A stretch of 64,000 nt of DNA from a virus (lineage: Duplodnaviria > Caudoviricetes), in the IMG/VR virus record IMGVR_UViG_2872728642_000001, positions 1 to 64,000 of that record. The stretch is one strand, 5' to 3'. The notes beneath the pieces are model-generated. The model worked only from the letters and a program-made list of their open reading frames with translations, was not told where the DNA came from and ran no database searches. The position numbers and the translations under genes were made by a program. Below, one piece after another: positions 1 through 64,000 of this stretch (within the stretch, counting starts at the first letter, position 1; the number at the start of each line of letters is the position of its first letter).

Positions 1-504
1 ATGAGATGCATCTCTGTGGACTACGGCGGCACACTCTCTGCCCCGAACACACACGTCGATCCCGTGCTCGGGCAAAGGCCCGTGGACCCCCGCGCGATTA
101 TCGCGGTGCGCGAGCTGCACGATCTTGACTATGCCCTGGCCTTGTCCAGCAACAATAGGCCGGGCCAGGATCGCTCGCTTGCGCTACGGCAAGCCGGGAT
201 CGAGGACATGTTCGATGCGGTGGTGACGTCGGAGGAGGTCGGAGTCGGCAAACCTGCTCGGGAGTTCTATCGCAGGGTGATCGCCACGTTTGGCGTGCCA
301 CCAGACCAGGTGATGTCGGTCGGCAACAACCTCACCAACGACGTCGTGGGGGCGCTCCAGTACGGGTTTGGGGGCGCTGTACTGATACGCCACGACGGCG
401 CTCTACGTACGGGCGAAGTCCTGCCGGCGGGCGCCGTGATGATCACGCACATTGATGAGCTTGCCGACCTTCTGAGGAGGTCACCGTGGCCGCTGCGACC
501 ATGA
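1..504 (+). CDS. HAD-superfamily hydrolase (atypical motifs)
   Basis: Motif I-like DYGGTL, motif III GKP, motif IV-like VGNNLTND. ATGA overlap with the next gene. May extend beyond the window edge. Confidence 0.7.
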   Translation: MRCISVDYGGTLSAPNTHVDPVLGQRPVDPRAIIAVRELHDLDYALALSSNNRPGQDRSLALRQAGIEDMFDAVVTSEEVGVGKPAREFYRRVIATFGVPPDQVMSVGNNLTNDVVGALQYGFGGAVLIRHDGALRTGEVLPAGAVMITHIDELADLLRRSPWPLRP

Positions 505-1256
505 TTCGGGTAGGCACCTACAACCTGAAAGAGGGCGGCCTCGACGACGACGGCCGCGATGACTCCCGGCTCCGGCGGCAGGTTGAGATGCTGGCCGGCC
601 TCGATCTTCACGCCCTGGCGCTCCAGGAACTCAAGAACTTTCACATGAACGGGTGGCGGCGGCTCTGGCAAATCGAACAGGCCCTGGGCATGCGGGCCTG
701 GGCCGTGTCTAGTGCCCACCACGGCTGTCACCTGGCCTGGCTCGTCCGGGACCCCATCAGGGTCATCGAGGAACGCCATGACCAGGCGGGAACCTGGTGG
801 CACGCTCTCTGCGGTCTACTGGTGGAGGTCGCAGGTACGGAAGCTGTCCTGGGTAACGTCCACTTCGCGCCATCCTCACCAGACGAGCGGCGGGGAGAGG
901 CCGAGGCGTGCAGTCTGCTCTCCCAACGCGGGCGTCCAACGATCTTGTGCGGGGACATGAACGCCTTCTCCATCACGGACACGCTTCCGCCAAGCTGCAA
1001 TTCACAGCCCTTGAAGGTGCGCAAGAAGCTCGACCGGAGTCCAGCGGTCGAGTTGGAGGAAGCGGGCCTCCGCGACATGGGTGCACTGCTGGGCGATATC
1101 GTCCCGACCGTCAGCCGTCCCCTCCCTTACAGGTGTGACCGCATCCACACCAACCTGCCGCGGGAAGCGCTCATCAGCCACCACGTCGTCCAGGAGGACG
1201 AGCCGCTGTCTGACCATCGCCCCGTCGTGGGTGAAATGGAAATCGTCATGCCATGA
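501..1256 (+). CDS. Endonuclease/exonuclease/phosphatase (EEP) family protein
   Basis: TYNL, LQEL, GNVHF, CGDMN, RCDRI and SDHRPV motifs of the DNase I-like fold. ATG at 501 overlaps the HAD stop. Confidence 0.8.
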   Translation: MIRVGTYNLKEGGLDDDGRDDSRLRRQVEMLAGLDLHALALQELKNFHMNGWRRLWQIEQALGMRAWAVSSAHHGCHLAWLVRDPIRVIEERHDQAGTWWHALCGLLVEVAGTEAVLGNVHFAPSSPDERRGEAEACSLLSQRGRPTILCGDMNAFSITDTLPPSCNSQPLKVRKKLDRSPAVELEEAGLRDMGALLGDIVPTVSRPLPYRCDRIHTNLPREALISHHVVQEDEPLSDHRPVVGEMEIVMP

Positions 1257-1290
1257 ACGATGCACCTGCTACAGGGTGAAAAGCGAAAAG

Positions 1291-1326
1291 GCGCCCCGCT
1301 CCTCCCATCTGGGAGGAGCGGGGCGC
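1291..1326. terminator. Intrinsic terminator between convergent units
   Basis: GCGCCCCGCTCCTCCCA-TC-TGGGAGGAGCGGGGCGC perfect stem. The adjacent AAAAG runs give a U-tract on the - strand. Confidence 0.8.
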
Positions 1327-1344
1327 ATTCGTCAACGGCAAGAC

Positions 1345-1605
1345 CTATCGCTGGTCGGCCGGGATGTCAGGCCGCGGAGTGTGCTGGGCCTTGAAGCCGG
1401 CCACGGCCGCCAGAGCGGTCGGGACCAGCGGGAGCGCGATCGCCTCGATCCAGTCGGGAAGGAACGCGATCATGGACGGGTCGTCGGCGACCGCCTGCAG
1501 CACCGCCATACCGGCGACACCAGCGAGGTAGGCCGTCAGGCCCATGGCCTTAACCTTGGCCTCGACGGGCGGCTTGGAGTAGGTGATCTGGGGATCTGCG
1601 TGCAT
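1345..1605 (-). CDS. Putative holin
   Basis: 86 aa, two hydrophobic segments, VEAKVKA motif, AAGGAG RBS, last gene of the lysis cassette. Confidence 0.6.
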   Translation of the reverse strand: MHADPQITYSKPPVEAKVKAMGLTAYLAGVAGMAVLQAVADDPSMIAFLPDWIEAIALPLVPTALAAVAGFKAQHTPRPDIPADQR

Positions 1606-1658
1606 AGCCCCTCCTTCGGGACAGCCCGCCACCTGGGCGAGAAGCTTCAACGGGAAGA

Positions 1659-1955
1659 TCAAGCGCGGGTCGGCCACGACCACTGGCCGTGGTCGGTGCC
1701 CTGGGAGCGCGACGTGGCCCAGTAGCTGTGGTTGCCGTCGAGGAACACCTGGAGGTTGACGGCGGACCCGCTGCCCTCGTAGGTGCGAGTGATGATCGCC
1801 GGGAGGACGTCGCCGAGCTTGGCGGGAGAGCGGATGACGCTCTGGCCGCCGAACGACTGCATCGACTCCAGGTTGATCATGGAGACGTCATGGCCGGACA
1901 GCTTGTAGTGAACGATCCGGCCGATCGTCGGCGCGGTCTCAGTAGGCGTGGACAT
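1659..1955 (-). CDS. Conserved phage hypothetical (PTIGRIVHY...VNLQVF...W-WP family)
   Basis: GGAGG RBS upstream of the ATG at 1955. Resembles 21854-22117. Confidence 0.65.
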   Translation of the reverse strand: MSTPTETAPTIGRIVHYKLSGHDVSMINLESMQSFGGQSVIRSPAKLGDVLPAIITRTYEGSGSAVNLQVFLDGNHSYWATSRSQGTDHGQWSWPTRA

Positions 1956-1972
1956 GGAAATGCCTCCTGTCA

Positions 1973-1992
1973 GAAGCGGAATCGCTTTTAGC
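1973..1992. promoter_or_regulatory. Dispersed 21-bp motif, copy 1
   Basis: GAAGCGGAATCGCTTTTAGC; contains the endolysin TAA stop. Confidence 0.6.
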
Positions 1993-2950
1993 GTTGGAAC
2001 ATAGCGATCTTGGCCATGGTCACCTTCTCGACCACCGCCGCGGCGTCGGTCGGGTTGATGATCCGCAGCCGGAGCTGGTGCTTGGTGTTGAGCGCGAACT
2101 GACCGCCCACGGACTGCTCCACCCGGCCGTTGGCGTCGGCGCGGAACGACAGCCGCCAGGCGTCGTCGTCGAACGTCTTGCCGTCCCGCGAGTAGCGCGA
2201 CCAGGCCACGTCGATCTCCGTGCCCGGCTTCAGGCCGCGGACCTTGACCAGGCCGTCCACGATGCACCAGCGAGACGCCTTGGCCAGGACCGCGACTCCG
2301 TCCGCGTTGTGGCCGGGCGGATCGTCCGCGTACTCCGTGTGCCAGCGCACCGCCAGCTCGCCGCTGGCCGGGACGTCCTGGTCCTCACCGGCCCCCAGAG
2401 AGATCACCTCGGGCACGTCTTCCTCCTGCTTGATGGGCGTTCCGGGGTTCTTGATCAGCGCAGTCACCTGCGACCGGAACGAGTTCATGTTGATCGAGTG
2501 GGGGTCCACCTTGCCGGTGTTGACCTCCTTGTGGCCCTTGATCCTGTCCGCCGACAGGCCGAACTCGCGGCACAGCTCGGCGCACAGCGCGTGATAGGCG
2601 TCGAGCTGCACCTGCGGCCACGGCATGCGGCCGTCGTTCTCGGCCTCGATGCCGATGCTCGTGGAGTTCATGTGGTGGGAGCTGGTGGACGGCGCATTGT
2701 GCCAGCACCGCCCGGCGGCGACGACCCAGATCCGGCCGGTGTGCTGCAGCCAGATGTGGCTGAGCGGCCCGTCCAGGCCCGGCCTGCCGTTCACCACGAC
2801 GTGCCGATCATTGAACCCGGCGGTGTGGTGGCACACGACTCCCTCTACGGAGCCCTGCGGCCCGTGGCCACGGGTCTTCCACCCGCCGACCTCCGTCACC
2901 GGGAAGCCGGTCTTCTGCGCGACCTCCGCGAGCTGCGTCAGCCATGGCAT
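1988..2950 (-). CDS. Endolysin, N-acetylmuramoyl-L-alanine amidase (Amidase_2-like) with C-terminal domain
   Basis: VVCHHTAG, WHNA, SIGIEAEN, GHKE and KVDP zinc-amidase motifs. Confidence 0.88.
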   Translation of the reverse strand: MPWLTQLAEVAQKTGFPVTEVGGWKTRGHGPQGSVEGVVCHHTAGFNDRHVVVNGRPGLDGPLSHIWLQHTGRIWVVAAGRCWHNAPSTSSHHMNSTSIGIEAENDGRMPWPQVQLDAYHALCAELCREFGLSADRIKGHKEVNTGKVDPHSINMNSFRSQVTALIKNPGTPIKQEEDVPEVISLGAGEDQDVPASGELAVRWHTEYADDPPGHNADGVAVLAKASRWCIVDGLVKVRGLKPGTEIDVAWSRYSRDGKTFDDDAWRLSFRADANGRVEQSVGGQFALNTKHQLRLRIINPTDAAAVVEKVTMAKIAMFQR

Positions 2951-2978
2951 GGCGTTCTCCTTGGTTGGTTGCGGCTGG

Positions 2979-3317
2979 TCAGCCGCGAGTGAGCTGGATG
3001 AGCGCGATCACCGCGCCCGCCACGGCAACCAGCACAGTTACGACGGCGATGATCTGCCTGGTTCGGTCCGCGAGCTGGGACCGTGTCACGGCCTCCCGCT
3101 CCACCGTGTCCAGACGGGCCTCCAACGCGGCGTACCGAAGCTCAGCCGCAGCGCGGTCCTGCTCAACCTGTCGCGCCAACTCGGCATGCCGGTCGTCCAC
3201 CTGGTCCAAGCGCTGAAGGATCAGCGCGGTGCTGCCGTTCGTACGCTCGAATCCCACCTCGACCAGGCGGCGCAGCGTCTCCAGCGCGAGTGCCAGGTTC
3301 GGCGACTCGTCGCTCAC
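2979..3317 (-). CDS. Coiled-coil protein with C-terminal transmembrane helix (lysis cassette)
   Basis: Heptad-rich body, C-terminal IIAVVTVLVAVAGAVIALI, GTGA overlap. Confidence 0.6.
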   Translation of the reverse strand: MSDESPNLALALETLRRLVEVGFERTNGSTALILQRLDQVDDRHAELARQVEQDRAAAELRYAALEARLDTVEREAVTRSQLADRTRQIIAVVTVLVAVAGAVIALIQLTRG

Positions 3318-3979
3318 GTCACCACCTCGTTGGGCTTCATGCCCACGAACGTGGCCGGAGGCTTAACGAAGAACGAGGGCCGAGCCGGGTCCTCCGACGT
3401 CGCCCGAACCCAGTCGAGGAACGCGCGCTTGCCCGCCACACGGACCGGGTCGATCCGCGTCAGCTCCTTGATCGGGGCCAGCGGATCCACGGGCGCGATA
3501 CGGGAGGAGCCAACGTACTCCAGCGCCCCCTGCCGGTCCGTCTGCGGAGCGGCGGTAATGAGAAGTCTGTGCCGCTTCACAGCAGCGATGCGCGCGAGGC
3601 ACGCCTGGCGGCGGGTCTCATCGGCGACCCCCGGCGTAAACACGCCCGGCAGGCCGTAGGTCTCCTGCAGCACGGCCAGCGCCGCCGGGTCGTCGTGCAC
3701 CAGGGCGTCATTGCGGCTGGGCACAGCCCCTTCGTGCAGGATCACGTCCAGCAGCGTGGCCACGTCGTCCGGATCAAGCCCGTTCTCGGCGGCCCGCCAC
3801 TCGAACGCGGAGTGTGGAAAAGCCTGTACACCGTCCTCGCCAGCGGCGTTGACCAGGTAGATGCCCCACAAGGGTTCCGCTGCCCCGTCAGGGCTCCCGT
3901 CCGCGGCCTCCGCGCCTGGGCGCATGTAGGTGTGGCTGTACGCGAGTTCGGCATCCCACGTGGTCATGATCTGCGGCAC
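3314..3979 (-). CDS. Tail-tip accessory protein, copy 2 (paralog of 6920-7390)
   Basis: Shares W.I.L, P..A.E, DV.LH, R.A.L.R...KR and LAP....RIDPV with 6920-7390. Confidence 0.6.
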   Translation of the reverse strand: MPQIMTTWDAELAYSHTYMRPGAEAADGSPDGAAEPLWGIYLVNAAGEDGVQAFPHSAFEWRAAENGLDPDDVATLLDVILHEGAVPSRNDALVHDDPAALAVLQETYGLPGVFTPGVADETRRQACLARIAAVKRHRLLITAAPQTDRQGALEYVGSSRIAPVDPLAPIKELTRIDPVRVAGKRAFLDWVRATSEDPARPSFFVKPPATFVGMKPNEVVT

Positions 3980-3991
3980 TGTGTCCCCTGT

Positions 3992-6778
3992 TCAGTGTCG
4001 ATGGCTCCAGAAGTAGTACGCCTTGCTCGTGGTGGTGCTGCTCTTGGCCGTGAATCCGGTGTCGGACGACGCGATCACGCACCAGTAGGCGTTCGGGTTG
4101 AACGACGAGCTGCCGCTGTTACCAGCGGCCCCGTCGCGCATGGTGCAAACCGGCCCCATGTTGGAGGCCATCGTGGCGCCGTAGGTGAACGCCGCGAACT
4201 GGCCGGACCCGAACGTCACCGAGCCGGCGAAGACGCCCGCGGTGTTGCCCTGCTGGGTGTAGTCCCACCACTTCCCGACGTGCCTGGTCCTGCCGCTGTT
4301 GTCGAACCAGAAGTACTGCTCTCGGGCGGCGTCCTTGAAGTAGCCGTAGCGGGCGTACCCCTCGGCGATCTCCATCAGGCCGCCGTTCGGTGAGGACAGC
4401 GAGGAGTCCTTCACCTGCATCGACAAGAACCCGGCGGCGACCACCGTGGACGACGCCGCGGTCCGGCCTTGGTTCGTGCCGGAGGTGATCTCGAACGTCG
4501 CCTCGCCCGGAAACCAATCGTCGTAGGTTGCCAGGCTCGTGTAATTCGTGCCGCTACTCGGGTAGAACCGCATCTCCGGCACCGACGCGCCAGGAGGCTG
4601 CAAGTCGATGCGGCGGCCGGTCGCTGAGGTCCTGATGTTCGAGCCCGTGATGGTCTTACCGTCGATGGCCGTGGCCGCCAACTTGTTCGCCGTGATCGCC
4701 CCAGCGGCAACGGTGCCCGCTGTCACCGCGTTGGCCGCAATATGCCCGGCCTGGATAGCTCCCGCTGCGATCTTGTCGGCCTCGACGGCGTTGGCCTGGA
4801 TGTGCCCGGCCTGGATCGCGGATGCCTGAATCAGCCGGCCGGTGATGGTGTTGGCTGTTATCTTCGCGTCGCCGGGGATCGTGCCGTCGATGATGTGCTC
4901 GGCACCGTCGATGATCGCGCCGATCAAGTCGGTGTCCACCAGCGGCTGTGTCGCGATCACGGCGTGCTCAGACTCGGCCGACTCGTTGCCGCTCCGGTCC
5001 AGCGCGGTGAACCAGAACTCTCGGTCCGCCCCGTACGGCTGGCCGGGCACCACCACCGACCCGGCCGCGTCCAAGTGCCCGACCACGGCTGCCCCGGGCG
5101 CGAGCGGGTCCTGCATCCAGACCCGCATCACCGAGAAGTCGGACGGCATCGGGACATCGCCGACGCCCCGGCCGTCCCAGCCCACGTGGATCACTCCGAG
5201 GCGTGTCGTGAGCTGCGGCTGCGTCGGGACCGGCGGCGGTATCGCGTCGTCCGGGATGAGCCGCACCACCTGGCCGGAGAAGTCGCCCTTCATCCCGGCC
5301 GACGTCGCCCGCACCTTGAAGGCGTACTCGGTGCCCACCACGAGCGGGGAGAACGTCGCCGTCGTCTCGTCGGTCACGGCGATCTGCATCCACAGCGACC
5401 CAGCGGTGTTGACCCGGGCGTACAGCTCGTAGCCGTCGATGGACAACGCGACGCCCGCGACGTCGGAGTTGACCGCCGCCCAGCTCGCCGTCACCTGGCC
5501 TCGGGCGAACCCGTTCTCGTCCAGGTAGGCGACCGGATCAACGACGAGACCCTGCGGCGCGGCCGGGGTCCGGTTGTTCGTCTCCGGAGCCGGCTCACCA
5601 CCAGAACCGCCCGACCCCACCCCGCCGTCGAGAATCCCGGCGGCTTGCCTGGCCAACCTGATCTCGCGCTCCAGGAAACGATCGTTCAAGACGACGTTGC
5701 CACCGGCCTGACCGTCCGTGTCCACCGACAGAGTGATCTGCCTCAGCCGAAGGGACTCCATCGCCCCGCCGTCGCCCGGCGCGAGCACATAGTCCCCCGG
5801 CTGGTAGTGCTCGAACGGCAGCCACCGCGCGCGGTCGAACATCAGGCCGCGGGTGACCTGCACCCGTTCGCGGGCGACCCGCTCCAGGGCGTTCTCGCCC
5901 AGCAGCCTCGCCGTGCCCACATCCGAGACGCCGCTCTGCGACTGGTAGGTCTCCCAGCGACCCCACGGTGCGACGGCGGCCTCGTTGGTCACCTCGACCG
6001 ACAGGCCAGCCTCGCCGCCAATCAAGATAGCTGACACGGCGTCTTCCAGCGTCCCCGTGTCCGGAGCTTCGGTGACGTCACGGCCAAGCCGCAGGTCAAC
6101 CGGTGCTGGGCCGGACGCGCGGTCCTTGCCGAGCACCGTGTCCGGGTTGAACACCTGCAGCTCGCGGCCCTGCATCCGCCAGTCGAGCACGCCCTGCTCG
6201 CCCAAGTTGATCAGGACGCTGAGCAGGTCCTTGCCCGGCTCGATCGCCAGCGTCAGCGCCTTCGCCCACGCCTTCCCATCGCTGTCCTGCGACAGAGAGA
6301 AGTTGAATTCCAGGTGAGTCAGCGCGCCGCGCGCCTTCCCCTCCTGGATGAACGTCGCCAGGATCTCGCCCGACGACACCGCGTTGAACTGGCGCTTGCC
6401 GTCCACCATCGCGCTGTTCGGGTACAGCACGACCTTTCGCAACATCCACGCCCAGCCCGGCAGATCGTACGACCGGGAACCGGTACGATCCGTGCTGTCG
6501 CCGCTCCTCTTGATCCGCAGGAACCTCGCGTTAGGCGGCTCAACCCACGAGCCGCCGTTGGCTGCGTACTCCACCGCGACTTCGCAATGCCCCGCGATGA
6601 GGTCCGCGTTCAACCCGCCGTCCGGGTAGGTCACCTTGAGGCTGGGCACGTCGTTCAGTGGGTCGCCCAGCTCGAACCCGCTGTGCTGCGGCAGCACACC
6701 CAGCCGACCACCGTTCGGCGCGTACGCCGCCAGCCGTAGCGCGAACTCCACGGGTTCACCCGAGATGATCACCTGCAC
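3992..6778 (-). CDS. Minor tail / tail-tip protein (Tal-like N-terminus plus fibronectin-III-like domains), copy 2
   Basis: 928 aa after Dit/TMP. PAAPQGL...V.ASW...GYELY...Y.FKVRA FN3-like region and ITA..I.A repeats. Confidence 0.8.
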   Translation of the reverse strand: MQVIISGEPVEFALRLAAYAPNGGRLGVLPQHSGFELGDPLNDVPSLKVTYPDGGLNADLIAGHCEVAVEYAANGGSWVEPPNARFLRIKRSGDSTDRTGSRSYDLPGWAWMLRKVVLYPNSAMVDGKRQFNAVSSGEILATFIQEGKARGALTHLEFNFSLSQDSDGKAWAKALTLAIEPGKDLLSVLINLGEQGVLDWRMQGRELQVFNPDTVLGKDRASGPAPVDLRLGRDVTEAPDTGTLEDAVSAILIGGEAGLSVEVTNEAAVAPWGRWETYQSQSGVSDVGTARLLGENALERVARERVQVTRGLMFDRARWLPFEHYQPGDYVLAPGDGGAMESLRLRQITLSVDTDGQAGGNVVLNDRFLEREIRLARQAAGILDGGVGSGGSGGEPAPETNNRTPAAPQGLVVDPVAYLDENGFARGQVTASWAAVNSDVAGVALSIDGYELYARVNTAGSLWMQIAVTDETTATFSPLVVGTEYAFKVRATSAGMKGDFSGQVVRLIPDDAIPPPVPTQPQLTTRLGVIHVGWDGRGVGDVPMPSDFSVMRVWMQDPLAPGAAVVGHLDAAGSVVVPGQPYGADREFWFTALDRSGNESAESEHAVIATQPLVDTDLIGAIIDGAEHIIDGTIPGDAKITANTITGRLIQASAIQAGHIQANAVEADKIAAGAIQAGHIAANAVTAGTVAAGAITANKLAATAIDGKTITGSNIRTSATGRRIDLQPPGASVPEMRFYPSSGTNYTSLATYDDWFPGEATFEITSGTNQGRTAASSTVVAAGFLSMQVKDSSLSSPNGGLMEIAEGYARYGYFKDAAREQYFWFDNSGRTRHVGKWWDYTQQGNTAGVFAGSVTFGSGQFAAFTYGATMASNMGPVCTMRDGAAGNSGSSSFNPNAYWCVIASSDTGFTAKSSTTTSKAYYFWSHRH

Positions 6779-6920
6779 TGCTGGTCCCTCTCAAGTCGTT
6801 GATCTCGTCGCGCTGCTGATCGACCGCCGCCGACAGCACGGCGTTCTCGTACGTCAGCTCCTCGATACGGCGGCGCAGCACGGCGATAATCCGGCCCGGC
6901 TCGACCACCAGGTCCTCCAT
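6756..6920 (-). CDS. Small coiled-coil protein (54 aa, not in the ORF track)
   Basis: MEDLVVEPGRIIAVLRRRIEELTYENAVLSAAVDQQRDEINDL...; TGATG coupling to the upstream gene. Confidence 0.6.
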   Translation of the reverse strand: MEDLVVEPGRIIAVLRRRIEELTYENAVLSAAVDQQRDEINDLRGTSSAGDHLG

Positions 6921-7390
6921 CACGTCCCCGCCAACAGGAGCGCCCGCTGCTGCTCCAGTCGCGTGGCCGCAGCCTTCACCGGGTCGATCCTCACCCCTCG
7001 CAGCGGCGCGAGCACGTCAGCCGCCTTCCGCGCGGCCGCCGTACGAGCCTTCAGCACGGCTGTCGTGACGGTCGCGTGGTCGCGCTTGCACCGCTCGACC
7101 CGCTCCAGCACGGCGGCGCGGGCCTGCTCGCCGCTGAGCTGCCACGGGTTCGTTTCGGGCAGGTTCGGCTCGTAGATCGGGTGGACCGCGCGGTGCATCA
7201 GCACGTCGATCGCCTCGTCCGTCGAGGCCAGCGCGCACGCCACGGCGGTGGACTCGATCGCCACCTTCGGCAGGAACAGCCCGACCGTGACCCCATCGGT
7301 GGCGCGGGTCAGCGTGATCTCCCACGCCTCGACCCGCCCCGACTCGTCGGCCGTGTCGGTCACCTCCGTGACCTGCCATTCGTCCGGCAC
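6920..7390 (-). CDS. Tail-tip accessory protein, copy 1
   Basis: 156 aa directly after tail-tip copy 1; paralog of 3314-3979. Confidence 0.6.
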   Translation of the reverse strand: MPDEWQVTEVTDTADESGRVEAWEITLTRATDGVTVGLFLPKVAIESTAVACALASTDEAIDVLMHRAVHPIYEPNLPETNPWQLSGEQARAAVLERVERCKRDHATVTTAVLKARTAAARKAADVLAPLRGVRIDPVKAAATRLEQQRALLLAGT

Positions 7391-7394
7391 CGCG

Positions 7395-10112
7395 TCACCT
7401 CCAGGCCCAAATGTGGAACGTCCGCGCCGACGGCGAGGTCCCGGCGGACGGATCGAAGAAGAACAGGTCGCTGTTGGTGCGGCTGAAGAGTTGCATGGTC
7501 GTGGTCTGCTCAGCCGTGAACGTGACCTTCGGCACGCTCGGAAAGGAGAAGCCGAGCGCCACCTGGTAGTAGGTGGCGCCCCTGGACACCGAGACCGACA
7601 GCATGATCAAGCCGGAGTCGTTGGCGTACAGCCACGTCCCCCGGTGGAACGTCCCGGACTGGTCGAACACGAGGAGCTGGTCCTGCTGGCTCGGGTGCAT
7701 CCACCCGATCGACGCCTGCCCCTCGACCGCCGACACCGCGCCGCCGCGCTGCTCACCGTTCGACGGGTTCAAGATGGCCGCCTGCCAGAAGCCAGCCGCG
7801 TGGACCAGACGGCACATCGCGGTGCTCGCCTGGTTGGTGCCCGACTCCATGACCAGCGTCGCCTCCCCGGCAAAACGGGAGCCGTCGCTGTAGATGCGCG
7901 ACTGATTGATCCCGCTGCCGGGGATGAACCGGATCTCCGGAGCTGCCGCGCCCGCAGGGTTGACCACGATCCGCGCGCCGGTCACCCCGGACGCGAGCTG
8001 ACCCACGATGGACACCGCGCCCGTGGCCGCCGAGATGCTGGCGGTCTGCTGGCCGGAGCCGTTGAACGCCACCAGGCCCGAGCTGTTGAGCTCGACCCGC
8101 GCACCGGACGCGCTGCCCGCGACGACCCGCGTGGACAACGTCAGCACCGCGGCGAGCTTGTCGGCCACCACCGCGCCGGCCGTGATGTGCTCGGCCTCGA
8201 CCGTCCCGGCGGCCAGCTTGTCGGCGGTGACCGCGTTCGCGGCCAACGCGCCCGTCGTGATGCTCTCGTTCGCGGCGTCACCCCGGACAAGCTGCACCGC
8301 GGCGATCGTCGCCGACGCGGACGGGGCCGACTCGTTGCCGGACCTGTCGATGGACGTGAACCGGAACTGCCGGTCCGCGCCGTACGGCAGGCCCGGGACG
8401 AGGATCGCCCCAGCCTCGCCCAGCACGCCGATTTCCGACCAGCCGGGCGCGAGCGGATCTTGCATCCACACGCGGACGTGCAGGAAGTCCGGCGGCATCG
8501 GCACCGCACCGACGCCGAGCCCGTCCCATGTGGCCCGGACCACGCCGAGCCGCGCGGAGAGCTGCGGAGCGGTGGGCACCGGCGGCGCTTCGTCGTCGTC
8601 AGGGATCGTCACCGCCACCGGTTCGGAGAAAGCCCCGACCTTGCCGAGGTTCACCGCCCTCACCTTGAAGGCGTACGCCTCGCCGATGACGAGCGGAGAG
8701 TACGTCGCCGTGGTGTCGCCCGCCTCGGTCGAGGTGACGAGGAACCACGGTGCGCCGGTCTCGTTGATCCGCATGAACAGCTCGTAGCCGCCCACGTTCA
8801 ACGCGACCCCGCCGACGTCGGAGGTGACCGCGCCCCACGAGACCGTCACCTGCCCGTGCGGCAGGCCGTGCTCGTCGATGTACGGGAGCGGGTTCACGAC
8901 CAGCCCGGCCGGGGCCGCCGGCGTGCGCGGCTCCGGCGCTTCCGGGGCCGGTCGCGCGCCGGACCCTCCGTCAGCGGTCGAACCACCGACGATACCGGCT
9001 GTCCGCCTGGCCAGCCGAATGTCCCGCTCCAGGAACCGGTCATGCAGCACCAGCGACCCGCCGAGCACGCCCGTCGAGCTGCGCGCCAACGTCACCTGCC
9101 GGACCCGCAACGACTCCAGCGCCCCACCGTCCCCCGGCGCGAGCACCCGGTCACCAGGCCGGTAGTCCTTCAGCGGCAGCCAGCGCGCCCCGTACAAAAC
9201 GACGCCGCGCGTGCGCTGCACCCGCTCGCCTCCGGCGCGCTCGAGCGCGGACTGCGCGAGGATCGTCGCAGTGCCCTCGTCGGAGACGCCGCCCGCGCCC
9301 ACGTACTGCTCCCAGGGGCCCCACGGTTGGACGGCGGCGGGGTTGGTGAACGTCTTGACGAGCCCGTTGTCCCCGACGATGAGGACCGACGACGCCGTGT
9401 CCTCCAGCGTGCCCTCGTCGGGCGCTTCGGCGACGTCGCGCCCGTACCGCAGGTCCACCGGGCTGGGCCCGGACGCCAGGTCGCGGCTCATCGCGGTGTC
9501 GGCGTTGAACACCTGGACGGTGCGGCCGGACGTGCGGAAGTCGCACACGCCCTGCTCGGCGAGGTTCTGCAGCGCCGTGAGCGCGTCCATGCCCGGCTGG
9601 TAGTAGATCGTGATGACCTTGTCCCACTCCTGACCCGCGCTGTCCTCGTCCGGGGTGAAGTCCCATTGCAGGAGCGGCACCGCGCCCCGGCCCTTGGCCT
9701 CCCCGATAAACGTCTGCAAGATCTCCCCTGCGGTCGCGCTGAGGAACGCCCTCTTGCCGTCCACCAGCGGCGCCGCACCGGGATGGAGCACGATCTTGCG
9801 GAGCATCCACACGAGGCCCGGCAGCTCGAACCTGGCCAGCCCAGTCGTATCGGAGGCGTCGCCGCGGCGCTTGATGCGCAGGAACCGCGAGTCCGACGCT
9901 TCGGTCCACACGGTGCCGTCCGTGCTCCACTCGGTGGCGATCTCGCACGGTTGGTCGAGCATAGCCGCGCCGGTCGCTGTGGTGGTGTAGGCGATCTTCA
10001 AGCTCGGCACGTCGTTGAGCGGCCAGCCGGTCTCGACCGACAGCGGATGCGGGAGCACGCCAAGGCGGTCGCCGAAAGGCGCATAGGCCACGAGCCGTAG
10101 ATCGAAGGTCAC
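7395..10112 (-). CDS. Minor tail / tail-tip protein (Tal-like plus FN3-like), copy 1
   Basis: 905 aa, GGAGG RBS, colinear with 3992-6778 (LRL.AYAP.G.RLGVLP...PLNDVPSLK). Confidence 0.8.
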   Translation of the reverse strand: MTFDLRLVAYAPFGDRLGVLPHPLSVETGWPLNDVPSLKIAYTTTATGAAMLDQPCEIATEWSTDGTVWTEASDSRFLRIKRRGDASDTTGLARFELPGLVWMLRKIVLHPGAAPLVDGKRAFLSATAGEILQTFIGEAKGRGAVPLLQWDFTPDEDSAGQEWDKVITIYYQPGMDALTALQNLAEQGVCDFRTSGRTVQVFNADTAMSRDLASGPSPVDLRYGRDVAEAPDEGTLEDTASSVLIVGDNGLVKTFTNPAAVQPWGPWEQYVGAGGVSDEGTATILAQSALERAGGERVQRTRGVVLYGARWLPLKDYRPGDRVLAPGDGGALESLRVRQVTLARSSTGVLGGSLVLHDRFLERDIRLARRTAGIVGGSTADGGSGARPAPEAPEPRTPAAPAGLVVNPLPYIDEHGLPHGQVTVSWGAVTSDVGGVALNVGGYELFMRINETGAPWFLVTSTEAGDTTATYSPLVIGEAYAFKVRAVNLGKVGAFSEPVAVTIPDDDEAPPVPTAPQLSARLGVVRATWDGLGVGAVPMPPDFLHVRVWMQDPLAPGWSEIGVLGEAGAILVPGLPYGADRQFRFTSIDRSGNESAPSASATIAAVQLVRGDAANESITTGALAANAVTADKLAAGTVEAEHITAGAVVADKLAAVLTLSTRVVAGSASGARVELNSSGLVAFNGSGQQTASISAATGAVSIVGQLASGVTGARIVVNPAGAAAPEIRFIPGSGINQSRIYSDGSRFAGEATLVMESGTNQASTAMCRLVHAAGFWQAAILNPSNGEQRGGAVSAVEGQASIGWMHPSQQDQLLVFDQSGTFHRGTWLYANDSGLIMLSVSVSRGATYYQVALGFSFPSVPKVTFTAEQTTTMQLFSRTNSDLFFFDPSAGTSPSARTFHIWAWR

Positions 10113-10135
10113 GCGCGACCTCCTCCTACGGAAGA

Positions 10136-10321
10136 ATGTGGAGCATTGTGATCGCTTTCACCTCACGGCCCCCGATCGACGTCCAAGTGACTCCGCGTGG
10201 CCGCATCATCATGCTCCCGGCCGTGTGGCCGCCGGAGCTCGACGCCGATGACATCGAGCTCCTGGTGCAACGGCTGATCGCCGCCGCCAAGCAGAGCCGG
10301 GCACAGACCGGTCAGAGGTAG
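10136..10321 (+). CDS. Possible small antisense ORF (61 aa)
   Basis: Fills the only ~200-bp gap of the tail operon; weak RBS. Confidence 0.35.
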   Translation: MWSIVIAFTSRPPIDVQVTPRGRIIMLPAVWPPELDADDIELLVQRLIAAAKQSRAQTGQR

Positions 10322-11181
10322 GCGCGACGCGCCCTGATCTCCACCTTGGACGGGGCGTCGGTGCTCGTCGCCGAGGTCGAAACCAGTACGGCGCGGCTGA
10401 ACGGATCGGCCACCGCGACGGACGACGTCAGGTGCAGCCACCGGAACTGCGAGCCAGGGCCGATCGCGTCGATCTCCCCCGTCACGTCATCCCCGGCGGC
10501 CAGGTCCCACGTGTCCGAGGTGACGACCGCGGCCCGCATCCGGCCACAGTCGATCAGCAGCCGCTGCCCCGCCAGCAGGCCACCTGGACGCAACACCCAG
10601 CCGCCCGTGGCGACGTCCCCGATGGACAGTTGCACGGCCGGGCCGGTGAACCGTAGCAGCGCGTCCACGATGGGCCCGGTCGCCCCCGCCAGCGTGGTCA
10701 CCGCCTGGGCGAGCTGATCGGGCGCGCCCGCCCAGGTGGACTCGGAGTCGTCCCGCCACAGCGCGCCCGGCACCTCGACCACGGCCGTGATGCGGGCGGT
10801 CGCGGCCCCGGTGTTGACCTCCGGTTCGCTGGCTGCGTTGATCGTCACGTCGGCGACGCGGACGAGGTTGCCCGCCTGGTAGCGCAACTTCATCAGCCGA
10901 TGCCGGGTGCCGAGAAGCGCCGACAGCGCCTCCAGGTTGCGCTCCATCTGCTCATAGCCGCCATCAGCCCCCGAAGGGGTGGCCGAGGTGACCTTGAACG
11001 TCAGGCCAAACGTGGTGGCCTCCAGGTCAAGGCCGACGACCGGGATGTCACCGTGCCGGCCCGGCACGCTGACTTTGACGGCCCGCGCGCCGGGCAACGG
11101 CCTGCGCTGCGTCCCCTTCTTGAGTCGCCAGCAGCCGGCCGGGTGGTCGAGCGGCACCCCGTCGAGTGAGTAGCTCGGCAC
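10312..11181 (-). CDS. Distal tail protein (Dit)-like
   Basis: 289 aa right after the TMP; VSVPGRHG motif typical of siphovirus Dit N-termini. Confidence 0.7.
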   Translation of the reverse strand: MPSYSLDGVPLDHPAGCWRLKKGTQRRPLPGARAVKVSVPGRHGDIPVVGLDLEATTFGLTFKVTSATPSGADGGYEQMERNLEALSALLGTRHRLMKLRYQAGNLVRVADVTINAASEPEVNTGAATARITAVVEVPGALWRDDSESTWAGAPDQLAQAVTTLAGATGPIVDALLRFTGPAVQLSIGDVATGGWVLRPGGLLAGQRLLIDCGRMRAAVVTSDTWDLAAGDDVTGEIDAIGPGSQFRWLHLTSSVAVADPFSRAVLVSTSATSTDAPSKVEIRARRAYL

Positions 11182-11182
11182 C

Positions 11183-13555
11183 TCAGATCACCCCCATCGC
11201 GCCCACGTACTGCAGGCTGCGGTTCACCGTCACCGACGTGGGTTCGGCCTGCGGGTAGTGATTCGTCACGTTCACCACCGTCCGCGACAAGGCGCGCCCA
11301 CCGCCGAGACCGTCCGGGACGGTCACGCCCGGCACCGACAGGTCCGGCATCGCCGTCCTCGTCGCGAGCCCGGCGACCTTCTTCAGCGAGGACACGACGA
11401 GCCCGCGGCCCTTGTCCACGCCGATCGACATGCCTTGCATCATGAAGGCTCCGATCTGGGCGAACACCTTCGACGGCGACTTGATGCCGAGGGCGTCCTT
11501 GGCGCTCTTGACGATGTTGGCGAAGAAGTTGCGGACGTTGTTGTACAGGCCGCTGGCCAGCGACTGGAGTTTGTTCCAGAAGCCGGAAACGACGTCCTGG
11601 GCGATGCCCGCCATGGTCGGACCTATGGAGGACACCGCGTTTTTGATCTTGCCTGGGAGCGCCGAGAACCAGCCGATGAGCTTCGTGCCGATCCACGTGC
11701 CGATGGCGGTGACCATGTCGGGGATGATCGAATTGCCGACGAGGATGTTGTACATCCAGCGGAAGATCGCGACTCCGGCCTCGATGGCAGGTTTGATCTG
11801 CGCGACGATCTGGGCCACCTTGGCGCCCATCTGCACGAAGGCGACTCCGAGCTGAGTCACGATCGGGATGACCGGGACGACCGCAGGCAGGATGTCCTTG
11901 ATCGCCATTACAAGCAAATCGGCCAAAAGCGGAATAAGCGGTTTGACGGCATTAATCAGTTCAATAAAGGCAGGAACTAGCCCATTTAGCAGCGACGGGG
12001 CGAGCTGCAGGATCGGCGGCAGCACGGATTGCACAATTGCGCCCGCAATTTGCCCAAAAGCTGCATAAACGGGCTGCATTGCAGGTCCGAGCAGGGCAAA
12101 AGCGGACGAAATGGACGCCAAGGCAGGCTGCAGGGCGCTCGAAAAAGCGCTGATCAGCGGACCGAGCGCAGCCGAGATGTTACTCAGCGCAATGCCAAGG
12201 ACCTGGCCCAGAATGCCCGCTAATTGCGCTACCGCTGGTAGCAGCGGAGCGACTGCAACGAGAGCTGCAGAGAGCCCCTGACCGAGCATGAGCAGCCCGG
12301 ACTGCAGCTCAGGGCTCGCGAACGCTTGTGCGAGCATCTGGGCGACCACGGTCAACCCAGGCCCCAGAGCGGCCAGAGCCGGCCCGAGCGCCGAGACCGC
12401 AGCGGCGAGCCCAGGACCCAGCGCCGTCGCGATGGACGCGATATGCGGCGCGACCAACGCCAACGCGCCGCCCAGTGCCTTGAAGATGGGCATCAGGGCT
12501 GAGCCGACCTGCGACAACGCCCCGAAGATCGCGACGAGCGCTTTCTGGCCCTCCGCGCTCGCCAGGAACTGGTTCAGTTGATCAAGAAGCTGCCCGAGCA
12601 CTCCGAGAGCGTTCGACCCGCCAGCGGACATCGCCGAAAAGACCGACTTGACGATGCCGACCAGGTCGCCGCCGACCTGCCCGAGCTGCTTGAACACGTC
12701 CAGCGCACCCTGCATCCAACTAAGTGCGGTACCGCTTTTAGCGGCGTTGGACAGGAACTCTCCGAACCGCTGAGCCGCAGCCGCGATACCGGGAACCAGT
12801 CCCGACGACCAAGACGCACCGACCACGGCGATGTCGCGAAACCCAGCCAGGAGTGGTTGGATCGCGGGCTGGATCGAGGCGACCGCCGATCGCAGCGAAC
12901 TGAAGATCGACGAGATCGCTGCCACCGTCGCCGACGACGAGGCGAACCGCGCCACCTCTGCGCCGGCGAGACCGAACTCTCTGGCCACGCCCTGCATGCC
13001 GGTCCGCAGCGGCCCGACCATCGCGTCTGCCACCGCCCGGATCTGGCCCGCGAGCGGCCGGAAGAAGGCGTCTTGGACGGCGCTCTTGAGACCGTCGATC
13101 GCGGGCTTGACCGAGTGCAGCTCGCGGGCGGCTGCCTGCGCCGCAGGTGAGAGCCCTGCCAGGCTCTCCTCGAACTTTTTCGGATCATCGCCAAGGGCTG
13201 CGCCGAAGGCGTCGCCCACGTCGGCCAAAGCCACCTTGAGGACAGCCATCGCGCCGACACCGAGCGCGATCATGCCCGGAAGGGCAGCGACAATGCCGCC
13301 TGCCGGGGCCAGCGCTGCGACCAGACCGACCGCGCTCTGCGCCGCCGCAGCCATCGACGCCGCCAGGGTGGCCGCCTTCAGCGCCGCGCCGGTGAACTCG
13401 ACGCCCATCGACCCGGCGCGCTTGGCGACCGCGCCCACGTCGATGTCGATCTTCTTCGCGGCGTCGCGCATGAAGGTCATGAACCGGCGGACAACGGTCG
13501 CGCCCCGGTCCTTCACGTTGATCTCAGCGAACAGTTCGCCGACATTCAGCGCCAC
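11183..13555 (-). CDS. Tape measure protein
   Basis: 790 aa, Ala/Gly/Leu-rich amphipathic repeats, MALNVGELFAEI start, C-terminal LGIKSPSKVF. Confidence 0.9.
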   Translation of the reverse strand: MALNVGELFAEINVKDRGATVVRRFMTFMRDAAKKIDIDVGAVAKRAGSMGVEFTGAALKAATLAASMAAAAQSAVGLVAALAPAGGIVAALPGMIALGVGAMAVLKVALADVGDAFGAALGDDPKKFEESLAGLSPAAQAAARELHSVKPAIDGLKSAVQDAFFRPLAGQIRAVADAMVGPLRTGMQGVAREFGLAGAEVARFASSSATVAAISSIFSSLRSAVASIQPAIQPLLAGFRDIAVVGASWSSGLVPGIAAAAQRFGEFLSNAAKSGTALSWMQGALDVFKQLGQVGGDLVGIVKSVFSAMSAGGSNALGVLGQLLDQLNQFLASAEGQKALVAIFGALSQVGSALMPIFKALGGALALVAPHIASIATALGPGLAAAVSALGPALAALGPGLTVVAQMLAQAFASPELQSGLLMLGQGLSAALVAVAPLLPAVAQLAGILGQVLGIALSNISAALGPLISAFSSALQPALASISSAFALLGPAMQPVYAAFGQIAGAIVQSVLPPILQLAPSLLNGLVPAFIELINAVKPLIPLLADLLVMAIKDILPAVVPVIPIVTQLGVAFVQMGAKVAQIVAQIKPAIEAGVAIFRWMYNILVGNSIIPDMVTAIGTWIGTKLIGWFSALPGKIKNAVSSIGPTMAGIAQDVVSGFWNKLQSLASGLYNNVRNFFANIVKSAKDALGIKSPSKVFAQIGAFMMQGMSIGVDKGRGLVVSSLKKVAGLATRTAMPDLSVPGVTVPDGLGGGRALSRTVVNVTNHYPQAEPTSVTVNRSLQYVGAMGVI
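12722..12742. promoter_or_regulatory. Dispersed 21-bp motif, copy 2 (inside the TMP gene)
   Basis: AAGTGCGGTACCGCTTTTAGC; forces AT-rich codons GCT AAA AGC GGT ACC GCA CTT. Confidence 0.6.
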
Positions 13556-13623
13556 CGGGATTCACCTCCTGGAGTCTCGGGCGGGTGAAGCCGCGGCGGG
13601 AAAACACATGTCGAAGGCCCGCC

Positions 13624-14312
13624 TCACTGCCGCCCCTCGCCCGGGTCGAGGGCGCAGGCCAAACGCGAGTCACACGTCAGCAGCCCGTGCAGCCGCGTCC
13701 GCAGCCACCGCCACGAGCGGGTGCGCAGCACGCCGGGCTCGCCGAGGTCGATGCCGTACACCTCATGCAGGTCGGGCTCGACGAGCGCCCAGCGCGTCAG
13801 GATGTCTTGCCACGAGACGGTGCGGCCTTTCGAGACCGAGAAGCCGTCGTCTTCGTAGTAGTCACGGATCCCCGAGACCGGGTCGATGTCGCCGCCGCTG
13901 CCGTCGCCCGGCGCGTCGCCCGATTCGGGGCCTGGGCTTCCCCCGAGCCGCCCGAGGCCCAGATCTTCGCGGCGGCGTCCTTACCGGCGGCGACCCACAC
14001 CAGCGCGGTCGCGCCGACGTGCTGGATGCGAGGCCACTTCACCTTGTCGGCGTGCAGCTCGTCCCACACCGGCCCGAGGATGCGCTGGTACAGGTCGCGC
14101 TCCTCGTCGTCGTTGAGCACGACTTCAACCAGCTCGTTGAGCTTGGGGTCATCCACCGTGTCGCCCTGCTCAGCGGCCAGGCTGGCGTTCATGAGCCGCT
14201 GGCACAGCAGACCGACCTCAGCGTCGGGAGGCGGGACGACGTACCACTTCCCGCCCACCGGGAGCGGCAAGGTGTCGTCAAAGAACTCGTCGAGGTCCTG
14301 GAACTGGGTCAC
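13624..14312 (-). CDS. Tail assembly chaperone, long form via -1 frameshift
   Basis: The -1 frame after the GGGGGAA slippery site is open to the TGA at 13624 and encodes WQDIL..W..VE.DLH..YGIDL...RSWRWLR. Confidence 0.8.
13797..14312 (-). CDS. Tail assembly chaperone, short form
   Basis: GTGA overlap with the tail tube stop; lies between tube and TMP. Confidence 0.8.
   Translation of the reverse strand: MTQFQDLDEFFDDTLPLPVGGKWYVVPPPDAEVGLLCQRLMNASLAAEQGDTVDDPKLNELVEVVLNDDEERDLYQRILGPVWDELHADKVKWPRIQHVGATALVWVAAGKDAAAKIWASGGSGEAQAPNRATRRATAAAATSTRSRGSVTTTKTTASRSRKAAPSRGKTS
13938..13944 (-). other. Programmed -1 ribosomal frameshift site G GGG GAA
   Basis: TTCCCCC on the + strand; canonical tail-chaperone position. 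Confidence 0.75.
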
Positions 14313-14785
14313 GGGGTGACCACCGGGTTCTCGATCTCGACCGGCTCGCCCTGGCCCAGCAGAGTGAACGAGAACGGCTCCAGGTCGGTCACGCTGCCGC
14401 CCTTGACGAACTCGGAGACGGTGCAGACGCCTTCGTAGGCGTCGGGAGCGCCGTCCCTGCGGTACCACCTGACCTTGATGTTCGCGCCGAAGCCAACCTT
14501 GCGGGCCGCCTTCCGGATGGCCTCCTGCCCCGGGTCGGGTGTGAACACTGCGGCGTCGGTCCGCTTCCTCCGTCCCTCGGCCTCGATCTGCCAGGTCCGG
14601 CCGGTCACGACGGAGCTGCCCCAGCCTTCCTCGTCGTCGAAGTCGCCGTCGTCCTCCGTGTTGTCGTCGGTGGTCTCTTGGAAGGACGTCAAGCCCTTGA
14701 CCGACGTCCAGATGGGGTTCTCGAAGTCGGGCCCTGTATTGACGTCGAGCTTCCAGTCCTTCGCGAGCAGGGAACGCAGGCCCAT
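14309..14785 (-). CDS. Major tail (tube) protein
   Basis: AAGGAG RBS; acidic loop (DDGDFDDEEGW), W.I..EG.R, and F.FTL.GQG.P at the C-terminus. Confidence 0.8.
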   Translation of the reverse strand: MGLRSLLAKDWKLDVNTGPDFENPIWTSVKGLTSFQETTDDNTEDDGDFDDEEGWGSSVVTGRTWQIEAEGRRKRTDAAVFTPDPGQEAIRKAARKVGFGANIKVRWYRRDGAPDAYEGVCTVSEFVKGGSVTDLEPFSFTLLGQGEPVEIENPVVTP

Positions 14786-14815
14786 GATCACTCCTTGAAA
14801 GGGCATGCTGGAACA

Positions 14816-14837
14816 CTGAAAGCGGGACCGCTTTCAG
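14816..14837. promoter_or_regulatory. Dispersed motif, copy 3
   Basis: CTGAAAGCGG-GA-CCGCTTTCAG palindrome upstream of the tail tube gene. Confidence 0.7.
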
Positions 14838-14854
14838 CAGGGAAAGGGGAGAGG

Positions 14855-15301
14855 TCAGGCGTCGCGGTGCGGCGACGGCCGGTGGCACATCAGGTCGAAA
14901 GAGTCGGCCCGTTCCCACCGGCCCGAGCTGTCGCGGCCGAGCGGCGCGACCAGCGTCCGCCGCGCGAGCAGCACCTGAACGCCGGTCGAGAGCATCACGT
15001 TGGCCAGGCCGTGGATCGCGTCGAACACGCCGTCCGCCAGGTCGTCCACAACCCGCGGGTCCGTCTTCGCCCGGAACCGGGCCTGCATCTGCACGGCCGA
15101 GTCCGGCTGCTCAACGTCGTCGCCCATCTGGCCCACGCCGTACACCGCGAGCGCGATGGCCGTGTCCGGGGATGCCGGGAGACCACCGATCGTGAGCGCC
15201 GTCTGGTTGGCCGTGTAGATCCCGTTGGGATTCCACGTCGCCACACCGGCCTCGCCTAGCAGGACGGCAAACCCGGTCAGCAGATCACGAGTCCAGGTCA
15301 C
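14855..15301 (-). CDS. Tail terminator / minor capsid-3-like protein
   Basis: 148 aa in the head-tail joining block; VQMQARFR and GRWERADSF motifs. Confidence 0.7.
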   Translation of the reverse strand: MTWTRDLLTGFAVLLGEAGVATWNPNGIYTANQTALTIGGLPASPDTAIALAVYGVGQMGDDVEQPDSAVQMQARFRAKTDPRVVDDLADGVFDAIHGLANVMLSTGVQVLLARRTLVAPLGRDSSGRWERADSFDLMCHRPSPHRDA

Positions 15302-15651
15302 TTGAGCACCTGCCGGATCTGCTTGGCGATCAGCAACCTGACCACCTCGCGCTCCTCACGCACCGCGAGTTCCAAGAACTTCGCGGTCCGGCCGGGCTTG
15401 TGCTTGTAGTCGAGGTTTTCGTGCTGCGGCACCGCATACGAGCCGTCGTAGGAGACGACGCTACGCAGTTCATTCTCATCGACAACGGCCGCACCCGACC
15501 GCTCCAGCGTGCCCTCGTCATGCGGGACACGCTGATTGGACACCGACAGAACATGCTCGGTGGCATGACGGAGGCCGCGCCCGGCCGCGCGCCGGATCTC
15601 AGCCGTGATCTCCTCCGCGTTGACCTTGGCGTTGAATCTGGCTCTGGCCAT
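15298..15651 (-). CDS. Neck / tail-completion protein (HK97 gp10-like)
   Basis: VP.DEGTLERS, Y...YA..QHE.L.Y.H and AKFLE motifs. Confidence 0.75.
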   Translation of the reverse strand: MARARFNAKVNAEEITAEIRRAAGRGLRHATEHVLSVSNQRVPHDEGTLERSGAAVVDENELRSVVSYDGSYAVPQHENLDYKHKPGRTAKFLELAVREEREVVRLLIAKQIRQVLK

Positions 15652-15962
15652 CAGCGGCACACCACCTCAACGTGGTCCGGCGTCGGCAATCCGCCGCCGT
15701 CGCGGGCAAAACTCGTGATGACTGTGGTCTGCCGCCCGTTGACGGTGACCCTGCTCCCCTCCGGGCAGGTCGTGCCTGGAGGGAAGAACACGGTCGTATC
15801 GCTGACGACCTCGGCTCCCTGTGCGTCCCGCACCAGGCGCCGCTCGTCGTCCACGAGGCAGCGGGACTCGAACGGCTCCCCGTACACCGGCCCGTAGGCC
15901 CCGTCTCCCTGGAACGGCTCGATGATCGCCTTGTGGCGCAGCAGCCACTCGGGCAGCATCAC
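15651..15962 (-). CDS. Head closure protein
   Basis: G.GAYG..YG..F...C.VDD..RLVR...G.EVVS pattern; translationally coupled. Confidence 0.7.
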   Translation of the reverse strand: MMLPEWLLRHKAIIEPFQGDGAYGPVYGEPFESRCLVDDERRLVRDAQGAEVVSDTTVFFPPGTTCPEGSRVTVNGRQTTVITSFARDGGGLPTPDHVEVVCR

Positions 15963-16348
15963 CACACGCTCCCGTCGAGGATGTAGCCGGGTAGCAGCCC
16001 CGCCCGCTGCAGGATCGACGAGGCGTCCGGCGAGTACCGAGGAGGCGGCGCGTCCCCGGAGCCGCCACGCTCCAGCCGGACCGATCCGATCGCGACCCGG
16101 CCGAAGGCGGCGGCAACGCCGAACTCATCGCCCACGGCGACCGTCCACGCGACCTGCGCGCACGTCGCCCGCTTGATCGCCTCGATGTCCTCCGGCCTTG
16201 TGGGCATGCCCGCGTCGTCGGTCGGGTAGATCGAGGCGAACAGCATCTCGTCGATCCGCTCGCTCGCGCGCTCCAGCCGCCGGTCGATGTCGTCAGGCGC
16301 GGCCTTGCCGCTGTATGCCGTGAAGTCGGCAGCCGTCGCGTATGCCAT
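15959..16348 (-). CDS. Head-tail adaptor
   Basis: YAT..D, L.RASE.ID, ATCAQV and AIGSV motifs. Confidence 0.75.
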   Translation of the reverse strand: MAYATAADFTAYSGKAAPDDIDRRLERASERIDEMLFASIYPTDDAGMPTRPEDIEAIKRATCAQVAWTVAVGDEFGVAAAFGRVAIGSVRLERGGSGDAPPPRYSPDASSILQRAGLLPGYILDGSVW

Positions 16349-16351
16349 GGG

Positions 16352-16693
16352 CTACGCCGGCTGCTCGATCACACCGACCGTCAGCCCTGCCGGGGCCGCA
16401 TAGTCGATGTACACCTTGCCGTTGGCCTGCCGGTAGACGGCACTGAACGGCGGCAGCAGCAGGGAATCGTTCGCCGGGACGGCGACCGGCAGGTCCACCA
16501 CGTCCTGACCTTCGACCGTCGCAGGGATCTGCACGGTCACCGCTGCGGGCGCGCCGTTGCTGTTCTTGAGCAGCAGCATGCGCCGCGCGGTGTGGTCGAA
16601 GGCGTTGCCATCCGCGTTGGCCGCGACCAGGCCAGCGCCGAGCGCTACGCCGGTACGCGGCATGGGCCGGACGACCAGATCAGTCCTCGCCAT
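16352..16693 (-). CDS. Putative capsid decoration / virion protein
   Basis: 113-aa beta-rich protein downstream of the capsid gene. Confidence 0.5.
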   Translation of the reverse strand: MARTDLVVRPMPRTGVALGAGLVAANADGNAFDHTARRMLLLKNSNGAPAAVTVQIPATVEGQDVVDLPVAVPANDSLLLPPFSAVYRQANGKVYIDYAAPAGLTVGVIEQPA

Positions 16694-16964
16694 CTGGGGC
16701 CTCCCCGAATTCCTCGATCAGCGCGGCCTTCGACAACGCCTTGGCGTCGCTCTCGGGCATGCCGCGCGAGACCGCGTACTCGACCCACGCGGCCTTGTTG
16801 TCGTGCTCAGATGGGCGGGCCGGCCCGGCCGAAGCCGGACCGGACGCGTCGGCGGGCTCAGGCCCGCCGATGATCCGCCAGTTGTCCAACATGTCCAGGC
16901 AGGGGTCTCGCTGTTCGAGCGGAACCACCTGCCCGGTGTTGGCGTTGCGGTAGACGTAGGTCAC
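16680..16964 (-). CDS. Small head-region protein
   Basis: 94 aa, NKAAWVEYA...KAALIE helical motif, GTGA overlap with the capsid gene. Confidence 0.55.
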   Translation of the reverse strand: MTYVYRNANTGQVVPLEQRDPCLDMLDNWRIIGGPEPADASGPASAGPARPSEHDNKAAWVEYAVSRGMPESDAKALSKAALIEEFGEAPDGED

Positions 16965-17899
16965 GCCGCGACCCCGTGGATCAGCACGGCCCTGTTGGCG
17001 TCGAGGGTCTTGACGCCGTAGAGGCAGTCCACCGACACGATGTCCTGCTTTTTGGAGATGTCGTAATCCATCACCACCCTGACCCCAAACCCCTTGTAGC
17101 TCTCCACCGCAGCGTTGGCCGCACCCTGCGGAAGCACCAAGGGCCTCGTCACCAACGCGAACGCCGTCCTGTGAAAAGCCACTCCGACCTCGGTGTTCGG
17201 CTGGCCAGCGGACGGCGTACCGGTCGGCGCGTCGATGTTCTGCGTCTGGAAGGCATCGTGACCGAAAACCCGCCTACCCAACGAAGCCTCGCGGAGACCG
17301 TCCGTGTCCCCCCTGACGTCGGCCTGATGAAACAGCGGATCCGACAGCCAGAGCGCCTCGATCTCCGGGCCGATCACCAGATGACGATCCGCCGCAGGCA
17401 CGTTCCTCTGGTTGAGGACCCTGCGCGCGTCGATCGCCGTCTTCGGGTCGTCGTACGGGTGGATCACCTCGCCGGTGACGCCCGCAGGCGTCGTCCCCGG
17501 GACGCCCACCCGCTGCACGATGTCGTTCCGCAGGCTCAGGATGTCCCGGTCGATCTTCTGCGAGATCGCCTCCATCGCCGGGTTGAGGAGCTGCGTACCG
17601 AAGTCCTCGATCTCCAAGGTCAACTCTTCGGCGGTGACCGCGAAGGAGACGTCGCTGAAGTGGTTCAGCGTGATCGGCACGCTGCCCTCGGACGCGTTCT
17701 GAATCTGGATGCCCTGCGCCCTGTTGAACTCGTTCGCCTGGAACACAGCGGGCTTCCGCACGGAGATCGTGTCACCCACACGAGATACGAACTCCTGCTC
17801 ATAGTCACGGTGGACGAGCTGAGCCATCACACACGTCTCATAGAGCGTGGCGAGCGCCGCCTTGGCGATGATGCTCGGGGTCAGGAAAGTGTTAGCCAT
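16961..17899 (-). CDS. Major capsid protein (P22-coat-like family)
   Basis: MANTFLTPSIIA, VHRDYEQEF..RVGDTI.VRKP, and D.LYGVKTLD. Confidence 0.88.
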   Translation of the reverse strand: MANTFLTPSIIAKAALATLYETCVMAQLVHRDYEQEFVSRVGDTISVRKPAVFQANEFNRAQGIQIQNASEGSVPITLNHFSDVSFAVTAEELTLEIEDFGTQLLNPAMEAISQKIDRDILSLRNDIVQRVGVPGTTPAGVTGEVIHPYDDPKTAIDARRVLNQRNVPAADRHLVIGPEIEALWLSDPLFHQADVRGDTDGLREASLGRRVFGHDAFQTQNIDAPTGTPSAGQPNTEVGVAFHRTAFALVTRPLVLPQGAANAAVESYKGFGVRVVMDYDISKKQDIVSVDCLYGVKTLDANRAVLIHGVAA

Positions 17900-17924
17900 T
17901 CGGGCCTTTCACCTCTTCAGGAAG

Positions 17925-17946
17925 CTAAAAGCGGTGCCGCTTCTAG
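17925..17946. promoter_or_regulatory. Dispersed motif, copy 4
   Basis: CTAAAAGCGG-TG-CCGCTTCTAG upstream of the capsid gene. Confidence 0.7.
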
Positions 17947-17949
17947 TGA

Positions 17950-18711
17950 TTAGGACGAGGCGCGCTTCTTACGCCTGGCGCGGAACTCGTCGATGGAGGG
18001 CTCGGAACTCGACGCTCGCTCACCAGGCCCGCCGGTGAACTCGCCTCCGCTCCTGGCTGGCGGCCCCGCCTGGGTGGCCGCCTTGAACTTCGGGTTGTTC
18101 TCCACCGAGGTCGTGATGATCTCGGTGAGTGAAGTGGAGAAGTCGTCAGCGTCCGGATCCATGTCCCGGACCGCCTTCAAAAAGCTCCTGCTGTCGAGCA
18201 GGGCGTCCGGATCCGCGCCGGCCTTCTGGCTGGCACGGTGGACCGCGAGCTCGATCAGGGCGCGGCGGTGCCGCTCCCTCTCCGAGTCGCGTTCCTTGGC
18301 CGTGGTGTCCCGCTCGGCCGTCAGCGTCTCGATCACCTTCTGCGGGTCGATCGGCTTCTCTTCCTCAGCCGCCAGGCCCAGGGCCTTGGCAATCTGCTGA
18401 GCGAAGTCCGTCTTGACCTGCTGGGTGATCTCCTCCTGCGACGGCCCTTGCTGGGCGGTCGCCTCGTCGGCCGTCTTCTGCGCGTCCTTCAGCTTGGACC
18501 GCCAGTCGGCCGCCTCCGAGCGGGTGTCCTTGATGAGCTTCTGCGCCCACGGCGGAAGCTGGTCCACCCGCTTCGCGTCGGGGTTGACCGCCGTATCGTC
18601 GGTCGCCGACTGCTCGGGCGGCGTGACCTCGGCCCCAGCCGGAGGGTTCTGCTCCTGCTGCGGCTGGCCTTCGCCGCTTCCATCGGTGGTCGGCACAGTG
18701 TTTTCAGGCAT
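17950..18711 (-). CDS. Capsid scaffolding protein
   Basis: LPPWAQK.I...R.EAA, coiled coil, ALLDSRSF; precedes the capsid gene. Confidence 0.8.
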   Translation of the reverse strand: MPENTVPTTDGSGEGQPQQEQNPPAGAEVTPPEQSATDDTAVNPDAKRVDQLPPWAQKLIKDTRSEAADWRSKLKDAQKTADEATAQQGPSQEEITQQVKTDFAQQIAKALGLAAEEEKPIDPQKVIETLTAERDTTAKERDSERERHRRALIELAVHRASQKAGADPDALLDSRSFLKAVRDMDPDADDFSTSLTEIITTSVENNPKFKAATQAGPPARSGGEFTGGPGERASSSEPSIDEFRARRKKRASS

Positions 18712-18786
18712 GACGAGATCGCCCTCCTGGAGCGTGTCGTCGGAACATGGGAAAGGCCCGCGCCTGGCGAGCCCGAGAATGCGCGT

Positions 18787-20106
18787 CTATGCGCTCGAGC
18801 GGGTTTCCTGCTTGGCTGCGGCCTCGTCGCGGCGGTTCATCTCCTGCTCCAGTCGGGCCAACGCCTGCTCGTCGTGGCCGAACTTGCTGGCCAGGTCAGT
18901 GAGCTGCTTGTCGGTCAGCTCATCCAGGTCTGCGGGCGGCGCGTTGTCCTTCTCCCGCCCGGTCTTGCGCCGCAGCCCTGTTGCCTTCGCCAGTTCCTTG
19001 AGCTGCCGCTGATAGTCGGCCGTCTTGGCGTCCGCTTTCGCGCGGGCATCGTCGTCGAGCGCAACCGCCGCGCGCCGCTTGGTCTCCCGGACCTTCCGCT
19101 CCAGGTAGCGCTGCCGCTGCGACTCCCTGTAGTTGGCCTTCGACTGCACGACAGGCGCTGGCCTCGACACACCAGGGAGGTAGGCGTTCAGGCTGTGCCC
19201 ACAGTTCGGGTGCAGCAGACCCGCCAGCCGCGCTTCCGCGACCGTCCCAGCGACATGGACGAACACCTGCACGCCCGTCGCCGGGTTCTCCTCCACGCGC
19301 ATCCCGGCCGCCCCGGACAGGGCCAGCACCTCGCCCTCCCAGCGGGCGCACCGGTCGCACGTGTACGGCAGCCGCGACACGCTCACCAGGTTGATCCCGG
19401 CCTCGCGCAGCGTCGCCAGATGCCCGTCCACCGCCGCCCGCGCGGTCGCCGTCCGCATGGCCATCTCGGCGTAGCTGGCCATGCTCCATGTCCTGGGCGG
19501 GTTGGACAAGTCGGTGAAGCCCTTGATGCCTTCGGCCGTGAACCGGTCGAGTGCCCGCTGCGCCGCCTCCCGCCGAGTCTCCGCGCCGATCAACGCTCGG
19601 CTGGCCGCCTCAGCGATGACGTTGCGGTAGAGGTCGTCCACCGCACGCAGCGCGCCCTCATGCACCGACGTGACCATGCGGACGGTCTGCGCGGCCAACT
19701 CCGCAACGCCCTGGCCGGCGTTGATGCCCCGGCTCGCGCCAAGGTTCTTCGCGTCCTCCAGCACCTTGGCCAGCCGCTTCCGCACCTTCCGGTCATGGAC
19801 CTGCAGCACGGCACCGCGCACCGCGGCATCCATGCCTGCGGCCCACGTGTCCAGCACCGCGGCCTGTGCGGCTGCCCTCGAAGCGGCCTGCAGACGGCGG
19901 ACGATCGCTTCGGCTTCCTTGCGGAGCTGGGTCACCTCGGCGAGCCGCTTGTCCGCCCAGTCGTCGCCGTCGTCGTTGTCGAGGTCCTTGCCGACTCGCG
20001 CCGCGATGCGTTCCAGCAGCGCCATCTCCGCGTCGGCGTACATGGCGGCAACCTTCCGCGCTTGCTCCAGGCCCTCCTCGATAGCGGCGGCTGGAGTGAT
20101 CGACAT
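18787..20106 (-). CDS. Minor capsid protein (SPP1 gp7 / Phage_min_cap2-like)
   Basis: W....YAEMA.RT and GL.HPNC.H motifs; follows the portal. Confidence 0.8.
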   Translation of the reverse strand: MSITPAAAIEEGLEQARKVAAMYADAEMALLERIAARVGKDLDNDDGDDWADKRLAEVTQLRKEAEAIVRRLQAASRAAAQAAVLDTWAAGMDAAVRGAVLQVHDRKVRKRLAKVLEDAKNLGASRGINAGQGVAELAAQTVRMVTSVHEGALRAVDDLYRNVIAEAASRALIGAETRREAAQRALDRFTAEGIKGFTDLSNPPRTWSMASYAEMAMRTATARAAVDGHLATLREAGINLVSVSRLPYTCDRCARWEGEVLALSGAAGMRVEENPATGVQVFVHVAGTVAEARLAGLLHPNCGHSLNAYLPGVSRPAPVVQSKANYRESQRQRYLERKVRETKRRAAVALDDDARAKADAKTADYQRQLKELAKATGLRRKTGREKDNAPPADLDELTDKQLTDLASKFGHDEQALARLEQEMNRRDEAAAKQETRSSA

Positions 20107-21680
20107 CAGTCCTCGCCGGTCGCGTCAGGGATCCACGTCTCGCCCAGCGTGGCCGGGTCCGGCACGTTGAGCCCAAGCTCATCGCGAAGCCGCTCCTTCT
20201 CGGCCTGGATCTGCACGTCGTCCCAGTCGGGATGCACCCACCGGACCTTCGTGTCCAGGGACACGGCTTGCGCCCGGTTCAGCATGTCCAGGGTGCGGCC
20301 CATCGACTCCGGGTCCGGCATGACACCGTCCGGCCACTCCACGGTCGCCCGCTCGGCCACGACCTTCGTCCCGAACACGGCGTGATCGACGGCCAGCATC
20401 GCCTCCGACAGCCACGCGAGCCGCGGTGTCCAGTAACCGATCTTCCGGCCACGTGTCGAGTAGGACCGGTGCTTCTCCATGTGGATCTCGGTCGCCGTCT
20501 TGGCCTGGCCACCGCTCCCCTCTGCGAACGACTGCAGCGCATACCCGGCGCCGCGAACGATCTGCTCCACCAGGTTCTTCGACGTGTCCGCATGCTCCTG
20601 CACGCGGATCTTGAACTGGCTGAGCGTAATCATGCCGCCGGGGTTCTGCGGCGACGGCAGCATGCCGCCCAGCGGGCTGTAGATCTCCCGGTCCGGATCC
20701 CACGACGCTGCCTGCCCGCGCCCGGCCGTCGTCAAGTAGATCTCCGGGACGATGATTCGCGCCTTGCCGAGCCGCAGGTCCCGCATCCAACTCGTCCACG
20801 TCTCATCCAACGCATCGAGCAGCGGTTCGACGCCCGCATAGTCCGAGCGGCCGATCGCCGTGCCCCGGATCGAACGGTGCGGCCTCATGTTCGGGATGTA
20901 CTCGACCAGCAGGCCACGCTCGAACCCGCTGTCGAACCCGCCGTCCTCGTCCACCAGCTCGGCAAACTCGGCGGTCGCCGGGTGATCCTCCAGCGGCATC
21001 TGTCGGCCCAGATGATCCTCGTCGCCCAAGTACAGGCCGTGGAAGATGCGGCCCTGTTCGTGCTTCTCCAGGTGCCGCCACACCTCGCCCGACCGGTCGT
21101 CCTCGTACACGACCCGCCAGAACGTCACCGCCTTGAGCCGACCGTTGTGGAACTCGGGCACAGCGGCGTCCGGCGGCAGCGCGTCCACGACCGGATGGTC
21201 AGCCATCGTCGTGTCCCAGCCCACCCGCAGGTAGACGCCCCCGTACGCGGCGGCCAACTCGGCGGCCTCCAGCAGGCTGCCGTACACGCCGGCCTCGTGC
21301 AGCACCGAGTCGAGCCGCTGCTGCCCCTTCTTGCCCTTCAGCTTCAGCGTCGGGGGCTCGCTGAACAGCAGGTCGGCGCTGGTGGCGGCGATGTCGGCGG
21401 CCAGCGGGATGTGAAGCTTCGTCGCCCGCGACTGCGCCGCCGGGGTGGGCGTCCCCCAGAAGTAGCGGACCGCCCGCCCGAGGTAGCCGCCGAGGCGACC
21501 GATTGGCCGGTCCCAGCCCTTCGGGTCCATCCCCACCATCGGCGCTGCCCGGTTGCCTTCATACACCTGCGCCAGCTTGTCCGGGTCACCGCCGTACCAA
21601 GCGCCGTGAGTGTCGTAGAGCCGCATCTCCTGTCGGATCGCTGGCGGCGGCCACTCCTGATTACGCTCGGGAAGCGGCAT
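20106..21680 (-). CDS. Portal protein (SPP1/A118-like)
   Basis: 524 aa, LHIPLAADIA..SADLLF, GRSDY.G...L.DALDE and R.GK.RI.VP. Confidence 0.9.
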   Translation of the reverse strand: MPLPERNQEWPPPAIRQEMRLYDTHGAWYGGDPDKLAQVYEGNRAAPMVGMDPKGWDRPIGRLGGYLGRAVRYFWGTPTPAAQSRATKLHIPLAADIAATSADLLFSEPPTLKLKGKKGQQRLDSVLHEAGVYGSLLEAAELAAAYGGVYLRVGWDTTMADHPVVDALPPDAAVPEFHNGRLKAVTFWRVVYEDDRSGEVWRHLEKHEQGRIFHGLYLGDEDHLGRQMPLEDHPATAEFAELVDEDGGFDSGFERGLLVEYIPNMRPHRSIRGTAIGRSDYAGVEPLLDALDETWTSWMRDLRLGKARIIVPEIYLTTAGRGQAASWDPDREIYSPLGGMLPSPQNPGGMITLSQFKIRVQEHADTSKNLVEQIVRGAGYALQSFAEGSGGQAKTATEIHMEKHRSYSTRGRKIGYWTPRLAWLSEAMLAVDHAVFGTKVVAERATVEWPDGVMPDPESMGRTLDMLNRAQAVSLDTKVRWVHPDWDDVQIQAEKERLRDELGLNVPDPATLGETWIPDATGED

Positions 21681-21692
21681 CGGCCACCCTCC

Positions 21693-21857
21693 TCATGTCT
21701 TCTCGATCTCCGACAGGGCGACGGCCAGTTGCGTCCAGCCGTCGGCTATGGAGACCTTGACCTCGACCATGTCCGGGTTGGGCTCGCAGTCGGCGCGCTC
21801 CAGGACGGCAGCGGCGTGAGCGGCGGCTTGTCGCCAGGTGATCGCCTGTTGGGTCAT
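21693..21857 (-). CDS. Small hypothetical (54 aa)
   Basis: MTQQAITW...; ATGA overlap. Confidence 0.55.
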   Translation of the reverse strand: MTQQAITWRQAAAHAAAVLERADCEPNPDMVEVKVSIADGWTQLAVALSEIEKT

Positions 21858-22117
21858 CCGGCCTTCACCGGCCAGTGCCACGTGCCGGGCTCTGCGCCGA
21901 GCGCGACGTTGTACTCGTGGAACCCGCCGAGCTGGCCAGGCGTGAACACCCACAGGTGGACGTGCGACTCGTCGTCCAGCGGGGGCACTGCGCCGATCTT
22001 GACGCCCTCGGGGTCGAGCGTCGTCGTGTCCGCCGTAACGATCGCGGCGCGCACGGCGTGCAGGCCCTGCCGACCGCGATAACGGACGATATCGCCGGTG
22101 GCTGGGATGCGAAGCAT
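21854..22117 (-). CDS. Hypothetical, same family as 1659-1955
   Basis: P.TGDIVRY...AAIVT...HLWVF...GTWHWP. Confidence 0.6.
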   Translation of the reverse strand: MLRIPATGDIVRYRGRQGLHAVRAAIVTADTTTLDPEGVKIGAVPPLDDESHVHLWVFTPGQLGGFHEYNVALGAEPGTWHWPVKAG

Positions 22118-22126
22118 GAAGTCTCC

Positions 22127-22423
22127 TCAGATGACAGGGACAAGCCCGCCGGGAAGGACGGGCTTCTCGACGAGAGCGGACACCCGGACCCACGCCCGGT
22201 AGGTGCCTTCGGCCAGCGCCACCGCGCCGTCACCGCCAGGGCCAACGAGGATCTTCGCGTCAGCCCCGGCGGCGCTGTGGTTGTCCCACGTTGCGGCGTG
22301 CCAGTCCGTCTCGATCGGCTCGCCGTCCTCGTTTGTGAAAGCGACTTGCACGCCTTCACCACCGGACGGGCCCTTGACGGGGATGTACAGGAACTCCCGG
22401 CTAAGGGAGAAAATCGGTTCCAT
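22127..22423 (-). CDS. Small beta-sandwich virion protein (BppU-N/Ig-like adaptor)
   Basis: A.ILVGP.G.V.LA.GTY..WVRV....EKPV pattern; GGAGG RBS. Confidence 0.55.
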   Translation of the reverse strand: MEPIFSLSREFLYIPVKGPSGGEGVQVAFTNEDGEPIETDWHAATWDNHSAAGADAKILVGPGGDGAVALAEGTYRAWVRVSALVEKPVLPGGLVPVI

Positions 22424-22436
22424 GGGGTAGTCCTCC

Positions 22437-24437
22437 CTACGTTCGCGGTGAGCCTGCGCCCCAGTCGCGGCGCGGTTCACCAGCGGAGTACCTGCGGTAT
22501 GGGGAACCCGCCGACCAGCGGCGGTAGATCGGGCCAAGCCCGGTGACGTCCCGGCCCAGGCTTGTCACGGTGGCCGTCTCGACCAGGACCGCCGCGTCCG
22601 TCGCGGACCGGGGAGCCTCGATTACGGCCTGGTCGTCGATGAAGGCGATGTCGCCAGCCGTGATCGCGGCCTCGCCCTGGACCGTCTCGACGAGCGTTGC
22701 GCTGTCGGCCGACGCCAGGCTCAGCGCGACCAACTCGACGATCTGGGCGGAGTCGCTGGCCTGCTTGAGGACGGCCACCTCGGCGACTTCTGTCAGCGCG
22801 CCGAGGTCTCCGGTCGCCGTCGCCACCGCCAGCGCCGCGAATTCGCTCAGCAGCGCGTGGTCGCTGGAGATCGGGCCGATCGTTTCGGCGATGGCCACCG
22901 ATTCGGCCAGTGTGCCGCTGTCGCCGGTGGTCACCTGGACGCCCACCTGGGCGGTTTCGGCGAAGACCGCTTGGTCAGCACCCGACCAGCCGACCGTCAG
23001 CATCGACGTCTCGATCAACGACGCTTGATCGGCGCTGGGCTGCTCGCTGGCGATGACCGCAGCTTCCGCCAGCGCCGCCGCGTCCAACGAGGAGATGTCG
23101 GCCGTGGCCGCGGCCGTTGCGCTCAGGGTTCCGGTGTCGCTGGCCGCCTTCGGGATTCCGTCCGGCAGGACGGTGACCGCAGACGCCTCCACCACGGCCC
23201 CCGTGTCGGATGCCGACTTGGTCTCCTGCGGAGGCCCAGTGACAGCCGGGGCGATGGCTAAGGTGTAGCCGGCCCGCCACTCCACCTCATCAACCGAAGC
23301 CACGAAGTTGGCCGAGGCGGTAGCCGCGTTGGACTGCAGAGCACGCGCCGCCGCTGCCAGAACGGTGTAGGTGCGCGACTGGACCCTCGTCAACGGGGTG
23401 AGCCCGGCCGGTGAGATGAAGGTCATGGTGGCGCCGAGCGCGTAGGCCGCGACCAGCCGGACCTCCAGGTCGCTTCCCGAGTCCGGGGTTATCCCTGGTG
23501 TCGTGACGTTCAGGCCGGTACCGTCTGTCGAGCGCATGATCTTCGGGACCGCCGTCAGCGACGCGTCCTTGATGGCCACGATCAAGCAGGCGCCGTCCGA
23601 GCCGCTACCCTGCGCGAACACAAACGAGGTCGGTTCGGACGACCCGGCACGCTTCCACCACACCCGGACCGCCTGGATGACGCCCAGCCCACTGGTGCCG
23701 TCCAGCGCATCCAGCGGTTGCCAGGCGCTACCCCCGCTCGGGGTCGTCATGTTCGTGGTGGTCCCGCGATCCGCCGCCTGGACCGCAAGCAGCACATCAT
23801 TCGCGACCACACCGGCGGGAGCGGTGACGTTGTAGCTCGACGAGCCGGACGTCCCCGTTGATGTCGAGCGGACTGACGGTGGTGTGCCCGCCGCCTGCGG
23901 CTCGCCCGTCCAACGCGCCTCGACCAGACGCCCGCTGTCGCTGTTGGTCTTGGCCACCTCTGGCACGTGGGCGACGCTGGCCGCCTCGGCGAGCGCTGCG
24001 CTGTCGGTGGAACTCTTGGGCGTGCCCGTGTCGGGGACGGTGAACGACAGGTTGTCGATCCAGACCGCGTCGAAGCCAAGTGGGTCGTTGACCGAGTCGT
24101 CCTTGGTGAACTGGAAGACCACCTCGGACGCGCCGGTCACGTTGATCGTGGCCTGGGCCCACGGGATGTTGCCCGACAGGGGCTCGAACGCCTGAACCCC
24201 GTCGATCAGGACGTAGAAGTCGTCCCAATCAGGCTCAGTGGAGACTCGGTAATAGAAGGTGAGACTCGTCGCCTGGGCTGGGACGGCAACCTTGGCCTCC
24301 GTGGTGCCGAGATGGTCGATGTCGAGACTCTTCAGCGACCAAGAGCCCGAAGCCGCCGAGTCCTGAGTCCTCGCCCAGTCTCCGGTGATGGTGAGGTTGA
24401 GGGTTGCGTCCTCGAAGTCCTCCAGGATGGTCGCCAC
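22437..24437 (-). CDS. Large fibre-like protein: N-terminal sugar-binding-like domain, inserted domain and ~18-aa repeat stalk
   Basis: 666 aa with 14 S/T-x-D-x-A/G-x-L-x-E repeats; N-terminal EDFED...FYYRVSTE..WD.F...IDG...WIDNL. Confidence 0.6.
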   Translation of the reverse strand: MATILEDFEDATLNLTITGDWARTQDSAASGSWSLKSLDIDHLGTTEAKVAVPAQATSLTFYYRVSTEPDWDDFYVLIDGVQAFEPLSGNIPWAQATINVTGASEVVFQFTKDDSVNDPLGFDAVWIDNLSFTVPDTGTPKSSTDSAALAEAASVAHVPEVAKTNSDSGRLVEARWTGEPQAAGTPPSVRSTSTGTSGSSSYNVTAPAGVVANDVLLAVQAADRGTTTNMTTPSGGSAWQPLDALDGTSGLGVIQAVRVWWKRAGSSEPTSFVFAQGSGSDGACLIVAIKDASLTAVPKIMRSTDGTGLNVTTPGITPDSGSDLEVRLVAAYALGATMTFISPAGLTPLTRVQSRTYTVLAAAARALQSNAATASANFVASVDEVEWRAGYTLAIAPAVTGPPQETKSASDTGAVVEASAVTVLPDGIPKAASDTGTLSATAAATADISSLDAAALAEAAVIASEQPSADQASLIETSMLTVGWSGADQAVFAETAQVGVQVTTGDSGTLAESVAIAETIGPISSDHALLSEFAALAVATATGDLGALTEVAEVAVLKQASDSAQIVELVALSLASADSATLVETVQGEAAITAGDIAFIDDQAVIEAPRSATDAAVLVETATVTSLGRDVTGLGPIYRRWSAGSPYRRYSAGEPRRDWGAGSPRT

Positions 24438-24469
24438 CGCGTCCCCTCCCCGTCAGGCAGTCGCGTGGC

Positions 24470-25021
24470 TCAGGTCAGGGAAAGCTGCACCGTGAACACC
24501 CAGCTCGCGGCGCTGGTCTTGGTGCCAAGGCCCTCTACCTTGCGGTTGAGCATCCGCCCGCCGGACGCGCCGTTGAAGATCGCCCATTCGGCCCAGGCGA
24601 AGTTGGCCTCGCTGGTCGAGAACGTCGCCCTGAAGGTGACTGTGTTGGCGGCGGCGCCGGTGCTGTCGGTGTGCTGCGGGTATCCGGCGTCCATGCCCTT
24701 GCGGACCTTGTTGGTCCCCTGAAGGTCGGTCTGCAGCGGATCCACCGCGGCGGTGCCGTCGCCGACGCCGACCCTCGCGTTGGTCGCGTCGAACGCGGTC
24801 ACGGCAGTGCCGCCGGTGAGGCGGTGCCACAGCGCGGACACCCCGCCGTACATCAGGGCGTTGCCCTCACGCTCGATCACCTCGAACGGGACGGCGTGCG
24901 GGCCGGTGTCGTCACCGTGGAACTTCTCCAGGCGCCAGGTGCAGCGCCACCGCGCGGTGTCGCGGCGGCCCACACCGGCCGCCAGGTGGCTTCCCTCGGT
25001 CAGTCGCGCGGTCTCCCGCAT
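24470..25021 (-). CDS. Tail-collar / fibre-anchor-like protein
   Basis: GVGDGT...QTDL, F...EANFAW.EW.IFN...G.MLNRKVE.LGTK motifs. Confidence 0.6.
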   Translation of the reverse strand: MRETARLTEGSHLAAGVGRRDTARWRCTWRLEKFHGDDTGPHAVPFEVIEREGNALMYGGVSALWHRLTGGTAVTAFDATNARVGVGDGTAAVDPLQTDLQGTNKVRKGMDAGYPQHTDSTGAAANTVTFRATFSTSEANFAWAEWAIFNGASGGRMLNRKVEGLGTKTSAASWVFTVQLSLT

Positions 25022-25098
25022 AGTGCCCTCCCGGACATGCAGAAGGGCCACCCGCCGCGGATGGCCCTGACGTTGTGAAATGCACAGCGTGGCGTAGG

Positions 25099-25143
25099 CG
25101 CGGCCCCGGCCTGGTAGCCCCTCAACTACAGGGCCGGGACCGC
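25099..25143. terminator. Imperfect hairpin between terL and the fibre module
   Basis: GCGGCCCCGGCCTGGTAG...CTACAGGGCCGGGACCGC. Confidence 0.4.
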
Positions 25144-25227
25144 ACCTGGTGCTCGACGCACGCGGGTGGACGTGCGGAGCAGCGCACCCCTCAGCCCGCC
25201 ACAGAACGGGGGTGCACGATCATGAGG

Positions 25228-26514
25228 TCAGTAGACCGGCTGCAGCAGCGGCAGCCAGGCCGCTTGCGTGGTGTGCAGGCCATACCTGGCAGCGTCCAGC
25301 GCGTGATCGTCCAATTTCACCGGGACGTCATCGCCCTTCTCAGCCTTCTTGTCGTCCCACGCGTACGAGCCGACCTCGTCGAGGAACCCCGACACCGAGC
25401 TATGCACCCGCAGGTGGTCAGCGCCGAGCAGGTTGGACACGGTGCGGATACCGTCGTTGACGGAGTTGTCCCCCATCGTCGGGGTGAAGCCGTCGCGCTG
25501 GAGCTGCGTGATGAACGACGCGGCGGACGGGTCCACCACCACCCACTGCGGCCGTACCCCGCGGGTGCCAGGGCCATAGGTGTCGGGGATGTTGTCCAGC
25601 CACGCGCCGAGCTTCTGGCTGTACTCGGCGTCGGTGAGTTGCTTCCGCTCGGCGCGGGAGTCCCAGCGGAACTCGCTGGCGAGGTAGATGCGCCGCTGCC
25701 CCTGGTCGTCGGGGGTGGACACGCCGATGAGGATGGCGTCGAACGGATTGACGGTGCCATAGTCAACGCCCAAGGCCAGCCACCGCTCCATGGGCGGCAA
25801 CTCGGCGACGACGTGCCGGTCCGGGTCGAACATGTCGTAGATCGCGCCCTCGGCCATGACCCAGCGGCCCTCAATGAACCGCTTGTACCAAAGCCCGGTG
25901 TACTCGGCCTTGAGCGCCTTGACGTACGCCGGATCCAACGCCGTGTTGTCGTCCAACCGGAAGTGCCAATGCCGCAGGTCAAGCTCATACTTCCGGTCGA
26001 GAAACTGCCGCTTCAACCAGTGGTTCGGAGCATCGGGATTTGTCGTCCCAAAGAGTTTGGCGCCCGTGACGCTGAGCCGGGCCAAGAGCTGGTCCCAGAA
26101 CTCCCGCTCGATCAGCGTGATCTCATCGACGTACGCCCCAGCGCAGGTCATACCCCGCAGCCGGTTCTCCGACCGGGCGTCGTTCGACGAGATGATCTCG
26201 ATACGCCGCCCGAGGATGTTCGCCGTGGGAGCACCCCGGGTGTAGATGATCCGCCGCGCGATCGGGCCGGTGATCGCCGGGTCCTGCAGCACGTCAAAGA
26301 CGTTACGGGCGATGGTGTCGCTCGTCTTGCCCACGATCACCAACGAGCCCCCGCGCGGCGCGTTGGCGACGTACATAACCCACCGCAGCAGCGAGGCGAT
26401 CGTCTTGCCCGACCGGATCGCCCCGCTCCAGATGTTCAAGCGCGCCGTGGACTCGCCGATCGACCTCAACTGCTTAGGGGAAAGGTTCAGCGGCGTCGGC
26501 GCCGGCGTGCTCAC
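25228..26514 (-). CDS. terL: Terminase large subunit
   Basis: Walker A GAIRSGKT, Walker B YVDE, TTNPD coupling motif, nuclease GVDYG...DHALDA.RY. GTG overlaps the terS stop. Confidence 0.92.
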   Translation of the reverse strand: MSTPAPTPLNLSPKQLRSIGESTARLNIWSGAIRSGKTIASLLRWVMYVANAPRGGSLVIVGKTSDTIARNVFDVLQDPAITGPIARRIIYTRGAPTANILGRRIEIISSNDARSENRLRGMTCAGAYVDEITLIEREFWDQLLARLSVTGAKLFGTTNPDAPNHWLKRQFLDRKYELDLRHWHFRLDDNTALDPAYVKALKAEYTGLWYKRFIEGRWVMAEGAIYDMFDPDRHVVAELPPMERWLALGVDYGTVNPFDAILIGVSTPDDQGQRRIYLASEFRWDSRAERKQLTDAEYSQKLGAWLDNIPDTYGPGTRGVRPQWVVVDPSAASFITQLQRDGFTPTMGDNSVNDGIRTVSNLLGADHLRVHSSVSGFLDEVGSYAWDDKKAEKGDDVPVKLDDHALDAARYGLHTTQAAWLPLLQPVY

Positions 26515-26996
26515 AGGCCGTCCCCCGACTCGATCTCGCCGATCACCTCGGCCTCGACGATGCTGTCCGTGTCGGGGTCGGGGATGGCGTGCTTCTGCTG
26601 GATCTGGATCAGCAGGTTGCCCAGCAGCGACGCCATGTCGCCATCCGCGATGCCGTTGCGGTTGATCAGGTCCAGGCCCAGCAGAGTCGATCGCCGGTTG
26701 ATGCACTTCAGCGCCGTCTCGCAGGCCTGAACCTCGCCCTTGACTACCTTCGGCCACAGCGACGCCATGATGCGGTCGAGCCGGTCGATCTCCAGCTTGA
26801 GAAGCTGCTCGCTGGCCATCTGCTCCTGCTTGGCCGCCTTCTGCAGCGCCCGGTCGATGTCCTTCGACACCGAGGCCGCGCCCGAGTAGCCCAGCCGATC
26901 AGCGATGACCGTGGGAGACACCCCAGCGATCCGCATCTGCACGGCCTGGTAGCGCCGCTGGGAGATCTCGACCTGACGGGCCTTGCTGACGACCAT
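26511..26996 (-). CDS. terS: Terminase small subunit (HTH)
   Basis: N-terminal HTH (RIAGVSPTVIADRLGY), helical body, AGGAG RBS, coupled to terL. Confidence 0.7.
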   Translation of the reverse strand: MVVSKARQVEISQRRYQAVQMRIAGVSPTVIADRLGYSGAASVSKDIDRALQKAAKQEQMASEQLLKLEIDRLDRIMASLWPKVVKGEVQACETALKCINRRSTLLGLDLINRNGIADGDMASLLGNLLIQIQQKHAIPDPDTDSIVEAEVIGEIESGDGL

Positions 26997-27040
26997 GAGG
27001 GCAGCTCCTGATCTACTACGCTTCTCGGGTGCGGATGCGG

Positions 27041-27409
27041 ATGCTGACCGTCCGGCAGCCATGGGCGGCGTTGCTCGTCACGGGCATCAAGGACGTGGAG
27101 AACCGGAGCTGGGTCACGCCGTATCGGGGCAGGCTCCTGATCCATGCGGGCCTCAAGACCGACGCGGAAGGCTTCGAGCTGATGGAGGAGCTGGGCGTCG
27201 CCCTCGACGGGCCGCTGCTGCGCGGCGCGATCGTCGGGTCGGTGAACCTCGTCGAGATCCGCCAGGACAGCACCTCGCCATGGGCCCGCCCGGGAGAGAA
27301 TCACTGGCTGGTCACTGACGCGCGACCAGCGGTCACGCCGATGGCCGCTGTCGGCGCGCTCGGGCTACGGCCGGCTCCGGCCGGTTGGACGAAGGCTTTC
27401 GCGGCCTAG
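27041..27409 (+). CDS. ASCH-domain protein
   Basis: LTVRQPWA..L..GIKDVENR...YRGRLLIHA and GAIVGSV.L motifs. Alternative starts at 27029 and 27035. Confidence 0.85.
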   Translation: MLTVRQPWAALLVTGIKDVENRSWVTPYRGRLLIHAGLKTDAEGFELMEELGVALDGPLLRGAIVGSVNLVEIRQDSTSPWARPGENHWLVTDARPAVTPMAAVGALGLRPAPAGWTKAFAA

Positions 27410-28488
27410 CGCGGCGCCACGTACTCGAACGACACGACGCCGAGACGGCGCGGGTCGAGCGTCTGCGCGTGCATCCACTGGTGCTTGGAGCGGGTGCCGA
27501 GCTTCTTCTGGCCCTGGATCATCCGCCACCGCGGCGATCCGCTCCGGTAGGCGATCAGCGCCGGATGGCTGGACACCGATCGGTAGCGGAATCCCTGCTC
27601 GTACAGCCGCTGCCCCATCCACTCGGAGAATCGGACGCCGATACCGAGCCCCTGATAGTCCGGCAAGACCACCAACCGGTGCTCCATCTTCAGGTTCCGC
27701 GTCGCGGGGTGCTGGAAGTGGCGGTAAGCCAGGAACGCGACCGGCTCGCCGTCGATGAACCCGGCGAACTTCTTGCTGGAGCGGTGAAGCTCCGTGCTCA
27801 GATAGTGATGGCGTGCGAAGACGGGCCAGAGCTGCCCATCGACCGGCCGGATTTCGAGCCGGAGCACGGGCCGGGGTTGAACCGACCTCCACTCGAACGA
27901 GCCCGTCGAGACGTCCAGCACCCAATCCGGCTGCAGCCACTCCAGCACGTCGTAATGGCATGTCACCGCAACGAACTGGCGGTCGCTGCGCCGTACGGTC
28001 TTCTGGATCGTGTGGCTAGCGACCCGCGCGACCTGGCGGTCCACGACGCTCGTGAACTCGTCGATGACGACCAGTTCTCCCGACTCGGCCAGGGCCCGAG
28101 CGATCGTTGCCCGGAACGCTTCCCCGTTGGACAGGGTCCGGTACGGCCGGAGCCACGCCGGCGGGGAGGACAGGCCGACCGCGCCGAGGAGCGCCACGAT
28201 GTCCTTGATGGACATGTCCGCCGGGAAGTCGTCCACCAGCGACCGGTCATCGGACCAGGTGTGCGGGCTGACGATGTGGTCGGGCCACAGATGCCGCGCG
28301 ATACTGGTCTTCCCGGCTCCCGAGGGGCCGACGATCAGGCCGACGCTCCACGGCCGTTCCTCGATCGGCAGGTCCATCGCCCAGGAATTGCTCAGCCGCT
28401 CCTCCACGGGCACGTCGAACAGGCCCTGGATCTGGAGGACGCGGGCGGTCCGGTGGACCGGTGCCGACACGGTGATCTCGGCTCGCAC
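27406..28488 (-). CDS. ABC-type ATPase fused to a GNAT (Mom-like) acetyltransferase
   Basis: Walker A GPSGAGKT, signature LSNGE, Walker B IDEF, H-loop TCH; FARHHYL and HRLVVLPDYQGLGIG acetyl-CoA motif. Confidence 0.82.
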   Translation of the reverse strand: MRAEITVSAPVHRTARVLQIQGLFDVPVEERLSNSWAMDLPIEERPWSVGLIVGPSGAGKTSIARHLWPDHIVSPHTWSDDRSLVDDFPADMSIKDIVALLGAVGLSSPPAWLRPYRTLSNGEAFRATIARALAESGELVVIDEFTSVVDRQVARVASHTIQKTVRRSDRQFVAVTCHYDVLEWLQPDWVLDVSTGSFEWRSVQPRPVLRLEIRPVDGQLWPVFARHHYLSTELHRSSKKFAGFIDGEPVAFLAYRHFQHPATRNLKMEHRLVVLPDYQGLGIGVRFSEWMGQRLYEQGFRYRSVSSHPALIAYRSGSPRWRMIQGQKKLGTRSKHQWMHAQTLDPRRLGVVSFEYVAPR

Positions 28489-28522
28489 AGCACGACCTTC
28501 CAAGGGGTAGCGGGCGGCGGGG

Positions 28523-29164
28523 TTACATCAGGGCGCGGGCGCTCCAGCCCTGACCGGCGAGCTGGTTGAGGAGCTGCACCTGCTGCGCTTCGCTGTCGCA
28601 GGTGACCACCACGCCCCAGACGACGGGCCGCGTATGGGTCTCGGCGTCGCCCGGTTCGGGCAACTCCTCCTCGTCGTCGGTGCCAGCCTGGTCGGCGCGG
28701 CCACCGCCCGGAGCCGGAGCGCGGTCGGGGGAAAGCGCCACCGCGTTGTCGGCGGCGATGGCGTCGGCCAGGTCGTCGAGATCCTGCTCCGTCCAGCCGG
28801 TGCCGTCGAGGTCGTCGAGGCTGCGCAGCAGCTCGGCAAGGGCCTGGTCGTCGTACCCGCCGATCTCGGCGGTGCGGTTGTCGGCGAGGAGGATGCGCAG
28901 CGCGGCGGCGTCGTCCACGTCGAGGATCAGCGCGGGCACCTGGCCCAGACCCTTGGCCTTCGCGCCCCGCCAGCGGTGCTCACCGGCGATGATCCGCATC
29001 CGGGACTTCTGGACCAGGATCGTGCCGTAGAAGCCGTTCTTCTCGATCGACTTGGCGATCACGTCCACGTCGCCCTGGTGCGGGTTGTCCGGGTGCGGTT
29101 CGAGATCGGCGACCGGCACCATGCGGTAGGTCTGGGAAACGATGGCGGGCATGGACGCGCTCAC
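28523..29164 (-). CDS. ParB/Srx-domain protein
   Basis: DL.PHP.NP, SI...GF...ILV, IIAGEHRW.GA, ILLADNRTAE. Confidence 0.85.
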   Translation of the reverse strand: MSASMPAIVSQTYRMVPVADLEPHPDNPHQGDVDVIAKSIEKNGFYGTILVQKSRMRIIAGEHRWRGAKAKGLGQVPALILDVDDAAALRILLADNRTAEIGGYDDQALAELLRSLDDLDGTGWTEQDLDDLADAIAADNAVALSPDRAPAPGGGRADQAGTDDEEELPEPGDAETHTRPVVWGVVVTCDSEAQQVQLLNQLAGQGWSARALM

Positions 29165-30219
29165 CCGCCTTCCTCGGCCCGAGGCCGGTAGCCGTTCCGG
29201 GTCCGCATCTGCGACATCTTCGCGCCAAGCGCGATCAGCGCGGCGACCTGCCACGTGCCCTTCTCAACCACCTCGTCATCGACCTCGACGGACCACGAGT
29301 CGATCGAGCGGCCCTCCCGGTACGGGATGCCGGGGGTGGCCGTCCACTGCACCGACCAGGACAGGCGGTCGCGCCACCGCAGCCGCGGCCGGCCGAGTCG
29401 TTCCCGCTGAAGCTGCAGACGCACCTCGTGTTGATCGCCCTCGGGCATCCGCACGACGCCCACCTGCTCGTCGCCGACCGGCTCGTAGCTGTACCGCTTG
29501 GGCCCAAACAGGCGCTCCATCAGGTCGAAGCTGGCGTAACCCTGCTGCCACCACGGGGCGGCGCTGTCCCAGTATCCGCTGCGGCCCCAGAGAGCCCACC
29601 GGTACTGCCACTCGCCGATGGCCAGGCGGACCTCGCGCGACTCATATCCGGTCGGGTTGAGTCGGCGCTGCACCCACCTGCCGTATCCCTCGGTGTGCAC
29701 GTAGATGGCCAGCAGTCGGCCGAGCCGCAGGTGTGCGTCCAGCATGTGATCGCTGCCTGCGTTGCCGACCTCGAACCCGATCGAGAAGCCGGGAAGAGCT
29801 CGACTGCCGACGACGACCTGTCCACCGATGGCGCCCCGCGGGCTTTCCGGATACGGGCCGGGCTTGCCCTTGTCGGCATCGTGGACGGGCGCGGTGCGTA
29901 GTCCGAGCATCGCCATCCACGCGTCGGCCGCCAGTACCCGTGTGAGCGGGATCCACGGCCCGCTGTACGGGTCGCCCACCTGGTACTTCGCGGGGTCGAG
30001 CGACCCTTGCGGGCTGGGCCGGACTCCGCACCGGTCGCAGACGATCCAGCGGGCCGCGTGCAGGCCGGGCTCGCACGGGCCATAGCCGTCCACGACCGGC
30101 CGGTGGCCGCGCAGGCGGCAGATGAGCATGAGGCGGGGCAGGTCCGACAGCCACCACCCGCGATCGACGAGTGATTGGCTGTCGTCCTCTGCCTTGTAGT
30201 TGACGCTGTGCCAGCGCAC
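29161..30219 (-). CDS. Hypothetical protein (352 aa, Trp/Arg-rich)
   Basis: Long ORF with GTGA overlap onto parB. Confidence 0.6.
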   Translation of the reverse strand: MRWHSVNYKAEDDSQSLVDRGWWLSDLPRLMLICRLRGHRPVVDGYGPCEPGLHAARWIVCDRCGVRPSPQGSLDPAKYQVGDPYSGPWIPLTRVLAADAWMAMLGLRTAPVHDADKGKPGPYPESPRGAIGGQVVVGSRALPGFSIGFEVGNAGSDHMLDAHLRLGRLLAIYVHTEGYGRWVQRRLNPTGYESREVRLAIGEWQYRWALWGRSGYWDSAAPWWQQGYASFDLMERLFGPKRYSYEPVGDEQVGVVRMPEGDQHEVRLQLQRERLGRPRLRWRDRLSWSVQWTATPGIPYREGRSIDSWSVEVDDEVVEKGTWQVAALIALGAKMSQMRTRNGYRPRAEEGG

Positions 30220-30379
30220 GCCAGTGACCTCCGAGGGGTGAGAGGGGGAAACCCGGTCCCCGCCGGAAGCAGCGGGCCAGGACAGTGTTCTGTTACCTCA
30301 CAGGCGGTAACGCGCCTTCTACCAGACATGATTACGTAGTGGAGTCATTTGAATACACTTCGCTGCTAGCCGGAGGATC

Positions 30380-31084
30380 ATGGGTTTCCTGCGTCGGCCC
30401 TCACTTCTCATCACCGCCGCAATCATGAGCGCGATAACTTCCACGCCCGTCTACACGTCTCCCGCCCTCGCCAAGCCAGCCGCCGAACAGGCACCGCCAC
30501 CCCTGCTCCTGTGGGACGCGGTCACTGAACTGCCAGCAGCAACCGAGAGCCGCGACGGCTACAAACGCACCAGCTTCCACAAGACCCCATCGGCGCGCCT
30601 ATGGATCGACCTCGATCACGATGGCTGCGATACCCGCCGCGAGGTCCTCATCGCCGAGGCCGTCACCGCACCCGAGATCGGCCAGAAATGCACGCTCACC
30701 GGCGGCATCTGGCGCTCCTACTACGACGGCATCACCGTGGACAGCGCCGACAAACTCGACATCGACCACGTCGTCCCGCTGGCCGAAGCCTGGGACTCCG
30801 GCGCCTCGGCGTGGACCGTCGAACGGCGCGTCGCCTACGCCAATGACCTAAACGCCGAACACCACCTGGTGGCCGTCACCCAGCGCAGCAACCGGCAGAA
30901 GGCCGACCGGGACCCCGCCGAGTGGCTACCCCCGGACGAGCCGGTGCGCTGCCGGTACGTGGCCGAATGGACCGCGATCAAACGCCGCTGGCAGCTCACT
31001 GTGGACGACCGGGAGAAGGAGACCCTGGAGGCAATCGCCCGCGGCTGCCCCAATGTACCCCTGGACGAACAGCCCACCCCTTGA
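30380..31084 (+). CDS. Secreted HNH-type nuclease (DUF1524-like)
   Basis: Signal peptide (ALA-KP), CDTR.EVL, LDIDHVVPLAEAW.SGA, N..K.D.DP..WLP. Confidence 0.82.
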   Translation: MGFLRRPSLLITAAIMSAITSTPVYTSPALAKPAAEQAPPPLLLWDAVTELPAATESRDGYKRTSFHKTPSARLWIDLDHDGCDTRREVLIAEAVTAPEIGQKCTLTGGIWRSYYDGITVDSADKLDIDHVVPLAEAWDSGASAWTVERRVAYANDLNAEHHLVAVTQRSNRQKADRDPAEWLPPDEPVRCRYVAEWTAIKRRWQLTVDDREKETLEAIARGCPNVPLDEQPTP

Positions 31085-31208
31085 TCGCTTGCCATCTCGG
31101 CATCACAACCCCCGCCACCGGAGGAGCTGTCAGCCATCCGGCGATCGGGCCCCATCCTCCTCCGCCATCCGAGGCAGTACGCCTTCCCGAGGACCCATGG
31201 AGGTCATC

Positions 31209-31550
31209 ATGTCCCTTACTCGCCGCGTTCTGGCCAGCCTGACCAGCGCCGCAGCCCTCACCTTTGCTGCGGGAGTCGCGCAGCCCGCCGCCGCTGCAGT
31301 GCCCAGCCATCGATGCGCTCAGGGCTACGTCTGCTTCTGGACCGGAGACGGCTTCCAGGGAGAGGTGTTCTTCTACCAGCCCGTCTCCGACTGGTGCGAC
31401 GTCACTCCCACCCAGCCAGCCCGCACGATCTACAACAACACCAACAGGCCGTGGGCTTTCTACCGGGACACCCAATGCGGCGCGCTGGACGCCACCCTCG
31501 CGCCGGGCACGTGGAAGACCGGCCTGGAGTCCTACAGTTGGCGGTCGTAA
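31209..31550 (+). CDS. Secreted peptidase-inhibitor I36 / beta-gamma-crystallin-like protein
   Basis: Tat-like TRRVL signal, C..GYVCFW.G..FQG, SI.NN-like TIYNNT, FY.D..C.G; GGAGG RBS. Confidence 0.7.
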   Translation: MSLTRRVLASLTSAAALTFAAGVAQPAAAAVPSHRCAQGYVCFWTGDGFQGEVFFYQPVSDWCDVTPTQPARTIYNNTNRPWAFYRDTQCGALDATLAPGTWKTGLESYSWRS

Positions 31551-31558
31551 CGGACCCA

Positions 31559-31723
31559 TCACCAGACGCGCGTCAGCCGGTACTGTTCCACGTCCTCGGC
31601 GTGCCCCACCGAGTACCGGCAGCCGCCGCACAGCGCACGGTCGGTCCACGTGCCCAGGTTGACCGCGCCGCAGTGGTGCAGCCACGCCGTCTTGTCCAGT
31701 GCGCTCGTTCTCGACCTGGGCAC
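31559..31723 (-). CDS. Small Cys/His protein (54 aa, not in the ORF track)
   Basis: MPRSRTSALDKTAWLHHCGAVN...LCGGCRY; GGAGG RBS overlaps the recombinase stop. Confidence 0.55.
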   Translation of the reverse strand: MPRSRTSALDKTAWLHHCGAVNLGTWTDRALCGGCRYSVGHAEDVEQYRLTRVW

Positions 31724-31732
31724 GTGACCCTC

Positions 31733-32701
31733 CTACTCCAGTAGCGACGCCACCACCTGAGAGGCGTCCTTCTCCAGCCGATCCCGGCTGTGCAGATATA
31801 TCTCCGTCGTGGACACGTCGGCGTGGTTGAGGTCGAGCTGGATCTGCCGCATCGCCACGCCGGCCTCCTGCGCCAGCGACGCATAGGTGTGCCTGCACGA
31901 GTGCGGCCCCACCTTCGACGTGATGCCCGCCTGCATGGCGATGCGCCGCACCAGCTCGAACGCCTTCGACCTGCTCCAGCTCTGGCCGGTCGAGGTCGCG
32001 AACAGCGGACCCGTCAGGTCCTGCAGCTCGATCCCTTCGCGGCGCGCCCGCTCAGCGAGGTAGATGTCCAGCGTGTGCGTCGTCTCCACCGGCAGACGTC
32101 GGGTGATCGTGTCGCCGCCCTTCACCGTGATGCGCAGCGTCCGGTACCCGCGGGCGAACCCGAGGTCGTCGATCTGCGCGTTGATTGCCTCGGAGATGCG
32201 GATCCCGGTCTGCAGCAGCAGCCGGATCAGCGCCGCGGTGCGCAGCCGTTCCCGGCCGTGGTCGGCGTCGGCCGCCCGGAGGAAATCCTGCGCCTCTCCC
32301 TTGGTGAGCGCGACCGTCTCGGAGTGCTTGCGCGGGATCTTCGGCCGCCGCGTCTTCTTGAACCGGTTGGCGTCGAGGGCTTCGGTCTCGTGCAGGTACT
32401 CGTACCAGGACGACACCGACGACAGCACCTGAGCGACCGTCTTCGGCTTTGGCGGCCGGCGGGCCGTCTCCTGGTACCAGCGGGAGAACACGTCGCCGTG
32501 CGGCTTGCGTGCCTCCAGCGGGTCGAGGCCGGTCTCCGCGCAGAACTGGAACCAGCGCCGGATGTTCCGCTCGTACGCTTCGCGGGTGTGCGGCGAGTCA
32601 TACGACCACAGCCACGCCCGGGTCAGGTCGAGGATGATCGGCGGGAGGTCGAGCGGGAGCGCGAGGTCGCCGCGCGGCGCCTGGACCAGCTCGCCGGTCA
32701 T
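31733..32701 (-). CDS. Tyrosine recombinase (Xer/integrase family)
   Basis: TGIRISE (R), VKGG (K), PHSCRH (HxxR), LNH...TTEIY (H, Y); N-terminal SAM-like domain. Confidence 0.92.
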   Translation of the reverse strand: MTGELVQAPRGDLALPLDLPPIILDLTRAWLWSYDSPHTREAYERNIRRWFQFCAETGLDPLEARKPHGDVFSRWYQETARRPPKPKTVAQVLSSVSSWYEYLHETEALDANRFKKTRRPKIPRKHSETVALTKGEAQDFLRAADADHGRERLRTAALIRLLLQTGIRISEAINAQIDDLGFARGYRTLRITVKGGDTITRRLPVETTHTLDIYLAERARREGIELQDLTGPLFATSTGQSWSRSKAFELVRRIAMQAGITSKVGPHSCRHTYASLAQEAGVAMRQIQLDLNHADVSTTEIYLHSRDRLEKDASQVVASLLE

Positions 32702-32982
32702 CCCTCACCGCCGAAGTGCTCGCACGCCTCTTCGACGCTCGCGCGGATCGACAGCTTGGCGCATACCAGCGACAGGATCGCGTCGAGGTCGTCCGCCGTG
32801 TACTCGGGATGCTCGCGGGCCTGGCGGATCACCGCGCTGAGGACAGCCGCGGTGATGGACGCCGAGCGCAGGTCGATGCCCTCGTACTGGGCGATGATGT
32901 CGCTCAGCCGCTCGGAGGTGTGCTCGCGGCGGGCGTGCTCGGGCTCGTCCTGGCGGAAGAGGTCGGAGTAGTCGATGCTCAC
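32698..32982 (-). CDS. Hypothetical, coupled to the recombinase
   Basis: ATGA overlaps at both ends. Confidence 0.6.
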   Translation of the reverse strand: MSIDYSDLFRQDEPEHARREHTSERLSDIIAQYEGIDLRSASITAAVLSAVIRQAREHPEYTADDLDAILSLVCAKLSIRASVEEACEHFGGEG

Positions 32983-33218
32983 CGAGTACCGCCATGCGAG
33001 AGTTCGTCGAGGAGCGCCCGCAGAGTTGGGTTGCCGACGGCGAGCGCTTCCAGCTCGGGACGAGCGTGCGCGTACAGCTCGGGGAGGAGCGGGTCGCGGG
33101 ACTGCAGGGCGGCGGCGACTCCTTCGCCGGTCGCGTCGGGCCAGCGGAACCGGACACGAGCGATCAGGGTGTCGAACGCGGCGGCCGGGTGGAGCCGGTC
33201 ACTGCTGGGGTTGCTCAT
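32979..33218 (-). CDS. Hypothetical, first gene of the recombinase operon
   Basis: AAAGGTG RBS; ATGA overlap. Confidence 0.6.
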   Translation of the reverse strand: MSNPSSDRLHPAAAFDTLIARVRFRWPDATGEGVAAALQSRDPLLPELYAHARPELEALAVGNPTLRALLDELSHGGTR

Positions 33219-33269
33219 GAGAGCACCTTTCACGAGGGATGTGGATCACTCGTGACGGTACCACGCAGA

Positions 33270-33297
33270 GCGGAACATAACGTGAATTATGTTCCCA
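33270..33297. other. dif-like site-specific recombination site (11-6-11)
   Basis: GCGGAACATAA-CGTGAA-TTATGTTCCCA; 9-bp perfect inverted arms around a 6-bp spacer. Confidence 0.7.
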
Positions 33298-33433
33298 TCT
33301 CAGCGATCTTGGCCGCACCGTCAGACCGTAATGCGATCTCACCGAAGCCGGGACCCGTCCCGCCAGGAGCCACGAAGATAGGCGCATGGTCTTTTGGTTT
33401 GGGCATACCCGGAGTTGGCGTGGCGCTGCAGGA

Positions 33434-33808
33434 ATGAGCACCTGGCAGTTCGGCGTCCTCCACCTAGGGGCGGTCATCGGGTTGGGAGCGGCCACGGCCG
33501 AACTGCAACTGCAGCATGCACTCTGGTGGTCTGCCCTGTTGTATGCGGTGTTGGGCTGGCTGTCCGGCGGGAAAGTGGTCTCGGAGCTGAGATGGGTACG
33601 CCCTCTGCCCAAGTCGAGACGCACCCGGGCAGTAAAGCTCGTGCTCGCCATCCCTGCTGCCACGCTGGGTCTTTGGGTCAACCCGGTTACCTTCTTCAGC
33701 CGGACGTTGGGGGTCGTCGAGCTGCAATTCATGCTGTGGGGGCCGATCGCCCTCTTCGGGCTGTGCATTGCTGCGGCCAGTTGGTACTTCTTCCGGGACT
33801 TTCGGTAA
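33434..33808 (+). CDS. Small multi-pass membrane protein
   Basis: 124 aa with about 4 hydrophobic helices; opposite strand to its neighbours. Confidence 0.6.
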   Translation: MSTWQFGVLHLGAVIGLGAATAELQLQHALWWSALLYAVLGWLSGGKVVSELRWVRPLPKSRRTRAVKLVLAIPAATLGLWVNPVTFFSRTLGVVELQFMLWGPIALFGLCIAAASWYFFRDFR

Positions 33809-33836
33809 GGGCGGCCGACTGCCCCGATTAGCTAGA

Positions 33837-34058
33837 TCACTCGCTGACCGCCGCAAGCGCGCGGGCCAGCCTCTGCTTACCGCCCCGCGGCCGCAGCGGC
33901 GCCCCCGCCTCCTCCAGCAGCCGGTGAACGAACCCGTACGAGCGGCCCGTCGAGAGCGACAGCCCCCGGATCGACTCCCCGTCCAGGTACCGGCGCTTCA
34001 GCTCCGCCTTCAGCGTCTCGCGCTCGGCACCGGACACCCGCTGATACTTCCGAACCAT
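33837..34058 (-). CDS. Small actinobacterial HTH regulator
   Basis: LKRRY..GESIR.L...TGRSYGFVHRLL.EAG..LR.RGG. Confidence 0.8.
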   Translation of the reverse strand: MVRKYQRVSGAERETLKAELKRRYLDGESIRGLSLSTGRSYGFVHRLLEEAGAPLRPRGGKQRLARALAAVSE

Positions 34059-34083
34059 CACAGCCACCCCTGTCTGATTGCTC

Positions 34084-34353
34084 TCACGCAGCCGCCGCCA
34101 GCCGAACCCGCAACGCATCCCGGCCCTCCGGCGTCTCGGGCACTTCGTCGCCCCGCCAGATGCAGCCCTCGATCGTCGCCAAGTCGGCGAAGTCGTACAC
34201 GACCTCGCGGCCAACCCGGCCCAGCACCCGGACGCCATACCTGCGCGCCCACTGCCGGATCGTCACCGCCTCCCGGCCCAGCCGGACAGCAGCGGTCTTC
34301 GCCGTCGCAGGGGACACCAACACCCCCCGAACAGCGGAAAGCCCCCGAACCAT
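34084..34353 (-). CDS. MerR/Xis-like HTH protein
   Basis: AAVRLGR..VTIRQWARR...VVYDFADL; start uncertain. Confidence 0.55.
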   Translation of the reverse strand: MVRGLSAVRGVLVSPATAKTAAVRLGREAVTIRQWARRYGVRVLGRVGREVVYDFADLATIEGCIWRGDEVPETPEGRDALRVRLAAAA

Positions 34354-34530
34354 GATCGGTCCGAGGGCACAAGTCTCTCCGTCGCTTGGAAGTGTTACAC
34401 AGCCGCATCACCAGGCGCAAGCCGACAGCGGAACCGCAATCAGCGAGGATTGCGAGGGCCCCCCGCTGCAACAGGGAGCCCTCTTCCAACCTGGTCCTCA
34501 AAGGACATGGACAACACTAGCCCCCGAGGT

Positions 34531-35265
34531 TCAGCGCGCACCGCCAACACGCACACTCCCGCTACCTGCCTCCTCCTCAACCCGCCCCGACACCTCCCGC
34601 TCCGAAACGTGCGTCCCACACGACGCGCACACGTAGAAGCCTGCCTTCACGTCCCAGCGGAACGACCGCTCGCCACACCGGCACCGCGCCGGCGTCCACG
34701 CAGGCGGCTCATCCCCCACCATCCGTTCGAGCACCAGCCGCCACGACAAGACGAAGTCCACCAGGCCCACCAGGTCCTCACGAACGAGGACGCTCTCCAG
34801 CCGACCCGACTCCGACAGCCAACCCACCGCCCGCGACCGAGCAACCGCCGACCGGACCCCGCTCGGACGCGGCCCCGCCCGCAGCCACACCCGCGCCCGA
34901 TCCTCGAAGTCGAGCAGCCCGCCCGTCAGCTTCTCCAGCAGTTCCCCCACCGGCGACACCGCAGGCTTCGGCCTCGACCCCGACACCCTCGACCACTTCG
35001 ACGGCGGCCGGAACCCATCCGCCTCCCGAGCGAGCTGCGCAGCGAACCCATCCACCTCCAACAGCGCTGCCCGAACCGACGCCGTACACCGACCGCACAC
35101 CAGCGGAGCCCCCGGCCGCCAACGCAACTCCGGAACCTCCGGCTCGGCAGGCGGCTCACCGGCCTCGCCCTTCCTCACCCACTCGTCCACCAGGTCCGCA
35201 TGCTCATCGCGCGCCCGCTCGAAAGCAGCCCACGCCCGACGCTGACGCCCATTACACGGGCCCAT
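34531..35265 (-). CDS. Zn-finger-containing hypothetical (possible late activator)
   Basis: C..., CGRC, CRCG and CASC motifs; lies upstream of the packaging region. Confidence 0.55.
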   Translation of the reverse strand: MGPCNGRQRRAWAAFERARDEHADLVDEWVRKGEAGEPPAEPEVPELRWRPGAPLVCGRCTASVRAALLEVDGFAAQLAREADGFRPPSKWSRVSGSRPKPAVSPVGELLEKLTGGLLDFEDRARVWLRAGPRPSGVRSAVARSRAVGWLSESGRLESVLVREDLVGLVDFVLSWRLVLERMVGDEPPAWTPARCRCGERSFRWDVKAGFYVCASCGTHVSEREVSGRVEEEAGSGSVRVGGAR

Positions 35266-35480
35266 ACACGCGCCCCGAACCATCGACACCCCAGAAGCAA
35301 GACCAGACACGGCACCCCCGACCCCGAGACGAAAACGCCCACCAGGCTACAAGATCAAATTCTTTTCGCAGGCACCAAGCCGAATGCAGCACTGGCCGGC
35401 CCCGATCCGGGGTACCCCCAGGGGCATGCGAAAGCGCCGAACCGCGCGATGCGGTCCGGCGCTGGTCGGCGCGGTGCGCG

Positions 35481-36173
35481 CTACGCGTTCGCCTTCACGT
35501 GATCGCGCAGCTTGCGAGCGCGGTCTGTGTCGTGCTCAATCTCGTGCCACGCCTTGCGCTGCACGTGAGACCGGATCGTCTGCAAGAGCCAGAGCGCCGC
35601 GCCAATGTACTGGCCGGATGCGTCGCCGCCCTGGTTAACCGCTCGACGCTCGGCACGGGCGTAGTCCGATGAGGTCCACGACAAGTAGATCTTCCCGGCG
35701 TCGCTCATGCTCACGGTTGGGTCAAGGTGCACGACGTAGTGCGCGAGCACTTCGGCGCACGGCTCAACGGCACGCTTCACGGCTCGCATGTGCTCGCGTC
35801 GCTGCGCTTCGACGCTGCTTAGTGCGATGCTGGGGAGACTGGCCGTGATCCGGGCAAGGCCGTTCGTGGCGAGCGTGTATCCCGACCAGGGGGCGCGTGA
35901 GGCGAGCCCGGCGACCAGCCACACGCGGTCCCGGTAGCGGGCGACATGCCCGGTGTAGATCACGGTGCTGCCGACCGGGAGGTAAGCGGCCAGGGCATCC
36001 GCAGCTTCCTTGCCGATCTTGACTGCGCCGCTCTGCAACATGCCGCCAAGCTCGCACGGAACGCCTTCCGTCTGGCACTTCCGGCATGTGGCCTGGTGAT
36101 CGGTCGCGCTACGGTGCGCGTTCATGGCGTGGTCGCGGGCGTTCTCGGCCTGGTCTCGGGTGACGGTGAACAT
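35481..36173 (-). CDS. Hypothetical protein
   Basis: 230 aa with H...CxxC....C motif; GGGAG RBS. Confidence 0.6.
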   Translation of the reverse strand: MFTVTRDQAENARDHAMNAHRSATDHQATCRKCQTEGVPCELGGMLQSGAVKIGKEAADALAAYLPVGSTVIYTGHVARYRDRVWLVAGLASRAPWSGYTLATNGLARITASLPSIALSSVEAQRREHMRAVKRAVEPCAEVLAHYVVHLDPTVSMSDAGKIYLSWTSSDYARAERRAVNQGGDASGQYIGAALWLLQTIRSHVQRKAWHEIEHDTDRARKLRDHVKANA

Positions 36174-36216
36174 GGGGGCTCCCTGCGGCGCTGCGGTGTT
36201 GGTTGGTGAGGGGTGG

Positions 36217-36247
36217 GGAGCGCGCCCGTGGTGGCGACACGGGCGCG
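36217..36247. terminator. Hairpin
   Basis: GCGCGCCCGTG-gtggcga-CACGGGCGCGC just after the 36258 stop; coordinates approximate. Confidence 0.5.
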
Positions 36248-36257
36248 CCCGGTGCTG

Positions 36258-36896
36258 CTAGGCGTCGGCGCTCTCGGCGGCCTTGACCTCGGAGTCAGCC
36301 TTCAGAAGCGCAATGGTCGCCTTGACCTGGTCGAACGACAGGCCACGATCTTCCATGACCTCCGCGTACGTCTCTTCGTTGTGCGGGGCCTTGAACTTCT
36401 CGGCGAACTTCCACACGAGGCGGACGGCGGCCGTGTCGGCGGCGGTCTTCGCGGCGGCCTTCTTCCGGGCCTCGATTTCCTTGCGGTACTCGGCCATCTC
36501 GGGAAGCTCAGACAGGAAGTTCTGGACCTTGGTGGCGCTGGTACCGGGGACCTTGCCTAGCTCGGTGAGAGTCGCCTGACCGAACCCAACCTGAGCGGCT
36601 GCGTGCATGCCGATCAGGGCATAGGTGGTGAACTTGACCGCGCTCTTGCCGGTGCCGCGCGTGGCGATGCACTCGGCGGGAAGGTCCTTCAGCTCATCCC
36701 CGGTCATGATCCGGTCGGCCACGCTGCCCTCAGCGCTGGCGGCGGCCAGTTCGTCAAGGCGGCCGGTTGCGGCGAGACCGATCACGGCGAAGCCGGTCGG
36801 GCGGGAGATGCCCTGCCGGGAGAACGTGGCCTTGTGGGCGATGGTCACGCGCTCGATGGCGTCGTAGATCTCGGCGGGGTTGGTGCTGATCTTCAT
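36258..36896 (-). CDS. Hypothetical protein (Ala/Lys-rich, helical)
   Basis: 212 aa; AAAGG RBS. Confidence 0.65.
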   Translation of the reverse strand: MKISTNPAEIYDAIERVTIAHKATFSRQGISRPTGFAVIGLAATGRLDELAAASAEGSVADRIMTGDELKDLPAECIATRGTGKSAVKFTTYALIGMHAAAQVGFGQATLTELGKVPGTSATKVQNFLSELPEMAEYRKEIEARKKAAAKTAADTAAVRLVWKFAEKFKAPHNEETYAEVMEDRGLSFDQVKATIALLKADSEVKAAESADA

Positions 36897-36923
36897 TGGT
36901 GGTGCCTTTCGTGGTGTTGGGTG

Positions 36924-36946
36924 CCCGCCCGGACAGTCCGGGCGGG
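36924..36946. repeat. Perfect palindrome
   Basis: CCCGCCCGGAC-A-GTCCGGGCGGG. Confidence 0.7.
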
Positions 36947-36953
36947 CGGTTCG

Positions 36954-37787
36954 TTAGAGCTGCTGCGTGCCGTCGATAGCGGTACCGCTTTCAGCAGGCT
37001 GAGCAGCGGTTTCGCTGGTATGCCTGCGCTTGCGGCGTCGCCATCTGATCAGCAGTCCGAGCGTTGCGGCTCCGACTGCCAGTAGGGCGGCGGCCCATGC
37101 GGACCACACAGTTACGGGGTCGCCGGTGGCGGTGTTCGCCGCGTTGAGCTTGCCGGGATCGCCTGTGTCGGCCGTGCTGGGGTCGCCCTGGTCGCCCTTG
37201 GGTCCGGGCGATCCTGGCTTGCCGGACGGTCCGGCGGTTCCGTCGCGCCCGGCGGGCCCTGCGGCTCCGGTCGGTCCGGGCTCACCGGTACCAGCGGGGC
37301 CGGTCGGTCCGGTGGGTCCGGCGCTCCCGGTGGGGCCGGGGTCGCCCTGCGGTCCGGTCGGTCCGGGGTCGCCCTTGGGGCCGGTGCCGCCCTGCTCGCC
37401 CTGGGGTCCGGTGTCGCCCTTGTCACCCTTGGGTCCGGGGACCGGTACGGCGGTGACGGTCGCCGTTGGGCCGGGGTTGCCCTGGGGTCCGGGCGGGCCG
37501 GAAGGTCCGGGGGTTCCCATCGGCCCGGGGTCGCCCTGCGGTCCGGGAGGTCCGGTGACTCCGGGGTCGCCCTGGTCTCCCTTTGGTCCGACCGGTCCGG
37601 GGTCGCCTTGCGGGCCCTGCGGTCCGGGCGGTCCGGGCGGACCGCTGACGGTGACGGTTGCGGTTGGTTCGTCCGCTACCAGCGTTGCCGTGGCCACATC
37701 CCCTCCTGCCTGCGTGTTCGCTACCAGGAACGCGAGCGCCGCTACTGCGGTGAGCCACGCGAGCCGTTCGCTTGTTCGTATCTGCAC
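36954..37787 (-). CDS. Collagen-like surface protein with signal peptide and sortase-like anchor
   Basis: 20 + 28 Gly-X-Y triplets; NTATGD, then a TM helix, then RWRRRKRR. Confidence 0.85.
36975..36995. promoter_or_regulatory. Dispersed motif, copy 5
   Basis: GATAGCGGTACCGCTTTCAGC. Confidence 0.7.
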
Positions 37788-37895
37788 ATGACAAAGAGTA
37801 GGGCGATAATGACCTTTAAGGGGGTGGATTTTGGTAACAGTTTTCCGGCGGATTTATAACGATTATGTCACAAAACGGGGCGGCCTGGAGGCAAA

Positions 37896-37911
37896 TCGAA
37901 TACACGTTCGA
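37896..37911. promoter_or_regulatory. Putative actinobacterial LexA (SOS) box
   Basis: TCGAAT-ACAC-GTTCGA, one mismatch to TCGAAC-N4-GTTCGA, in an AT-rich intergenic region. Confidence 0.55.
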
Positions 37912-38112
37912 CTGATCGTCAGCGAGGCTGATCGTCTGCATTGGCACCTATTCGCCAGGTTCGCCGACTAGCGACGCATAGCCCACCCCCGGCTCGCATT
38001 TCGCGATCTTGATATCGCTAGAACGCTCTCAGATCTACGCAGAGCGCTTCACTTCCAAGGGGGCACTCCATGTACCGGACACGCGGTGATCGTCGCTCAG
38101 CGTCGCTCTCAG

Positions 38113-38159
38113 AGACGCACAGGATGCGTCTCATCTTCTGCGGTGCGTCAGATGCGTCA
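38113..38159. repeat. GACGCA/TGCGTC cluster
   Basis: GAGACGCA-cagga-TGCGTCTC, then TGCGTCA at 38144 and 38153. Confidence 0.5.
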
Positions 38160-38272
38160 AAGGCGTCTCCAGGGACATGCGAAAACCCATCAGCGACGAG
38201 GAGGTGTGCTCGGCTCGTGCTGATGGGTTTCCGGCTCGTTTTGGCTGCTCTGGGGGTTGTTTTCGCGTGGTT

Positions 38273-38443
38273 TCAGGCCTGCGGCTCGTGGTTGTTTTCG
38301 GCATTTGCGCTGGTCACAGGGTTGTGTGGTGTGCCAACGCGGGTGAGGGCTTCGAGTGTGGCCATGTGCGCGGCGAGTTGTTCACCGGTCCAGTGGTGGA
38401 TCTCGTCCCAGCATTGGGTGTGCTGGTCCAGGTGGTGGATCAC
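38273..38443 (-). CDS. Small hypothetical (56 aa)
   Basis: GTGA overlap with the initiator stop. Confidence 0.45.
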   Translation of the reverse strand: MIHHLDQHTQCWDEIHHWTGEQLAAHMATLEALTRVGTPHNPVTSANAENNHEPQA

Positions 38444-39411
38444 GTGTGGTCCTTCCTGGCCTTGGCGTCGGCTGCGCACCCGATGCAGGGCAGCGTCTGG
38501 AAGTGGATGTGGCATCGGCCGGCCGGGCGGGTGGTCCGCGCGGCCTTGGTCTGCTCCTGCGCTTCCTGGTTTCGCGTGGTCTCGCGCCAGCCTCGGAGGT
38601 CTGCTGCGGGGATGCCTGCGACGTACAGGTGCAGGGCTTTGCGGACGTGGTTGTCGCGGGCGATCGTCTGGGCGATCCGCTCGGCTTCGTCCAGGGGGCA
38701 TCCGATGCGTTTGGTGATCACTCTGGCGGCGCGGCTGGGGGTGTTGGGGTTGTCGTCCTCCTTGTTGATCTTTTCGTCGTCTTCTGGGTGGTGGTCGGCG
38801 GCCGGTCGGGTCGGTTCCTCCTCGACCCCGTACGGAGATGAAGAGGATTGAAGTTGAGGAGTGGAGAGAGGATTGGGGGGAAGTCCAGACTTCCCCCTTT
38901 TGCCTCCAAACTTCCCCTTTTGCGGTCCAGACTTCCCCCTTTCAGTCCCGGAAACGGGGAAGCCTGGACTTCCCCCTTTTCCACCGGCCTCCCGGTCGTC
39001 CACAGCGTCATCCACAGGAGAAACGGGGAAGTCTGGACTTCCCCGTTTCGGGTCGCGCGGCACCGATACGGGGAAGTCCGAAGGTCCCGCTTCGAGCTCC
39101 AGATCGAGGGGACGCGGCGGCTGCCCCGGCAAGTACCCGGGCATCGGAGGGATGTAGAACACGGTCGCCTTCCGGCGGCCGCCCCCGGTTTCGAGCACGA
39201 CGAGCAGCCCAGCCTCGACCAGCCGCTCCCGCATCGCCTTGACCGACCGCACGTCGATCCTCGCCCAGTGGGCGATCTCCTCACGGGTCAGCCAGCCGGT
39301 ACGAGTCGCGTCGTTGATCCGCCGGGCGATGGCGATCAGCGCGAGCAGATCCCTCGGCGGGGTCGCTTTCGGCGCGTTGATCGCCACCTCGTCGGCCAAC
39401 TTGTAACCCAT
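38440..39411 (-). CDS. HTH replication initiator (lambda O / DnaD-like organisation)
   Basis: N-terminal wHTH (LLALIAIARRIND..RTGWLTREEIA...LVEAGLL), repeat-encoded linker, C-terminal C..H..C..C. Confidence 0.75.
   Translation of the reverse strand: MGYKLADEVAINAPKATPPRDLLALIAIARRINDATRTGWLTREEIAHWARIDVRSVKAMRERLVEAGLLVVLETGGGRRKATVFYIPPMPGYLPGQPPRPLDLELEAGPSDFPVSVPRDPKRGSPDFPVSPVDDAVDDREAGGKGGSPGFPVSGTERGKSGPQKGKFGGKRGKSGLPPNPLSTPQLQSSSSPYGVEEEPTRPAADHHPEDDEKINKEDDNPNTPSRAARVITKRIGCPLDEAERIAQTIARDNHVRKALHLYVAGIPAADLRGWRETTRNQEAQEQTKAARTTRPAGRCHIHFQTLPCIGCAADAKARKDHT
38877..39084. repeat. Iteron array (putative origin)
   Basis: GGGGAAGTC-CA/TG-GACTTCCCC full or half copies at ~38877, 38905, 38925, 38955, 39021 and 39068. 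Confidence 0.75.
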
Positions 39412-39470
39412 CAGGCCCCTTACGTGCTGGTTTTCCAAGGGAGCCACCGAGGGAAGAGGCGTCCCGCAAC

Positions 39471-39491
39471 GATAGCGGTACCGCTTTTAGC
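39471..39491. promoter_or_regulatory. Dispersed motif, copy 6
   Basis: GATAGCGGTACCGCTTTTAGC upstream of the initiator. Confidence 0.75.
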
Positions 39492-39493
39492 TG

Positions 39494-40018
39494 TCATCCG
39501 GCTCGTGGTGGCCGCCCCGTCAGGTCGTACGTCTGCCGCAGGCGTGGGTCGGACAGGACGTGATACGCGTCCCCGATTTCCTGGAACCGCCCGGCCACCT
39601 CCGGGTCGGGGTTGACGTCGGGGTGGAGTTGGCGGGCCAGCCTGCGGTACGCCTTCTTGATGTCGTCCGGGGTCGCCGTGCTGGCGACGCCGAGCAGGTC
39701 ATACAGCCGCCCGGCCGGGGCGTGTCTGCGCGGGGGCCGCGGTGGCGGCGGGGTCTGGGCGCGCGGTCGTCCGGCGCAGGTGGCGGCGTGTGGCATCATC
39801 CGCTTCTCCCACGGGGCGATCGGCTCGTCCTCGGTGATGCGCCGTGACCGGAGCACCCTGTGGACGTCCCTCCACACGGCGGTGTTGCCGTCCGGGTGCG
39901 GGGCGGGGTCCACAGCGAGCTGGGCACCGCTCGCTGCGCGAGTCCACCGAACCTTCTTGCCGCAGGGCATCGTGGTCTTGCTGCCCTGGCACGGCTTGAG
40001 GTCAGAAGGAGACAGCAT
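39494..40018 (-). CDS. J-domain protein fused to an N-terminal Cys/His phage domain
   Basis: LYDLLGV...AT..DIKKAYRRLARQLHPDVN...FQEI..AY.VLSD...R..YD; N-terminal C..C...H..TC. Confidence 0.9.
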   Translation of the reverse strand: MLSPSDLKPCQGSKTTMPCGKKVRWTRAASGAQLAVDPAPHPDGNTAVWRDVHRVLRSRRITEDEPIAPWEKRMMPHAATCAGRPRAQTPPPPRPPRRHAPAGRLYDLLGVASTATPDDIKKAYRRLARQLHPDVNPDPEVAGRFQEIGDAYHVLSDPRLRQTYDLTGRPPRAG

Positions 40019-40051
40019 CCTGCCCCTCCGTGTCCCGATCGGACAGTTCGA

Positions 40052-41212
40052 TCACGCGGTACCTCCGTTGTACCGGGCGAACACGGCGTTGATGGCGTCG
40101 AGCTCCGTCTTCACCTGGTCGCGGTCGGCCTTCATCTCGTCCAGCTCGACGAGGAGGTCGGCGTGGGCGGCGCGGGCCTCGTCGCGCTGGGTGCGGGCCT
40201 CGTCGCGTTCGCGGATGGCCTGGTCCCGCTCGGCCTCGGTCCGCTGGATGGCCTGCTCGAATCCGAGGAGTGCCCGCAGCGCGGGGCCTGCGGTGGCCGG
40301 CGGCGTGATCCCAACGGCCGGGGCGAGCGCGGCAGTCTTTCCGCTGGTCTTCCGCTCGGGTGTCTTCACTCCGGCCGCAGCCGCGACGGTGCGGGGATCG
40401 GGCTTCGGCGTGGTCTTGGTGATGGTGAGTCCGCCGTCGTTCCAATCCAGCGCGATCCACCAGACGGGCGGGTTGGCGCGGGGCCGGTGGCAGCGGGTGT
40501 GCTCGGTCCGGTTGAGGTACTGCCGGACTTCCTGCTCGTGCATGGTGTCCCAGTCGGGGCAGGCGGTCTTGATGATCTGGGAGAGGGCTCCCTGCCATTG
40601 CACGCCGACGACACCGCCGTTGGTCAGCCGCTCGTCTCCCTGCTCGCGGGCCGCGTCGCGGAGGAGTCCCCAGAGGGCTTCGGCGTCGGCGAAGATGTCG
40701 CGGGGCTTGGTCCTGACGACGGTGGCGGTGTCGCCGATCTTCGGCACGGTGGTGTCTCCTTCGGTGGTGGCGGTGGTGGTGTTCTTGGTGAGGTAGGCGA
40801 TTACCTCGGCCTCGCGGGCGTGCAGCATGTCCGCGTACGACTTGGACTCGACGGGGCCGGGGGTGTGGAGGAGTCCTCCTGACACGTACGGCTTGATGCC
40901 GTTCGCGAGGGCTGCGCCGACGAGTTCGTCAACGCTCCACCAGGTGTCACGGGGCATGGTGTCGGCTTTCTGAGTGGCGGGGTCGGTGGCGGCGACCATG
41001 GGTGAGGGTTTCGTGGGGTGGTCGTTCAGCAGGGATCGGATCTTGGTTTTGTAGTTGTCGAGGCCGCGGCCCATGGCCTGCAGCGGGATCTCGCCGGTGC
41101 GGCCGTTCTCCGGGTTGGTGATCAGGAACTTGCCGTTGGCGAGCTGCATCGTGAAGCCGAGGCGTTCCGTCTCGGCCTCGACGAGCTTCTTGACGTCGGA
41201 CTTGTTGGTCAT
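40052..41212 (-). CDS. Multidomain hypothetical with C-terminal coiled coil
   Basis: 386 aa, ATGA overlap, ERDQA.RERDEA heptads. Confidence 0.65.
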   Translation of the reverse strand: MTNKSDVKKLVEAETERLGFTMQLANGKFLITNPENGRTGEIPLQAMGRGLDNYKTKIRSLLNDHPTKPSPMVAATDPATQKADTMPRDTWWSVDELVGAALANGIKPYVSGGLLHTPGPVESKSYADMLHAREAEVIAYLTKNTTTATTEGDTTVPKIGDTATVVRTKPRDIFADAEALWGLLRDAAREQGDERLTNGGVVGVQWQGALSQIIKTACPDWDTMHEQEVRQYLNRTEHTRCHRPRANPPVWWIALDWNDGGLTITKTTPKPDPRTVAAAAGVKTPERKTSGKTAALAPAVGITPPATAGPALRALLGFEQAIQRTEAERDQAIRERDEARTQRDEARAAHADLLVELDEMKADRDQVKTELDAINAVFARYNGGTA

Positions 41213-41754
41213 CTGGCGGGCTCCTTCCGGATGCGCAGCCCGAGGTGGTCGGCGTACGCGGCGGTCCCCGCTGCCCCCTTGCTGGCGGGGTGCAGGTGGG
41301 CCAGGACCTCGAAGGCGCCCCCGCGGCCGGCGGCGAGCCCGAGCATGAACCCGTTGCGGTACGGTCCGGCGGATTTGGCCAGCTCGGGGATGTGCCAGGG
41401 CGCGGGGTGCGTCTCGACGGTGACGCCGGGCGTGTAGTTGGCCCATTCGTACGTCCACCGGTCGCCGCCGGGTGGGTCGTCGGTGTCGGGGTTGTAGCCG
41501 ACGATCACGTGGAGGCGTCCGCCGGCTCGCGCCAGCGTGGACTCGAGGTCGGCTCGGACTCTGTGACGGGCGGCGCCCCGCCACCCGGTGTAGACCAGGG
41601 TGGCGGGGCGCAGGCTGACGAGGGTTTCGAGCTGGGTCCGGAAGTGCTGCCGGACGTGGTCGGCGGCTTCGGGCGGGACGAGCTGGTCGTCGAGGCTGCG
41701 TTTGAGCATGACGAGCAGGACGGCGCGCTCGCTCGGCGTCAAGTGGTCGAGCAT
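41209..41754 (-). CDS. SLOG-superfamily (DUF2493/YspA-like) protein
   Basis: YTG.R, GGD.W...WA, E.HPA.W, AGP.RNG.M and SKG motifs. Confidence 0.7.
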   Translation of the reverse strand: MLDHLTPSERAVLLVMLKRSLDDQLVPPEAADHVRQHFRTQLETLVSLRPATLVYTGWRGAARHRVRADLESTLARAGGRLHVIVGYNPDTDDPPGGDRWTYEWANYTPGVTVETHPAPWHIPELAKSAGPYRNGFMLGLAAGRGGAFEVLAHLHPASKGAAGTAAYADHLGLRIRKEPAR

Positions 41755-42191
41755 CAGCCGTCCCTGTGGGTGCAGGTGGCGACGGTGATGTTCTGGATGA
41801 TCTCGATGACCGCAGGCTTGAGCTCGCCGACCTCGTAGACCGGCCTGCCCAGCTCGTCGTGAACGAGGCGGCCCTGCTCGTCCTGGACGAGAGTGCTGTC
41901 GGCTCGGCCGAAGTTGCGGGAGCCCAGCCCGGTCGGCTGGACCTTGACCTTGGTGACAATGCGGCCGTCCGGCTTGGCGGCTTCGGCCTGGTGCTTGGGG
42001 TTGGCCGGGTCGAACCGGACCCATCGCCACTTGCCGTACTCGTATACGGCGTCCCAGATGTCGATGACGACGCCCTCTTGGATCTCGCACGACCGGTCGG
42101 ACATGCGCGGGTAGAAGACGGTGGTGCCGACCGTGTACGGGTTGCCCCGCCAGTCGGTCAGGGTGCGCGCTTCGGCCTGCTCGCTGGTCAT
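41754..42191 (-). CDS. Hypothetical (SH3-like N-terminus)
   Basis: DWRGNP..VG..V.YP; coupled at both ends. Confidence 0.6.
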   Translation of the reverse strand: MTSEQAEARTLTDWRGNPYTVGTTVFYPRMSDRSCEIQEGVVIDIWDAVYEYGKWRWVRFDPANPKHQAEAAKPDGRIVTKVKVQPTGLGSRNFGRADSTLVQDEQGRLVHDELGRPVYEVGELKPAVIEIIQNITVATCTHRDG

Positions 42192-42652
42192 GACGCCTTT
42201 CTCCTTCGGGTCTCCCAACCGCGCCGTGTCGCCTCGGAGCGGCACTCGCGGCATCGCGCACGGTCGTCCCCGTGCTGGCAGGGCACTGCCTCTGGCACGT
42301 ACGAGAGCCACGAGGTCAGTGCGCGATCGAACTGCTGGCGCTTCGCCGGCCCGAGCCACGTCCACATGACGACGCCCGTGTGCTGCACGTACTCGAAGGT
42401 GTTCACGGCCCACTGGTGGAACGGCTTGGCTCGCTCGTTCCGGCTGTTGTAGGGGCCGTTCACCTTGCCGACGCCAATCACGGCAGCGAACCTGTCGAGA
42501 CGTTCGCGGTCGGACTGAGCGATGGAAATTCCGATCCGCCGGTACGGCGTGCCGCCCTCGGTTCGGCGGGTCACTCCGTAGTGGACATGGCCCTCACCGT
42601 CGAAGAAGCCCGCTGCCCAGGCCAGGGATTCGCGATCCACTCCGATGGCCAT
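42188..42652 (-). CDS. Single-motif LAGLIDADG homing endonuclease, free-standing
   Basis: LAWAAGFFDGEG, I.IAQ.D...L and G.GKV.GPY; short C-terminal C.H...C..C. Confidence 0.8.
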   Translation of the reverse strand: MAIGVDRESLAWAAGFFDGEGHVHYGVTRRTEGGTPYRRIGISIAQSDRERLDRFAAVIGVGKVNGPYNSRNERAKPFHQWAVNTFEYVQHTGVVMWTWLGPAKRQQFDRALTSWLSYVPEAVPCQHGDDRARCRECRSEATRRGWETRRRKAS

Positions 42653-43224
42653 CAGACCTGCACCTCCCGTCCGGTGGTCGGCGCCTGATCGTCGTCGGCC
42701 GGCCCGAGGTAGCTCAGCCCGTAGTTCTCGCCTCGCTTCACCACGTGCCAGCGGCCGGTAACCGTGCCCCGGCTGACGGTGGTGGCGTTGAGCATCGTGC
42801 AGAGGTCCTTGAGGAACATGGGGAACTCGTGGTCGTCCTGGTCGGCTAGGAAGAACCGTGCTGCCGACCGGCCGCGCTCCCACCCGGTGATGCGCAGCGT
42901 GGCGGTGAACGGCTCATTGGGTCGCCACTCGGCGTTGCGCTTCGGGTAGTGCATGAGGTTGCCCCGCTCGTCGTAGGGGGCTTCAGTGACGGGCATGTCG
43001 GTCCTTTCGGGGGCGGGCCACTTCGTGGCCTCGTCGATGATCACGTGAGAGGCGCGCTGGCCCTGCATGGTCCGGCGCGCCTTCATGCGCTGCTTGATCT
43101 GGTCTTGCGTCGGCGGGGCGTAGCGATGGAAGCCGACTTCTCGGGACCACCGCTGGAAGTGGTCGTATTGCGCCAGCCCGCACCAGCGGCATCCGGACGG
43201 CTGCGCCAGCACCCGCTCAGTCAT
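42652..43224 (-). CDS. Hypothetical; probable fusion with an internal start at 42996
   Basis: N-terminal CRWC; AAAGGA-N5-ATG at 42996; C-terminal half resembles 43217-43582. Confidence 0.6.
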   Translation of the reverse strand: MTERVLAQPSGCRWCGLAQYDHFQRWSREVGFHRYAPPTQDQIKQRMKARRTMQGQRASHVIIDEATKWPAPERTDMPVTEAPYDERGNLMHYPKRNAEWRPNEPFTATLRITGWERGRSAARFFLADQDDHEFPMFLKDLCTMLNATTVSRGTVTGRWHVVKRGENYGLSYLGPADDDQAPTTGREVQV

Positions 43225-43582
43225 GGCCGCGCCGCACCTGACGTCGTTCCCGCCGCGACATGTACAGCTGAATGCCGTACGCGCCGCCGCGGCGGTGGGC
43301 GATCCACTCGGCTTCGACGTGGCCGCCGGGTTCGACGCCGACCGTGCGGACGGTCTCGACGAATTCCGTCATGGACATGGGGAACATGCGGCTCTCGTCG
43401 TCGAGCCACACGACGTAGCCGGCGGCGCGGCCGCGCGCGAACTGGCCGAGCTGGAGTCGTGCGGTGAACGGCTCCGGAGCGCGCCACACGATCTCGCCTT
43501 CCGGGGTCCATGCGGCGCGCAGGAGGTTGCCGAACTCGTCGAACGGCACCAACGCCTTGTCGTCGTCGAGGTCATCGGCCAT
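43217..43582 (-). CDS. Hypothetical, paralog of the 42652-42996 domain
   Basis: P.DE.GNL...WR..EPFTA.L...RGR.A...FPM...W....RG..YG. Confidence 0.65.
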   Translation of the reverse strand: MADDLDDDKALVPFDEFGNLLRAAWTPEGEIVWRAPEPFTARLQLGQFARGRAAGYVVWLDDESRMFPMSMTEFVETVRTVGVEPGGHVEAEWIAHRRGGAYGIQLYMSRRERRQVRRGHD

Positions 43583-43832
43583 CGCCGTCTCCCCTGCCGA
43601 TCTGGGCCAGGGCTTGGCGGGCGATGGCTGGACCGTGGAGCCCGCTCGGAGGTGCGGGGGGCGCGGGCTTGACGGCTGGAGGGATGTGGTCCCATCCGTT
43701 GGCGCGGAGCCAGACGATGAACTCGAACGCGAAATCCGTAGTGCTGTCCCGTTCCTCGGGATCGGTGCGGTCACGGTCGTAGATGCGCTGTGTGAGCGCT
43801 TCCATCGCCCTCTCGGCTGCCTTGGTCAGCAT
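43572..43832 (-). CDS. Hypothetical
   Basis: AAGGAG RBS; 86 aa. Confidence 0.6.
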   Translation of the reverse strand: MLTKAAERAMEALTQRIYDRDRTDPEERDSTTDFAFEFIVWLRANGWDHIPPAVKPAPPAPPSGLHGPAIARQALAQIGRGDGDGR

Positions 43833-44122
43833 GGGGTTCTCCTTTCTCGTGCTGCTTTGCGCTGCAGGCGGCGCCGGTAGGCGCTGCGCTCGTCTTCGTC
43901 GAGGCCTCCGGCGACGCCGTATTGCGCTGCGCTGGCCTGCAGATGGAAGTCCAGACATTCGGTCAGGACGGGGCAGGTGCGGCAGAACTGCTTGGCCCGC
44001 TCGATGCGGGCTTCCTTCTGCTTGGGGGTCTCGCGGGGTTCGCCTTCGCCTGGGCCGAAGAACAGGGCGAGGTTCTGGCCCCGGCAGGCGGCGCTGTTCC
44101 GCCACCCCTTGTGGGCGGACAT
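43826..44122 (-). CDS. whiB-like: WhiB-family Fe-S transcription regulator
   Basis: W...AAC, LFF, AK..CRTCPV..EC and YGVAGG. Confidence 0.9.
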   Translation of the reverse strand: MSAHKGWRNSAACRGQNLALFFGPGEGEPRETPKQKEARIERAKQFCRTCPVLTECLDFHLQASAAQYGVAGGLDEDERSAYRRRLQRKAARERRTPC

Positions 44123-44418
44123 CAACGCCTCCGCTCGGTGAGCCCCATTTCGCGCGCGGCGGCGCTGTACCGTTCGACCTGGCGTAGCGACATCCGCGTC
44201 TCAGCGGCGATCTGCTGCAGCGTCTTGCCGGTGTTGATCAGCTCTGCGACGCGTTGCGCTTTGGCGAGGCTCCTCGGCGTGACGGGGATCCAGGCCGGCG
44301 CGGATTCGGGCCGGATGACTCGGTATCCCGCGTTGCCGAGCGCGTCGAGGATGTCGGTGGCGTTGGGGGCGGCGGACGTGAGGGCGTCGGTGATGACCTC
44401 GGTCGCCGTGTTACTCAT
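44122..44418 (-). CDS. HTH DNA-binding protein
   Basis: GKTLQQIAAETRMSLRQVERY. Confidence 0.75.
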   Translation of the reverse strand: MSNTATEVITDALTSAAPNATDILDALGNAGYRVIRPESAPAWIPVTPRSLAKAQRVAELINTGKTLQQIAAETRMSLRQVERYSAAAREMGLTERRR

Positions 44419-44443
44419 GGGCCTTTCTCCTGCTCATCCGCTT

Positions 44444-44464
44444 GATTGCGGTACCGCTGTCGGC
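44444..44464. promoter_or_regulatory. Dispersed motif, copy 7
   Basis: GATTGCGGTACCGCTGTCGGC. Confidence 0.6.
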
Positions 44465-45391
44465 TCATGCTGTCTGGCGCAGCTTGCCGAGGTTGAGCTC
44501 CGCCCGGATCAGGAGGCGTTCCAGGGCTGCCCAGGTGGTGCCGAGCCGTTCAGCGAGTCGTTCTCCGTCGATCTGCTGCGTGTTCGGGTTGATCGGCGGG
44601 TCGGTGGCGAGGATGAACCGGGCGTCCTCGAGGAGGGCCTGGGTGTTACGCATGAGGCGGGCCCCGTCGAGGGTGCCTCTCTTCTGGAGCAGCTTGAGGT
44701 GGGTGTCGCACAGCAGGCGTTCGTCCTTCGACCCGTTGATGCAGGTCGGGTAGGAGCAGCGAACGACTTGCCACGGTTTGGCCTCGGGGTCGTCGATGAC
44801 GTCGGCCCACGCTGCCGCTGGATACCAGCCGCTCGCGGCTGCCTGAGTGCTGGTGCTGGTCACAACAGCAGGGCGGCAGTGCTCGTACGGGTCGAGACCA
44901 ACCAGCTCCTCATACGTCTCCCGCAGTTGGCGCGCGGTCCGGAGGAGGACCGTTGTTCTCTCACCGCGTCGGAGCTGCTTCTGGCTGTCCCAACTGGCTC
45001 CCATGTGGTCGGCCACGTGGCGCACGGGCCAGCCTGCGACGGAGAGCGCGCGCAGGCGTCTCATCGATCCCACCGCGTTGATCAGGTGGTGGTCCGGCAG
45101 GTCGTCCACAGTGACCGTGAGGATTGCGTCGGACGTCCGCGCCGAGATCCGAGCTGGTGGAGGGAGCTTCCGGTATGCGCTTCCCTCGATGATGTGGCGA
45201 ACAGCCGTGTGGGTCAGCCCGGCTAGTTGGCCGATGGCCTCATAGCTGATGAGCCAGGTCCTGTGCAGTTGCAACACGTGCTGGCGTGCCTGCTGAGCAT
45301 CGACAAGGCCCCGCCAGGTGCCCGCCTTCACTTTCTTGTCGCGTTCCTGCCCATAGCGGCGGCGTGCTTCGGCGACCGCGTCCCGGCTCAC
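44465..45391 (-). CDS. Protein with two XRE-like HTH repeats and a C-terminal Zn motif
   Basis: VDAQQARQHV..L and INAVGSMRRLRAL...GW repeats; C...C...LC..H. Confidence 0.6.
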   Translation of the reverse strand: MSRDAVAEARRRYGQERDKKVKAGTWRGLVDAQQARQHVLQLHRTWLISYEAIGQLAGLTHTAVRHIIEGSAYRKLPPPARISARTSDAILTVTVDDLPDHHLINAVGSMRRLRALSVAGWPVRHVADHMGASWDSQKQLRRGERTTVLLRTARQLRETYEELVGLDPYEHCRPAVVTSTSTQAAASGWYPAAAWADVIDDPEAKPWQVVRCSYPTCINGSKDERLLCDTHLKLLQKRGTLDGARLMRNTQALLEDARFILATDPPINPNTQQIDGERLAERLGTTWAALERLLIRAELNLGKLRQTA

Positions 45392-45948
45392 TGGGTCATC
45401 TCCGGCCACGTCAGCTTGTCCAGCGCGGCGCGGTGCGCCTTCGGCATGTCCGCGAGCGGGTGCCCGAGGTGGTCGGAACCCAGCGCGGCCAGCGTCGCGG
45501 CGTCGGCCATGTTGTGGTCGCCCCCGGTGACGAACATCGGCAGACGGCGGGCGATCGAATCGACGATCTCGCCCTTGCTGCCGCTGCCTTTTCCGAGCGC
45601 GTACGTCTTCAGCGTGGCCTGCGGCACCTCGACGACGGGCACCCCGGCCTCCGCGATGATGCCCATCGTCCGGTAGTAGAGGTACGAGCGTTCACCGGCG
45701 CCGCCGCGGCCACCGTCCTGCCGGTTGAACACCAGCTTCTCGACGAGGACGAGGTGGGCGTGCTCGGCCCTGGTGAGCACGATGATGCGACTGGCCAGGT
45801 CGTTGAGCGTCCGGTACTTGGTGAGCAGGGGCATGTTGGTGATGCCGTCTCGGCCGACCTTTTCGCACCAGCCGAGGCCGTTGGCCATGCCGGTGGCGGT
45901 GAGGGAGAGGTCGAGGCCGACGACGTGGAAGGGGATCACGGTTTCCAT
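45388..45948 (-). CDS. RuvC-like Holliday junction resolvase
   Basis: VVGLDLSLTATG, VLVE, LKTYALGKG..SK, N.ADA. Confidence 0.82.
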   Translation of the reverse strand: METVIPFHVVGLDLSLTATGMANGLGWCEKVGRDGITNMPLLTKYRTLNDLASRIIVLTRAEHAHLVLVEKLVFNRQDGGRGGAGERSYLYYRTMGIIAEAGVPVVEVPQATLKTYALGKGSGSKGEIVDSIARRLPMFVTGGDHNMADAATLAALGSDHLGHPLADMPKAHRAALDKLTWPEMTQ

Positions 45949-46169
45949 TCCTTCGGGGTTCTGAGGACCTTGTGTAGGTCGTGGTCAAGGAAGAAGTCGG
46001 ACCACAATGCGGGGTTGGCGGCGACTTGCTCGGCCGGCCGGGCGGCCCGCTGGTCGCGGTTGCTGCGGGAGCGTCGCCGCTCAGCGCGATGGGCGAGGAG
46101 TGAGAGGACGACGATCCCGGCGGCGGCCAGCACGGTGAGCGCGCCGATCGCCGCCAGGACGTCTTTCAC
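45936..46169 (-). CDS. Small membrane protein
   Basis: N-terminal TM helix; GTGA overlap. Confidence 0.55.
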   Translation of the reverse strand: MKDVLAAIGALTVLAAAGIVVLSLLAHRAERRRSRSNRDQRAARPAEQVAANPALWSDFFLDHDLHKVLRTPKEWKP

Positions 46170-46549
46170 GTGGTGCCGCCCTCGCGGGCGTCGAGCTTGG
46201 CGCGCAGCGCGGTCTTCTCTGCGGCGGTGGCGAGCAGGTCACGCTCGGCCGATTCGGCCCGCTGCACCTGCCCGCTCAGCTCCTCGTTCAGCTTGTAAGC
46301 CAGCTCGGACGCGGCTTCGTACTGGGCTCGGAGCCCGATCATCTCGGTCTCGATGTCGCGTCGCATCATCTCGGCGCCGACGATCAGCCCAAGGAGGATG
46401 CCGACAAACATGCAGACGGTCGCGATGACCAGCGCCCACACACCGCCGAAGACGACCAGGCCGCCGAAGAACGCGACGAACACGCCGAGCACGAAGTACT
46501 TCTGGTACGGCTCAACCTTCGCGACGGCGATCTCGAACCTGGTCTTCAC
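46166..46549 (-). CDS. Membrane protein with C-terminal coiled coil
   Basis: Two TM helices then heptads. Confidence 0.6.
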   Translation of the reverse strand: MKTRFEIAVAKVEPYQKYFVLGVFVAFFGGLVVFGGVWALVIATVCMFVGILLGLIVGAEMMRRDIETEMIGLRAQYEAASELAYKLNEELSGQVQRAESAERDLLATAAEKTALRAKLDAREGGTT

Positions 46550-46899
46550 TTCGTGACCTCGCCCTCGATACTGAGGATGTTGGGGTAGGACGAGGTGACT
46601 TCGACGCGCCACCCGTTGACCTTGAGCCGGTAGGTGCGGCCGGGCTTGATCGCGCCGTAGATGTCGGAGCTGTCGAACTTCAAGCTCAGCCAGGCGTCCG
46701 TGTTCTCATACACGCCCCGATCCGTGAAGATGAGGTACCTGCACGAGCGGCTGCTGTCGCAGACCCGCTCCTTCGACTCCACGGTGGCGGTCTCGATGCG
46801 GCCGGTGCCGGTCTTCGCCACCGCGACGCCGATGATGATCGCGAGGATGAGCGCGAAGAAGATGAGCCCGCCGATGACCTCGACGTCGTGGCGCCTCAT
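46546..46899 (-). CDS. Membrane-anchored OB-fold-like phage protein
   Basis: TM helix then V..KER.C...YLIFT..G..EN.D......KFDSSD.Y...GWR. Confidence 0.65.
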   Translation of the reverse strand: MRRHDVEVIGGLIFFALILAIIIGVAVAKTGTGRIETATVESKERVCDSSRSCRYLIFTDRGVYENTDAWLSLKFDSSDIYGAIKPGRTYRLKVNGWRVEVTSSYPNILSIEGEVTK

Positions 46900-47279
46900 C
46901 GGCCACCGCCCTGGAGAGCGACGTCGATGCGCGCCTGCTGGTCGGCGGGGACGTACGGCCTCGTCATCTCGGCGATGAGCTTGGTCGCGGGCCGGCCCGC
47001 GAAGCTCTCCCCTTCGCCCGGTTTGTCCACGCGTAGCGCTTCCACGGTGAAGGGAGGGATCTCGACGCCGTGCTTGCGGAGCGCGGTGGCGAGGGATTCG
47101 ACGTCGGGCAGCTCGCATGGGGTGTATCCGATCCAGAAGACCTCGACGTCCTCCCCGTCGATGGAGGCGGGAGGGTCGAACGCCGTGGCCCAGTAAGTGT
47201 TGAGAGGTGCATCCCAGCCGACCGTGATGACGCGGTCTTCGGGTGAGTCGGGCGGGTTGGGGATGGTGTAGCGGCTCAT
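46896..47279 (-). CDS. Hypothetical
   Basis: VGWD.PL.TYWA motif; AAGGA RBS. Confidence 0.65.
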   Translation of the reverse strand: MSRYTIPNPPDSPEDRVITVGWDAPLNTYWATAFDPPASIDGEDVEVFWIGYTPCELPDVESLATALRKHGVEIPPFTVEALRVDKPGEGESFAGRPATKLIAEMTRPYVPADQQARIDVALQGGGR

Positions 47280-47327
47280 GACTTCCTTAGTGGTCGGTGT
47301 CGGCGCGGGCCGGTCACGATGCTGAGG

Positions 47328-47582
47328 TCAGATGGCGGCGTTTTCGCGGGCGTACCGCTCGTTGTCGAGCTTCTGCAGCGAGGCCACGATGTCGCCGCGC
47401 CAGCCGACGACGGCGCCGGACAGCTTGTCGGCGATCTGCAGGGCCTCCAGGAGGGCGGCCCGGTCATTTAGCGCCGCGGGGTAGCGGCGGTTCCCCATCG
47501 CGAGGACGGTTTCCTGGTCGGTCAGCCGATGTTCGACCGTGGCGGGGGTGACGTCGTCGTACTCGACGGTGATGGACTTCAT
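47328..47582 (-). CDS. Hypothetical
   Basis: AAGGAG RBS; 84 aa. Confidence 0.6.
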   Translation of the reverse strand: MKSITVEYDDVTPATVEHRLTDQETVLAMGNRRYPAALNDRAALLEALQIADKLSGAVVGWRGDIVASLQKLDNERYARENAAI

Positions 47583-47639
47583 GGGGACTCCTTGAGGGGC
47601 GGACCCGTCGTCGGCAGTGCAACGCCGGGCCGAGGTTGA

Positions 47640-48059
47640 TCAGATGAAGTAGTCGGGCTTGAGCGGGGTGTACGGGTCCTCGACCTCCTCGCCGTGCCAG
47701 GCGTTGGCGAGGCGGACGAGGACGACCCACGCGGCGTCGTGGACAGTGCGGGCCAGCGGCGTTCCGAGACGAGCGGCTTCGGACAGGTTCTGGTGCACGT
47801 CGCGGATCCGCTCCAGGCGCTCCCGCTGCTCGTCGAGCTGGTGACGGATGTTGGCGTAGTCCTCGCGAACGGTAGGTTCGGGTATGTACTCGACGAGCAG
47901 CCGGAACGCTTTGCAGAGCAGGCAGTTGCGGCGGTCTTGGCACGTTCCTGCGTGGTGCGCGATCTCGGCGAAAGTGGTGGCACGCCGCTCACGCTCGCGC
48001 TTGTCTCGGGTGAGTCGGTCAGCGCGGAGTGCCGCACGCTGGTCGTTGGTCAGGCGCAT
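47640..48059 (-). CDS. Hypothetical with a H..C..C..C motif
   Basis: TGATG coupling. Confidence 0.6.
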   Translation of the reverse strand: MRLTNDQRAALRADRLTRDKRERERRATTFAEIAHHAGTCQDRRNCLLCKAFRLLVEYIPEPTVREDYANIRHQLDEQRERLERIRDVHQNLSEAARLGTPLARTVHDAAWVVLVRLANAWHGEEVEDPYTPLKPDYFI

Positions 48060-49771
48060 CACTGGCCGCCGTCCGGGGTGACTTCTCCGTCGCTGAGCTT
48101 CTGAAGGAAGGCAGCGAAGTCAGCGTTTGATGCCCCACCAACTGGCGTCTCTATGGCCTGCTCGAACGCGGCGGGCAACTGCTGGTTGGTGCCGCCGAGG
48201 TCGGACCACACGGCGGCGATGCGCTGCTGCAGGTCCTTGCGGCGGGCGGCGGCCTGCTGCATGAGCAGCTTGACCCCGTCGTTCACCTGGGCGGCGTTGA
48301 GCTCCTTCGTCGAGGTGACGGTGACGCCCATGTGCTCGGTGATCCAGGCGAATCGAGCTTCGTCGTTCTTCGCGGCCGACCCCTTGCCGGTGTGGCCCGT
48401 AACTCCTGCCTCGCCGAACCACACGCCGAGGTCGCGCAGCGCCTTGGCGGTGGGCTTCGGCTGCTCCTCGTCCTCGACGACCACCGCGTCCACGATGTCG
48501 TCGCCGTCGTCGGCCGGCGCCGCGGTGTTCTGCGCGCGGGCGGCCTCGAGGAGCGCTTCGGCGCGTTCGGACGCCTTGCGGGGTTCGTCCGCGATCGGAC
48601 CTGCGGCGGGCTGGCCGAGCTGGTCGGCGAACTGCTGGAGCTGCTGCAGGGTCGCGTTCTTCATGGTGGTGCCGGTGCGGTCGCGGAACGCGGTGTGGAG
48701 CTGGCTCGTCGTTCCCGCCCACGCGGTCATGATGTGCTGGCGGATCCGGTCCGCTTCGGGGTCACTCGCCGCCGGCGGCGCGTCCGAGGCTGGCGCCGGG
48801 CTGTGCGGAGGGTCCTCGCGCGGAGCATTGCGCTCGTCCGGCTGTGCAGCGGCCGAGGCGGGTTGTCCCTGTGGGGCGTTCTTGTCCGGCGGCGGGGGGA
48901 AGGTGGCGACGCGGGCCTTGGCCGCGGCCTCGACTTCCTCTCCTCGTCCCTGCCAGGCGGGGTCGAGCTTGGAGGTCCTCCAGACGGCCACGACCGCATC
49001 TCGGTCAGTGGCGGCCTCGATCATCGCAAGGTAGTCGGTCGCGGGCGCGGCCTCGATCGCCCGCTGACCGCCACCACCGCGGCCCAGCTCGGCGCGGCGC
49101 GCGACCTCGCCCGACATCAGCTCGTCGAAGCCGATACCCTCGATCGTCAGGCCGGGCACCATGTACGTGGTCGCCTTGACCACGTTGTCCTTCGGGTCGA
49201 GGAACGAGCCGGTGCGCTCGGCCACGTACAGCCAGGCGTCCACGTACGTCCCCGCGTGGGCCAGGAACTCGGCGGCGTTGGGCAGCTCGGCTGCGGCGTT
49301 GCCGCCCTTGCTGTCCAGCCGCCACAGGCCCAGGCTGGGCACTTCCTTGAGGAAGACACCGAGTCGGGTGTGGGGCTTGCACGGCCGCCTCTTGAGTTCG
49401 ACGTCCGCCCCGCACAGGCACGGGCCGACGAACGGAGCCTGCATCGCGACGCCAGTGCAGCGGCGGATGCACAGCTTGCCGTCCCAGAGCTCCATGTTCT
49501 GGCTCAGGCCGTTGGGCGGGACGATGACGGGGATGCGCTGCGCGTTGGTGATGACCTCGAACTGCGGTCCCTGCGGCGACTTCCATGGCTTGACCTCGCC
49601 GCCGTACTTCTCGGCGACGCCCCGGATCATGTCCTCGGACGGCGACGTGAACCGGAACGTGTCGATCTTGCTGGGATACTCCTTGCCGTTCCGGCTGATC
49701 TTCTTGATGCCGAGGCGGATCCGGCCGTCCTGCCAGTGGCGGCGCTGCAGTACGGAGGGGTCGATGGGCAT
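48059..49771 (-). CDS. phiC31 gp3-like (recombination-directionality-factor-like) protein with a long C-terminal tail
   Basis: GRIRLG, FRFTS, GG..KPW, CIRRC, C.C, CKP.TRL.V.L, G.W.L.SKG.NAA.EL. Confidence 0.7.
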   Translation of the reverse strand: MPIDPSVLQRRHWQDGRIRLGIKKISRNGKEYPSKIDTFRFTSPSEDMIRGVAEKYGGEVKPWKSPQGPQFEVITNAQRIPVIVPPNGLSQNMELWDGKLCIRRCTGVAMQAPFVGPCLCGADVELKRRPCKPHTRLGVFLKEVPSLGLWRLDSKGGNAAAELPNAAEFLAHAGTYVDAWLYVAERTGSFLDPKDNVVKATTYMVPGLTIEGIGFDELMSGEVARRAELGRGGGGQRAIEAAPATDYLAMIEAATDRDAVVAVWRTSKLDPAWQGRGEEVEAAAKARVATFPPPPDKNAPQGQPASAAAQPDERNAPREDPPHSPAPASDAPPAASDPEADRIRQHIMTAWAGTTSQLHTAFRDRTGTTMKNATLQQLQQFADQLGQPAAGPIADEPRKASERAEALLEAARAQNTAAPADDGDDIVDAVVVEDEEQPKPTAKALRDLGVWFGEAGVTGHTGKGSAAKNDEARFAWITEHMGVTVTSTKELNAAQVNDGVKLLMQQAAARRKDLQQRIAAVWSDLGGTNQQLPAAFEQAIETPVGGASNADFAAFLQKLSDGEVTPDGGQ

Positions 49772-50745
49772 CAGGCGGCGTCCTTCCTGGTGGTCTTGCT
49801 CGGGGGCTGAATGGGCTTGTGGCCGCGCATTTCGAGCCCGTGGACGTAGTGCGCGAGCGGCAGCAGCCCGCAGAACGCGTCGAACGCGTCACGGTCGGCC
49901 GGGAGCGGCACGAAGCCGTAGCCGTTCGTACGGAGGTTGAGAATCGCTGCGCCCGCAAACTCCGGAACGGGGAACTCGTGGCTGGCGTCGTGGTCGTCGG
50001 TCTCGCCGTACCTGCACGACGGCGGGCACACCAGGGCAACCTCTGCGTTCCGCAGCGCTGCGAGTTGCAGGAGGTAGTCGTCATAGACGGCGCTGGCTGG
50101 CTTGGTCAGCGAGGTCTTCATATCGATGAGCCACAGCCCGGACGGGGTCGGGATCGGGTCTGCTGGGACCGCGCGCGGCTTGAACTTCGGCGCAATCGGC
50201 GACGTCGGGCCGGGGAACCGCAAGCGGGCCCAGATGTCGCTCGTACCGCCGTACGGGATCGTGCGGTTGAGCACCGTGCACTCGGCCGTCATGATGTCGC
50301 GACGCAGGTCCACCCCGAAGTCGGCGAGGAACTGGCGGTAGGACTCGACGAACGGTTCGGCTTCCTCGTCAGGGATGTACGCCTTGCCGAGATTGATCGC
50401 TTCGCCGATGGCGTGGACGCGAGAGCCGAGGTCAGCCTTCTTGTCCCACTGGACTCGGTACTGCGCCTTGGCCAGCTTGATGAACGCTTCCATGTCGTCG
50501 GGGTCGGCGGCCGCGCGGTTCGCGGCGGGGAGGTTGTCCATCAGCCAGATCGCGGTGTCCCTCGCGGCGGCGGGGGCCAGGGCCTCGATCATGTGCTGGT
50601 CGATGGCGTTGGTGACGGAGATCTTCATCCGGTTGGGGTCGTCCGGGGCAAGCATCGGGTCGCAGTAGTAGCGGCCTGCGCTGGTGGGGACGGCGTGGCT
50701 CGGGTCGTACTCGTCGCGCTCGTCCTCGCGGATGGTGATGCTCAC
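49771..50745 (-). CDS. PD-(D/E)XK exonuclease (RecB/Cas4-like)
   Basis: ISVT, G..VH...E, E, YGGT.D, LIDMKT and Y..QLAA. Confidence 0.85.
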   Translation of the reverse strand: MSITIREDERDEYDPSHAVPTSAGRYYCDPMLAPDDPNRMKISVTNAIDQHMIEALAPAAARDTAIWLMDNLPAANRAAADPDDMEAFIKLAKAQYRVQWDKKADLGSRVHAIGEAINLGKAYIPDEEAEPFVESYRQFLADFGVDLRRDIMTAECTVLNRTIPYGGTSDIWARLRFPGPTSPIAPKFKPRAVPADPIPTPSGLWLIDMKTSLTKPASAVYDDYLLQLAALRNAEVALVCPPSCRYGETDDHDASHEFPVPEFAGAAILNLRTNGYGFVPLPADRDAFDAFCGLLPLAHYVHGLEMRGHKPIQPPSKTTRKDAA

Positions 50746-50945
50746 GCACCACCGCCGAGGTGCCCGTCATAGTCGGCCTGGCCGAACCAGCCGAACCGGT
50801 ATTCGTCCTCGGTCATCGGGTCGAGGGCGGGCCCGCCGCGGTAGCTCGGTCGGCTTGGCGTGAGCTGGGGGTCGTCGGTATTGAGAGCGCCGAGGTAGGC
50901 GGTCAGCTCCGCTTCGGTGGGGAGCGCAGGGCTCGGTGGGGTCAC
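50742..50945 (-). CDS. Small hypothetical
   Basis: GTGA overlaps at both ends. Confidence 0.5.
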   Translation of the reverse strand: MTPPSPALPTEAELTAYLGALNTDDPQLTPSRPSYRGGPALDPMTEDEYRFGWFGQADYDGHLGGGA

Positions 50946-51148
50946 TGGGGGTCCTCTTCGTATTCGGCGGCCAGAAGCTTTCGGCCGGTCTCCTCGACGA
51001 GCTGATAGGCGGCGTCGTAGTCGCCGAGGACGTCGGCGAGCAGACGGGTGAGCGCGGACTTGGCGTCGGAGTTCCAGTGCTCGGCAGCTCTTGTGGCGAT
51101 GAGCTGCGCCAGGTCGTCGGGAGGCGGCGCTTGCGTGATGTTGGTCAT
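50942..51148 (-). CDS. Small hypothetical
   Basis: 68 aa; starts 4 bp from motif copy 8. Confidence 0.5.
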   Translation of the reverse strand: MTNITQAPPPDDLAQLIATRAAEHWNSDAKSALTRLLADVLGDYDAAYQLVEETGRKLLAAEYEEDPQ

Positions 51149-51151
51149 GCT

Positions 51152-51172
51152 GAATGCGGCACCGCTGTTAGC
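51152..51172. promoter_or_regulatory. Dispersed motif, copy 8
   Basis: GAATGCGGCACCGCTGTTAGC; contains the TAA stop of 51168-51467. Confidence 0.65.
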
Positions 51173-51467
51173 GGGGGACGTACTGGACGTGGACGAGGAC
51201 AGCCTTGCCGCCTCCGTCCTTGGTGATGGTGCGGGTAACGGCTTGGAACGTTCCGCTGTCGTCGTTGCGGAAGCCGCGGTAGCCGTTCTTGACTGCGTTG
51301 TACAGGCGGTTGGCGTCACGCCTGCCTTCAGGGGTGTCGGGAGTTTCTGCGACGACAGCCCATCGGTTGGGGTTCTTCTGGAGTTCGGCGGCGATCGGCT
51401 CGTACTCCTTGTTGGTGGGGGTTTTGACAGGCGCCGGGTCTTCCCAGCGAAGGATGCCGTTGGGCAT
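51168..51467 (-). CDS. First early gene, divergent from the repressor
   Basis: 99 aa, WEDP...IA..L..NP..WA; GGAG RBS. Confidence 0.65.
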   Translation of the reverse strand: MPNGILRWEDPAPVKTPTNKEYEPIAAELQKNPNRWAVVAETPDTPEGRRDANRLYNAVKNGYRGFRNDDSGTFQAVTRTITKDGGGKAVLVHVQYVPR

Positions 51468-51576
51468 GGCGATATGACGCTCCGTGGCTTGGGGGTTTGG
51501 TTTGCCGGGTGTTCATCTGTGCGTTCCCGTTTCGGTCGCACACGATCACACCGACATAACCGACACTATCGCGTCC

Positions 51577-51720
51577 TGACGCACCACGCAACGTCTGACG
51601 CGTCTTATGCGTCATCGCAGCTACCTCGCGTATGTCACGCTATGTAATCAGCAACTTCGCGATGACATATCACGCGTTGACGCGTCAGTTGATACCGTTG
51701 CGCCAGACTCGTATGACGCA
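51577..51720. promoter_or_regulatory. TGACGC(A/G) operator-like repeats in the immunity switch region
   Basis: Copies at 51577, 51596, 51608 (reverse), 51678 (palindrome TGACGCGTCA) and 51714. Confidence 0.6.
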
Positions 51721-51751
51721 TCAAACACCCTGAAGGGACACCCAACTCGCC

Positions 51752-52276
51752 GTGGCCGACCTCAATCAGCCCTCAGAAGTAGTTCAGTACCTCATTGATC
51801 GTCGCAAGAATCCCGGAGGGCTCAAGCGAGGCATCCCCACCCGCGCCGCCGCCGCACGCGCAAAGGAACTGGCCCGCGAAGCGATGTCCGAACCCACCTG
51901 GCGACGCATCGAATCGGGCGAGAGGATCCCGGAAGACCGGGAACTCGTGCTCATGGCAGCCGCGATCAACGACCTGGCGGGCGAGCCTCTCGTCACGCCA
52001 GACGACTTGTACGAGCGGAGCCGGCCAATGGCGGCCGAACTGTTCCGCGAGTGGATCCGTGAGCGCACTGCGGCCGACCCAGCGCTTGCGGACATCGACC
52101 CGAAGCTCGCTCCCGACTCCCTGCAGCAGATACTTCAGAAGATGCTTGGCGAAATCCGCGCGCTACGTGGCGTTACAGCCGCCGAGAAGGCCGAGATGGA
52201 GAAGATCCTGCTGTCGAACGTTGAGTCAACGCTGAAGGCGTACGGCGCCCAATTGCGCATCTTCCGACGCAAGTAG
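51752..52276 (+). CDS. XRE-type HTH repressor (immunity repressor candidate)
   Basis: RAAAAR..KE....MSEPTWRRIESG; divergent from the early operon. Confidence 0.7.
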   Translation: MADLNQPSEVVQYLIDRRKNPGGLKRGIPTRAAAARAKELAREAMSEPTWRRIESGERIPEDRELVLMAAAINDLAGEPLVTPDDLYERSRPMAAELFREWIRERTAADPALADIDPKLAPDSLQQILQKMLGEIRALRGVTAAEKAEMEKILLSNVESTLKAYGAQLRIFRRK

Positions 52277-52373
52277 CGGTCGTTCATCCAGTGGCGCAAC
52301 GCCTAGGCACCAAGCTGGAACTACGCGGAGACCCCGCACGCCAACGTCTTCCCCAGCGGCTTGACAACCATTC

Positions 52374-52661
52374 TCACCGCAGGCTAGTGATCTCCTCAGC
52401 AAAGCCTCGAACGGCCGTGCGTTGTTTCTGGCCGAGCGCGAGCACTCGGCGAACGGTGCGCACGCGCCGCCAGCCCGAGATGGCGTGGAACGTTACTGGT
52501 GCAGATACAGCCATGATCCACGCCAGCAGCAGCACCGCCGCCTGGCCGGTCAGTTTGTCCATGTCGATCAGGATGAGAAGGCAAGACGCCGTCGCCACCC
52601 AGCTCACGACCGACATAGTCGCCATGCTGAGCAGCCACACGCGCGCCTCGTAACTGATCAT
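52374..52661 (-). CDS. Small 2-TM membrane protein
   Basis: Two hydrophobic helices and a basic tail. Confidence 0.5.
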   Translation of the reverse strand: MISYEARVWLLSMATMSVVSWVATASCLLILIDMDKLTGQAAVLLLAWIMAVSAPVTFHAISGWRRVRTVRRVLALGQKQRTAVRGFAEEITSLR

Positions 52662-52965
52662 GAAGTTGGTCCCCGTCCTCTCCGCCGCCGACGTCACATA
52701 CCGCCGATGTGCACGGACGGATCCAGTCCGAACACCTCTTAGTACCCCCGCATCGGGCTCCGACTCAGCAGGAGAAAAGACCGGCGACGGAGGCTGGCAA
52801 GCTTGTCGGCTGGCTTACTGCCAGAGCAAACGATCTTTCCCGCAGAGATGAATATTGTCAACTGACGGCTACCATTCCTGCCGGTCGTGTACCGTTGGCA
52901 ATCAGGCTTAATGTAGGCGAACGGCGTCCGAATAGGGCAAGCCGGGCGTGAGGAATGGGGTGGCT

Positions 52966-53382
52966 GTGGCGACCTTCGCCGAGCGGCTAGAAGAAGCGTT
53001 GAAGGACAAGGGCTGGTCCGCCCGTCAAGCCCAGCGCGAAATGAAGCGCACCCATCCGGATCTGGCCATCACCCACGCCTACATCAGCGGTCTGCGGAGG
53101 GGCAAGCGCACCAACCCTTCAACCGAGGTCGTAATCGCGCTAGCGCAGTTGTTTGACGTGTCGGTCAGTTGGCTTCTCGGTGAGGACCCGCCCCCACCGC
53201 AGCTCAGCGCAGAGGACCAGCAACGACACCAAACGGTCCGCGAGGGCCTGGCCGAACTCGGCGTGCAGAACATCGCCGAGCGCATGGTCGGCCTGTCCCC
53301 GCTTTCGCTGGAGGCCATCGAGAAGATGGTCGAGGCGATGCGCCAAGCCGAGCAACTCCACGGCAACACAGACGTGCAGTAG
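52966..53382 (+). CDS. XRE-family HTH regulator
   Basis: FAERL, ITHAYISGLRRGKRTNPS..V..ALAQLF.V...WL. Alternative start at 52948. Confidence 0.88.
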   Translation: MATFAERLEEALKDKGWSARQAQREMKRTHPDLAITHAYISGLRRGKRTNPSTEVVIALAQLFDVSVSWLLGEDPPPPQLSAEDQQRHQTVREGLAELGVQNIAERMVGLSPLSLEAIEKMVEAMRQAEQLHGNTDVQ

Positions 53383-53433
53383 GCGATCCGATCACGGGCG
53401 CGGGTAGCCTGTCGCAGGCCTGACCGAAAGGTT

Positions 53434-53928
53434 GTGATATTGCCGTCCCCCACGCTACTGGCTGCCCTATCAACGGCGCCGCTCCCGCAGCCGTTCACCC
53501 TGGATGCTTTCATCGCTCGAATCCGGGCCGTACGGAAGCGCCCCCTGCACATGCTCGACCTGCCCGCCGAGGCCGCCAGCGCCGTATCCGGGATATGGGT
53601 CGCGACGACGAAGGCCGACCACATCTTCGTCGCTCCCGGTGCCGCCGGGCTGCTGCGTGTCAACATCGTCTTGCATGAGGTCTCCCACATGCTTCTCGGC
53701 CACGGCAAGGTCGGCGGTGATGTCGAGGAGGCCATGCGCCGACTCCTCGGGCTCTCGGTGACGGGAATGGCAGCACGCAGCCGATACGAGACCGTCGAGG
53801 AGCGCGACGCCGAGAAGCTCGCCACGCTCATCCTGACGCGCGCCCACACCCCGCCCGAAGGCGGCGACGAGGGCCTGCGCAAGATCGGCAAAACATTCGG
53901 ATACGACCTTGGAGGCGACGACGCGTGA
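53434..53928 (+). CDS. ImmA/IrrE-like metallopeptidase ('regulator component')
   Basis: SGIW...D.IF, IVLHEVSHMLLGH (HExxH), R..Y...EE..AE..A. Confidence 0.8.
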   Translation: MILPSPTLLAALSTAPLPQPFTLDAFIARIRAVRKRPLHMLDLPAEAASAVSGIWVATTKADHIFVAPGAAGLLRVNIVLHEVSHMLLGHGKVGGDVEEAMRRLLGLSVTGMAARSRYETVEERDAEKLATLILTRAHTPPEGGDEGLRKIGKTFGYDLGGDDA

Positions 53929-55031
53929 GCGTTGTGGACTGGATTGCCCTCGTGCTGCTGTGGGGGGCGTCGATCTCCCGCATACGGTCCGCCCGGCATT
54001 CATTCGAGCAGCGAATGCTGTGGGCCGCGTTTACTGCCCTCGCTTTATCCAGGGTGTTCTCAGCGGCACCCGTTGTCGAATGGATGGACACCACCACTGG
54101 CACCGAGTTGGCTACTCTGCTCCGCCACGTCACCGGCCTAGCCTCAGCGGCGTGTTTGCTGGCGTATGTAGAGGCGATCACCCGCCGGGATCGGCCGTCC
54201 CGGGCTCGCTGGGTCTGGCCGACCGCGCTGGCCGTCATTGTCTTGCTGTTCGTGATGTTTCTTTCGCGCGGGGGCCGCATCTACTGGGCGGACGGCGCGA
54301 CCGGACCCGGGGAAACCGCCATTCAGGGCCGCATCTACCTGGTTGCGTTCGACGCGTGGCTGATGACGTGCGGATGCGCCGCGGCTTGGATGTTCGCCCA
54401 GCATGCGCGGCTTGCACCGCCGCTCCTGCGGTTCGGGCTGATCTTGTCCACCATCGGGAACCTCGCCGGCGTGGTCAACCGTGGCCACGTCATGGTGGTG
54501 AACGTGGCGCACCTGATCAACCCGGCCACCACCTGGCGGGAAATCCTGGTGCTGCACAAGACGTCGTTCCTCATCTGCATCGTGTTCATCACGGCGGGCA
54601 CGTCAATTCCAGCCTGGCGCGCAGCGACCACCCGCCTGCGGCAACGGGCCGAACTGCGGGAACTGCAGCCCCTGTGGGAGGCGATCGTCCGCCAGTACCC
54701 AACCGTGTCGCTCGGTATGAAGGGCTCACTGCAGACCCGTCTCGTGCGCCGAATGGTGGAGATCCAGGACGGGATGCTGAACCTCACTTCGGTCCACGAA
54801 CCGCCTGCGAACGGCGATCCCGCCGAGGTGGCCCAGTGGGTTGCCGAGGCATTGAAAGCCGCCCGCGCCGGTCAAGAGTCGGGGGTGCCGACTGGACGGA
54901 TCCCTGGTCCGGATCTCACTGGCGAAGAAGACAGCACGGACAAGGTGAGCAGGGAGGCGGCATGGCTGCGTCAGGTCTCGGCACAGTTCAAGAAGATCAG
55001 CGCCGAGAGAGCCGCACAGCTCGCGTCTTGA
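53925..55031 (+). CDS. MAB_1171c/DUF6545-like 7-TM membrane protein with soluble C-terminal domain
   Basis: About 7 TM helices, L.PLW..I...YP.V.L and RR.VEI.DG.L; GTGA overlap. Confidence 0.75.
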   Translation: MSVVDWIALVLLWGASISRIRSARHSFEQRMLWAAFTALALSRVFSAAPVVEWMDTTTGTELATLLRHVTGLASAACLLAYVEAITRRDRPSRARWVWPTALAVIVLLFVMFLSRGGRIYWADGATGPGETAIQGRIYLVAFDAWLMTCGCAAAWMFAQHARLAPPLLRFGLILSTIGNLAGVVNRGHVMVVNVAHLINPATTWREILVLHKTSFLICIVFITAGTSIPAWRAATTRLRQRAELRELQPLWEAIVRQYPTVSLGMKGSLQTRLVRRMVEIQDGMLNLTSVHEPPANGDPAEVAQWVAEALKAARAGQESGVPTGRIPGPDLTGEEDSTDKVSREAAWLRQVSAQFKKISAERAAQLAS

Positions 55032-55359
55032 CGAAGCTTTTCGTAACCGCACATCTGCTGTAGGCCGGAACGTCCCCTGCTTGATCCTGCCAGCACCACT
55101 GCGAGTGCTCGCTGTCGGCGCCGTCGTGGTGGCGTTGATCGGATGGGCTCGCACGGAGATCCGCGACCACACGCCTGCTCAGGTGCTCGCGCGTACCGCG
55201 ACCGGGGCGGCGGCCACCTGGGCGACGCTCGTAATTTTGCTGTGAGACGTTAAATCGGCGTCCGACGTCAACCATAGCCAGTACAAGATCGTCATACCAT
55301 TAACGATTCTTGATGCCGACGCACTGCGGAGGCGCAACGAGAGGTAATGGGACTAGATC

Positions 55360-55596
55360 ATGACACGAGCGATGGCAGCAATCGCGCTGGTCTTTGTCGT
55401 GGGCACGGTGACGTTTGCGGTGTTTCTCGTCCATGCCGTCGGGTCCCGTGAAGTCGAGGGCCTAGACGTGGCCTTCATGGTGGCGGCCGGGCTAATCGTC
55501 GCTGTCAGCGCGCTGGCGGCTGTGCGCCGGCGCCCCGCAGCGTCAATCGTCGATGTTTACGCGATGGATGGCGGATACGAGCGCGTCGAGCGTTGA
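55360..55596 (+). CDS. Small 2-TM protein
   Basis: Two hydrophobic helices. Confidence 0.5.
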   Translation: MTRAMAAIALVFVVGTVTFAVFLVHAVGSREVEGLDVAFMVAAGLIVAVSALAAVRRRPAASIVDVYAMDGGYERVER

Positions 55597-55674
55597 GAAA
55601 CACATGGAGCCGGACAGGTCACAATCTGCCCGGCTCCATGCCCGTAATCGCAAACGCGGACACAACCCCGCAGG

Positions 55675-56160
55675 TCAACGGATATTCGGCCATTTATCGC
55701 GGCTTGTGACGAACGTTCCGATCGCGGGCACGGTGTATACCCATCCCTGCTCACGGAGCAAAGCCACGGCGGCACTGGCGGTCTTCTTGGCCACGCCGTA
55801 CTGCTCGATCAACTCCAACTGCGAGGGCAGCACCTGATCCGGCCCGTAGTCACCCCGCTTGATGCCCTCTGCGAGGTCGGCGGCGATCTTCTCGAACTCA
55901 CGCGGCTCGCGGATCTGCGGAGCGTCGCGCGGTCCGACGTAGGAGCCATCGGCACGGATGGTGTAGATGACGTCTGCCTCGCGCAGCACCTCCAGGGCTC
56001 TGCGCACTGTCAGCCGTGACGCCTGGTGGGTCGCGCACATTTCGGCTTCCGTGAGGAGTGCCTGGCCGGGCTTAAGTTTGCCGGCGGCGATGTCGTCCTT
56101 GATGGCGTTGACGATCACCTGGTAGATCGGCACTGGACCCCGTGGGCCTCGCTTCGTCAT
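55675..56160 (-). CDS. Tandem double GntR winged-HTH regulator
   Basis: Two GntR domains (Y..I...I...I..G.L.PG..L...; F..IA..L...I..G.Y.P...LPS) and no effector domain. Confidence 0.85.
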   Translation of the reverse strand: MTKRGPRGPVPIYQVIVNAIKDDIAAGKLKPGQALLTEAEMCATHQASRLTVRRALEVLREADVIYTIRADGSYVGPRDAPQIREPREFEKIAADLAEGIKRGDYGPDQVLPSQLELIEQYGVAKKTASAAVALLREQGWVYTVPAIGTFVTSRDKWPNIR

Positions 56161-56239
56161 GGCCGAAGTATACATACCGGGAACCTTTATAGACATTAGG
56201 GGTCTGCCGATCGGGCGGGAAGGCGACGAGCCGAAGACT

Positions 56240-56275
56240 GGGGAGCCCCGGCGCCAAACGGCACCGGGGCTCCCC
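56240..56275. terminator. Hairpin
   Basis: GGGGAGCCCCGG...CCGGGGCTCCCC. Confidence 0.6.
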
Positions 56276-56337
56276 GCGTATTTGTGCAGATACGCGCGAC
56301 CAGCTTACGCCGGGCCGCCCGTCAGCATCGCCTACCG

Positions 56338-56538
56338 TCAGGCAGACCCGTCCTGTTCGATCTGCTTCCACACCTTGGCGCCGGTCTCGACCAGATCGTC
56401 CTCGTTCTCGAAGTGGTCAAGGGCCCACCACAACGTGTTGAACTTGAGGTCGGCGGCGGCACAGACCGCCGCGCCGAGCTTGAAGAGGTCGCGCGCCTGA
56501 TCGTCGGTGACGCCAAGGTGGCTGAAGTCAACGGCCAT
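56338..56538 (-). CDS. Small hypothetical
   Basis: TGATG coupling. Confidence 0.55.
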   Translation of the reverse strand: MAVDFSHLGVTDDQARDLFKLGAAVCAAADLKFNTLWWALDHFENEDDLVETGAKVWKQIEQDGSA

Positions 56539-56753
56539 CACTTTTCACTGCCCTGCGCGGGCTCGCGCCCGGCCGGCTGGTCGGCGGCCAGCTCGGTGAC
56601 CCAGTTGCCCATGACGAGCATCGCGACCAGGCCCAGACCGAGGATCCACGTGATCAGGCCGGTGTCCTTCATCAGATAGGCGAAGGTGAGCCACATCGCC
56701 AGCATGAGCAGCAGCGCGACGAGGCAGACGACGACGCGGATGGTGGGCTTCAT
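56538..56753 (-). CDS. Small 2-TM membrane protein
   Basis: AAGGA RBS; two TM helices. Confidence 0.6.
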   Translation of the reverse strand: MKPTIRVVVCLVALLLMLAMWLTFAYLMKDTGLITWILGLGLVAMLVMGNWVTELAADQPAGREPAQGSEK

Positions 56754-56803
56754 GAGGGGGTTCCTTTCGGTGGAGGTGGGGATGGAGAGATTGTCGTGCG
56801 CGC

Positions 56804-57133
56804 TCACGCCTGCCTCCGGGTGTAGGCCAGGCATGAACCCTTGGAGCAGGTGGGCAGCGGCTCCCGCCCTGCGAGCTTGCGCAGTGCGGGGATAAACGGC
56901 TGGAGGTACCAGATGGACGCCTCGATCAGGACCTGCAGCGCGCCGCCGACGGGGCCCATGACGTCGTAGACCATGGCGTCCTGCTTGACGTGCCTGCGCT
57001 CGTCGCGGCAGCCCTGGCACAGGTCGATCGGGTCGCAGGTGGTGATGAGGGACCACCGCTTGAGGATGCGCGGCGCGGTGTGGGCGACGCCGACCGCCCA
57101 GATCAGGGACAAGACGTCCCACGAGGAGATCAC
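56804..57133 (-). CDS. Hypothetical with C...C..C and C...C motifs
   Basis: GTGA overlap. Confidence 0.5.
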   Translation of the reverse strand: MISSWDVLSLIWAVGVAHTAPRILKRWSLITTCDPIDLCQGCRDERRHVKQDAMVYDVMGPVGGALQVLIEASIWYLQPFIPALRKLAGREPLPTCSKGSCLAYTRRQA

Positions 57134-57528
57134 TGCGGCCGCATCTCGTATGGCGTCAGCCCGTACCGGGTACTGAGCGTGCGGACGATCTCGATGGCCA
57201 CGCGCCGGTCTTCGGCCTCGTCGTAGTCCTCAGGGTGGCTGTAGATCGGCTGGTCCTCGTCGTCGTATTCGAGGTCGAACAGCTCGGGCCGGTTGGGCAT
57301 GTGGAGTTCCCAGGTGCCGCCGTAGTGGTCGGCGTCCCTCCGGGCTTCATCTCGGACTTCCTGCACCTCGACCCAGGCTCGGGTGAGGGTGAGGGCGTTC
57401 TCGTACTGCCCCTCGACGGCGGTGGCCTGGACGGATGCGGTTTCGGCCGACTCGCCGGGCTTGGCGCACAGCAGTCCGGCCACCTGGGCGATCTCGTCGC
57501 GAGTGATGTAGCCAGAGATGCTGGTCAT
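57130..57528 (-). CDS. Acidic hypothetical
   Basis: ATGA overlap. Confidence 0.6.
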   Translation of the reverse strand: MTSISGYITRDEIAQVAGLLCAKPGESAETASVQATAVEGQYENALTLTRAWVEVQEVRDEARRDADHYGGTWELHMPNRPELFDLEYDDEDQPIYSHPEDYDEAEDRRVAIEIVRTLSTRYGLTPYEMRPQ

Positions 57529-58229
57529 CGGCTGCACCGGATCGCGTCGTACACATCGCGGTCGAGGCGGGCGTCCCCGAGCGCGGTGTGCTTGGTGCCC
57601 GCGTCCTGGGCGACGCCAACGATCTCCCAGGACGGGCTGTCCATGTAGCCGCCCAGCCAGTCCTCAACGTACGGCACGGCCTCGGCTCCGAACGCCTCGT
57701 CCACCTTGCCGTCGTAGGCGGACAGTCGGCCGTCTACGTAGCCGATCAGCAGGGCGCGGATGTCGATCATGCGGTGGTGGGCGGTGAGGAGCTGCCCGTT
57801 GGCCCGCAGGAACTTGTCCACGAACTTCCGGTCGTGGGTCGGGTTGTTGGCGACGATGGTGGCACCGTCCAGCTCTCGGGCGATCGTGGCGGCGATGCTT
57901 CCGGCGCTGGCCTGCATGTACCAGTCGCCCTCTGCCGGGGGCTCGCCGGTGTACTCGTGGATCCACGGACTGCCGAGGTTGATGGCGGGCGAGAGCTTCC
58001 GGCCAGCGCCGATGGGCGAGCGCCTGACGCGGCACCGCTCGTAGTACCGGCCGACCTTCAGGGCGTTGGGGTCGGCGAGCGTCAGGTCCGGGCGGACCTG
58101 CCACCAGTGTTCGATGTCGGTCCTGATCGGCTGGCGCAGGTCACGCATGATGAGGCCGATCTCCCAAAGGTCGCCGTGGCGTTCGTCGAGGGAGGTCGTT
58201 TCAAGGTCGAGGAAGGCGAGTTTCTTCAC
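57525..58229 (-). CDS. DEDDh 3'-5' exonuclease (DnaQ-like)
   Basis: FLDLETT, N...D..F and HTALGDA. Confidence 0.85.
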   Translation of the reverse strand: MKKLAFLDLETTSLDERHGDLWEIGLIMRDLRQPIRTDIEHWWQVRPDLTLADPNALKVGRYYERCRVRRSPIGAGRKLSPAINLGSPWIHEYTGEPPAEGDWYMQASAGSIAATIARELDGATIVANNPTHDRKFVDKFLRANGQLLTAHHRMIDIRALLIGYVDGRLSAYDGKVDEAFGAEAVPYVEDWLGGYMDSPSWEIVGVAQDAGTKHTALGDARLDRDVYDAIRCSR

Positions 58230-58282
58230 GTGCTTCTCCCGTGTGAGGGGGGAGCTTCCCCGCCCGGGCGGGCGAGGAAGCT

Positions 58283-58303
58283 GATTGTGTTAGCGCTTTT
58301 AGC
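58283..58303. promoter_or_regulatory. Dispersed motif, copy 9 (degenerate)
   Basis: GATTGTGTTAGCGCTTTTAGC, 17/21 to copy 6; contains a TAA stop; hairpin at 58253-58282 follows. Confidence 0.5.
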
Positions 58304-58658
58304 GGAGATAACCAGGGCCTTTGTCGCCGCCGTGCATGCGAACTCGGAACTCTTCCTCGGACGTGAGGGCGAGCGCGGGAAGCGTTTCGATCCCCTCGCG
58401 CCTGGCCTTCCAGATGCGGTGCCAGCCGTCGATGGGGATGTTCCCGGTACCCTCGAAGGGGACGAGGATCAGGGGACGGGTCAGGTCCACGGTGGCGGCG
58501 TGGGCCTTATTGACGTAGACCAGCCACAGCAGCGCGGCGGCCCTTTCTACCTGGATGCAGTCGGGCTCGCGGCCCTCGACGATGCGCATGGCGGCGGTGA
58601 CGTTCCATGCGTAGAAGCCGAGGCGGAACGTCTCTCGCACACGTTGCTGCCCGGTCAC
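58299..58658 (-). CDS. Small ParB/Srx-like protein
   Basis: PLILV...IDGWHRIWKA...G...LPA. Confidence 0.65.
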   Translation of the reverse strand: MTGQQRVRETFRLGFYAWNVTAAMRIVEGREPDCIQVERAAALLWLVYVNKAHAATVDLTRPLILVPFEGTGNIPIDGWHRIWKARREGIETLPALALTSEEEFRVRMHGGDKGPGYLR

Positions 58659-59140
58659 GCCCACTTCTCTTCCTCGATGGCGTCGGTGAGGCTGTTGATG
58701 AGCCCCAGAGCCTCTTCGAGGGTGATCCTTTCGAGACTGCCCTCGACGGTGCGACTGCCGGGCAGGGCGGCGATCTCGATGATGTTGCTGCCGTCCGCAC
58801 GGAGGACTGCGACGGGCGAGCCTGCGCAGGTGTACTCGTGCGGTTCGGGCGTGGGCAGGAGGACCCAGCCTTCGGCGTCGTGCTCCTTCCAGGTGGTTTC
58901 GAGGAAGTCGGGCAGCGGTCCGTCCAACGTGTCCGAGTAGATGTCCGCGAGGCACAGCACGTCCACGTCGTCGTAGTAGTCGTGGTTGGCGAAGAAGTCG
59001 GCCGGAGCCTCTGTCCCCCAGAAGTGGGTCTGGAAGACGGGGCCGATCTCGTCGGGCCGGGCGTTGGGGATGATCTCGTAGTGCTTGATTTCGATCTGGC
59101 CGTTGTTGGGGTTGGTGCGGGTGTAGAGCCGGGTTTCCAT
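58655..59140 (-). CDS. Acidic hypothetical
   Basis: 161 aa; first gene after an AT-rich promoter region. Confidence 0.6.
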   Translation of the reverse strand: METRLYTRTNPNNGQIEIKHYEIIPNARPDEIGPVFQTHFWGTEAPADFFANHDYYDDVDVLCLADIYSDTLDGPLPDFLETTWKEHDAEGWVLLPTPEPHEYTCAGSPVAVLRADGSNIIEIAALPGSRTVEGSLERITLEEALGLINSLTDAIEEEKWA

Positions 59141-59382
59141 GCGAACGCCCTTCGGGTTGCAGTGTTGGTGCCGGTAGCGGCGTGCCACCAGGTTGCGTAA
59201 GAAAATGATCATGCGCATTGCGATCACTCTTATATTACATTAAGTAGGGCGATATGGATAACTAGGAGGGTTGCACTTGTGAGCTTGGGAAATGAGCAGC
59301 AGGGGACGCTACACGCGACACGCGCGACACGGACCCCGTACGGTGAGATCAAACGCCACAGCACAGCCACAGGAAGCCACAC

Positions 59383-59916
59383 ATGTCGCACACCCCGGAG
59401 CCGTCGCAGGACTCGCACCTCGCCCTGTTCGATGACCTCACCACCGAGCAGCAGCAAGAAGCGGGGCCGCAATCAACACGCCGATCTGGGTCACGGCGGG
59501 TTCGAGCAGTCCGATGGACCGGCCTCGCCCCCACTAGCATCTACCTGTACCAGCACCTCGACGACCGCCTCACCACGGCTCTTGAAGAAGACGGTCGGGG
59601 TCCGCAAGAAGCTTGGGAGCTGGCGATCAACGCGTACTGCGACGCGCTGCAGCCGCCCATCAAGACCGAGTTTCCTGAACCGATCAAGAAGGCCGACCTC
59701 GCGCTGCCGCGCGACCCCAGCCAGATGCCCGGCACACCTCGCGCATACCCCGTCGCGCCCCTTGCCACGGTCCGGCTCAAGCGGAACACGAGGGCCAGGC
59801 TCGCCGCCGCGTGCAGACAGGAAGCGATGGGCGGAATGGCCGTCCTCAACGACGCCATGGAGGCATACCTCGACGAGCGCGACCTGGTCAATGTGGACGA
59901 GGACGACTCCGAGTAA
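59383..59916 (+). CDS. Putative tandem ribbon-helix-helix DNA-binding protein
   Basis: Two beta-helix-helix units (TSIYL...DRL..A...AINAY; TVRL...ARL..A...AMEAY). Confidence 0.5.
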   Translation: MSHTPEPSQDSHLALFDDLTTEQQQEAGPQSTRRSGSRRVRAVRWTGLAPTSIYLYQHLDDRLTTALEEDGRGPQEAWELAINAYCDALQPPIKTEFPEPIKKADLALPRDPSQMPGTPRAYPVAPLATVRLKRNTRARLAAACRQEAMGGMAVLNDAMEAYLDERDLVNVDEDDSE

Positions 59917-59929
59917 CTGAGCCGCTGCC

Positions 59930-60517
59930 TCATCCACGCCAGCGGCGCTGTCGCTCTCCGGCCGTCCCCGCGGGCATGCTGAAGCCGTAGTCGGCGGCCT
60001 TGCTGCGCCAGCGTTCAAGGGTCTTCTCCGGGTTCGCGGCGGGCCGGTTCTCCTGCACGTACTCCTTCAGGGTGCGCCGGAAGTTCGGGTCGTCGAACCG
60101 CTGCTTGAGACGTCCGAGCTGCTCGGCGTCGAGCGGGTCCGGCTTGCCGACGTCGAGGGACTGCGCGAGCAGCGCGTGCCCCTCTGCGTCCGGCAGCAGC
60201 CCTTCCTCGGGCCGGCAGCCGTACGGGCACGGCATCGACTCGACCGCGCCCCAGAGGTGACAGGACATCGGCCGGACGTCGTACACGCTGCACTGCCCGT
60301 CCTTCAGCGCAGGACAGGTGTAGTCGCCGGTCTCGATGAGCTGGGCCAGCGCGTCCCGGTGGTGCGGAATCTTCACGCCTCGCTCCCGGATTCGCTGGTG
60401 CTCGCGCGGGTTCATCCCGACCGGGCCGCAGCTATCGACGCACAAGCCCTTGCAGCCTGGCTGCGGCACCGCGGCGTACAGCTCGTCGAGGGCGGCGTCC
60501 ATGTCAGATCGCTTCAC
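59930..60517 (-). CDS. YkgJ-family (CxxCxxCC-like) cysteine-cluster protein
   Basis: CKGLCVDSCG, CPAL..GQCSVY.VRP..C.LWG. Confidence 0.8.
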   Translation of the reverse strand: MKRSDMDAALDELYAAVPQPGCKGLCVDSCGPVGMNPREHQRIRERGVKIPHHRDALAQLIETGDYTCPALKDGQCSVYDVRPMSCHLWGAVESMPCPYGCRPEEGLLPDAEGHALLAQSLDVGKPDPLDAEQLGRLKQRFDDPNFRRTLKEYVQENRPAANPEKTLERWRSKAADYGFSMPAGTAGERQRRWRG

Positions 60518-60540
60518 GTGGTGTCCTTCGCAAATGGAAA

Positions 60541-60577
60541 CGTCGGCGGTCCGCGCCCCCGCAGCGGACCGCCGACG
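60541..60577 (-). terminator. Hairpin after the HU gene
   Basis: CGTCGGCGGTCCGC-N9-GCGGACCGCCGACG. Confidence 0.7.
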
Positions 60578-60585
60578 AGCTGGTG

Positions 60586-60864
60586 TTACTTGTTGACGGC
60601 GGCCTTGACCTTCGTGGCCGCCTTGAACCGCATGACCCACTTGCCGGGCACCTCGACCACCTCGTTGGTGTTCGGGTTCCGGCGGGCCGTGGCCTTGTGA
60701 TAGCTGCGGTCGAACACGCCGAGCCCGCCGACGCGGGCCTCACCACCGGCGGCGACGGTGCCGACGATGATGTCGATGAACGCCTGGACGCCCCGCGCCG
60801 CGGCGGCGCGGGACGGCGCGTTGGTCCGCTGGCGGAACTCCTCGATGATGTCTGCCTTGTTCAC
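60586..60864 (-). CDS. hup: HU/IHF-family DNA-binding protein
   Basis: MNKADII, GLG.F, RNP.T.E..EVP and F.A...VK.AV. Confidence 0.9.
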   Translation of the reverse strand: MNKADIIEEFRQRTNAPSRAAAARGVQAFIDIIVGTVAAGGEARVGGLGVFDRSYHKATARRNPNTNEVVEVPGKWVMRFKAATKVKAAVNK

Positions 60865-61222
60865 GCTGCACTCCCCCGAGAGTGACGATGGATTGACACG
60901 AGACCGTAGAGTACGCGCCAGACGCATATGACACATCATTCGCGCCAGTTGCGCAACCGTGAGCGCTCTACCGGCTCCACAGGGCACGGGTTCCCATTGC
61001 TGCCGATCTGCCTACTGCGGGCGAGAGAGTTGGCCCTAGTCAGGCCAGAACCTCTTCTGCGCGATGATGCGGCATCCCACCACACAGGCTGACGCCACCG
61101 GGCGTATCGACCAGCAACAGGCCGTTGCGTATCACTCCATCGACTCGTCGACAGTCGTAACGATGTGACGCCTGGCCGCGACACACAAAGTGGCCAGTTT
61201 TCCTAGCAAGGTGGTGGCCAAG

Positions 61223-62239
61223 ATGGGAAGCGTTGTTTTAGATCTCGCCGTTAGCCTCGTCGCAGCCTTTGTGATCCTTTCGCTGGTGGTGTACGGAATC
61301 AGCGAGGCAATATTCGCAGCGTTCTCCACACGCCCCAAATTTCTGTGGGCATACTTACGCGACACTCTAGATGGCGGAATTGCTACCGGCGAAGGCTGGC
61401 TACCAGTCTCCACGGCCAGCACCGTTCGCATCTTGCGCTTCACCAGGGATCCGCGCCCAGCGTATTCAGACGAGCCTCCGCCGCCTTTGCCTGATGCGTC
61501 CAAACTCCCCAACTGCACGTTCACCGAGCTACTATACGAGCGCATTCGCGAAATGGACCATGCTAGAGGCAGGCGTACCAGCATTAGTCACATTCCAGCT
61601 AAGCGCTTCGCCTTAGCGATCAGCGAAATTTCTGAGGCTTTCAGTAGCGTGGAACAGATGCTCGATTCTATGAAAGCCAGGCACAGTCCAGCGCATGCGC
61701 CGTTAAGTGCACTCTGGGCAGGCTCGCAAGGCGACTACGATCGGTTCCAGCGAGGAGTAGAAGAGTGGTTCGTGGCCGAGATGCAGCAGTTGAACAGGCT
61801 TTATCGCCGCCACACCCGGGGCCCGTTGATGGTGCTCAGTACACTACTGACAATTTTCTTTACAATAGACTCATTTGAATACGTCCAAGCAATTATCGAC
61901 GATAACGCCCTCCGAAGCCTGCTATCTGCTAACGACACAATCGCCGAACCGCTTGCCGCAAGGTGCCGCCTAGAAGAGGGCGGATCCTACTGCCTCAGCC
62001 AACCACCGATCATCCAGGTATTCGGCAATGCACCGATCAGCATGTCGTTCTCTACTGGCCCGCCAACTGCACACTGGAACGGCGTAGAGTGGATGGAGCG
62101 ACTTATCACTCCTCCTCACTGGTTAGGCTTTATTGCGACAATCGTAGCCCTTATGTTCGGGGCTCCCTTTTGGTGGGACCGGCTCATGTCGGCCATCGGC
62201 CTCGGAGGGGCAAATACTGAAAAAGCCTCCACGTTTTGA
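61223..62239 (+). CDS. Lower-GC membrane protein (moron)
   Basis: LDLAVSL...F..LSL, WF...M......YRR, GF..T..A..FGAPFWWD.L; many A/T-ending codons. Confidence 0.7.
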   Translation: MGSVVLDLAVSLVAAFVILSLVVYGISEAIFAAFSTRPKFLWAYLRDTLDGGIATGEGWLPVSTASTVRILRFTRDPRPAYSDEPPPPLPDASKLPNCTFTELLYERIREMDHARGRRTSISHIPAKRFALAISEISEAFSSVEQMLDSMKARHSPAHAPLSALWAGSQGDYDRFQRGVEEWFVAEMQQLNRLYRRHTRGPLMVLSTLLTIFFTIDSFEYVQAIIDDNALRSLLSANDTIAEPLAARCRLEEGGSYCLSQPPIIQVFGNAPISMSFSTGPPTAHWNGVEWMERLITPPHWLGFIATIVALMFGAPFWWDRLMSAIGLGGANTEKASTF

Positions 62240-62282
62240 TCGATGCGGCATGGACAGAGCGTTTAGCCGCGTGCGACTTCCT

Positions 62283-62558
62283 TTAATGAGCCCATATGTG
62301 GCCGTCGATGAGCGCGCGGGCCTGCTCGTACGCTTCGTCCACGGTGATGCTGTAGTTCTGGGCGACGATGAGGTCCACCAAGTCGTTGACCGCGCGGGCG
62401 GCGTCCCACGCGGACACAGTCTGCACGGCCTGGTCGTCGGATTCGGCGGCGAGCGCGGCGAAGCCGATCTCCTTGACCGCCTTGTCGGTAGCGTCCTGCA
62501 GCAGGGCGCGCCTGCACTGGTCGAGCGGTTCACGGCAGTGGAAGCACATAACGGACAT
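62283..62558 (-). CDS. Small hypothetical with CxxC...C
   Basis: 91 aa; AAAGGGG RBS. Confidence 0.55.
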   Translation of the reverse strand: MSVMCFHCREPLDQCRRALLQDATDKAVKEIGFAALAAESDDQAVQTVSAWDAARAVNDLVDLIVAQNYSITVDEAYEQARALIDGHIWAH

Positions 62559-62571
62559 CAGAGGGCCCCTT

Positions 62572-63330
62572 TCAGATCAGGGTGAGTTGTACGGGTTCGG
62601 GCGCGTGGGCGGGGGTGCGCGGTGGAGCCGTGACCGGGCGTGTGGAGGCGAGGTCGTAGCGGCCGTCGTACGGGTCGTGGACCAGCTCGCACGCGTCGAT
62701 CAGCGACGGCGCTTTCTCAAGCAGCAGTTGCCACGTCCAGCGCAGAACGGACGGCAGGTGCTTGTCTGGGCCGTTGGCGAGGAGTGTCCCGTCAGCGGAG
62801 TCGGCGTCCATCGCCGCCGCGGCGTACCGCATCCGCTTGAACGAGTTGACCCGCCCGACGTGGACCCACAGCCCGGCAGCGCACGCGGCGCGCGCGAGCA
62901 CGGCGGCTGCGGGGCTGAGCTTCCAGGACGTTGATCCGCCGATGAACAGGCAGTCGAAGTCCTCCCAGGCCCACCAGTCGCAGAATTCGAGGTAGTCCTG
63001 GGCGACCATCGCGACCGGGTATCCCATTCGCCGGATGCGGTCGAGGTACGGGTATGAGCGGTTCACGGTGGCGAACGCGTTGAAGGGGAGGTCGGGCGCG
63101 GTCGCGAACAAGCACCGGTCGGCGAACGGCGCGCGTTCCTCCAGCCACTCCATGTACGCCTCGTCGCCGACGTACGTGCTGCCGAAGATGCCAGAGTCGG
63201 CGGCCCACCAGCCCTCCTCGGGGACGCGGTTGCCCGAGGAGGGGGTGAGGATGGCGCCGAGCCGGCGCGCGTGGACGTGCTCCCGGATCCGCGCGGTGGA
63301 CGGCGGCGCCAGATACAGCGGCGCGTACAT
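62572..63330 (-). CDS. TGT/DpdA-like base-exchange transglycosylase
   Basis: TGT-like motifs in the right order: ADSGIF, APD, AQD, FIGGS, VHVGRVN, DSADGT. TGATG coupling. Confidence 0.65.
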   Translation of the reverse strand: MYAPLYLAPPSTARIREHVHARRLGAILTPSSGNRVPEEGWWAADSGIFGSTYVGDEAYMEWLEERAPFADRCLFATAPDLPFNAFATVNRSYPYLDRIRRMGYPVAMVAQDYLEFCDWWAWEDFDCLFIGGSTSWKLSPAAAVLARAACAAGLWVHVGRVNSFKRMRYAAAAMDADSADGTLLANGPDKHLPSVLRWTWQLLLEKAPSLIDACELVHDPYDGRYDLASTRPVTAPPRTPAHAPEPVQLTLI

Positions 63331-64000
63331 CAGTAGCAAGCCGCCGCGGTGTCGAACAGACTCGGCTGCCGGACCTTCTTGCGACGACGGACCAGCCCGG
63401 CCTCATACCGGCGGCGCAGCTCCGCGAGCGTCAGCGGGTATTTGACCCCGGCGACAGTCTCGGTGAGGATCGCCACGTCCTTGTCGTGCGTGACGCGGAA
63501 CTTCTCCTCCAGTTCCTCGGCGTAGGCGTACCGCTCCGGGAACTTCTCCAGCGTGAGCAGCCATTGCTCGCGCCCGGCTCGGACGCACAGGCCGCCGCAG
63601 TTGTTGTGTTCGTAGCCCAGCTCGTACAGACGAGGCACCGCGATGCCGAGCGCCCTGCACTCGTCGAGCATGCGGTCCTTGCCCCAGTGCGGCTCGTCGC
63701 ACATGGGGAACTCGACTTGCCACGGCGACCAGCCGGCCACGGTGCCCGGCAGGCGTCGAGTCTCTGCGTGGTCGAATCCGACGTAGGCGATGGTGTGGTC
63801 GGGGTCGCAGTGCTCGGTCATCCATTTCCGGCACGGCACCTGCTTGAGGTGCTTGCTGCAGGGCGCGAGCCGCGAGTTGCCGAGCCACTTGACGTCGAAA
63901 AACACCTCGAACGGCGTTCTGCCGTCCGCGACGATGGTCGGTGCGACGCCCAGGTGGGCGCTGGCGTCGTCCATGAACCGGTAGAGGTCTTCGTCCTCGG
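63330..64000 (-). CDS. PAPS-reductase-like (PP-loop) protein, 5' end outside the window
   Basis: EDEDLYRF, CS..LK..P, VGFD..E..R, P.LY..G..HNNCGG.CV.AG. Confidence 0.75.
   Translation of the reverse strand, partial: EDEDLYRFMDDASAHLGVAPTIVADGRTPFEVFFDVKWLGNSRLAPCSKHLKQVPCRKWMTEHCDPDHTIAYVGFDHAETRRLPGTVAGWSPWQVEFPMCDEPHWGKDRMLDECRALGIAVPRLYELGYEHNNCGGLCVRAGREQWLLTLEKFPERYAYAEELEEKFRVTHDKDVAILTETVAGVKYPLTLAELRRRYEAGLVRRRKKVRQPSLFDTAAACY

Follow-up and report, generated by a model that had tools for sequence, protein, structure and literature searches.

A dif-like site beside a phage-encoded Xer-type recombinase: a candidate module for resolving multimers of circular phage DNA

Phage- and plasmid-borne modules in which a single recombinase is combined with a dif- or lox-like site are already known, and the module described here is a further case. 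Circular plasmid-prophages usually carry Xer-like recombinases that are thought to resolve dimers (PMC8026635). On large plasmids, the recombinase gene lies next to its own site, and the XerS and XerH genes adjoin their dif sites (PMC5357621). The present locus resembles Cre/loxP of phage P1 in that a single phage-encoded tyrosine recombinase is encoded next to a site that occurs once per genome and has symmetric arms and an asymmetric centre. Further likenesses are the phage size (~95 kb), relatives that look like ParA-partitioned plasmids, and the proposed monomerisation of circular copies. The sites themselves differ, with a 13-8-13 layout in loxP and a 9-6-9 layout with a dif-type CATAA/TTATG core here. 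Unlike P1, the phage copy studied here is integrated and without ParA, and its site overlaps a predicted promoter.

XerS/difSL and XerH/difH likewise combine a Xer-type two-domain recombinase with a linked dif-like site (PMC5357621, PMC2731167). However, these systems are chromosomal, located at the replication terminus and FtsK-dependent, whereas the present module belongs to a phage with plasmid relatives and lies 2.66 Mb off the host dif. The centre of XerS/XerH-type sites is 11 bp long, compared to 6 bp here, and the best structural-database match of the present recombinase is XerD, not XerH. The XerCD sites dif, cer and psi have the 11-6-11 layout (counting the outer bases) and the ATAA-N6-TTATGT core in common with this locus, whose recombinase shows full-length alignment with XerD. 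They differ by using two paralogues and two different arms, in contrast to the one recombinase and symmetric arms found here, and no accessory sequences were identified. By its description, MrpA/mrpS of the Streptomyces plasmid SCP2* may also be similar: MrpA is a tyrosine recombinase, encoded on an actinobacterial plasmid, by which plasmid multimers are resolved (Warth et al. 2011, cited in PMC3218068). SCP2 did not appear among the plasmid matches at E 1e-20. IMEX elements (CTXphi, TLCphi) are mobile elements that also contain a dif-like sequence, but they are without their own recombinase and integrate at the host dif, whereas the element studied here has its own recombinase, is integrated at glnA and keeps its site intact.

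The window, that is, the whole 64,000-nucleotide stretch that was analysed, corresponds to C2:6471381-6535380 of a four-contig genome consisting of a 12.78-Mb chromosome contig (C2), an 854-kb megaplasmid (C1) and two small contigs. Its protein relatives are found in Nonomuraea and other Streptosporangiaceae. The features of the locus, in window coordinates, are as follows.

33272-33295, no strand assigned: dif-like recombination site, GGAACATAA / CGTGAA / TTATGTTCC (28 bp with the outer bases, 33270-33297)
33255-33263, minus strand: predicted promoter element of extended -10 type, TGgTACCGT, 8 nt past the site on its operon side; its TG-n-TAC-nn-T columns are invariant in an eight-locus alignment
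33226-33231, minus strand: GAAAGG ribosome-binding site preceding the ATG of g1, from sequence and alignment
32979-33218, minus strand: g1, 79 aa, ATG start, variable cargo, two database clusters only
32698-32982, minus strand: g2, 94 aa, variable cargo, two database clusters only; among the relatives, in locus L007 only
31733-32701, minus strand: Xer-type tyrosine recombinase, 322 aa, with predicted catalytic residues R168, K194, H267, R270, H293 and Y302
31559-31723, minus strand: Cys-rich protein, 54 aa, with its own GGAGGG ribosome-binding site, 9 nt past the recombinase stop

The site is 24 bp long in total, and its 9-bp arms are perfect reverse complements (9/9 bases) around a non-palindromic 6-bp centre. 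The initial annotation had described a symmetric dif-like site, given as the 28-bp string with its outer bases, about 50 bp from a coupled three-gene operon that ends in the recombinase gene and has phage genes on both sides. Each element of this description was borne out. The gap between the site and the ATG of g1 is 53 nt, the operon is on the minus strand, and g1, g2 and the recombinase gene are translationally coupled through junctions that overlap by GTGA and ATGA. On the early side (upstream), the locus is flanked by a gene for an O-like replication initiator and by HTH_58 and MerR-like genes. On the late side (downstream) are genes for a ParB-like protein, an ATPase-acyltransferase, a possible small terminase, the large terminase, and the portal, minor head and major capsid proteins.

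The site proved to be rare. With up to three mismatches allowed, it was matched once in the window and not at all in 100 dinucleotide shuffles, and the exact site is present as a single copy in the 13.77-Mb assembly. The motif CATAA-N6-TTATG occurs six times genome-wide, and two of these occurrences adjoin the two paralogous recombinase genes; the chance expectation, calculated from the 6 sites in 13.8 Mb, is ~0.002 per 4-kb locus. No second or degenerate partner site (at least 15 of the 18 arm bases) was found anywhere else in the 13.77-Mb genome. This excludes an inversion or excision partner and a pseudo-attB at that threshold, and it fits resolution rather than inversion, excision or integration. 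A telomere-resolvase target was rejected because the centre is not palindromic. Integron-like capture of cassettes at the site was also rejected, as the variable segment of the locus starts only past the ATGAGC start, after the promoter and ribosome-binding site that are conserved, rather than at the site itself, and there is no second flanking site.

The recombinase contains an N-terminal SAM-like core-binding domain (PF02899, E 1e-6, residues 36-104) and a Phage_integrase catalytic domain (PF00589, E 3.5e-24, residues 132-307). With these two predicted domains and without an arm-binding domain, it is a Xer-type recombinase by its architecture. Its best PDB sequence match was E. coli XerD (1a0p), which aligned over the full length (E 4e-21); XerA, XerH and IntI4 were weaker matches, and Cre was absent from the matches at E 1e-5. 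Residues R168, K194, H267, R270, H293 and Y302 align with R148, K172, H244, R247, H270 and Y279 of XerD, and all six are invariant in 15 homologues (45-89% identity). The orthologues (n = 8) are all intact, 969 nt long and under purifying selection (dN/dS 0.16-0.47). The protein thus looks like an active enzyme. It is labelled only "tyrosine-type recombinase/integrase" or "XerD" in databases, and candidates for the host XerC and XerD are encoded elsewhere in the genome.

The site accompanies the recombinase gene in other genomes. It was present upstream of the gene in 7/7 loci fetched from other genomes, whose recombinases are 72-94% identical to that studied here. The arms were unchanged in six of these seven loci, and in the remaining Planotetraspora locus L011 (72-73% identity) they were GGGACATAA / TTATGTCAC. 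While the arms persist, the flanks and the centres vary between loci; in the direction of the gene, the centres read TTCACG, TTCAGC, TTCACC, TTCAGG, TTACCG, TCCAAG and TCCAGG. The site was also present at further loci with 71%, 61% and 56% recombinase identity. At 61-100% identity the arm type is GGAACATAA (the Planotetraspora variant excepted), at 53-56% it is TGGTCATAA, and at 38-43% it is GTACnCCATAA. This last clade includes a paralogue on the megaplasmid C1, the site of which ends 7 nt ahead of its ATG. The inner CATAA/TTATG is therefore constant, while the outer arm bases shift with the recombinase clade. Homologues on plasmids (33-37% identity) are each accompanied by an ATAA-N6-TTAT inverted repeat of their own, in which 10 of 11 arm bases are complementary, located at or upstream of the recombinase gene or its operon. 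Such repeats were found on the five-gene, 4.4-kb Kocuria plasmid pKPAL3, on Rothia p1, and on plasmids of Micromonospora, Verrucosispora and Streptomyces.

A site upstream of the gene or its operon was observed in the window, at every phage-clade locus examined (at least 53% identity), at the C1 paralogue, and at 5/6 plasmid homologues examined. At two exceptional loci, the site follows the gene, by 14 nt in one and by 2.5 kb in the other. In a clade of 48-50% identity with a different gene context, searches for inverted repeats, the core motif and shared k-mers found no CATAA-type site within 6 kb. Homologues from the cultured Arthrobacter and Gordonia phages Maja, Auxilium and Jablanski (~32% identity) have no dif-like inverted repeat near the gene. 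Each of these phages encodes a second integrase besides the Xer-like homologue, which fits the short Xer-like enzyme not being their integrase. None of the sites of all these relatives has a palindromic centre. The centre starts with T, in the direction of the gene, at phage-clade loci and at the C1 paralogue, which would fix the polarity of the site there; several of the more distant sites do not start with this base. No gene other than that of the recombinase is shared by all loci with a site, the neighbouring phage genes being restricted to the phage clade. The co-variation of the arms with the recombinase clade, the rarity of the site and the recombinase as the sole shared gene jointly link the site with the recombinase rather than with another DNA-binding protein. 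From this pattern of conservation, we consider with good confidence that the 24-bp site is the target of the adjacent recombinase.

Columns without variation in the eight-locus alignment are those of the arms, an upstream GATCGC block and the TG-n-TAC-nn-T motif 8-9 nt after the site. The motif is followed on its 3' side by GAAAGG-type ribosome-binding sites and then by a conserved ATGAGC start. A scan of the locus for E. coli-type consensus promoters and terminators found nothing, so the promoter is proposed from conservation, with TG-n-TAC-nn-T as a putative extended -10 element. If this holds, the site would span approximately -24 to -47, including the -35 region. As the site would cover the -35 region of a conserved promoter, a recombinase bound to it probably represses its own operon.

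The stretch between the promoter and the recombinase gene is variable. In close relatives, it holds a 67-aa gene, an 83-aa gene, another gene pair, three genes or nothing recognisable, and relatives with 85-94% identical recombinases have other genes in the place of g1 and g2, or none. Both genes are near-orphans, with one other cluster each among 5.8 billion protein sequences; a relative of g1 (49% identity) lies upstream of the recombinase gene in genome G093. The idea that these small coupled genes are accessory or directionality factors, raised at first, does not agree with this distribution. From their occurrence, g1 and g2 appear instead to be interchangeable mosaic cargo. The 54-aa Cys-rich gene past the recombinase gene is often, not always, retained with it in the phage clade (80% identity in G093), and its product had no PHROG match.

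The window is part of a low-GC island (0.66-0.69 versus 0.72) that is bounded by 17-bp direct repeats. One repeat lies at window position -20185, in the last codons of the glutamine synthetase gene glnA, and the other at 78206, directly after the gene for a tyrosine integrase of 471 aa whose central and N-terminal domains are of the lambda type. A second lysogen, G045, confirmed the att site: it has the same phage at the same glnA end, with the same core repeat after an integrase that is 81% identical. The glnA repeats, the adjoining integrase and the matching second lysogen together establish that the element is a 98.4-kb prophage integrated by the 471-aa integrase, and that the studied recombinase is interior to it. 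When an empty glnA site was sought in relatives, the right flank was not conserved, and a 45-bp stretch matching many genomes turned out to be a dispersed repeat.

The candidate for the host dif is TTGCTCGATAA-TGAACA-TTATGTCAAGT at C2:3847460-3847487. It is located 6.33 Mb, or about half of the contig, away from dnaA (C2:10.176 Mb), and 23 of its 28 bases, among them the entire right arm TTATGTCAAGT, agree with the dif of Frankia alni given in PMC3025954. The two arms of the host site are not alike, which is what XerC and XerD would lead one to expect. The position of the phage site at 50.9% of C2 (6.505 Mb) had suggested that it could itself be the host dif. This was rejected in view of the canonical actinobacterial dif at 3.85 Mb and of dnaA at 10.18 Mb; C2 ends in an rRNA operon and is therefore not a closed circle starting at oriC. 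The phage site does not have the terminus position opposite oriC that is typical of chromosomal Xer/dif.

Relatives of the prophage were found in two forms. Contig G093:C75 (94,716 bp) is colinear with the prophage from the tail to the early genes, has phage-like GC throughout, and repeats its first 38 bases at its end. It is likely, though not certainly, circular, since the 38-bp overlap falls in a repetitive gene. Contig G159:C48 (95,476 bp) follows the prophage map in circularly permuted order, continues across the prophage-end junction and has its breakpoint in the replication-initiator region. Host genes are absent from both contigs, as is any homologue of the 471-aa integrase. In both, the strand opposite to the early genes carries a cassette of three genes, which encode an RHH protein, a ParA ATPase (AAA_31, E ~1e-26) and one further protein. 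At the place of this cassette, the studied prophage has only the first gene (59383-59916), and there is no ParA gene in its island. By their contig structure, G093:C75 and G159:C48 look like plasmid-prophages. In G045, G241 and G244, an integrase gene lies ~45 kb from the recombinase gene, as in the studied prophage. Judged by gene content, the lineage exists as an integrase form and a ParA form, and the recombinase and the site are kept in both. A circular 102.9-kb contig that bears ParA (G240:C1) was not counted as a member, as it is without this recombinase family. In cluster A mycobacteriophages, integrase and parABS are known alternatives, and the alternation seen here appears to parallel that swap. 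Most of the database relatives are, like the studied copy, chromosomal integrated prophages.

On these grounds, it is fairly probable that the site and the recombinase form a multimer-resolution module of circular phage DNA. By analogy with the family, two recombinase monomers would bind the two identical arms of one site, two copies of the site would synapse, and strand cleavage and exchange would take place at the borders of the 6-bp centre, whose asymmetry would give the site its polarity. Because there is one site per genome copy, the reaction would occur only with two copies on one molecule, so that dimers and multimers of circular phage DNA would be converted to monomers. In the studied strain, the substrates of the module would be circular replicating forms present once the phage has infected the cell or been excised, and it would be most relevant to the ~95-kb ParA-partitioned relatives. 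The occupied site, overlapping the -35 region, would also repress the recombinase's own operon. Self-encoded dimer resolution with autoregulation, one of the two readings offered at the outset, is thus retained as the best one: conservation ties the site to the single adjacent recombinase, and autoregulation is possible. Since most members of the family are integrated, plasmid maintenance would not be the whole reason for keeping the module. Beyond plasmid lysogeny, it may perhaps serve circular replicating forms or join the ends of terminally redundant DNA.

This last activity could also be the main one, with the recombinase joining site copies in the terminal redundancy of headful-packaged DNA, as in Cre/loxP, and dimer resolution being secondary. 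It would explain why integrated prophages retain the module. A distance of 6.3 kb separates the module from the gene presumed to encode the small terminase, and the large terminase (matching Terminase_6N and Terminase_3) and the SPP1 gp7/Mu F-like minor head protein are of types usual in headful packagers. We nevertheless consider such a main role rather unlikely. The site is upstream of the terminase genes, so the geometry does not specially favour end-joining, and a first headful packaged toward the late genes would not duplicate the site. Virions with two copies would make up only a fraction equal to the redundancy, and the same module occurs with homologues on plasmids and the megaplasmid, where no packaging is involved. 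It is quite improbable, in turn, that the palindrome is an operator only, bound by some other regulator or by a recombinase-fold repressor, for which MrpR in SPbeta provides a precedent (PMC10516654). Conserved arms with a free spacer would suit a dimeric regulator, as would the overlap with the -35 region of the conserved promoter. However, MrpR is without the catalytic residues (PMC10516654), all of which are invariant here, and the inner CATAA/TTATG with a 6-bp centre are hallmarks of Xer sites. An operator also fits poorly with arms that co-vary with the recombinase across unrelated contexts sharing no other gene, and with one site per replicon, which leaves no regulon.

The second of the original readings, in which this recombinase or the host XerCD uses the site as an attP for integration at the host dif or another attB (IMEX-like or as a secondary system), is very improbable. 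The core of the site resembles dif, and the cultured actinobacteriophage homologues are annotated as integrases, but those phages also have their second integrase. An IMEX element would sit at the host dif, between dif-like half-sites. Here, in contrast, the site is intact inside the element, the ends of which are the glnA repeats beside the other integrase, with the same junctions in the second lysogen, and no hybrid half-sites flank the phage in four integrated relatives. Comparison with the host dif, 2.66 Mb away, also argues against integration there: only the ATAA and TTATGT core is common to the two, the symmetric phage arms are unlike the XerC/XerD arms of the host dif, and there is nothing similar in the host genome at the threshold of 15 of the 18 arm bases. 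An attP for the host dif is thus not supported.

If multimer resolution is the correct reading, a likely function can be assigned to a recombinase that carries only generic database labels, and a second recombinase within an actinobacterial prophage need not be an integrase. The phage lineage is documented as integrated and, apparently, as a plasmid. The several recombinase/site pairs with different arms are candidate orthogonal Cre/lox-like tools for high-GC actinomycetes. As this kind of system is well known, the module holds little surprise for the specialist and some practical value. A broader reading can be put forward only tentatively: the ~95-kb Streptosporangiaceae phages might swap integrase and ParA cassettes while always keeping the lox-like module, with the centres acting as a compatibility code and the site as a self-limiting promoter. 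Were this the case, the lineage would switch between integrated and plasmid lysogeny, and the invariant arms with fast-changing centres would keep co-resident relatives from fusing through one another's recombinases. When occupied by the recombinase, the site would also serve as a lysogeny-active promoter driving interchangeable cargo, and the co-varying recombinase/arm pairs would amount to a natural orthogonal lox-like toolset for these high-GC hosts.

Near-identical DNA to this locus had no match in the phage collection, and the sequencing runs that shared sampled words with it (4-5% of the words) were soil metagenomes only, with no RNA run among those listed. Phages of this lineage from the Nonomuraea group can carry a lanthipeptide gene cluster.

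The 98.4-kb prophage is bounded at both ends by a 17-bp direct repeat, CTACGACGTGTGACGGC, with both copies located outside the window:

C2:6451196-6451212 (window -20185), left copy of the repeat
C2:6549586-6549602 (window 78206), right copy of the repeat

Insertion took place within the final codons of a glutamine synthetase gene; the 471-aa tyrosine integrase is encoded at the right end of the prophage. A second lysogen (genome G045) shares these junctions. Directly to the right of the prophage, also outside the window, is a 45-bp stretch (window 79033-79077; L016:2413-2457), with copies of 96-100% identity at unrelated positions in many Nonomuraea genomes and one further copy in the genome that carries this prophage (C2:7343025). 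This stretch is a short dispersed repeat.

The relatives lacking the integrase carry a cassette of an RHH gene, parA and a third gene at the place that matches window 59383-59916 (L066:4251-6777; L059:711-2989). Only the first gene of this cassette (177 aa, window 59383-59916, + strand) is kept in the prophage under study. This looks like a swap between integrase and partition cassette inside a single phage lineage. The ParA of an episome-like relative is 71% identical to that encoded by a 102,852-bp contig of another genome (G240:C1; loci L088 and L089). The parA gene of this contig is split over both contig ends, and the contig is therefore a circular replicon. No member of the 322-aa recombinase family was found on it.

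A paralogue of the 322-aa Xer-type recombinase (38% identical) is encoded on the 854-kb megaplasmid C1 of the genome that carries the prophage under study. It has a site of its own, GTACCCCCATAA-TCCTTC-TTATGGTGTAC, and its start codon lies 7 nt beyond the site end (locus L017, 4389-5551):

C1:385395-385420, site of the paralogue
C1:385427-386551, paralogue gene

Recombinases of a clade at 48-50% identity occur in another gene context in seven loci (L042-L048; genomes G044, G200, G162, G167, G120, G050 and G115), with a variable segment of ~1.1 kb upstream of the recombinase gene. No CATAA-type inverted repeat was found within 6 kb in these loci. The short "Y-int" proteins of the cultured actinobacteriophages Maja (Arthrobacter, L096), Jablanski (Gordonia, L097) and Auxilium (Arthrobacter, L098) are ~32% identical to the 322-aa recombinase. 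They may be mis-annotated as integrases, because each phage encodes a second integrase nearby, which is a serine integrase in Maja and a tyrosine integrase in Jablanski and Auxilium.

One candidate for the host dif was located on the chromosome, 6.33 Mb from dnaA:

C2:3847460-3847487 (locus L018), TTGCTCGATAA-TGAACA-TTATGTCAAGT

This sequence matches the Frankia alni dif at 23 of 28 bases, including the entire TTATGTCAAGT arm, and is likely the host chromosomal dif. A gene for a 377-aa tyrosine recombinase (C2:3840666-3841136) lies ~6 kb away.

In the window, the 24-bp site and its predicted promoter are flanked by GATCGC upstream (33303-33308) and GTGATC downstream (33242-33247), at unequal distances. 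Both are conserved in all relatives and are possibly methylation or accessory motifs. The window also encodes a protein with a domain of the Gp3-like recombination-directionality-factor type, which is known from serine-integrase phages; the integrase of this phage is a tyrosine recombinase:

48059-49771, - strand, 570-aa protein with N-terminal Gp3-like domain (PF18897, E = 1.4e-32)

The att-bounded prophage also encodes a class I lanthipeptide set, to the left of the window (C2:6463188-6471052; window -8192 to -328), with the following members:

1033-aa LanB dehydratase
368-aa LanC cyclase
423-aa PCMT-type methyltransferase

In G045, the integrated relative carries this set as well; both episome-like relatives lack it.

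Follow-up and report, generated by a model that had tools for sequence, protein, structure and literature searches.

The window, the whole 64-kb stretch of DNA that was analysed, corresponds to G000:C2:6471381-6535380 of a 13.8-Mb actinomycete genome. According to the GC3 profile, the part of the window from ~1.3 to 51.5 kb is a single long run of minus-strand genes, which encodes an exonuclease, a Gp3-like protein, a RuvC-like resolvase, and WhiB, followed by structural proteins. The presence of these early and structural genes in one long minus-strand run indicates that the window represents a prophage, and relatives of the prophage are present among the IMG/VR viral contigs. The early region contains no recognised gene of a phage helicase, helicase loader, primase, or polymerase, and the initiator encoded there must therefore recruit the host machinery. 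The part of the early region that contains the initiator gene is organised as follows:

38440-39411, minus strand: gene of a lambda-O-like replication initiator (Rep), with matches to phrog_270 (E 1e-5) and phrog_391 (O-like, E 4e-5) over residues ~27-221.
38467-38514, minus strand: C-terminal Cys/His knuckle of the initiator, C-x2-H-x6-C-x2-C-AAD, which is present in 12 of 12 initiators that follow a J-fusion gene.
38877-39093, no strand assigned: iteron array inside the initiator gene, composed of three full 20-bp palindromes GGGGAAGTCCAGACTTCCCC (at 38877, 38956, and 39025) and partial copies, with 0 expected by chance.
39474-39485, no strand assigned: exact copy of the 12-bp palindrome AGCGGTACCGCT, between the stop of the J-fusion gene and the start of the initiator gene.
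39494-40018, minus strand: J-fusion gene, an open reading frame with GC3 of 0.86, encoding 174 aa with a zinc-type N-domain, a Pro/Arg linker, and a J-domain.
39497-39709, minus strand: J-domain (PF00226), residues 104-174, with the HPD codons at 39617-39625.
39710-39763, minus strand: Pro/Arg-rich linker, about residues 83/86-103, read from the sequence.
39764-40018, minus strand: beta-rich N-domain of the PHROG 5984 family, residues 1-85, with a match to phrog_5984 and conserved C10, C19, H77, and C81.
40052-41212, minus strand: conserved gene of a 386-aa protein with a coiled-coil C-terminus, directly upstream of the J-fusion gene and syntenic in nine related loci (47-88% identity).

The J-fusion gene has a composition of the coding type and is preceded by a GGAGG-type ribosome-binding site ahead of its ATG. 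About 60 near-full-length homologues of the protein were found. Residues 105-165 match the Pfam profile DnaJ (PF00226) with a score of 82.1 bits against a cut-off of 27.8 (E 3e-23, profile positions 2-63 of 63), and H132, P133, and D134, together with the flanking helix residues, are invariant in an alignment of 45 homologues. The AlphaFold2 model of the 174-aa protein (pLDDT 91.2, pTM 0.53) contains two well-defined domains with the linker between them. The helices of the J-domain are formed by residues 104-109, 117-130, 139-156, and 158-167, and the HPD tripeptide is positioned between the second and third of them. The best structural match of the modelled J-domain is the J-domain of ERdj5 (3apq_B; Z 11.4, rmsd 2.0, 72 residues), and the comparison to E. 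coli DnaJ (1bq0) gives a Z of 7.5; the J-domain sequence matches that of 5nro_B, annotated as chaperone protein DnaJ, with an E of 2e-13. A profile score above the cut-off, the HPD motif between helices II and III, and the four-helix fold of the predicted model identify the domain as a canonical member of the J-domain family. The original prediction of a complete four-helix J-domain with HPD at the C-terminus of the protein is thus confirmed. A second H-P-D tripeptide, located inside the N-domain (residues 41-43), is not conserved.

The linker joins the J-domain to a Cys/His module, as had been described, and forms the lowest-confidence block of the AlphaFold2 model (pLDDT 68). Its sequence and length vary in the 45-sequence alignment, and it is rich in proline and arginine, not in glycine and phenylalanine. 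PF00226 is the sole Pfam match of the protein, which contains neither a G/F region nor the DnaJ zinc-finger domain PF00684 nor the C-terminal domain PF01556, and the protein belongs to class C (type III) of the J-domain proteins. This class is defined only by the presence of a J-domain, which may be located anywhere in the protein (PMC8215388), and the C-terminal position of the J-domain, previously regarded as unusual on the grounds that J-domains are usually N-terminal, is ordinary for class C. E. coli DjlA likewise has a C-terminal J-domain and a specialised targeting domain elsewhere; however, DjlA is a membrane-anchored cellular protein, and the NCBIfam model of DjlA aligns with just a part of the J-domain described here, at 23.7 bits against a cut-off of 162.

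Database entries of the J-fusion family are named "J domain-containing protein" only, apart from one named CbpA. A tblastn search of phages and plasmids with the whole J-fusion protein returned matches to the J-domain only. The entries P0057, P0059, P0060, P0062, and P0064 are only ~100 aa long, and at least one, P0057, begins at an internal Met-Met-Pro-His. The starts of the genes of the short entries were probably called too late, because a single open frame covers the complete N-domain in the DNA of loci L006-L008.

The host genome encodes a single DnaK, in a dnaK-dnaJ region at a large distance from the prophage, and two DnaJ paralogues, whereas the prophage contains no gene for DnaK. The J-domain of the fusion protein shares 42 of 61 residues (69%) with that of a host DnaJ paralogue, including KKAYRRLAR in helix II and HPDVNPDPE. 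This identity indicates that a host dnaJ was the likely source of the J-domain. DnaJ-like proteins annotated as chaperones are encoded by many large phages, and the J-fusion protein could in principle be a general co-chaperone that raises the capacity of DnaK for the folding or assembly of phage proteins. We consider such a function very unlikely, since the protein is devoid of the G/F, zinc-finger, and client-binding C-terminal parts of DnaJ, its non-J part is a specific 85-residue domain, and its gene is located in the replication module and not in the structural one.

The residues C10, C19, H77, and C81 are invariant in an alignment of 23 N-domains. The alignment of the 45 full-length homologues has H77 and C81 in every sequence and C10 and C19 in at least 90%. 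The conservation pattern fits a Cys3-His zinc site in the N-domain. A separate model of the N-domain consists of six strands (pLDDT 89.1, pTM 0.75). The domain matches positions 8-80 of the 90-position profile phrog_5984 with an E of 2e-6, and the function of PHROG 5984 is unannotated. Residues 1-100 yielded no N-domain match in Pfam, even at E up to 10, and none in NCBIfam. Searches for a known fold gave a best Z of only 2.5 with VIA-align against 48,161 PDB chains, a best E of only 0.45 with Foldseek against the PDB, and a best E of only 0.23 in a PDB sequence profile search. Weak matches in BFVD (E 0.01-0.04, TM 0.45-0.55) are to other small uncharacterised actinophage proteins, one of them named TFIIB zinc-binding. 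An assignment of the N-domain to DUF6083 (PF19561), suggested by an Atlas feature score of 0.83 for a cluster in which 20% of members have DUF6083, was rejected since the Pfam scan gave no match.

A search of 1.84 billion cluster representatives with a profile of the 23 N-domains returned 912 with an E of 1e-3 or lower, of which 134 had an E of 1e-10 or lower. Nearly all members of the family are standalone proteins of 80-130 aa (~105 aa), mostly from actinophages, and the named members that were looked up, which include gp46 of Streptomyces phage Chymera and gp44 of Corynebacterium phage Juicebox, are all annotated as hypothetical. The unfused N-domain, the occurrence of which in related phages had been raised as a question, is therefore the normal state. 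Chymera gp46 and Juicebox gp44 share the N-domain, its Cys/His pattern, and the early-region location with the J-fusion protein, but are standalone proteins with a hydrophobic and basic tail in place of the J-domain. The neighbours of the Chymera gene, gp45 and gp47, have no BLASTP similarity to the 386-aa protein or the Rep of the window. In a phylum-wide sample, the N-domain was found in six of 401 genomes. The genome that harbours the prophage contains two further standalone N-domain genes, at C2:11215400 (L038:1489-1845) and C2:9964480 (L039:1489-1830), each behind a gene of a Rep-like winged helix-turn-helix (wHTH) protein and followed by a homologous ~224-aa gene. These copies are probably located in two other integrated elements.

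The fusion is rare within the family and is found in three of the best 150 of the 912 representatives. A tree of 202 N-domains places all 52 fusions in one clade of 59 rows (SH-aLRT 95), which also contains seven unfused or truncated sequences, whereas there is no fusion among the 143 rows outside the clade. The branching within the clade is poorly resolved and is compatible with one gain and later losses or with a few gains. Every named fusion protein and each of the 24 genome loci belongs to Streptosporangiaceae, from the genera Nonomuraea, Microtetraspora, Streptosporangium, Sphaerisporangium, Thermocatellispora, and Planobispora.

The J-domain of the fusions occupies the exact position of the basic C-terminal tail of the standalone proteins. 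In many of the latter, the N-domain is followed by a Pro-rich spacer and a short tail composed of a hydrophobic core and Arg/Lys residues, for example N-V-I-P-[LIF] and then R-R-R. The strict tail pattern is present in 41 of the 132 complete standalone representatives with tails of at least eight residues; the denominator is 148 if 16 representatives with short or absent tails are counted. The motif (P/A)-x-N-V-(I/V)-(P/S)-(L/I/F) with an Arg/Lys cluster recurs in P0124, P0128, P0149, P0168, P0217, and others. A smaller subset of the standalone proteins ends in V-R-P-x-x-W-R.

The initiator gene starts 82 nt downstream of the J-fusion gene. Its likely start is the ATG at 39411, as indicated by the homologue in L008 and an AAGGGG ribosome-binding site; the longest open reading frame begins at 39447. 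The assignment of the protein as lambda-O-like is based on the N-terminal wHTH match and the iterons in the middle of the gene. The positioning of the iterons within the initiator gene is the lambda-O arrangement. However, the initiator of the window matches the Rep profiles only weakly (E 1e-5), which counts against a role of the J-fusion protein at the origin. In a comparison of sequences, the initiator clusters with phrog_2447 initiators.

The exact copy of AGCGGTACCGCT at 39474-39485 separates the J-fusion gene from rep, in agreement with the motif copy reported there before. The window contains 17 copies of this palindrome with up to two mismatches, compared to 3.5 expected, at 1975-1986, 14821-14832, 17930-17941, 34427-34438, 36978-36989, 39474-39485, 44447-44458, 51155-51166, and other positions. 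Many of the copies are located in short gaps, 7-100 nt before the starts of minus-strand genes, throughout the prophage. The palindrome may function as a repeated operator, belong to the sequences associated with gene starts, or form a small hairpin. The 386-aa protein encoded on the other side of the J-fusion gene has no match in PHROG or NCBIfam, and the only Pfam match is a sub-threshold one to TMF_TATA_bd (18.3 bits) over the coiled-coil C-terminus. The protein is a candidate for a further member of the replication module.

The J-fusion gene is linked to genes of initiators in other genomes. A Rep or Rep-like wHTH gene is present near the fusion gene in 20 of the 23 fusion loci. The initiator is immediately downstream of the fusion gene in 12 loci, and an O-like Rep is located two genes upstream in one (L026). 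In seven loci, there is instead a 130-146-aa wHTH protein that resembles the N-terminal wHTH domain of Rep (hhalign probability 73%, E 3e-5), and in three (L020, L023, and L027) no recognisable Rep was found nearby. Among the unfused loci, a Rep-like gene (a match to PHROG 270, 391, 678, 1032, 2447, or 8064, or to Pfam HTH_36) is located within three genes of the N-domain gene in 10 of 17, often as its immediate neighbour, whereas about six have no recognisable initiator nearby. The loci without a recognisable initiator count against the reading of the protein as an adaptor that acts on the initiator. So do the compactness of early operons, in which some adjacency would arise by chance, and the relatedness of the loci, which makes them dependent samples; the counts are therefore suggestive and do not amount to a statistical test.

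The N-domain and an initiator are joined in a single protein in P0141 (L032:2727-4424), which is encoded in a soil metagenome contig. The 565-aa protein has an N-terminal HTH_36 and phrog_270 part and the N-domain at residues 469-538, and it also contains Cys-rich knuckles and retains the basic tail. The layout of P0141 is the same as that of the separate gene pairs in L041, L042, and L045.

The fusion does not track the Rep type of the window, a point that had been raised as a question. The loci include initiators with at least two unrelated N-terminal DNA-binding domains, in addition to the seven with the short wHTH protein and the three without Rep. Several of the downstream initiators match phrog_2447 strongly, with E from 5e-33 to 7e-49 (L007), and the N-terminal domain of the phrog_2447 type is unrelated to that of the window initiator. 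At best, the fusion tracks a shared C-terminal module of Rep. The module, with the C-x2-H-x6-C-x2-C-AAD knuckle, is common to the initiators of the window, L004, L006-L011, L015, L017, L025, and L029. The organisation of the initiators looks like the outcome of a shuffling of domains, in which the part for origin specificity was exchanged and a conserved end that binds a partner was kept. The Rep gene of L026 contains five internal 17-bp palindromes ACTCCAACGGTTGGAGT with 22-bp spacing (L026:4816-4940), and that of L007 three internal 16-bp repeats GTTCGGGAGAAGTTCG with 11-bp spacing (L007:7032-7069).

DnaJ and DnaK were discovered through the replication of phage lambda. The remodelling of the lambda O-P-DnaB complex, P1 RepA, and F RepE by DnaK and a J-protein is established (PMC8215388), as the original prediction had assumed. 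The locus resembles these replicons in having an iteron-binding initiator, with the origin inside the initiator's own gene as in lambda O. However, the lambda, P1, and F replicons borrow the host DnaJ and encode no J-domain, whereas here a gene of a dedicated J-domain protein is located beside rep. We judge the chances to be slightly better than even that the product of the J-fusion gene, as a class-C J-domain protein, delivers host DnaK to the initiator or origin complex. The family of small actinophage proteins with the putative Cys3-His site would work alongside lambda-O-like initiators. The N-domain would dock the protein on the initiator or origin assembly, by binding the C-terminal module of Rep, a helicase-loading intermediate, or origin DNA. 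The C-terminal J-domain would recruit host DnaK to the assembly and trigger its ATPase, and DnaK would remodel the complex, leading to the activation or monomerisation of Rep or to the release of the helicase. The phage would supply its own J-domain where lambda, P1, and F need host DnaJ.

The analysis shows the domain architecture, the canonical J-domain, the linkage of the gene to initiators, and the common clade of the fusions, whereas the stimulation of DnaK, the docking partner, and the effect on replication are what we infer for the protein. The initiators downstream of the fusion have the C-terminal module in common but not the DNA-binding domain, which makes this module a good docking candidate, in analogy to lambda O, which binds P with its C-terminus. 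Of the earlier proposal of a dedicated DnaK adaptor, the main part agrees with the canonical J-domain, the single host DnaK, and the N-domain family that occurs beside initiators and once fused to Rep. Each of the alternative functions is less consistent with the linkage to initiators than the recruitment of DnaK to the origin.

The N-domain is basic, with a pI of 9.9, and the binding of nucleic acid might be all that it does, which counts against the adaptor reading. It could be a small regulator of the zinc-ribbon type, which controls an early-to-late switch or transcription at the origin, and the J-domain would be an addition through which DnaK promotes the folding or turnover of the regulator or its release from DNA. 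The basic character of the N-domain and the Arg-rich tails of the standalone forms are in line with such a function, as are the weak BFVD similarity to the protein with the TFIIB name and the position of the gene, in several loci, as the last early gene before the terminase genes; in L020, L027, and L034 the N-domain/J gene is just before the packaging genes. Nevertheless, we regard a regulator of this kind as improbable, because the N-domain does not match any known DNA-binding fold, and the linkage to initiators and the fusion to Rep point to replication.

It is also unlikely, to a similar degree, that the N-domain family consists of lambda-P-like adaptors or loaders that connect the C-terminal module of Rep to the host helicase, with the tail of the standalone proteins serving as a DnaK handle that was swapped for a captured J-domain in phages of Streptosporangiaceae. 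If this were true, the fusion would be a loader that calls DnaK to release itself, and the chaperone dependence of replication would be written in the phage genome in two interchangeable forms.

Phage J-domain proteins are already known as a kind, and a survey by Barriot et al. 2020 is reportedly cited in their context. To our knowledge, the only phage-encoded J-domain protein that has been characterised is Rki. Rki (gp057w) of the T4-like phage RB43 was the first such protein to be characterised and stabilises sigma-32 (PMC3486835). Like the J-fusion protein, Rki is a type III/class C protein that combines a J-domain with HPD and a phage-specific domain of unknown fold, and it acts through host DnaK, as is proposed here. 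However, Rki has an N-terminal J-domain (residues 2-70) and a 160-aa C-terminal domain and is encoded by a lytic enterobacterial phage, whereas in the J-fusion protein of the temperate actinophage the J-domain is C-terminal, its partner is the beta-rich domain with the Cys3-His pattern, and the gene is linked to that of an initiator. The J-fusion protein was not assigned to the Rki type, since its C-terminal J-domain and a second domain of the PHROG 5984 type set it apart from the architecture of Rki described in PMC3486835.

A host modulator similar to Rki would engage or titrate DnaK and reprogramme the heat-shock network, with no action at the origin; DnaK of actinomycetes is a co-repressor of HspR. 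Rki of RB43 acts in this way, for which neither its J-domain nor its other domain is dispensable (PMC3486835), and the J-domain of the fusion protein so closely resembles that of host DnaJ that it could compete with it. We nevertheless hold this function to be quite unlikely for the J-fusion protein. It leaves unexplained why the N-domain mostly occurs without a J-domain, beside initiators, and once fused to Rep, and the domain order is the reverse of that of Rki, with no non-J family shared between the two proteins in the PHROG scan.

A virus-encoded J-domain that serves viral DNA replication is present in the large T antigen of polyomavirus SV40 (PMC3486835). The J-domain of large T antigen is N-terminal and belongs to the same polypeptide as the origin-binding and helicase domains of this eukaryotic virus, and its structural similarity to the J-domain of the fusion protein is that of the generic J fold only (Z 4.8-5.1 to 1faf and 2pf4). 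The recruitment of DnaK to the origin by the J-fusion protein, if confirmed, would be the counterpart of the T-antigen J-domain in a bacterial virus and would reveal a new accessory component of the O-type origins of Actinomycetota, a phylum in which the replication of phages and plasmids is little understood. Rki, the characterised phage J-domain protein, is not a replication factor, and a literature search returned no paper that describes the pairing of a phage J-domain protein with an initiator. The fusion provides a first functional handle on a large unannotated actinophage family, the 912 representatives of which have no Pfam or PDB match, and links the family both to replication initiators and to DnaK.

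Close relatives of the early region of the prophage are found on records deposited as plasmids, L004 (CP191999.1, 94 kb) and L024 (NZ_CP191983.1, 40.1 kb). Phages of this kind may persist as episomes in some hosts, in which case the control by Rep and iterons and the chaperone dependence would matter for maintenance in addition to lytic growth. The early operon of the window also contains a gene of a 154-aa protein (42188-42652, minus strand), which matches PHROG 5046, "HNH endonuclease", with an E of 3e-12 and has a weak match to LAGLIDADG. The gene may encode a mobile homing endonuclease, because it is missing from several of the syntenic relatives.

Follow-up and report, generated by a model that had tools for sequence, protein, structure and literature searches.

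A minimal DpdA-like barrel gene beside a PAPS-reductase-like gene in a prophage of a Nonomuraea-like host: probably independent neighbours in an anti-restriction island

Introduction

At one end of a 64,000-nucleotide stretch of prophage DNA (the window, G000:C2:6471381-6535380), a gene for a PAPS-reductase-like protein (P0001) overlaps a gene for a barrel protein resembling TGT and DpdA (P0002). Do the two proteins work together, or do they only stand side by side? A preliminary description had proposed the former, with the PP-loop enzyme as the dedicated partner that makes a new base. The present analysis favours, with a probability of about 60%, a reading in which an orphan deazaguanine transglycosylase of a minimal DpdA-like type and a PAPS-like gene that works independently of it share one anti-restriction island. 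A new DNA-modification pathway shared by P0001 and P0002 is possible, not likely. A literature search covering few subscription journals found no assay or paper on the minimal DpdA-like family or on the pairing of barrel and PAPS-like proteins.

The prophage and its modification island

The genome holding the window has 13.8 Mb and 72% GC, and the nearest homologues come from Nonomuraea and relatives, pointing to a Nonomuraea-like host. The region belongs to a prophage whose portal gene falls inside the window and whose tyrosine integrase is encoded at window-equivalent 76748-78163. The block of genes from ArdC-N to P0002 is an anti-restriction/DNA-modification island. Read along the minus strand, its order is ArdC-N, DUF3560-N6 methyltransferase, second PAPS-like gene, C5 methyltransferase, P0001 and P0002. 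The features are as follows.

62572-63330, minus: DpdA-like barrel gene P0002, 252 aa, PHROG 15826
63328-63332, minus: TGATG, a 1-nt stop/start overlap (stop TGA 63332-63330, ATG 63330-63328)
63330-64118, minus: PAPS-reductase-like gene P0001, 262 aa, PHROG 424 (the window holds 63330-64000; 118 nt lie beyond its edge)
64191-66110 (window-equivalent), minus: C5 DNA methyltransferase, 639 aa
66412-67599 (window-equivalent), minus: second PAPS-like gene, about 395 aa, PHROG 424, KSACVQCP motif
67643-69259 (window-equivalent), minus: DUF3560 fused to an N6-type methyltransferase
69555-70196 (window-equivalent), minus: ArdC-N protein

The TGATG coupling of the two genes had been described before and reads as stated. 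The suggestion to look beyond position 64000 for que genes led to methyltransferases, PAPS-like genes and ArdC-N, with no que genes nearby. P0001 and P0002 are genuine, undamaged genes, and purifying selection acts on both, with dN/dS values against kin copies of 0.12-0.33 for P0001 and 0.23-0.33 for P0002.

The island genes upstream of the pair (L001:4191-10196) are variably present among kin prophages. On the other side of the pair, an HU/IHF-type DNA-binding protein (PF00216; 60586-60864, minus) is encoded, as it is downstream in several kin prophages. A 349-aa ORF on the plus strand (61190-62239), of visibly lower GC, with hydrophobic stretches and without a Pfam match, runs against the operon direction; it is absent here from the kin loci listed and is likely a moron. 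Elsewhere in the window, the 'GNAT locus' of the preliminary description (27029-29254) comprises an ABC-type ATPase fused to a GNAT acetyltransferase (27406-28503), beside which lie a ParB-N protein (28523-29254) and, on the opposite strand, an ASCH-domain gene (27029-27409).

The barrel protein P0002

P0002 is a zinc-less TGT/DpdA-type (beta/alpha)8 barrel with a complete set of catalytic residues. Its predicted structure (pLDDT 89) has a confident barrel at residues 1-204 and a low-confidence tail of about 45 residues. All six TGT catalytic motifs that had been reported for it were located in order: D45-S46-G47, P79-D80, Q111, I130-G131-G132, H157-V158-G159 and D177-x-x-D180. The CxCxxC...H zinc site of tRNA TGTs and bacterial DpdA (compare PMC10164549) is absent, the barrel ending at about residue 204, which bears out the reported lack of a C-terminal zinc site.

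In structural comparison (VIA), the leading matches were arcTGT (1iq8, Z 14.5), Cap10 (9ntn, 14.1) and TGT (3unt, 13.8), with rmsd values of 3.2-3.5 over about 200 aligned residues, and Salmonella DpdA (7ui4) reached Z 12.6. Unrelated barrels fall within 1 Z of these top matches and all scores lie within about 2, so the fold alone is not decisive. Foldseek alone was likewise rejected as a test of the fold, as it did not separate TGT from other TIM barrels. What the fold left open is settled by the motif alignment with DpdA1, and P0002 is thus of the TGT/DpdA type. A profile of its family gives a remote match to phage DpdA1 (E 2.5e-5) in which DSG, PD, Q/H, GG and HxG line up, and when P0002 is aligned pairwise with the DpdA of phage 9g, the agreement reaches D180 as well. 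Across the barrel family D45, D80, Q111, G131-G132 and D180 are 90-100% conserved, and in P0002 itself D45, D80, Q111, G132, H157 and D180 are all intact. The conserved motifs correspond to the DpdA catalytic residues Asp95, Asp130, His181 and Asp256 (PMC10164549). The case in which the fold would prove not to be a TGT barrel, raised beforehand as grounds for abandoning the proposal, was not what structure and motifs revealed.

Searches of Pfam, NCBIfam and PDB sequences with P0002 gave no match, and a single PDB profile match, 2jve, was rejected as chance. The nearest named ESM clusters are DUF6610 (0.91; 194 shared features) and DpdA PF23859 (0.88), even though the DpdA4/DUF6610 references PF20314 and HVTV1_69 gave no HMM match to P0002. 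Among PHROG profiles it matches 15826 only, not 887 or 7068 of phage DpdA1, and it has Gln111 where DpdA1 has His. A tblastn search returned 23 cultured-phage matches, and phages nt-1 (DpdA2) and phiST (DpdA3) were not among them.

The PAPS-like protein P0001

P0001 is an adenine-nucleotide alpha-hydrolase of the PAPS-reductase fold. Its structural matches (VIA) are led by PAPS reductase 7rge (Z 12.2), followed by Cap9 (10.9) and QueC (9.7), and the best Foldseek match is CysH 1sur (E 1.2e-5). At the profile level it belongs to PHROG 424 (E 2e-43), PF01507 stays below the cut-off, and a search with the QueC family PF06508 gave no match. Both earlier fold assignments, TGT/DpdA-like for one protein and PP-loop/PAPS-reductase-like for the other, therefore hold in structure and profile comparisons.

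The motif claims for this protein fared unevenly. The HNNCGGLC cluster is present, and C87, C174 and C178, 99-100% conserved across the family, form a putative three-Cys Fe-S site. The PP-loop, in contrast, is not canonical: residues 10-15, coded outside the window, read SGGIGS instead of SGGxDS, and Gly replaces the usual Asp in 86-94% of the family. Adenylation by P0001 is not established, because its PP-loop is without this Asp. True PAPS reductases bind an adenylate and do not make one.

A homologue of P0001 occurs in 89 cultured-phage records, and PAPS-reductase-like phage proteins are common in mobile elements (PMC11437467). One 119-kb provirus (G402:C1:90347-95466, the record of L090) has four tandem PAPS-reductase-like genes, and its DpdA-like gene lies far away from them.

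Do the two genes travel together?

The pairing of P0001 and P0002 is a local arrangement that arose in one recent event. The neighbourhood set for the barrel comprised 240 loci, partly redundant and drawn from genomes, metagenomes and viral contigs; at 70% identity they make up 85 lineages. The P0001 family lies within 2 kb in only 5 of the 240 loci, four of them close kin of the window prophage. Seen from P0001, just one viral locus in a set of 80 for its family has the barrel too, and que genes are found near none of the 80. A survey of 401 genomes of the order found the PAPS-like family in 29 and the barrel in 26, with both in 8 and the two adjacent in 4. Reciprocal and phylogenetically widespread co-occurrence of the families was thus not found. 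Homologues of the two proteins also belong to different phage groups among the cultured-phage matches listed.

The trees give the same picture. The five paired barrel copies form one clade, nested in an importer-less clade of 26 rows (support 99) in which 21 are without a P0001-family partner. In the PAPS tree, paired copies are interspersed with unpaired ones. The cassette itself varies, with methyltransferase and barrel but no PAPS-like gene (L012, L019, L268) or methyltransferase and PAPS-like gene but no barrel (L276). One further locus, L011, has an in-frame TGA in its PAPS-like gene (possibly a sequencing error), while the neighbouring barrel gene is intact. A TGATG overlap is no sign of specific partnership, since five kin loci (L015, L017, L018, L260, L263) have it between the barrel and an upstream gene unrelated to P0001.

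A dedicated PP-loop partner making a new base is therefore unsupported as a conserved pathway: the families mostly live apart and their meeting is recent.

The barrel family and its usual partners

The barrel family comprises 3,404 clusters at 50% identity, and P0002 is a further copy of this large family, already annotated as DpdA-like. Cultured-phage homologues, 44-55% identical over the barrel, carry the annotation 'DpdA-like tRNA-guanine transglycosylase'; they include Aoka gp40, Majeke gp54 with related mycobacteriophages, and Sonali gp81, while ReqiPine5 gp03 is a homologue without a name. Within 2 kb of the barrel, Vut_1/YhhQ is encoded in 147 of the 240 loci, a QueF-like enzyme in 30 and QueC in 11. 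YhhQ is a preQ0 transporter (PMC7544227). As a YhhQ/Vut_1, QueF-like or queC/D/E gene lies within this distance of it in 166 of 240 loci, the barrel family is tied to 7-deazaguanines, and because these salvage and synthesis genes are its usual partners, the pairing with P0001 is not taken as a conserved pathway. In Arthrobacter phage Aoka (L003:3676-6624), an unannotated PAPS-like gp36, Vut_1 gp38 and QueF-like gp39 precede the DpdA-like gp40, and ReqiPine5 gp04 and Majeke gp53 are unannotated Vut_1 proteins upstream of the barrel gene.

Phage Sonali (L005:7998-14411) and the locus L167 combine, in one phage, the minimal family with a canonical DpdA1 and queC/D/E/folE; Sonali was the only match in a search for DpdA1 loci. 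Two TGT-fold genes in one phage suggest different targets or motifs, and this bears on a second explanation of the barrel. It may bind or transfer 7-deazaguanines with a target other than genomic DNA. The target could be tRNA, with tgt and yhhQ as a phage-borne salvage pair for hosts that have no tgt, or, by analogy with Cap10, a protein that becomes deazaguanylated; the PAPS-like gene would then be unrelated. Beyond the Sonali and L167 barrels, which may not duplicate the DpdA1 and full preQ0 pathway beside them, the hosts' lack of tgt fits this explanation. The same holds for the Gln at the position of TGT Gln203, where 9g DpdA1 and Salmonella DpdA have His, and for the best structural matches being arcTGT, Cap10 and bacterial TGT. 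Those Z scores, however, lie close to one another and to unrelated barrels, and the nearest named ESM clusters are DUF6610 and DpdA. The barrel also lacks the zinc subdomain, which in tRNA TGTs serves tRNA binding, and it is found among DNA methyltransferases and fused to them. On balance, a target outside the phage genome is unlikely.

Other PAPS-like genes beside the barrel

A weaker form of the coupled-pathway proposal does find support, as several PAPS-like subfamilies recur by the barrel and one is fused to it. The fusion protein P0394 is a single 599-aa ORF joining a PAPS-reductase domain of the ISGGKDS type to the barrel, two genes after a C5 methyltransferase. It comes from a 44-kb soil phage contig (L376:8001-9800; JGI 3300005329) and was found in several samples; its PAPS domain falls outside the P0001 subfamily. 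Whole-record PHROG/Pfam searches, with methyltransferases as controls, found a PAPS-like gene in 9 of 50 whole viral records with the barrel, and in 6 of these 9 it lies within 1.2 kb, where uniform placement would give 0.61 such cases (P about 5e-6). The control behaved in a similar way, with DNA methyltransferases within 1.2 kb of the barrel in 7 of 23 (Fisher p 0.11 for PAPS-like genes versus methyltransferases).

These data invite the explanation that PAPS-like PP-loop enzymes are optional tailoring or substrate-supplying partners of the DpdA-like family. P0001 would then act on 7-carboxy-7-deazaguanine or on the base already inserted and, by means of its putative three-Cys Fe-S site, yield a new base, for example a thiolated or amidated one. 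In addition to the fusion and the clustering, Aoka and ReqiPine5 have a PAPS-like gene in or near the barrel module, and type IV CBASS offers a precedent in Cap9 and Cap10, a PP-loop enzyme with a zinc-less TGT (10.1101/2025.04.06.647259). The host, moreover, has queD-queE-folE on contig C1 in a genome without queC, and the three invariant Cys recall DndC (PMC10853773). Against this stands the rarity of the arrangement, any PAPS-like gene lying within 2 kb of the barrel in just 19 of 240 loci, 11 of which have que/yhhQ genes too. The PAPS-like genes near the barrel also belong to at least four barely related subfamilies, methyltransferases cluster similarly, and the barrel has further fusions with N6/N4 methyltransferase, QueC, QueF and DUF6884 domains. 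P0001 itself is without the PP-loop Asp, and its family is linked to queD/E in none of 80 loci. A joint pathway of this kind is accordingly rated as quite unlikely.

A lineage-level test for PAPS-like genes replacing que/yhhQ genes was not significant (p 0.41). A steep drop of PP-loop genes with distance from the barrel was rejected as partly an ascertainment bias, because a wider profile found many PAPS-like genes at 2-7 kb, mostly in C5-methyltransferase loci. General clustering of modification genes accounts for the proximity of PAPS-like genes and barrel without a shared pathway, and leaves room for an optional tailoring role. The bolder proposal, that PAPS-like enzymes are interchangeable tailoring partners which in importer-less prophages provide or complete a substitute for guanine that is not among the known DNA deazaguanines, for example a sulfur-bearing one, is very improbable. 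If true, the tailoring reading would add a base to those known from DNA and give PHROG 424, a widespread phage family, its first function.

Host and substrate supply

The host genome (100% complete) contains none of tgt, queC and yhhQ. That folE, queD, queE and queC are missing from the window had been noted before, and a six-frame search of the whole genome extends this to the entire prophage. On the 854-kb host contig C1, queD-queE-folE lie at G000:C1:365102-373894 (L249-L251), beside insertion sequences and followed by ORFs that by eye resemble SAM-methyltransferase, radical-SAM, kinase, HAD and SAICAR-synthetase proteins. This region is possibly a 7-deazapurine natural-product cluster, and its queD-queE-folE could make 7-carboxy-7-deazaguanine.

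The kin genomes are similarly poor. Among 26 of them (25 with the barrel), tgt is found in 0, a full-length QueC match in 2 and Vut_1 in 4, beside the barrel in 3 of these 4. Residue 113 is Gly in 135 of 137 que-linked copies and Tyr, His, Phe or Leu in most of the importer-less clade, a change that goes with importer loss and not with gain of the PAPS-like gene. This raises the further explanation that the barrel of the importer-less Streptosporangiaceae clade no longer exchanges bases, or has no substrate for doing so, and is retained for another role (DNA binding, base excision or sequestering of a host factor, for example) or is slowly decaying. Most of the hosts are without a precursor source, the bulky residue in place of Gly113 occurs only in importer-less copies, and broken barrel copies are present in the kin genomes G109, G255 and G354. 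Singleton DpdAs, moreover, have been proposed to have diverged functionally (PMC6884629). The intact D45, D80, Q111, G132, H157 and D180 and the low dN/dS argue against such a change, which we consider highly doubtful.

A CxxCxxCC/YkgJ-like protein (PF03692, below cut-off; 59930-60502, minus) is encoded 2 kb downstream of the barrel, and the preQ1 methyltransferase DpdM has a YkgJ homologue (PMC10516641). As a DpdM-like partner it was rejected, because its Pfam match does not reach the cut-off and because outside kin prophages it is hardly ever encoded close to the barrel.

Proposed role of the two genes

In the preferred reading, an orphan transglycosylase beside an independent PAPS-like gene, the barrel would follow the TGT double-displacement mechanism. 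By alignment, D180 is the predicted nucleophile and D45 the acid/base, while D80 and Q111 would read the base edge. We infer that the barrel puts a 7-deazaguanine in the place of guanine, with phage DNA as the most likely target, and thereby blocks restriction. In its family the base would as a rule be provided by a YhhQ/Vut_1 importer coupled to the barrel, by a QueF-like enzyme or by queC/D/E. The P0002 lineage has no importer and its host no queC, tgt or yhhQ, and modification is probably low or conditional; the precursor may be scavenged or plasmid-made, as in 'DpdA-only' phages. The DNA of one of these, Orion, is without deazaguanine (PMC6884629), so unmodified DNA in the window prophage would not surprise. 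P0001, a widespread phage enzyme, probably arrived upstream of the barrel recently, and we infer that it acts alone.

Several findings count against this reading. The barrel is under purifying selection in hosts that have no tgt and rarely queC or yhhQ, residue 113 is not Gly, and other PAPS-like subfamilies cluster with the barrel, one of them fused. The importer-less clade is a group of barrels kept under selection in hosts without queuosine genes. The cultured phages Aoka, ReqiPine5 and Majeke and their relatives carry the family, making its target and base directly testable.

Comparison with known systems

Phage DpdA: The described subfamilies are DpdA1 (9g, CAjan, Rosebush), DpdA2-4 and the 'DpdA-only' group (Orion, 7-11) (Hutinet 2019, PMC6884629; Cui 2023, PMC10516641). 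Like phage DpdA, P0002 is a phage-borne TIM barrel with the Asp/Asp/Asp and Gly-Gly motifs in register, and its family is linked to yhhQ, queF-like and queCDE genes. The window prophage resembles the DpdA-only group in having no synthesis genes of its own. Unlike DpdA1, P0002 belongs to PHROG 15826 and not 887/7068, has no Pfam match and is a barrel of about 200 residues; its family has Gln, not His, at the base-reading position and is coupled to Vut_1 in about 60% of loci.

Aoka, Majeke and ReqiPine5: The barrels of these phages are of the same family as P0002. They have Vut_1 upstream (Aoka also a QueF-like gene), whereas P0002 has none, and P0002 differs from these homologues by its tail of about 45 residues.

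DndC, SspD and BrxP: P0001 shares the fold and three conserved Cys with these phosphorothioation enzymes. It is set apart by its SGGIGS loop, and no dnd/ssp partner genes were seen. DndC is larger than the 262-aa P0001.

Cap9 and Cap10: In type IV CBASS the pair is obligate with a CD-NTase and Cap9 is QueC-like, whereas in the present case no CD-NTase was seen, P0001 and P0002 do not form a conserved pair, and P0001 is closer to PAPS reductase. The likeness lies in the pairing of a PP-loop-fold enzyme with a zinc-less TGT-fold protein (10.1101/2025.04.06.647259), and is reflected in Cap10 being the second structural match to P0002 (Z 14.1) and in the Z of 10.9 between Cap9 and P0001.
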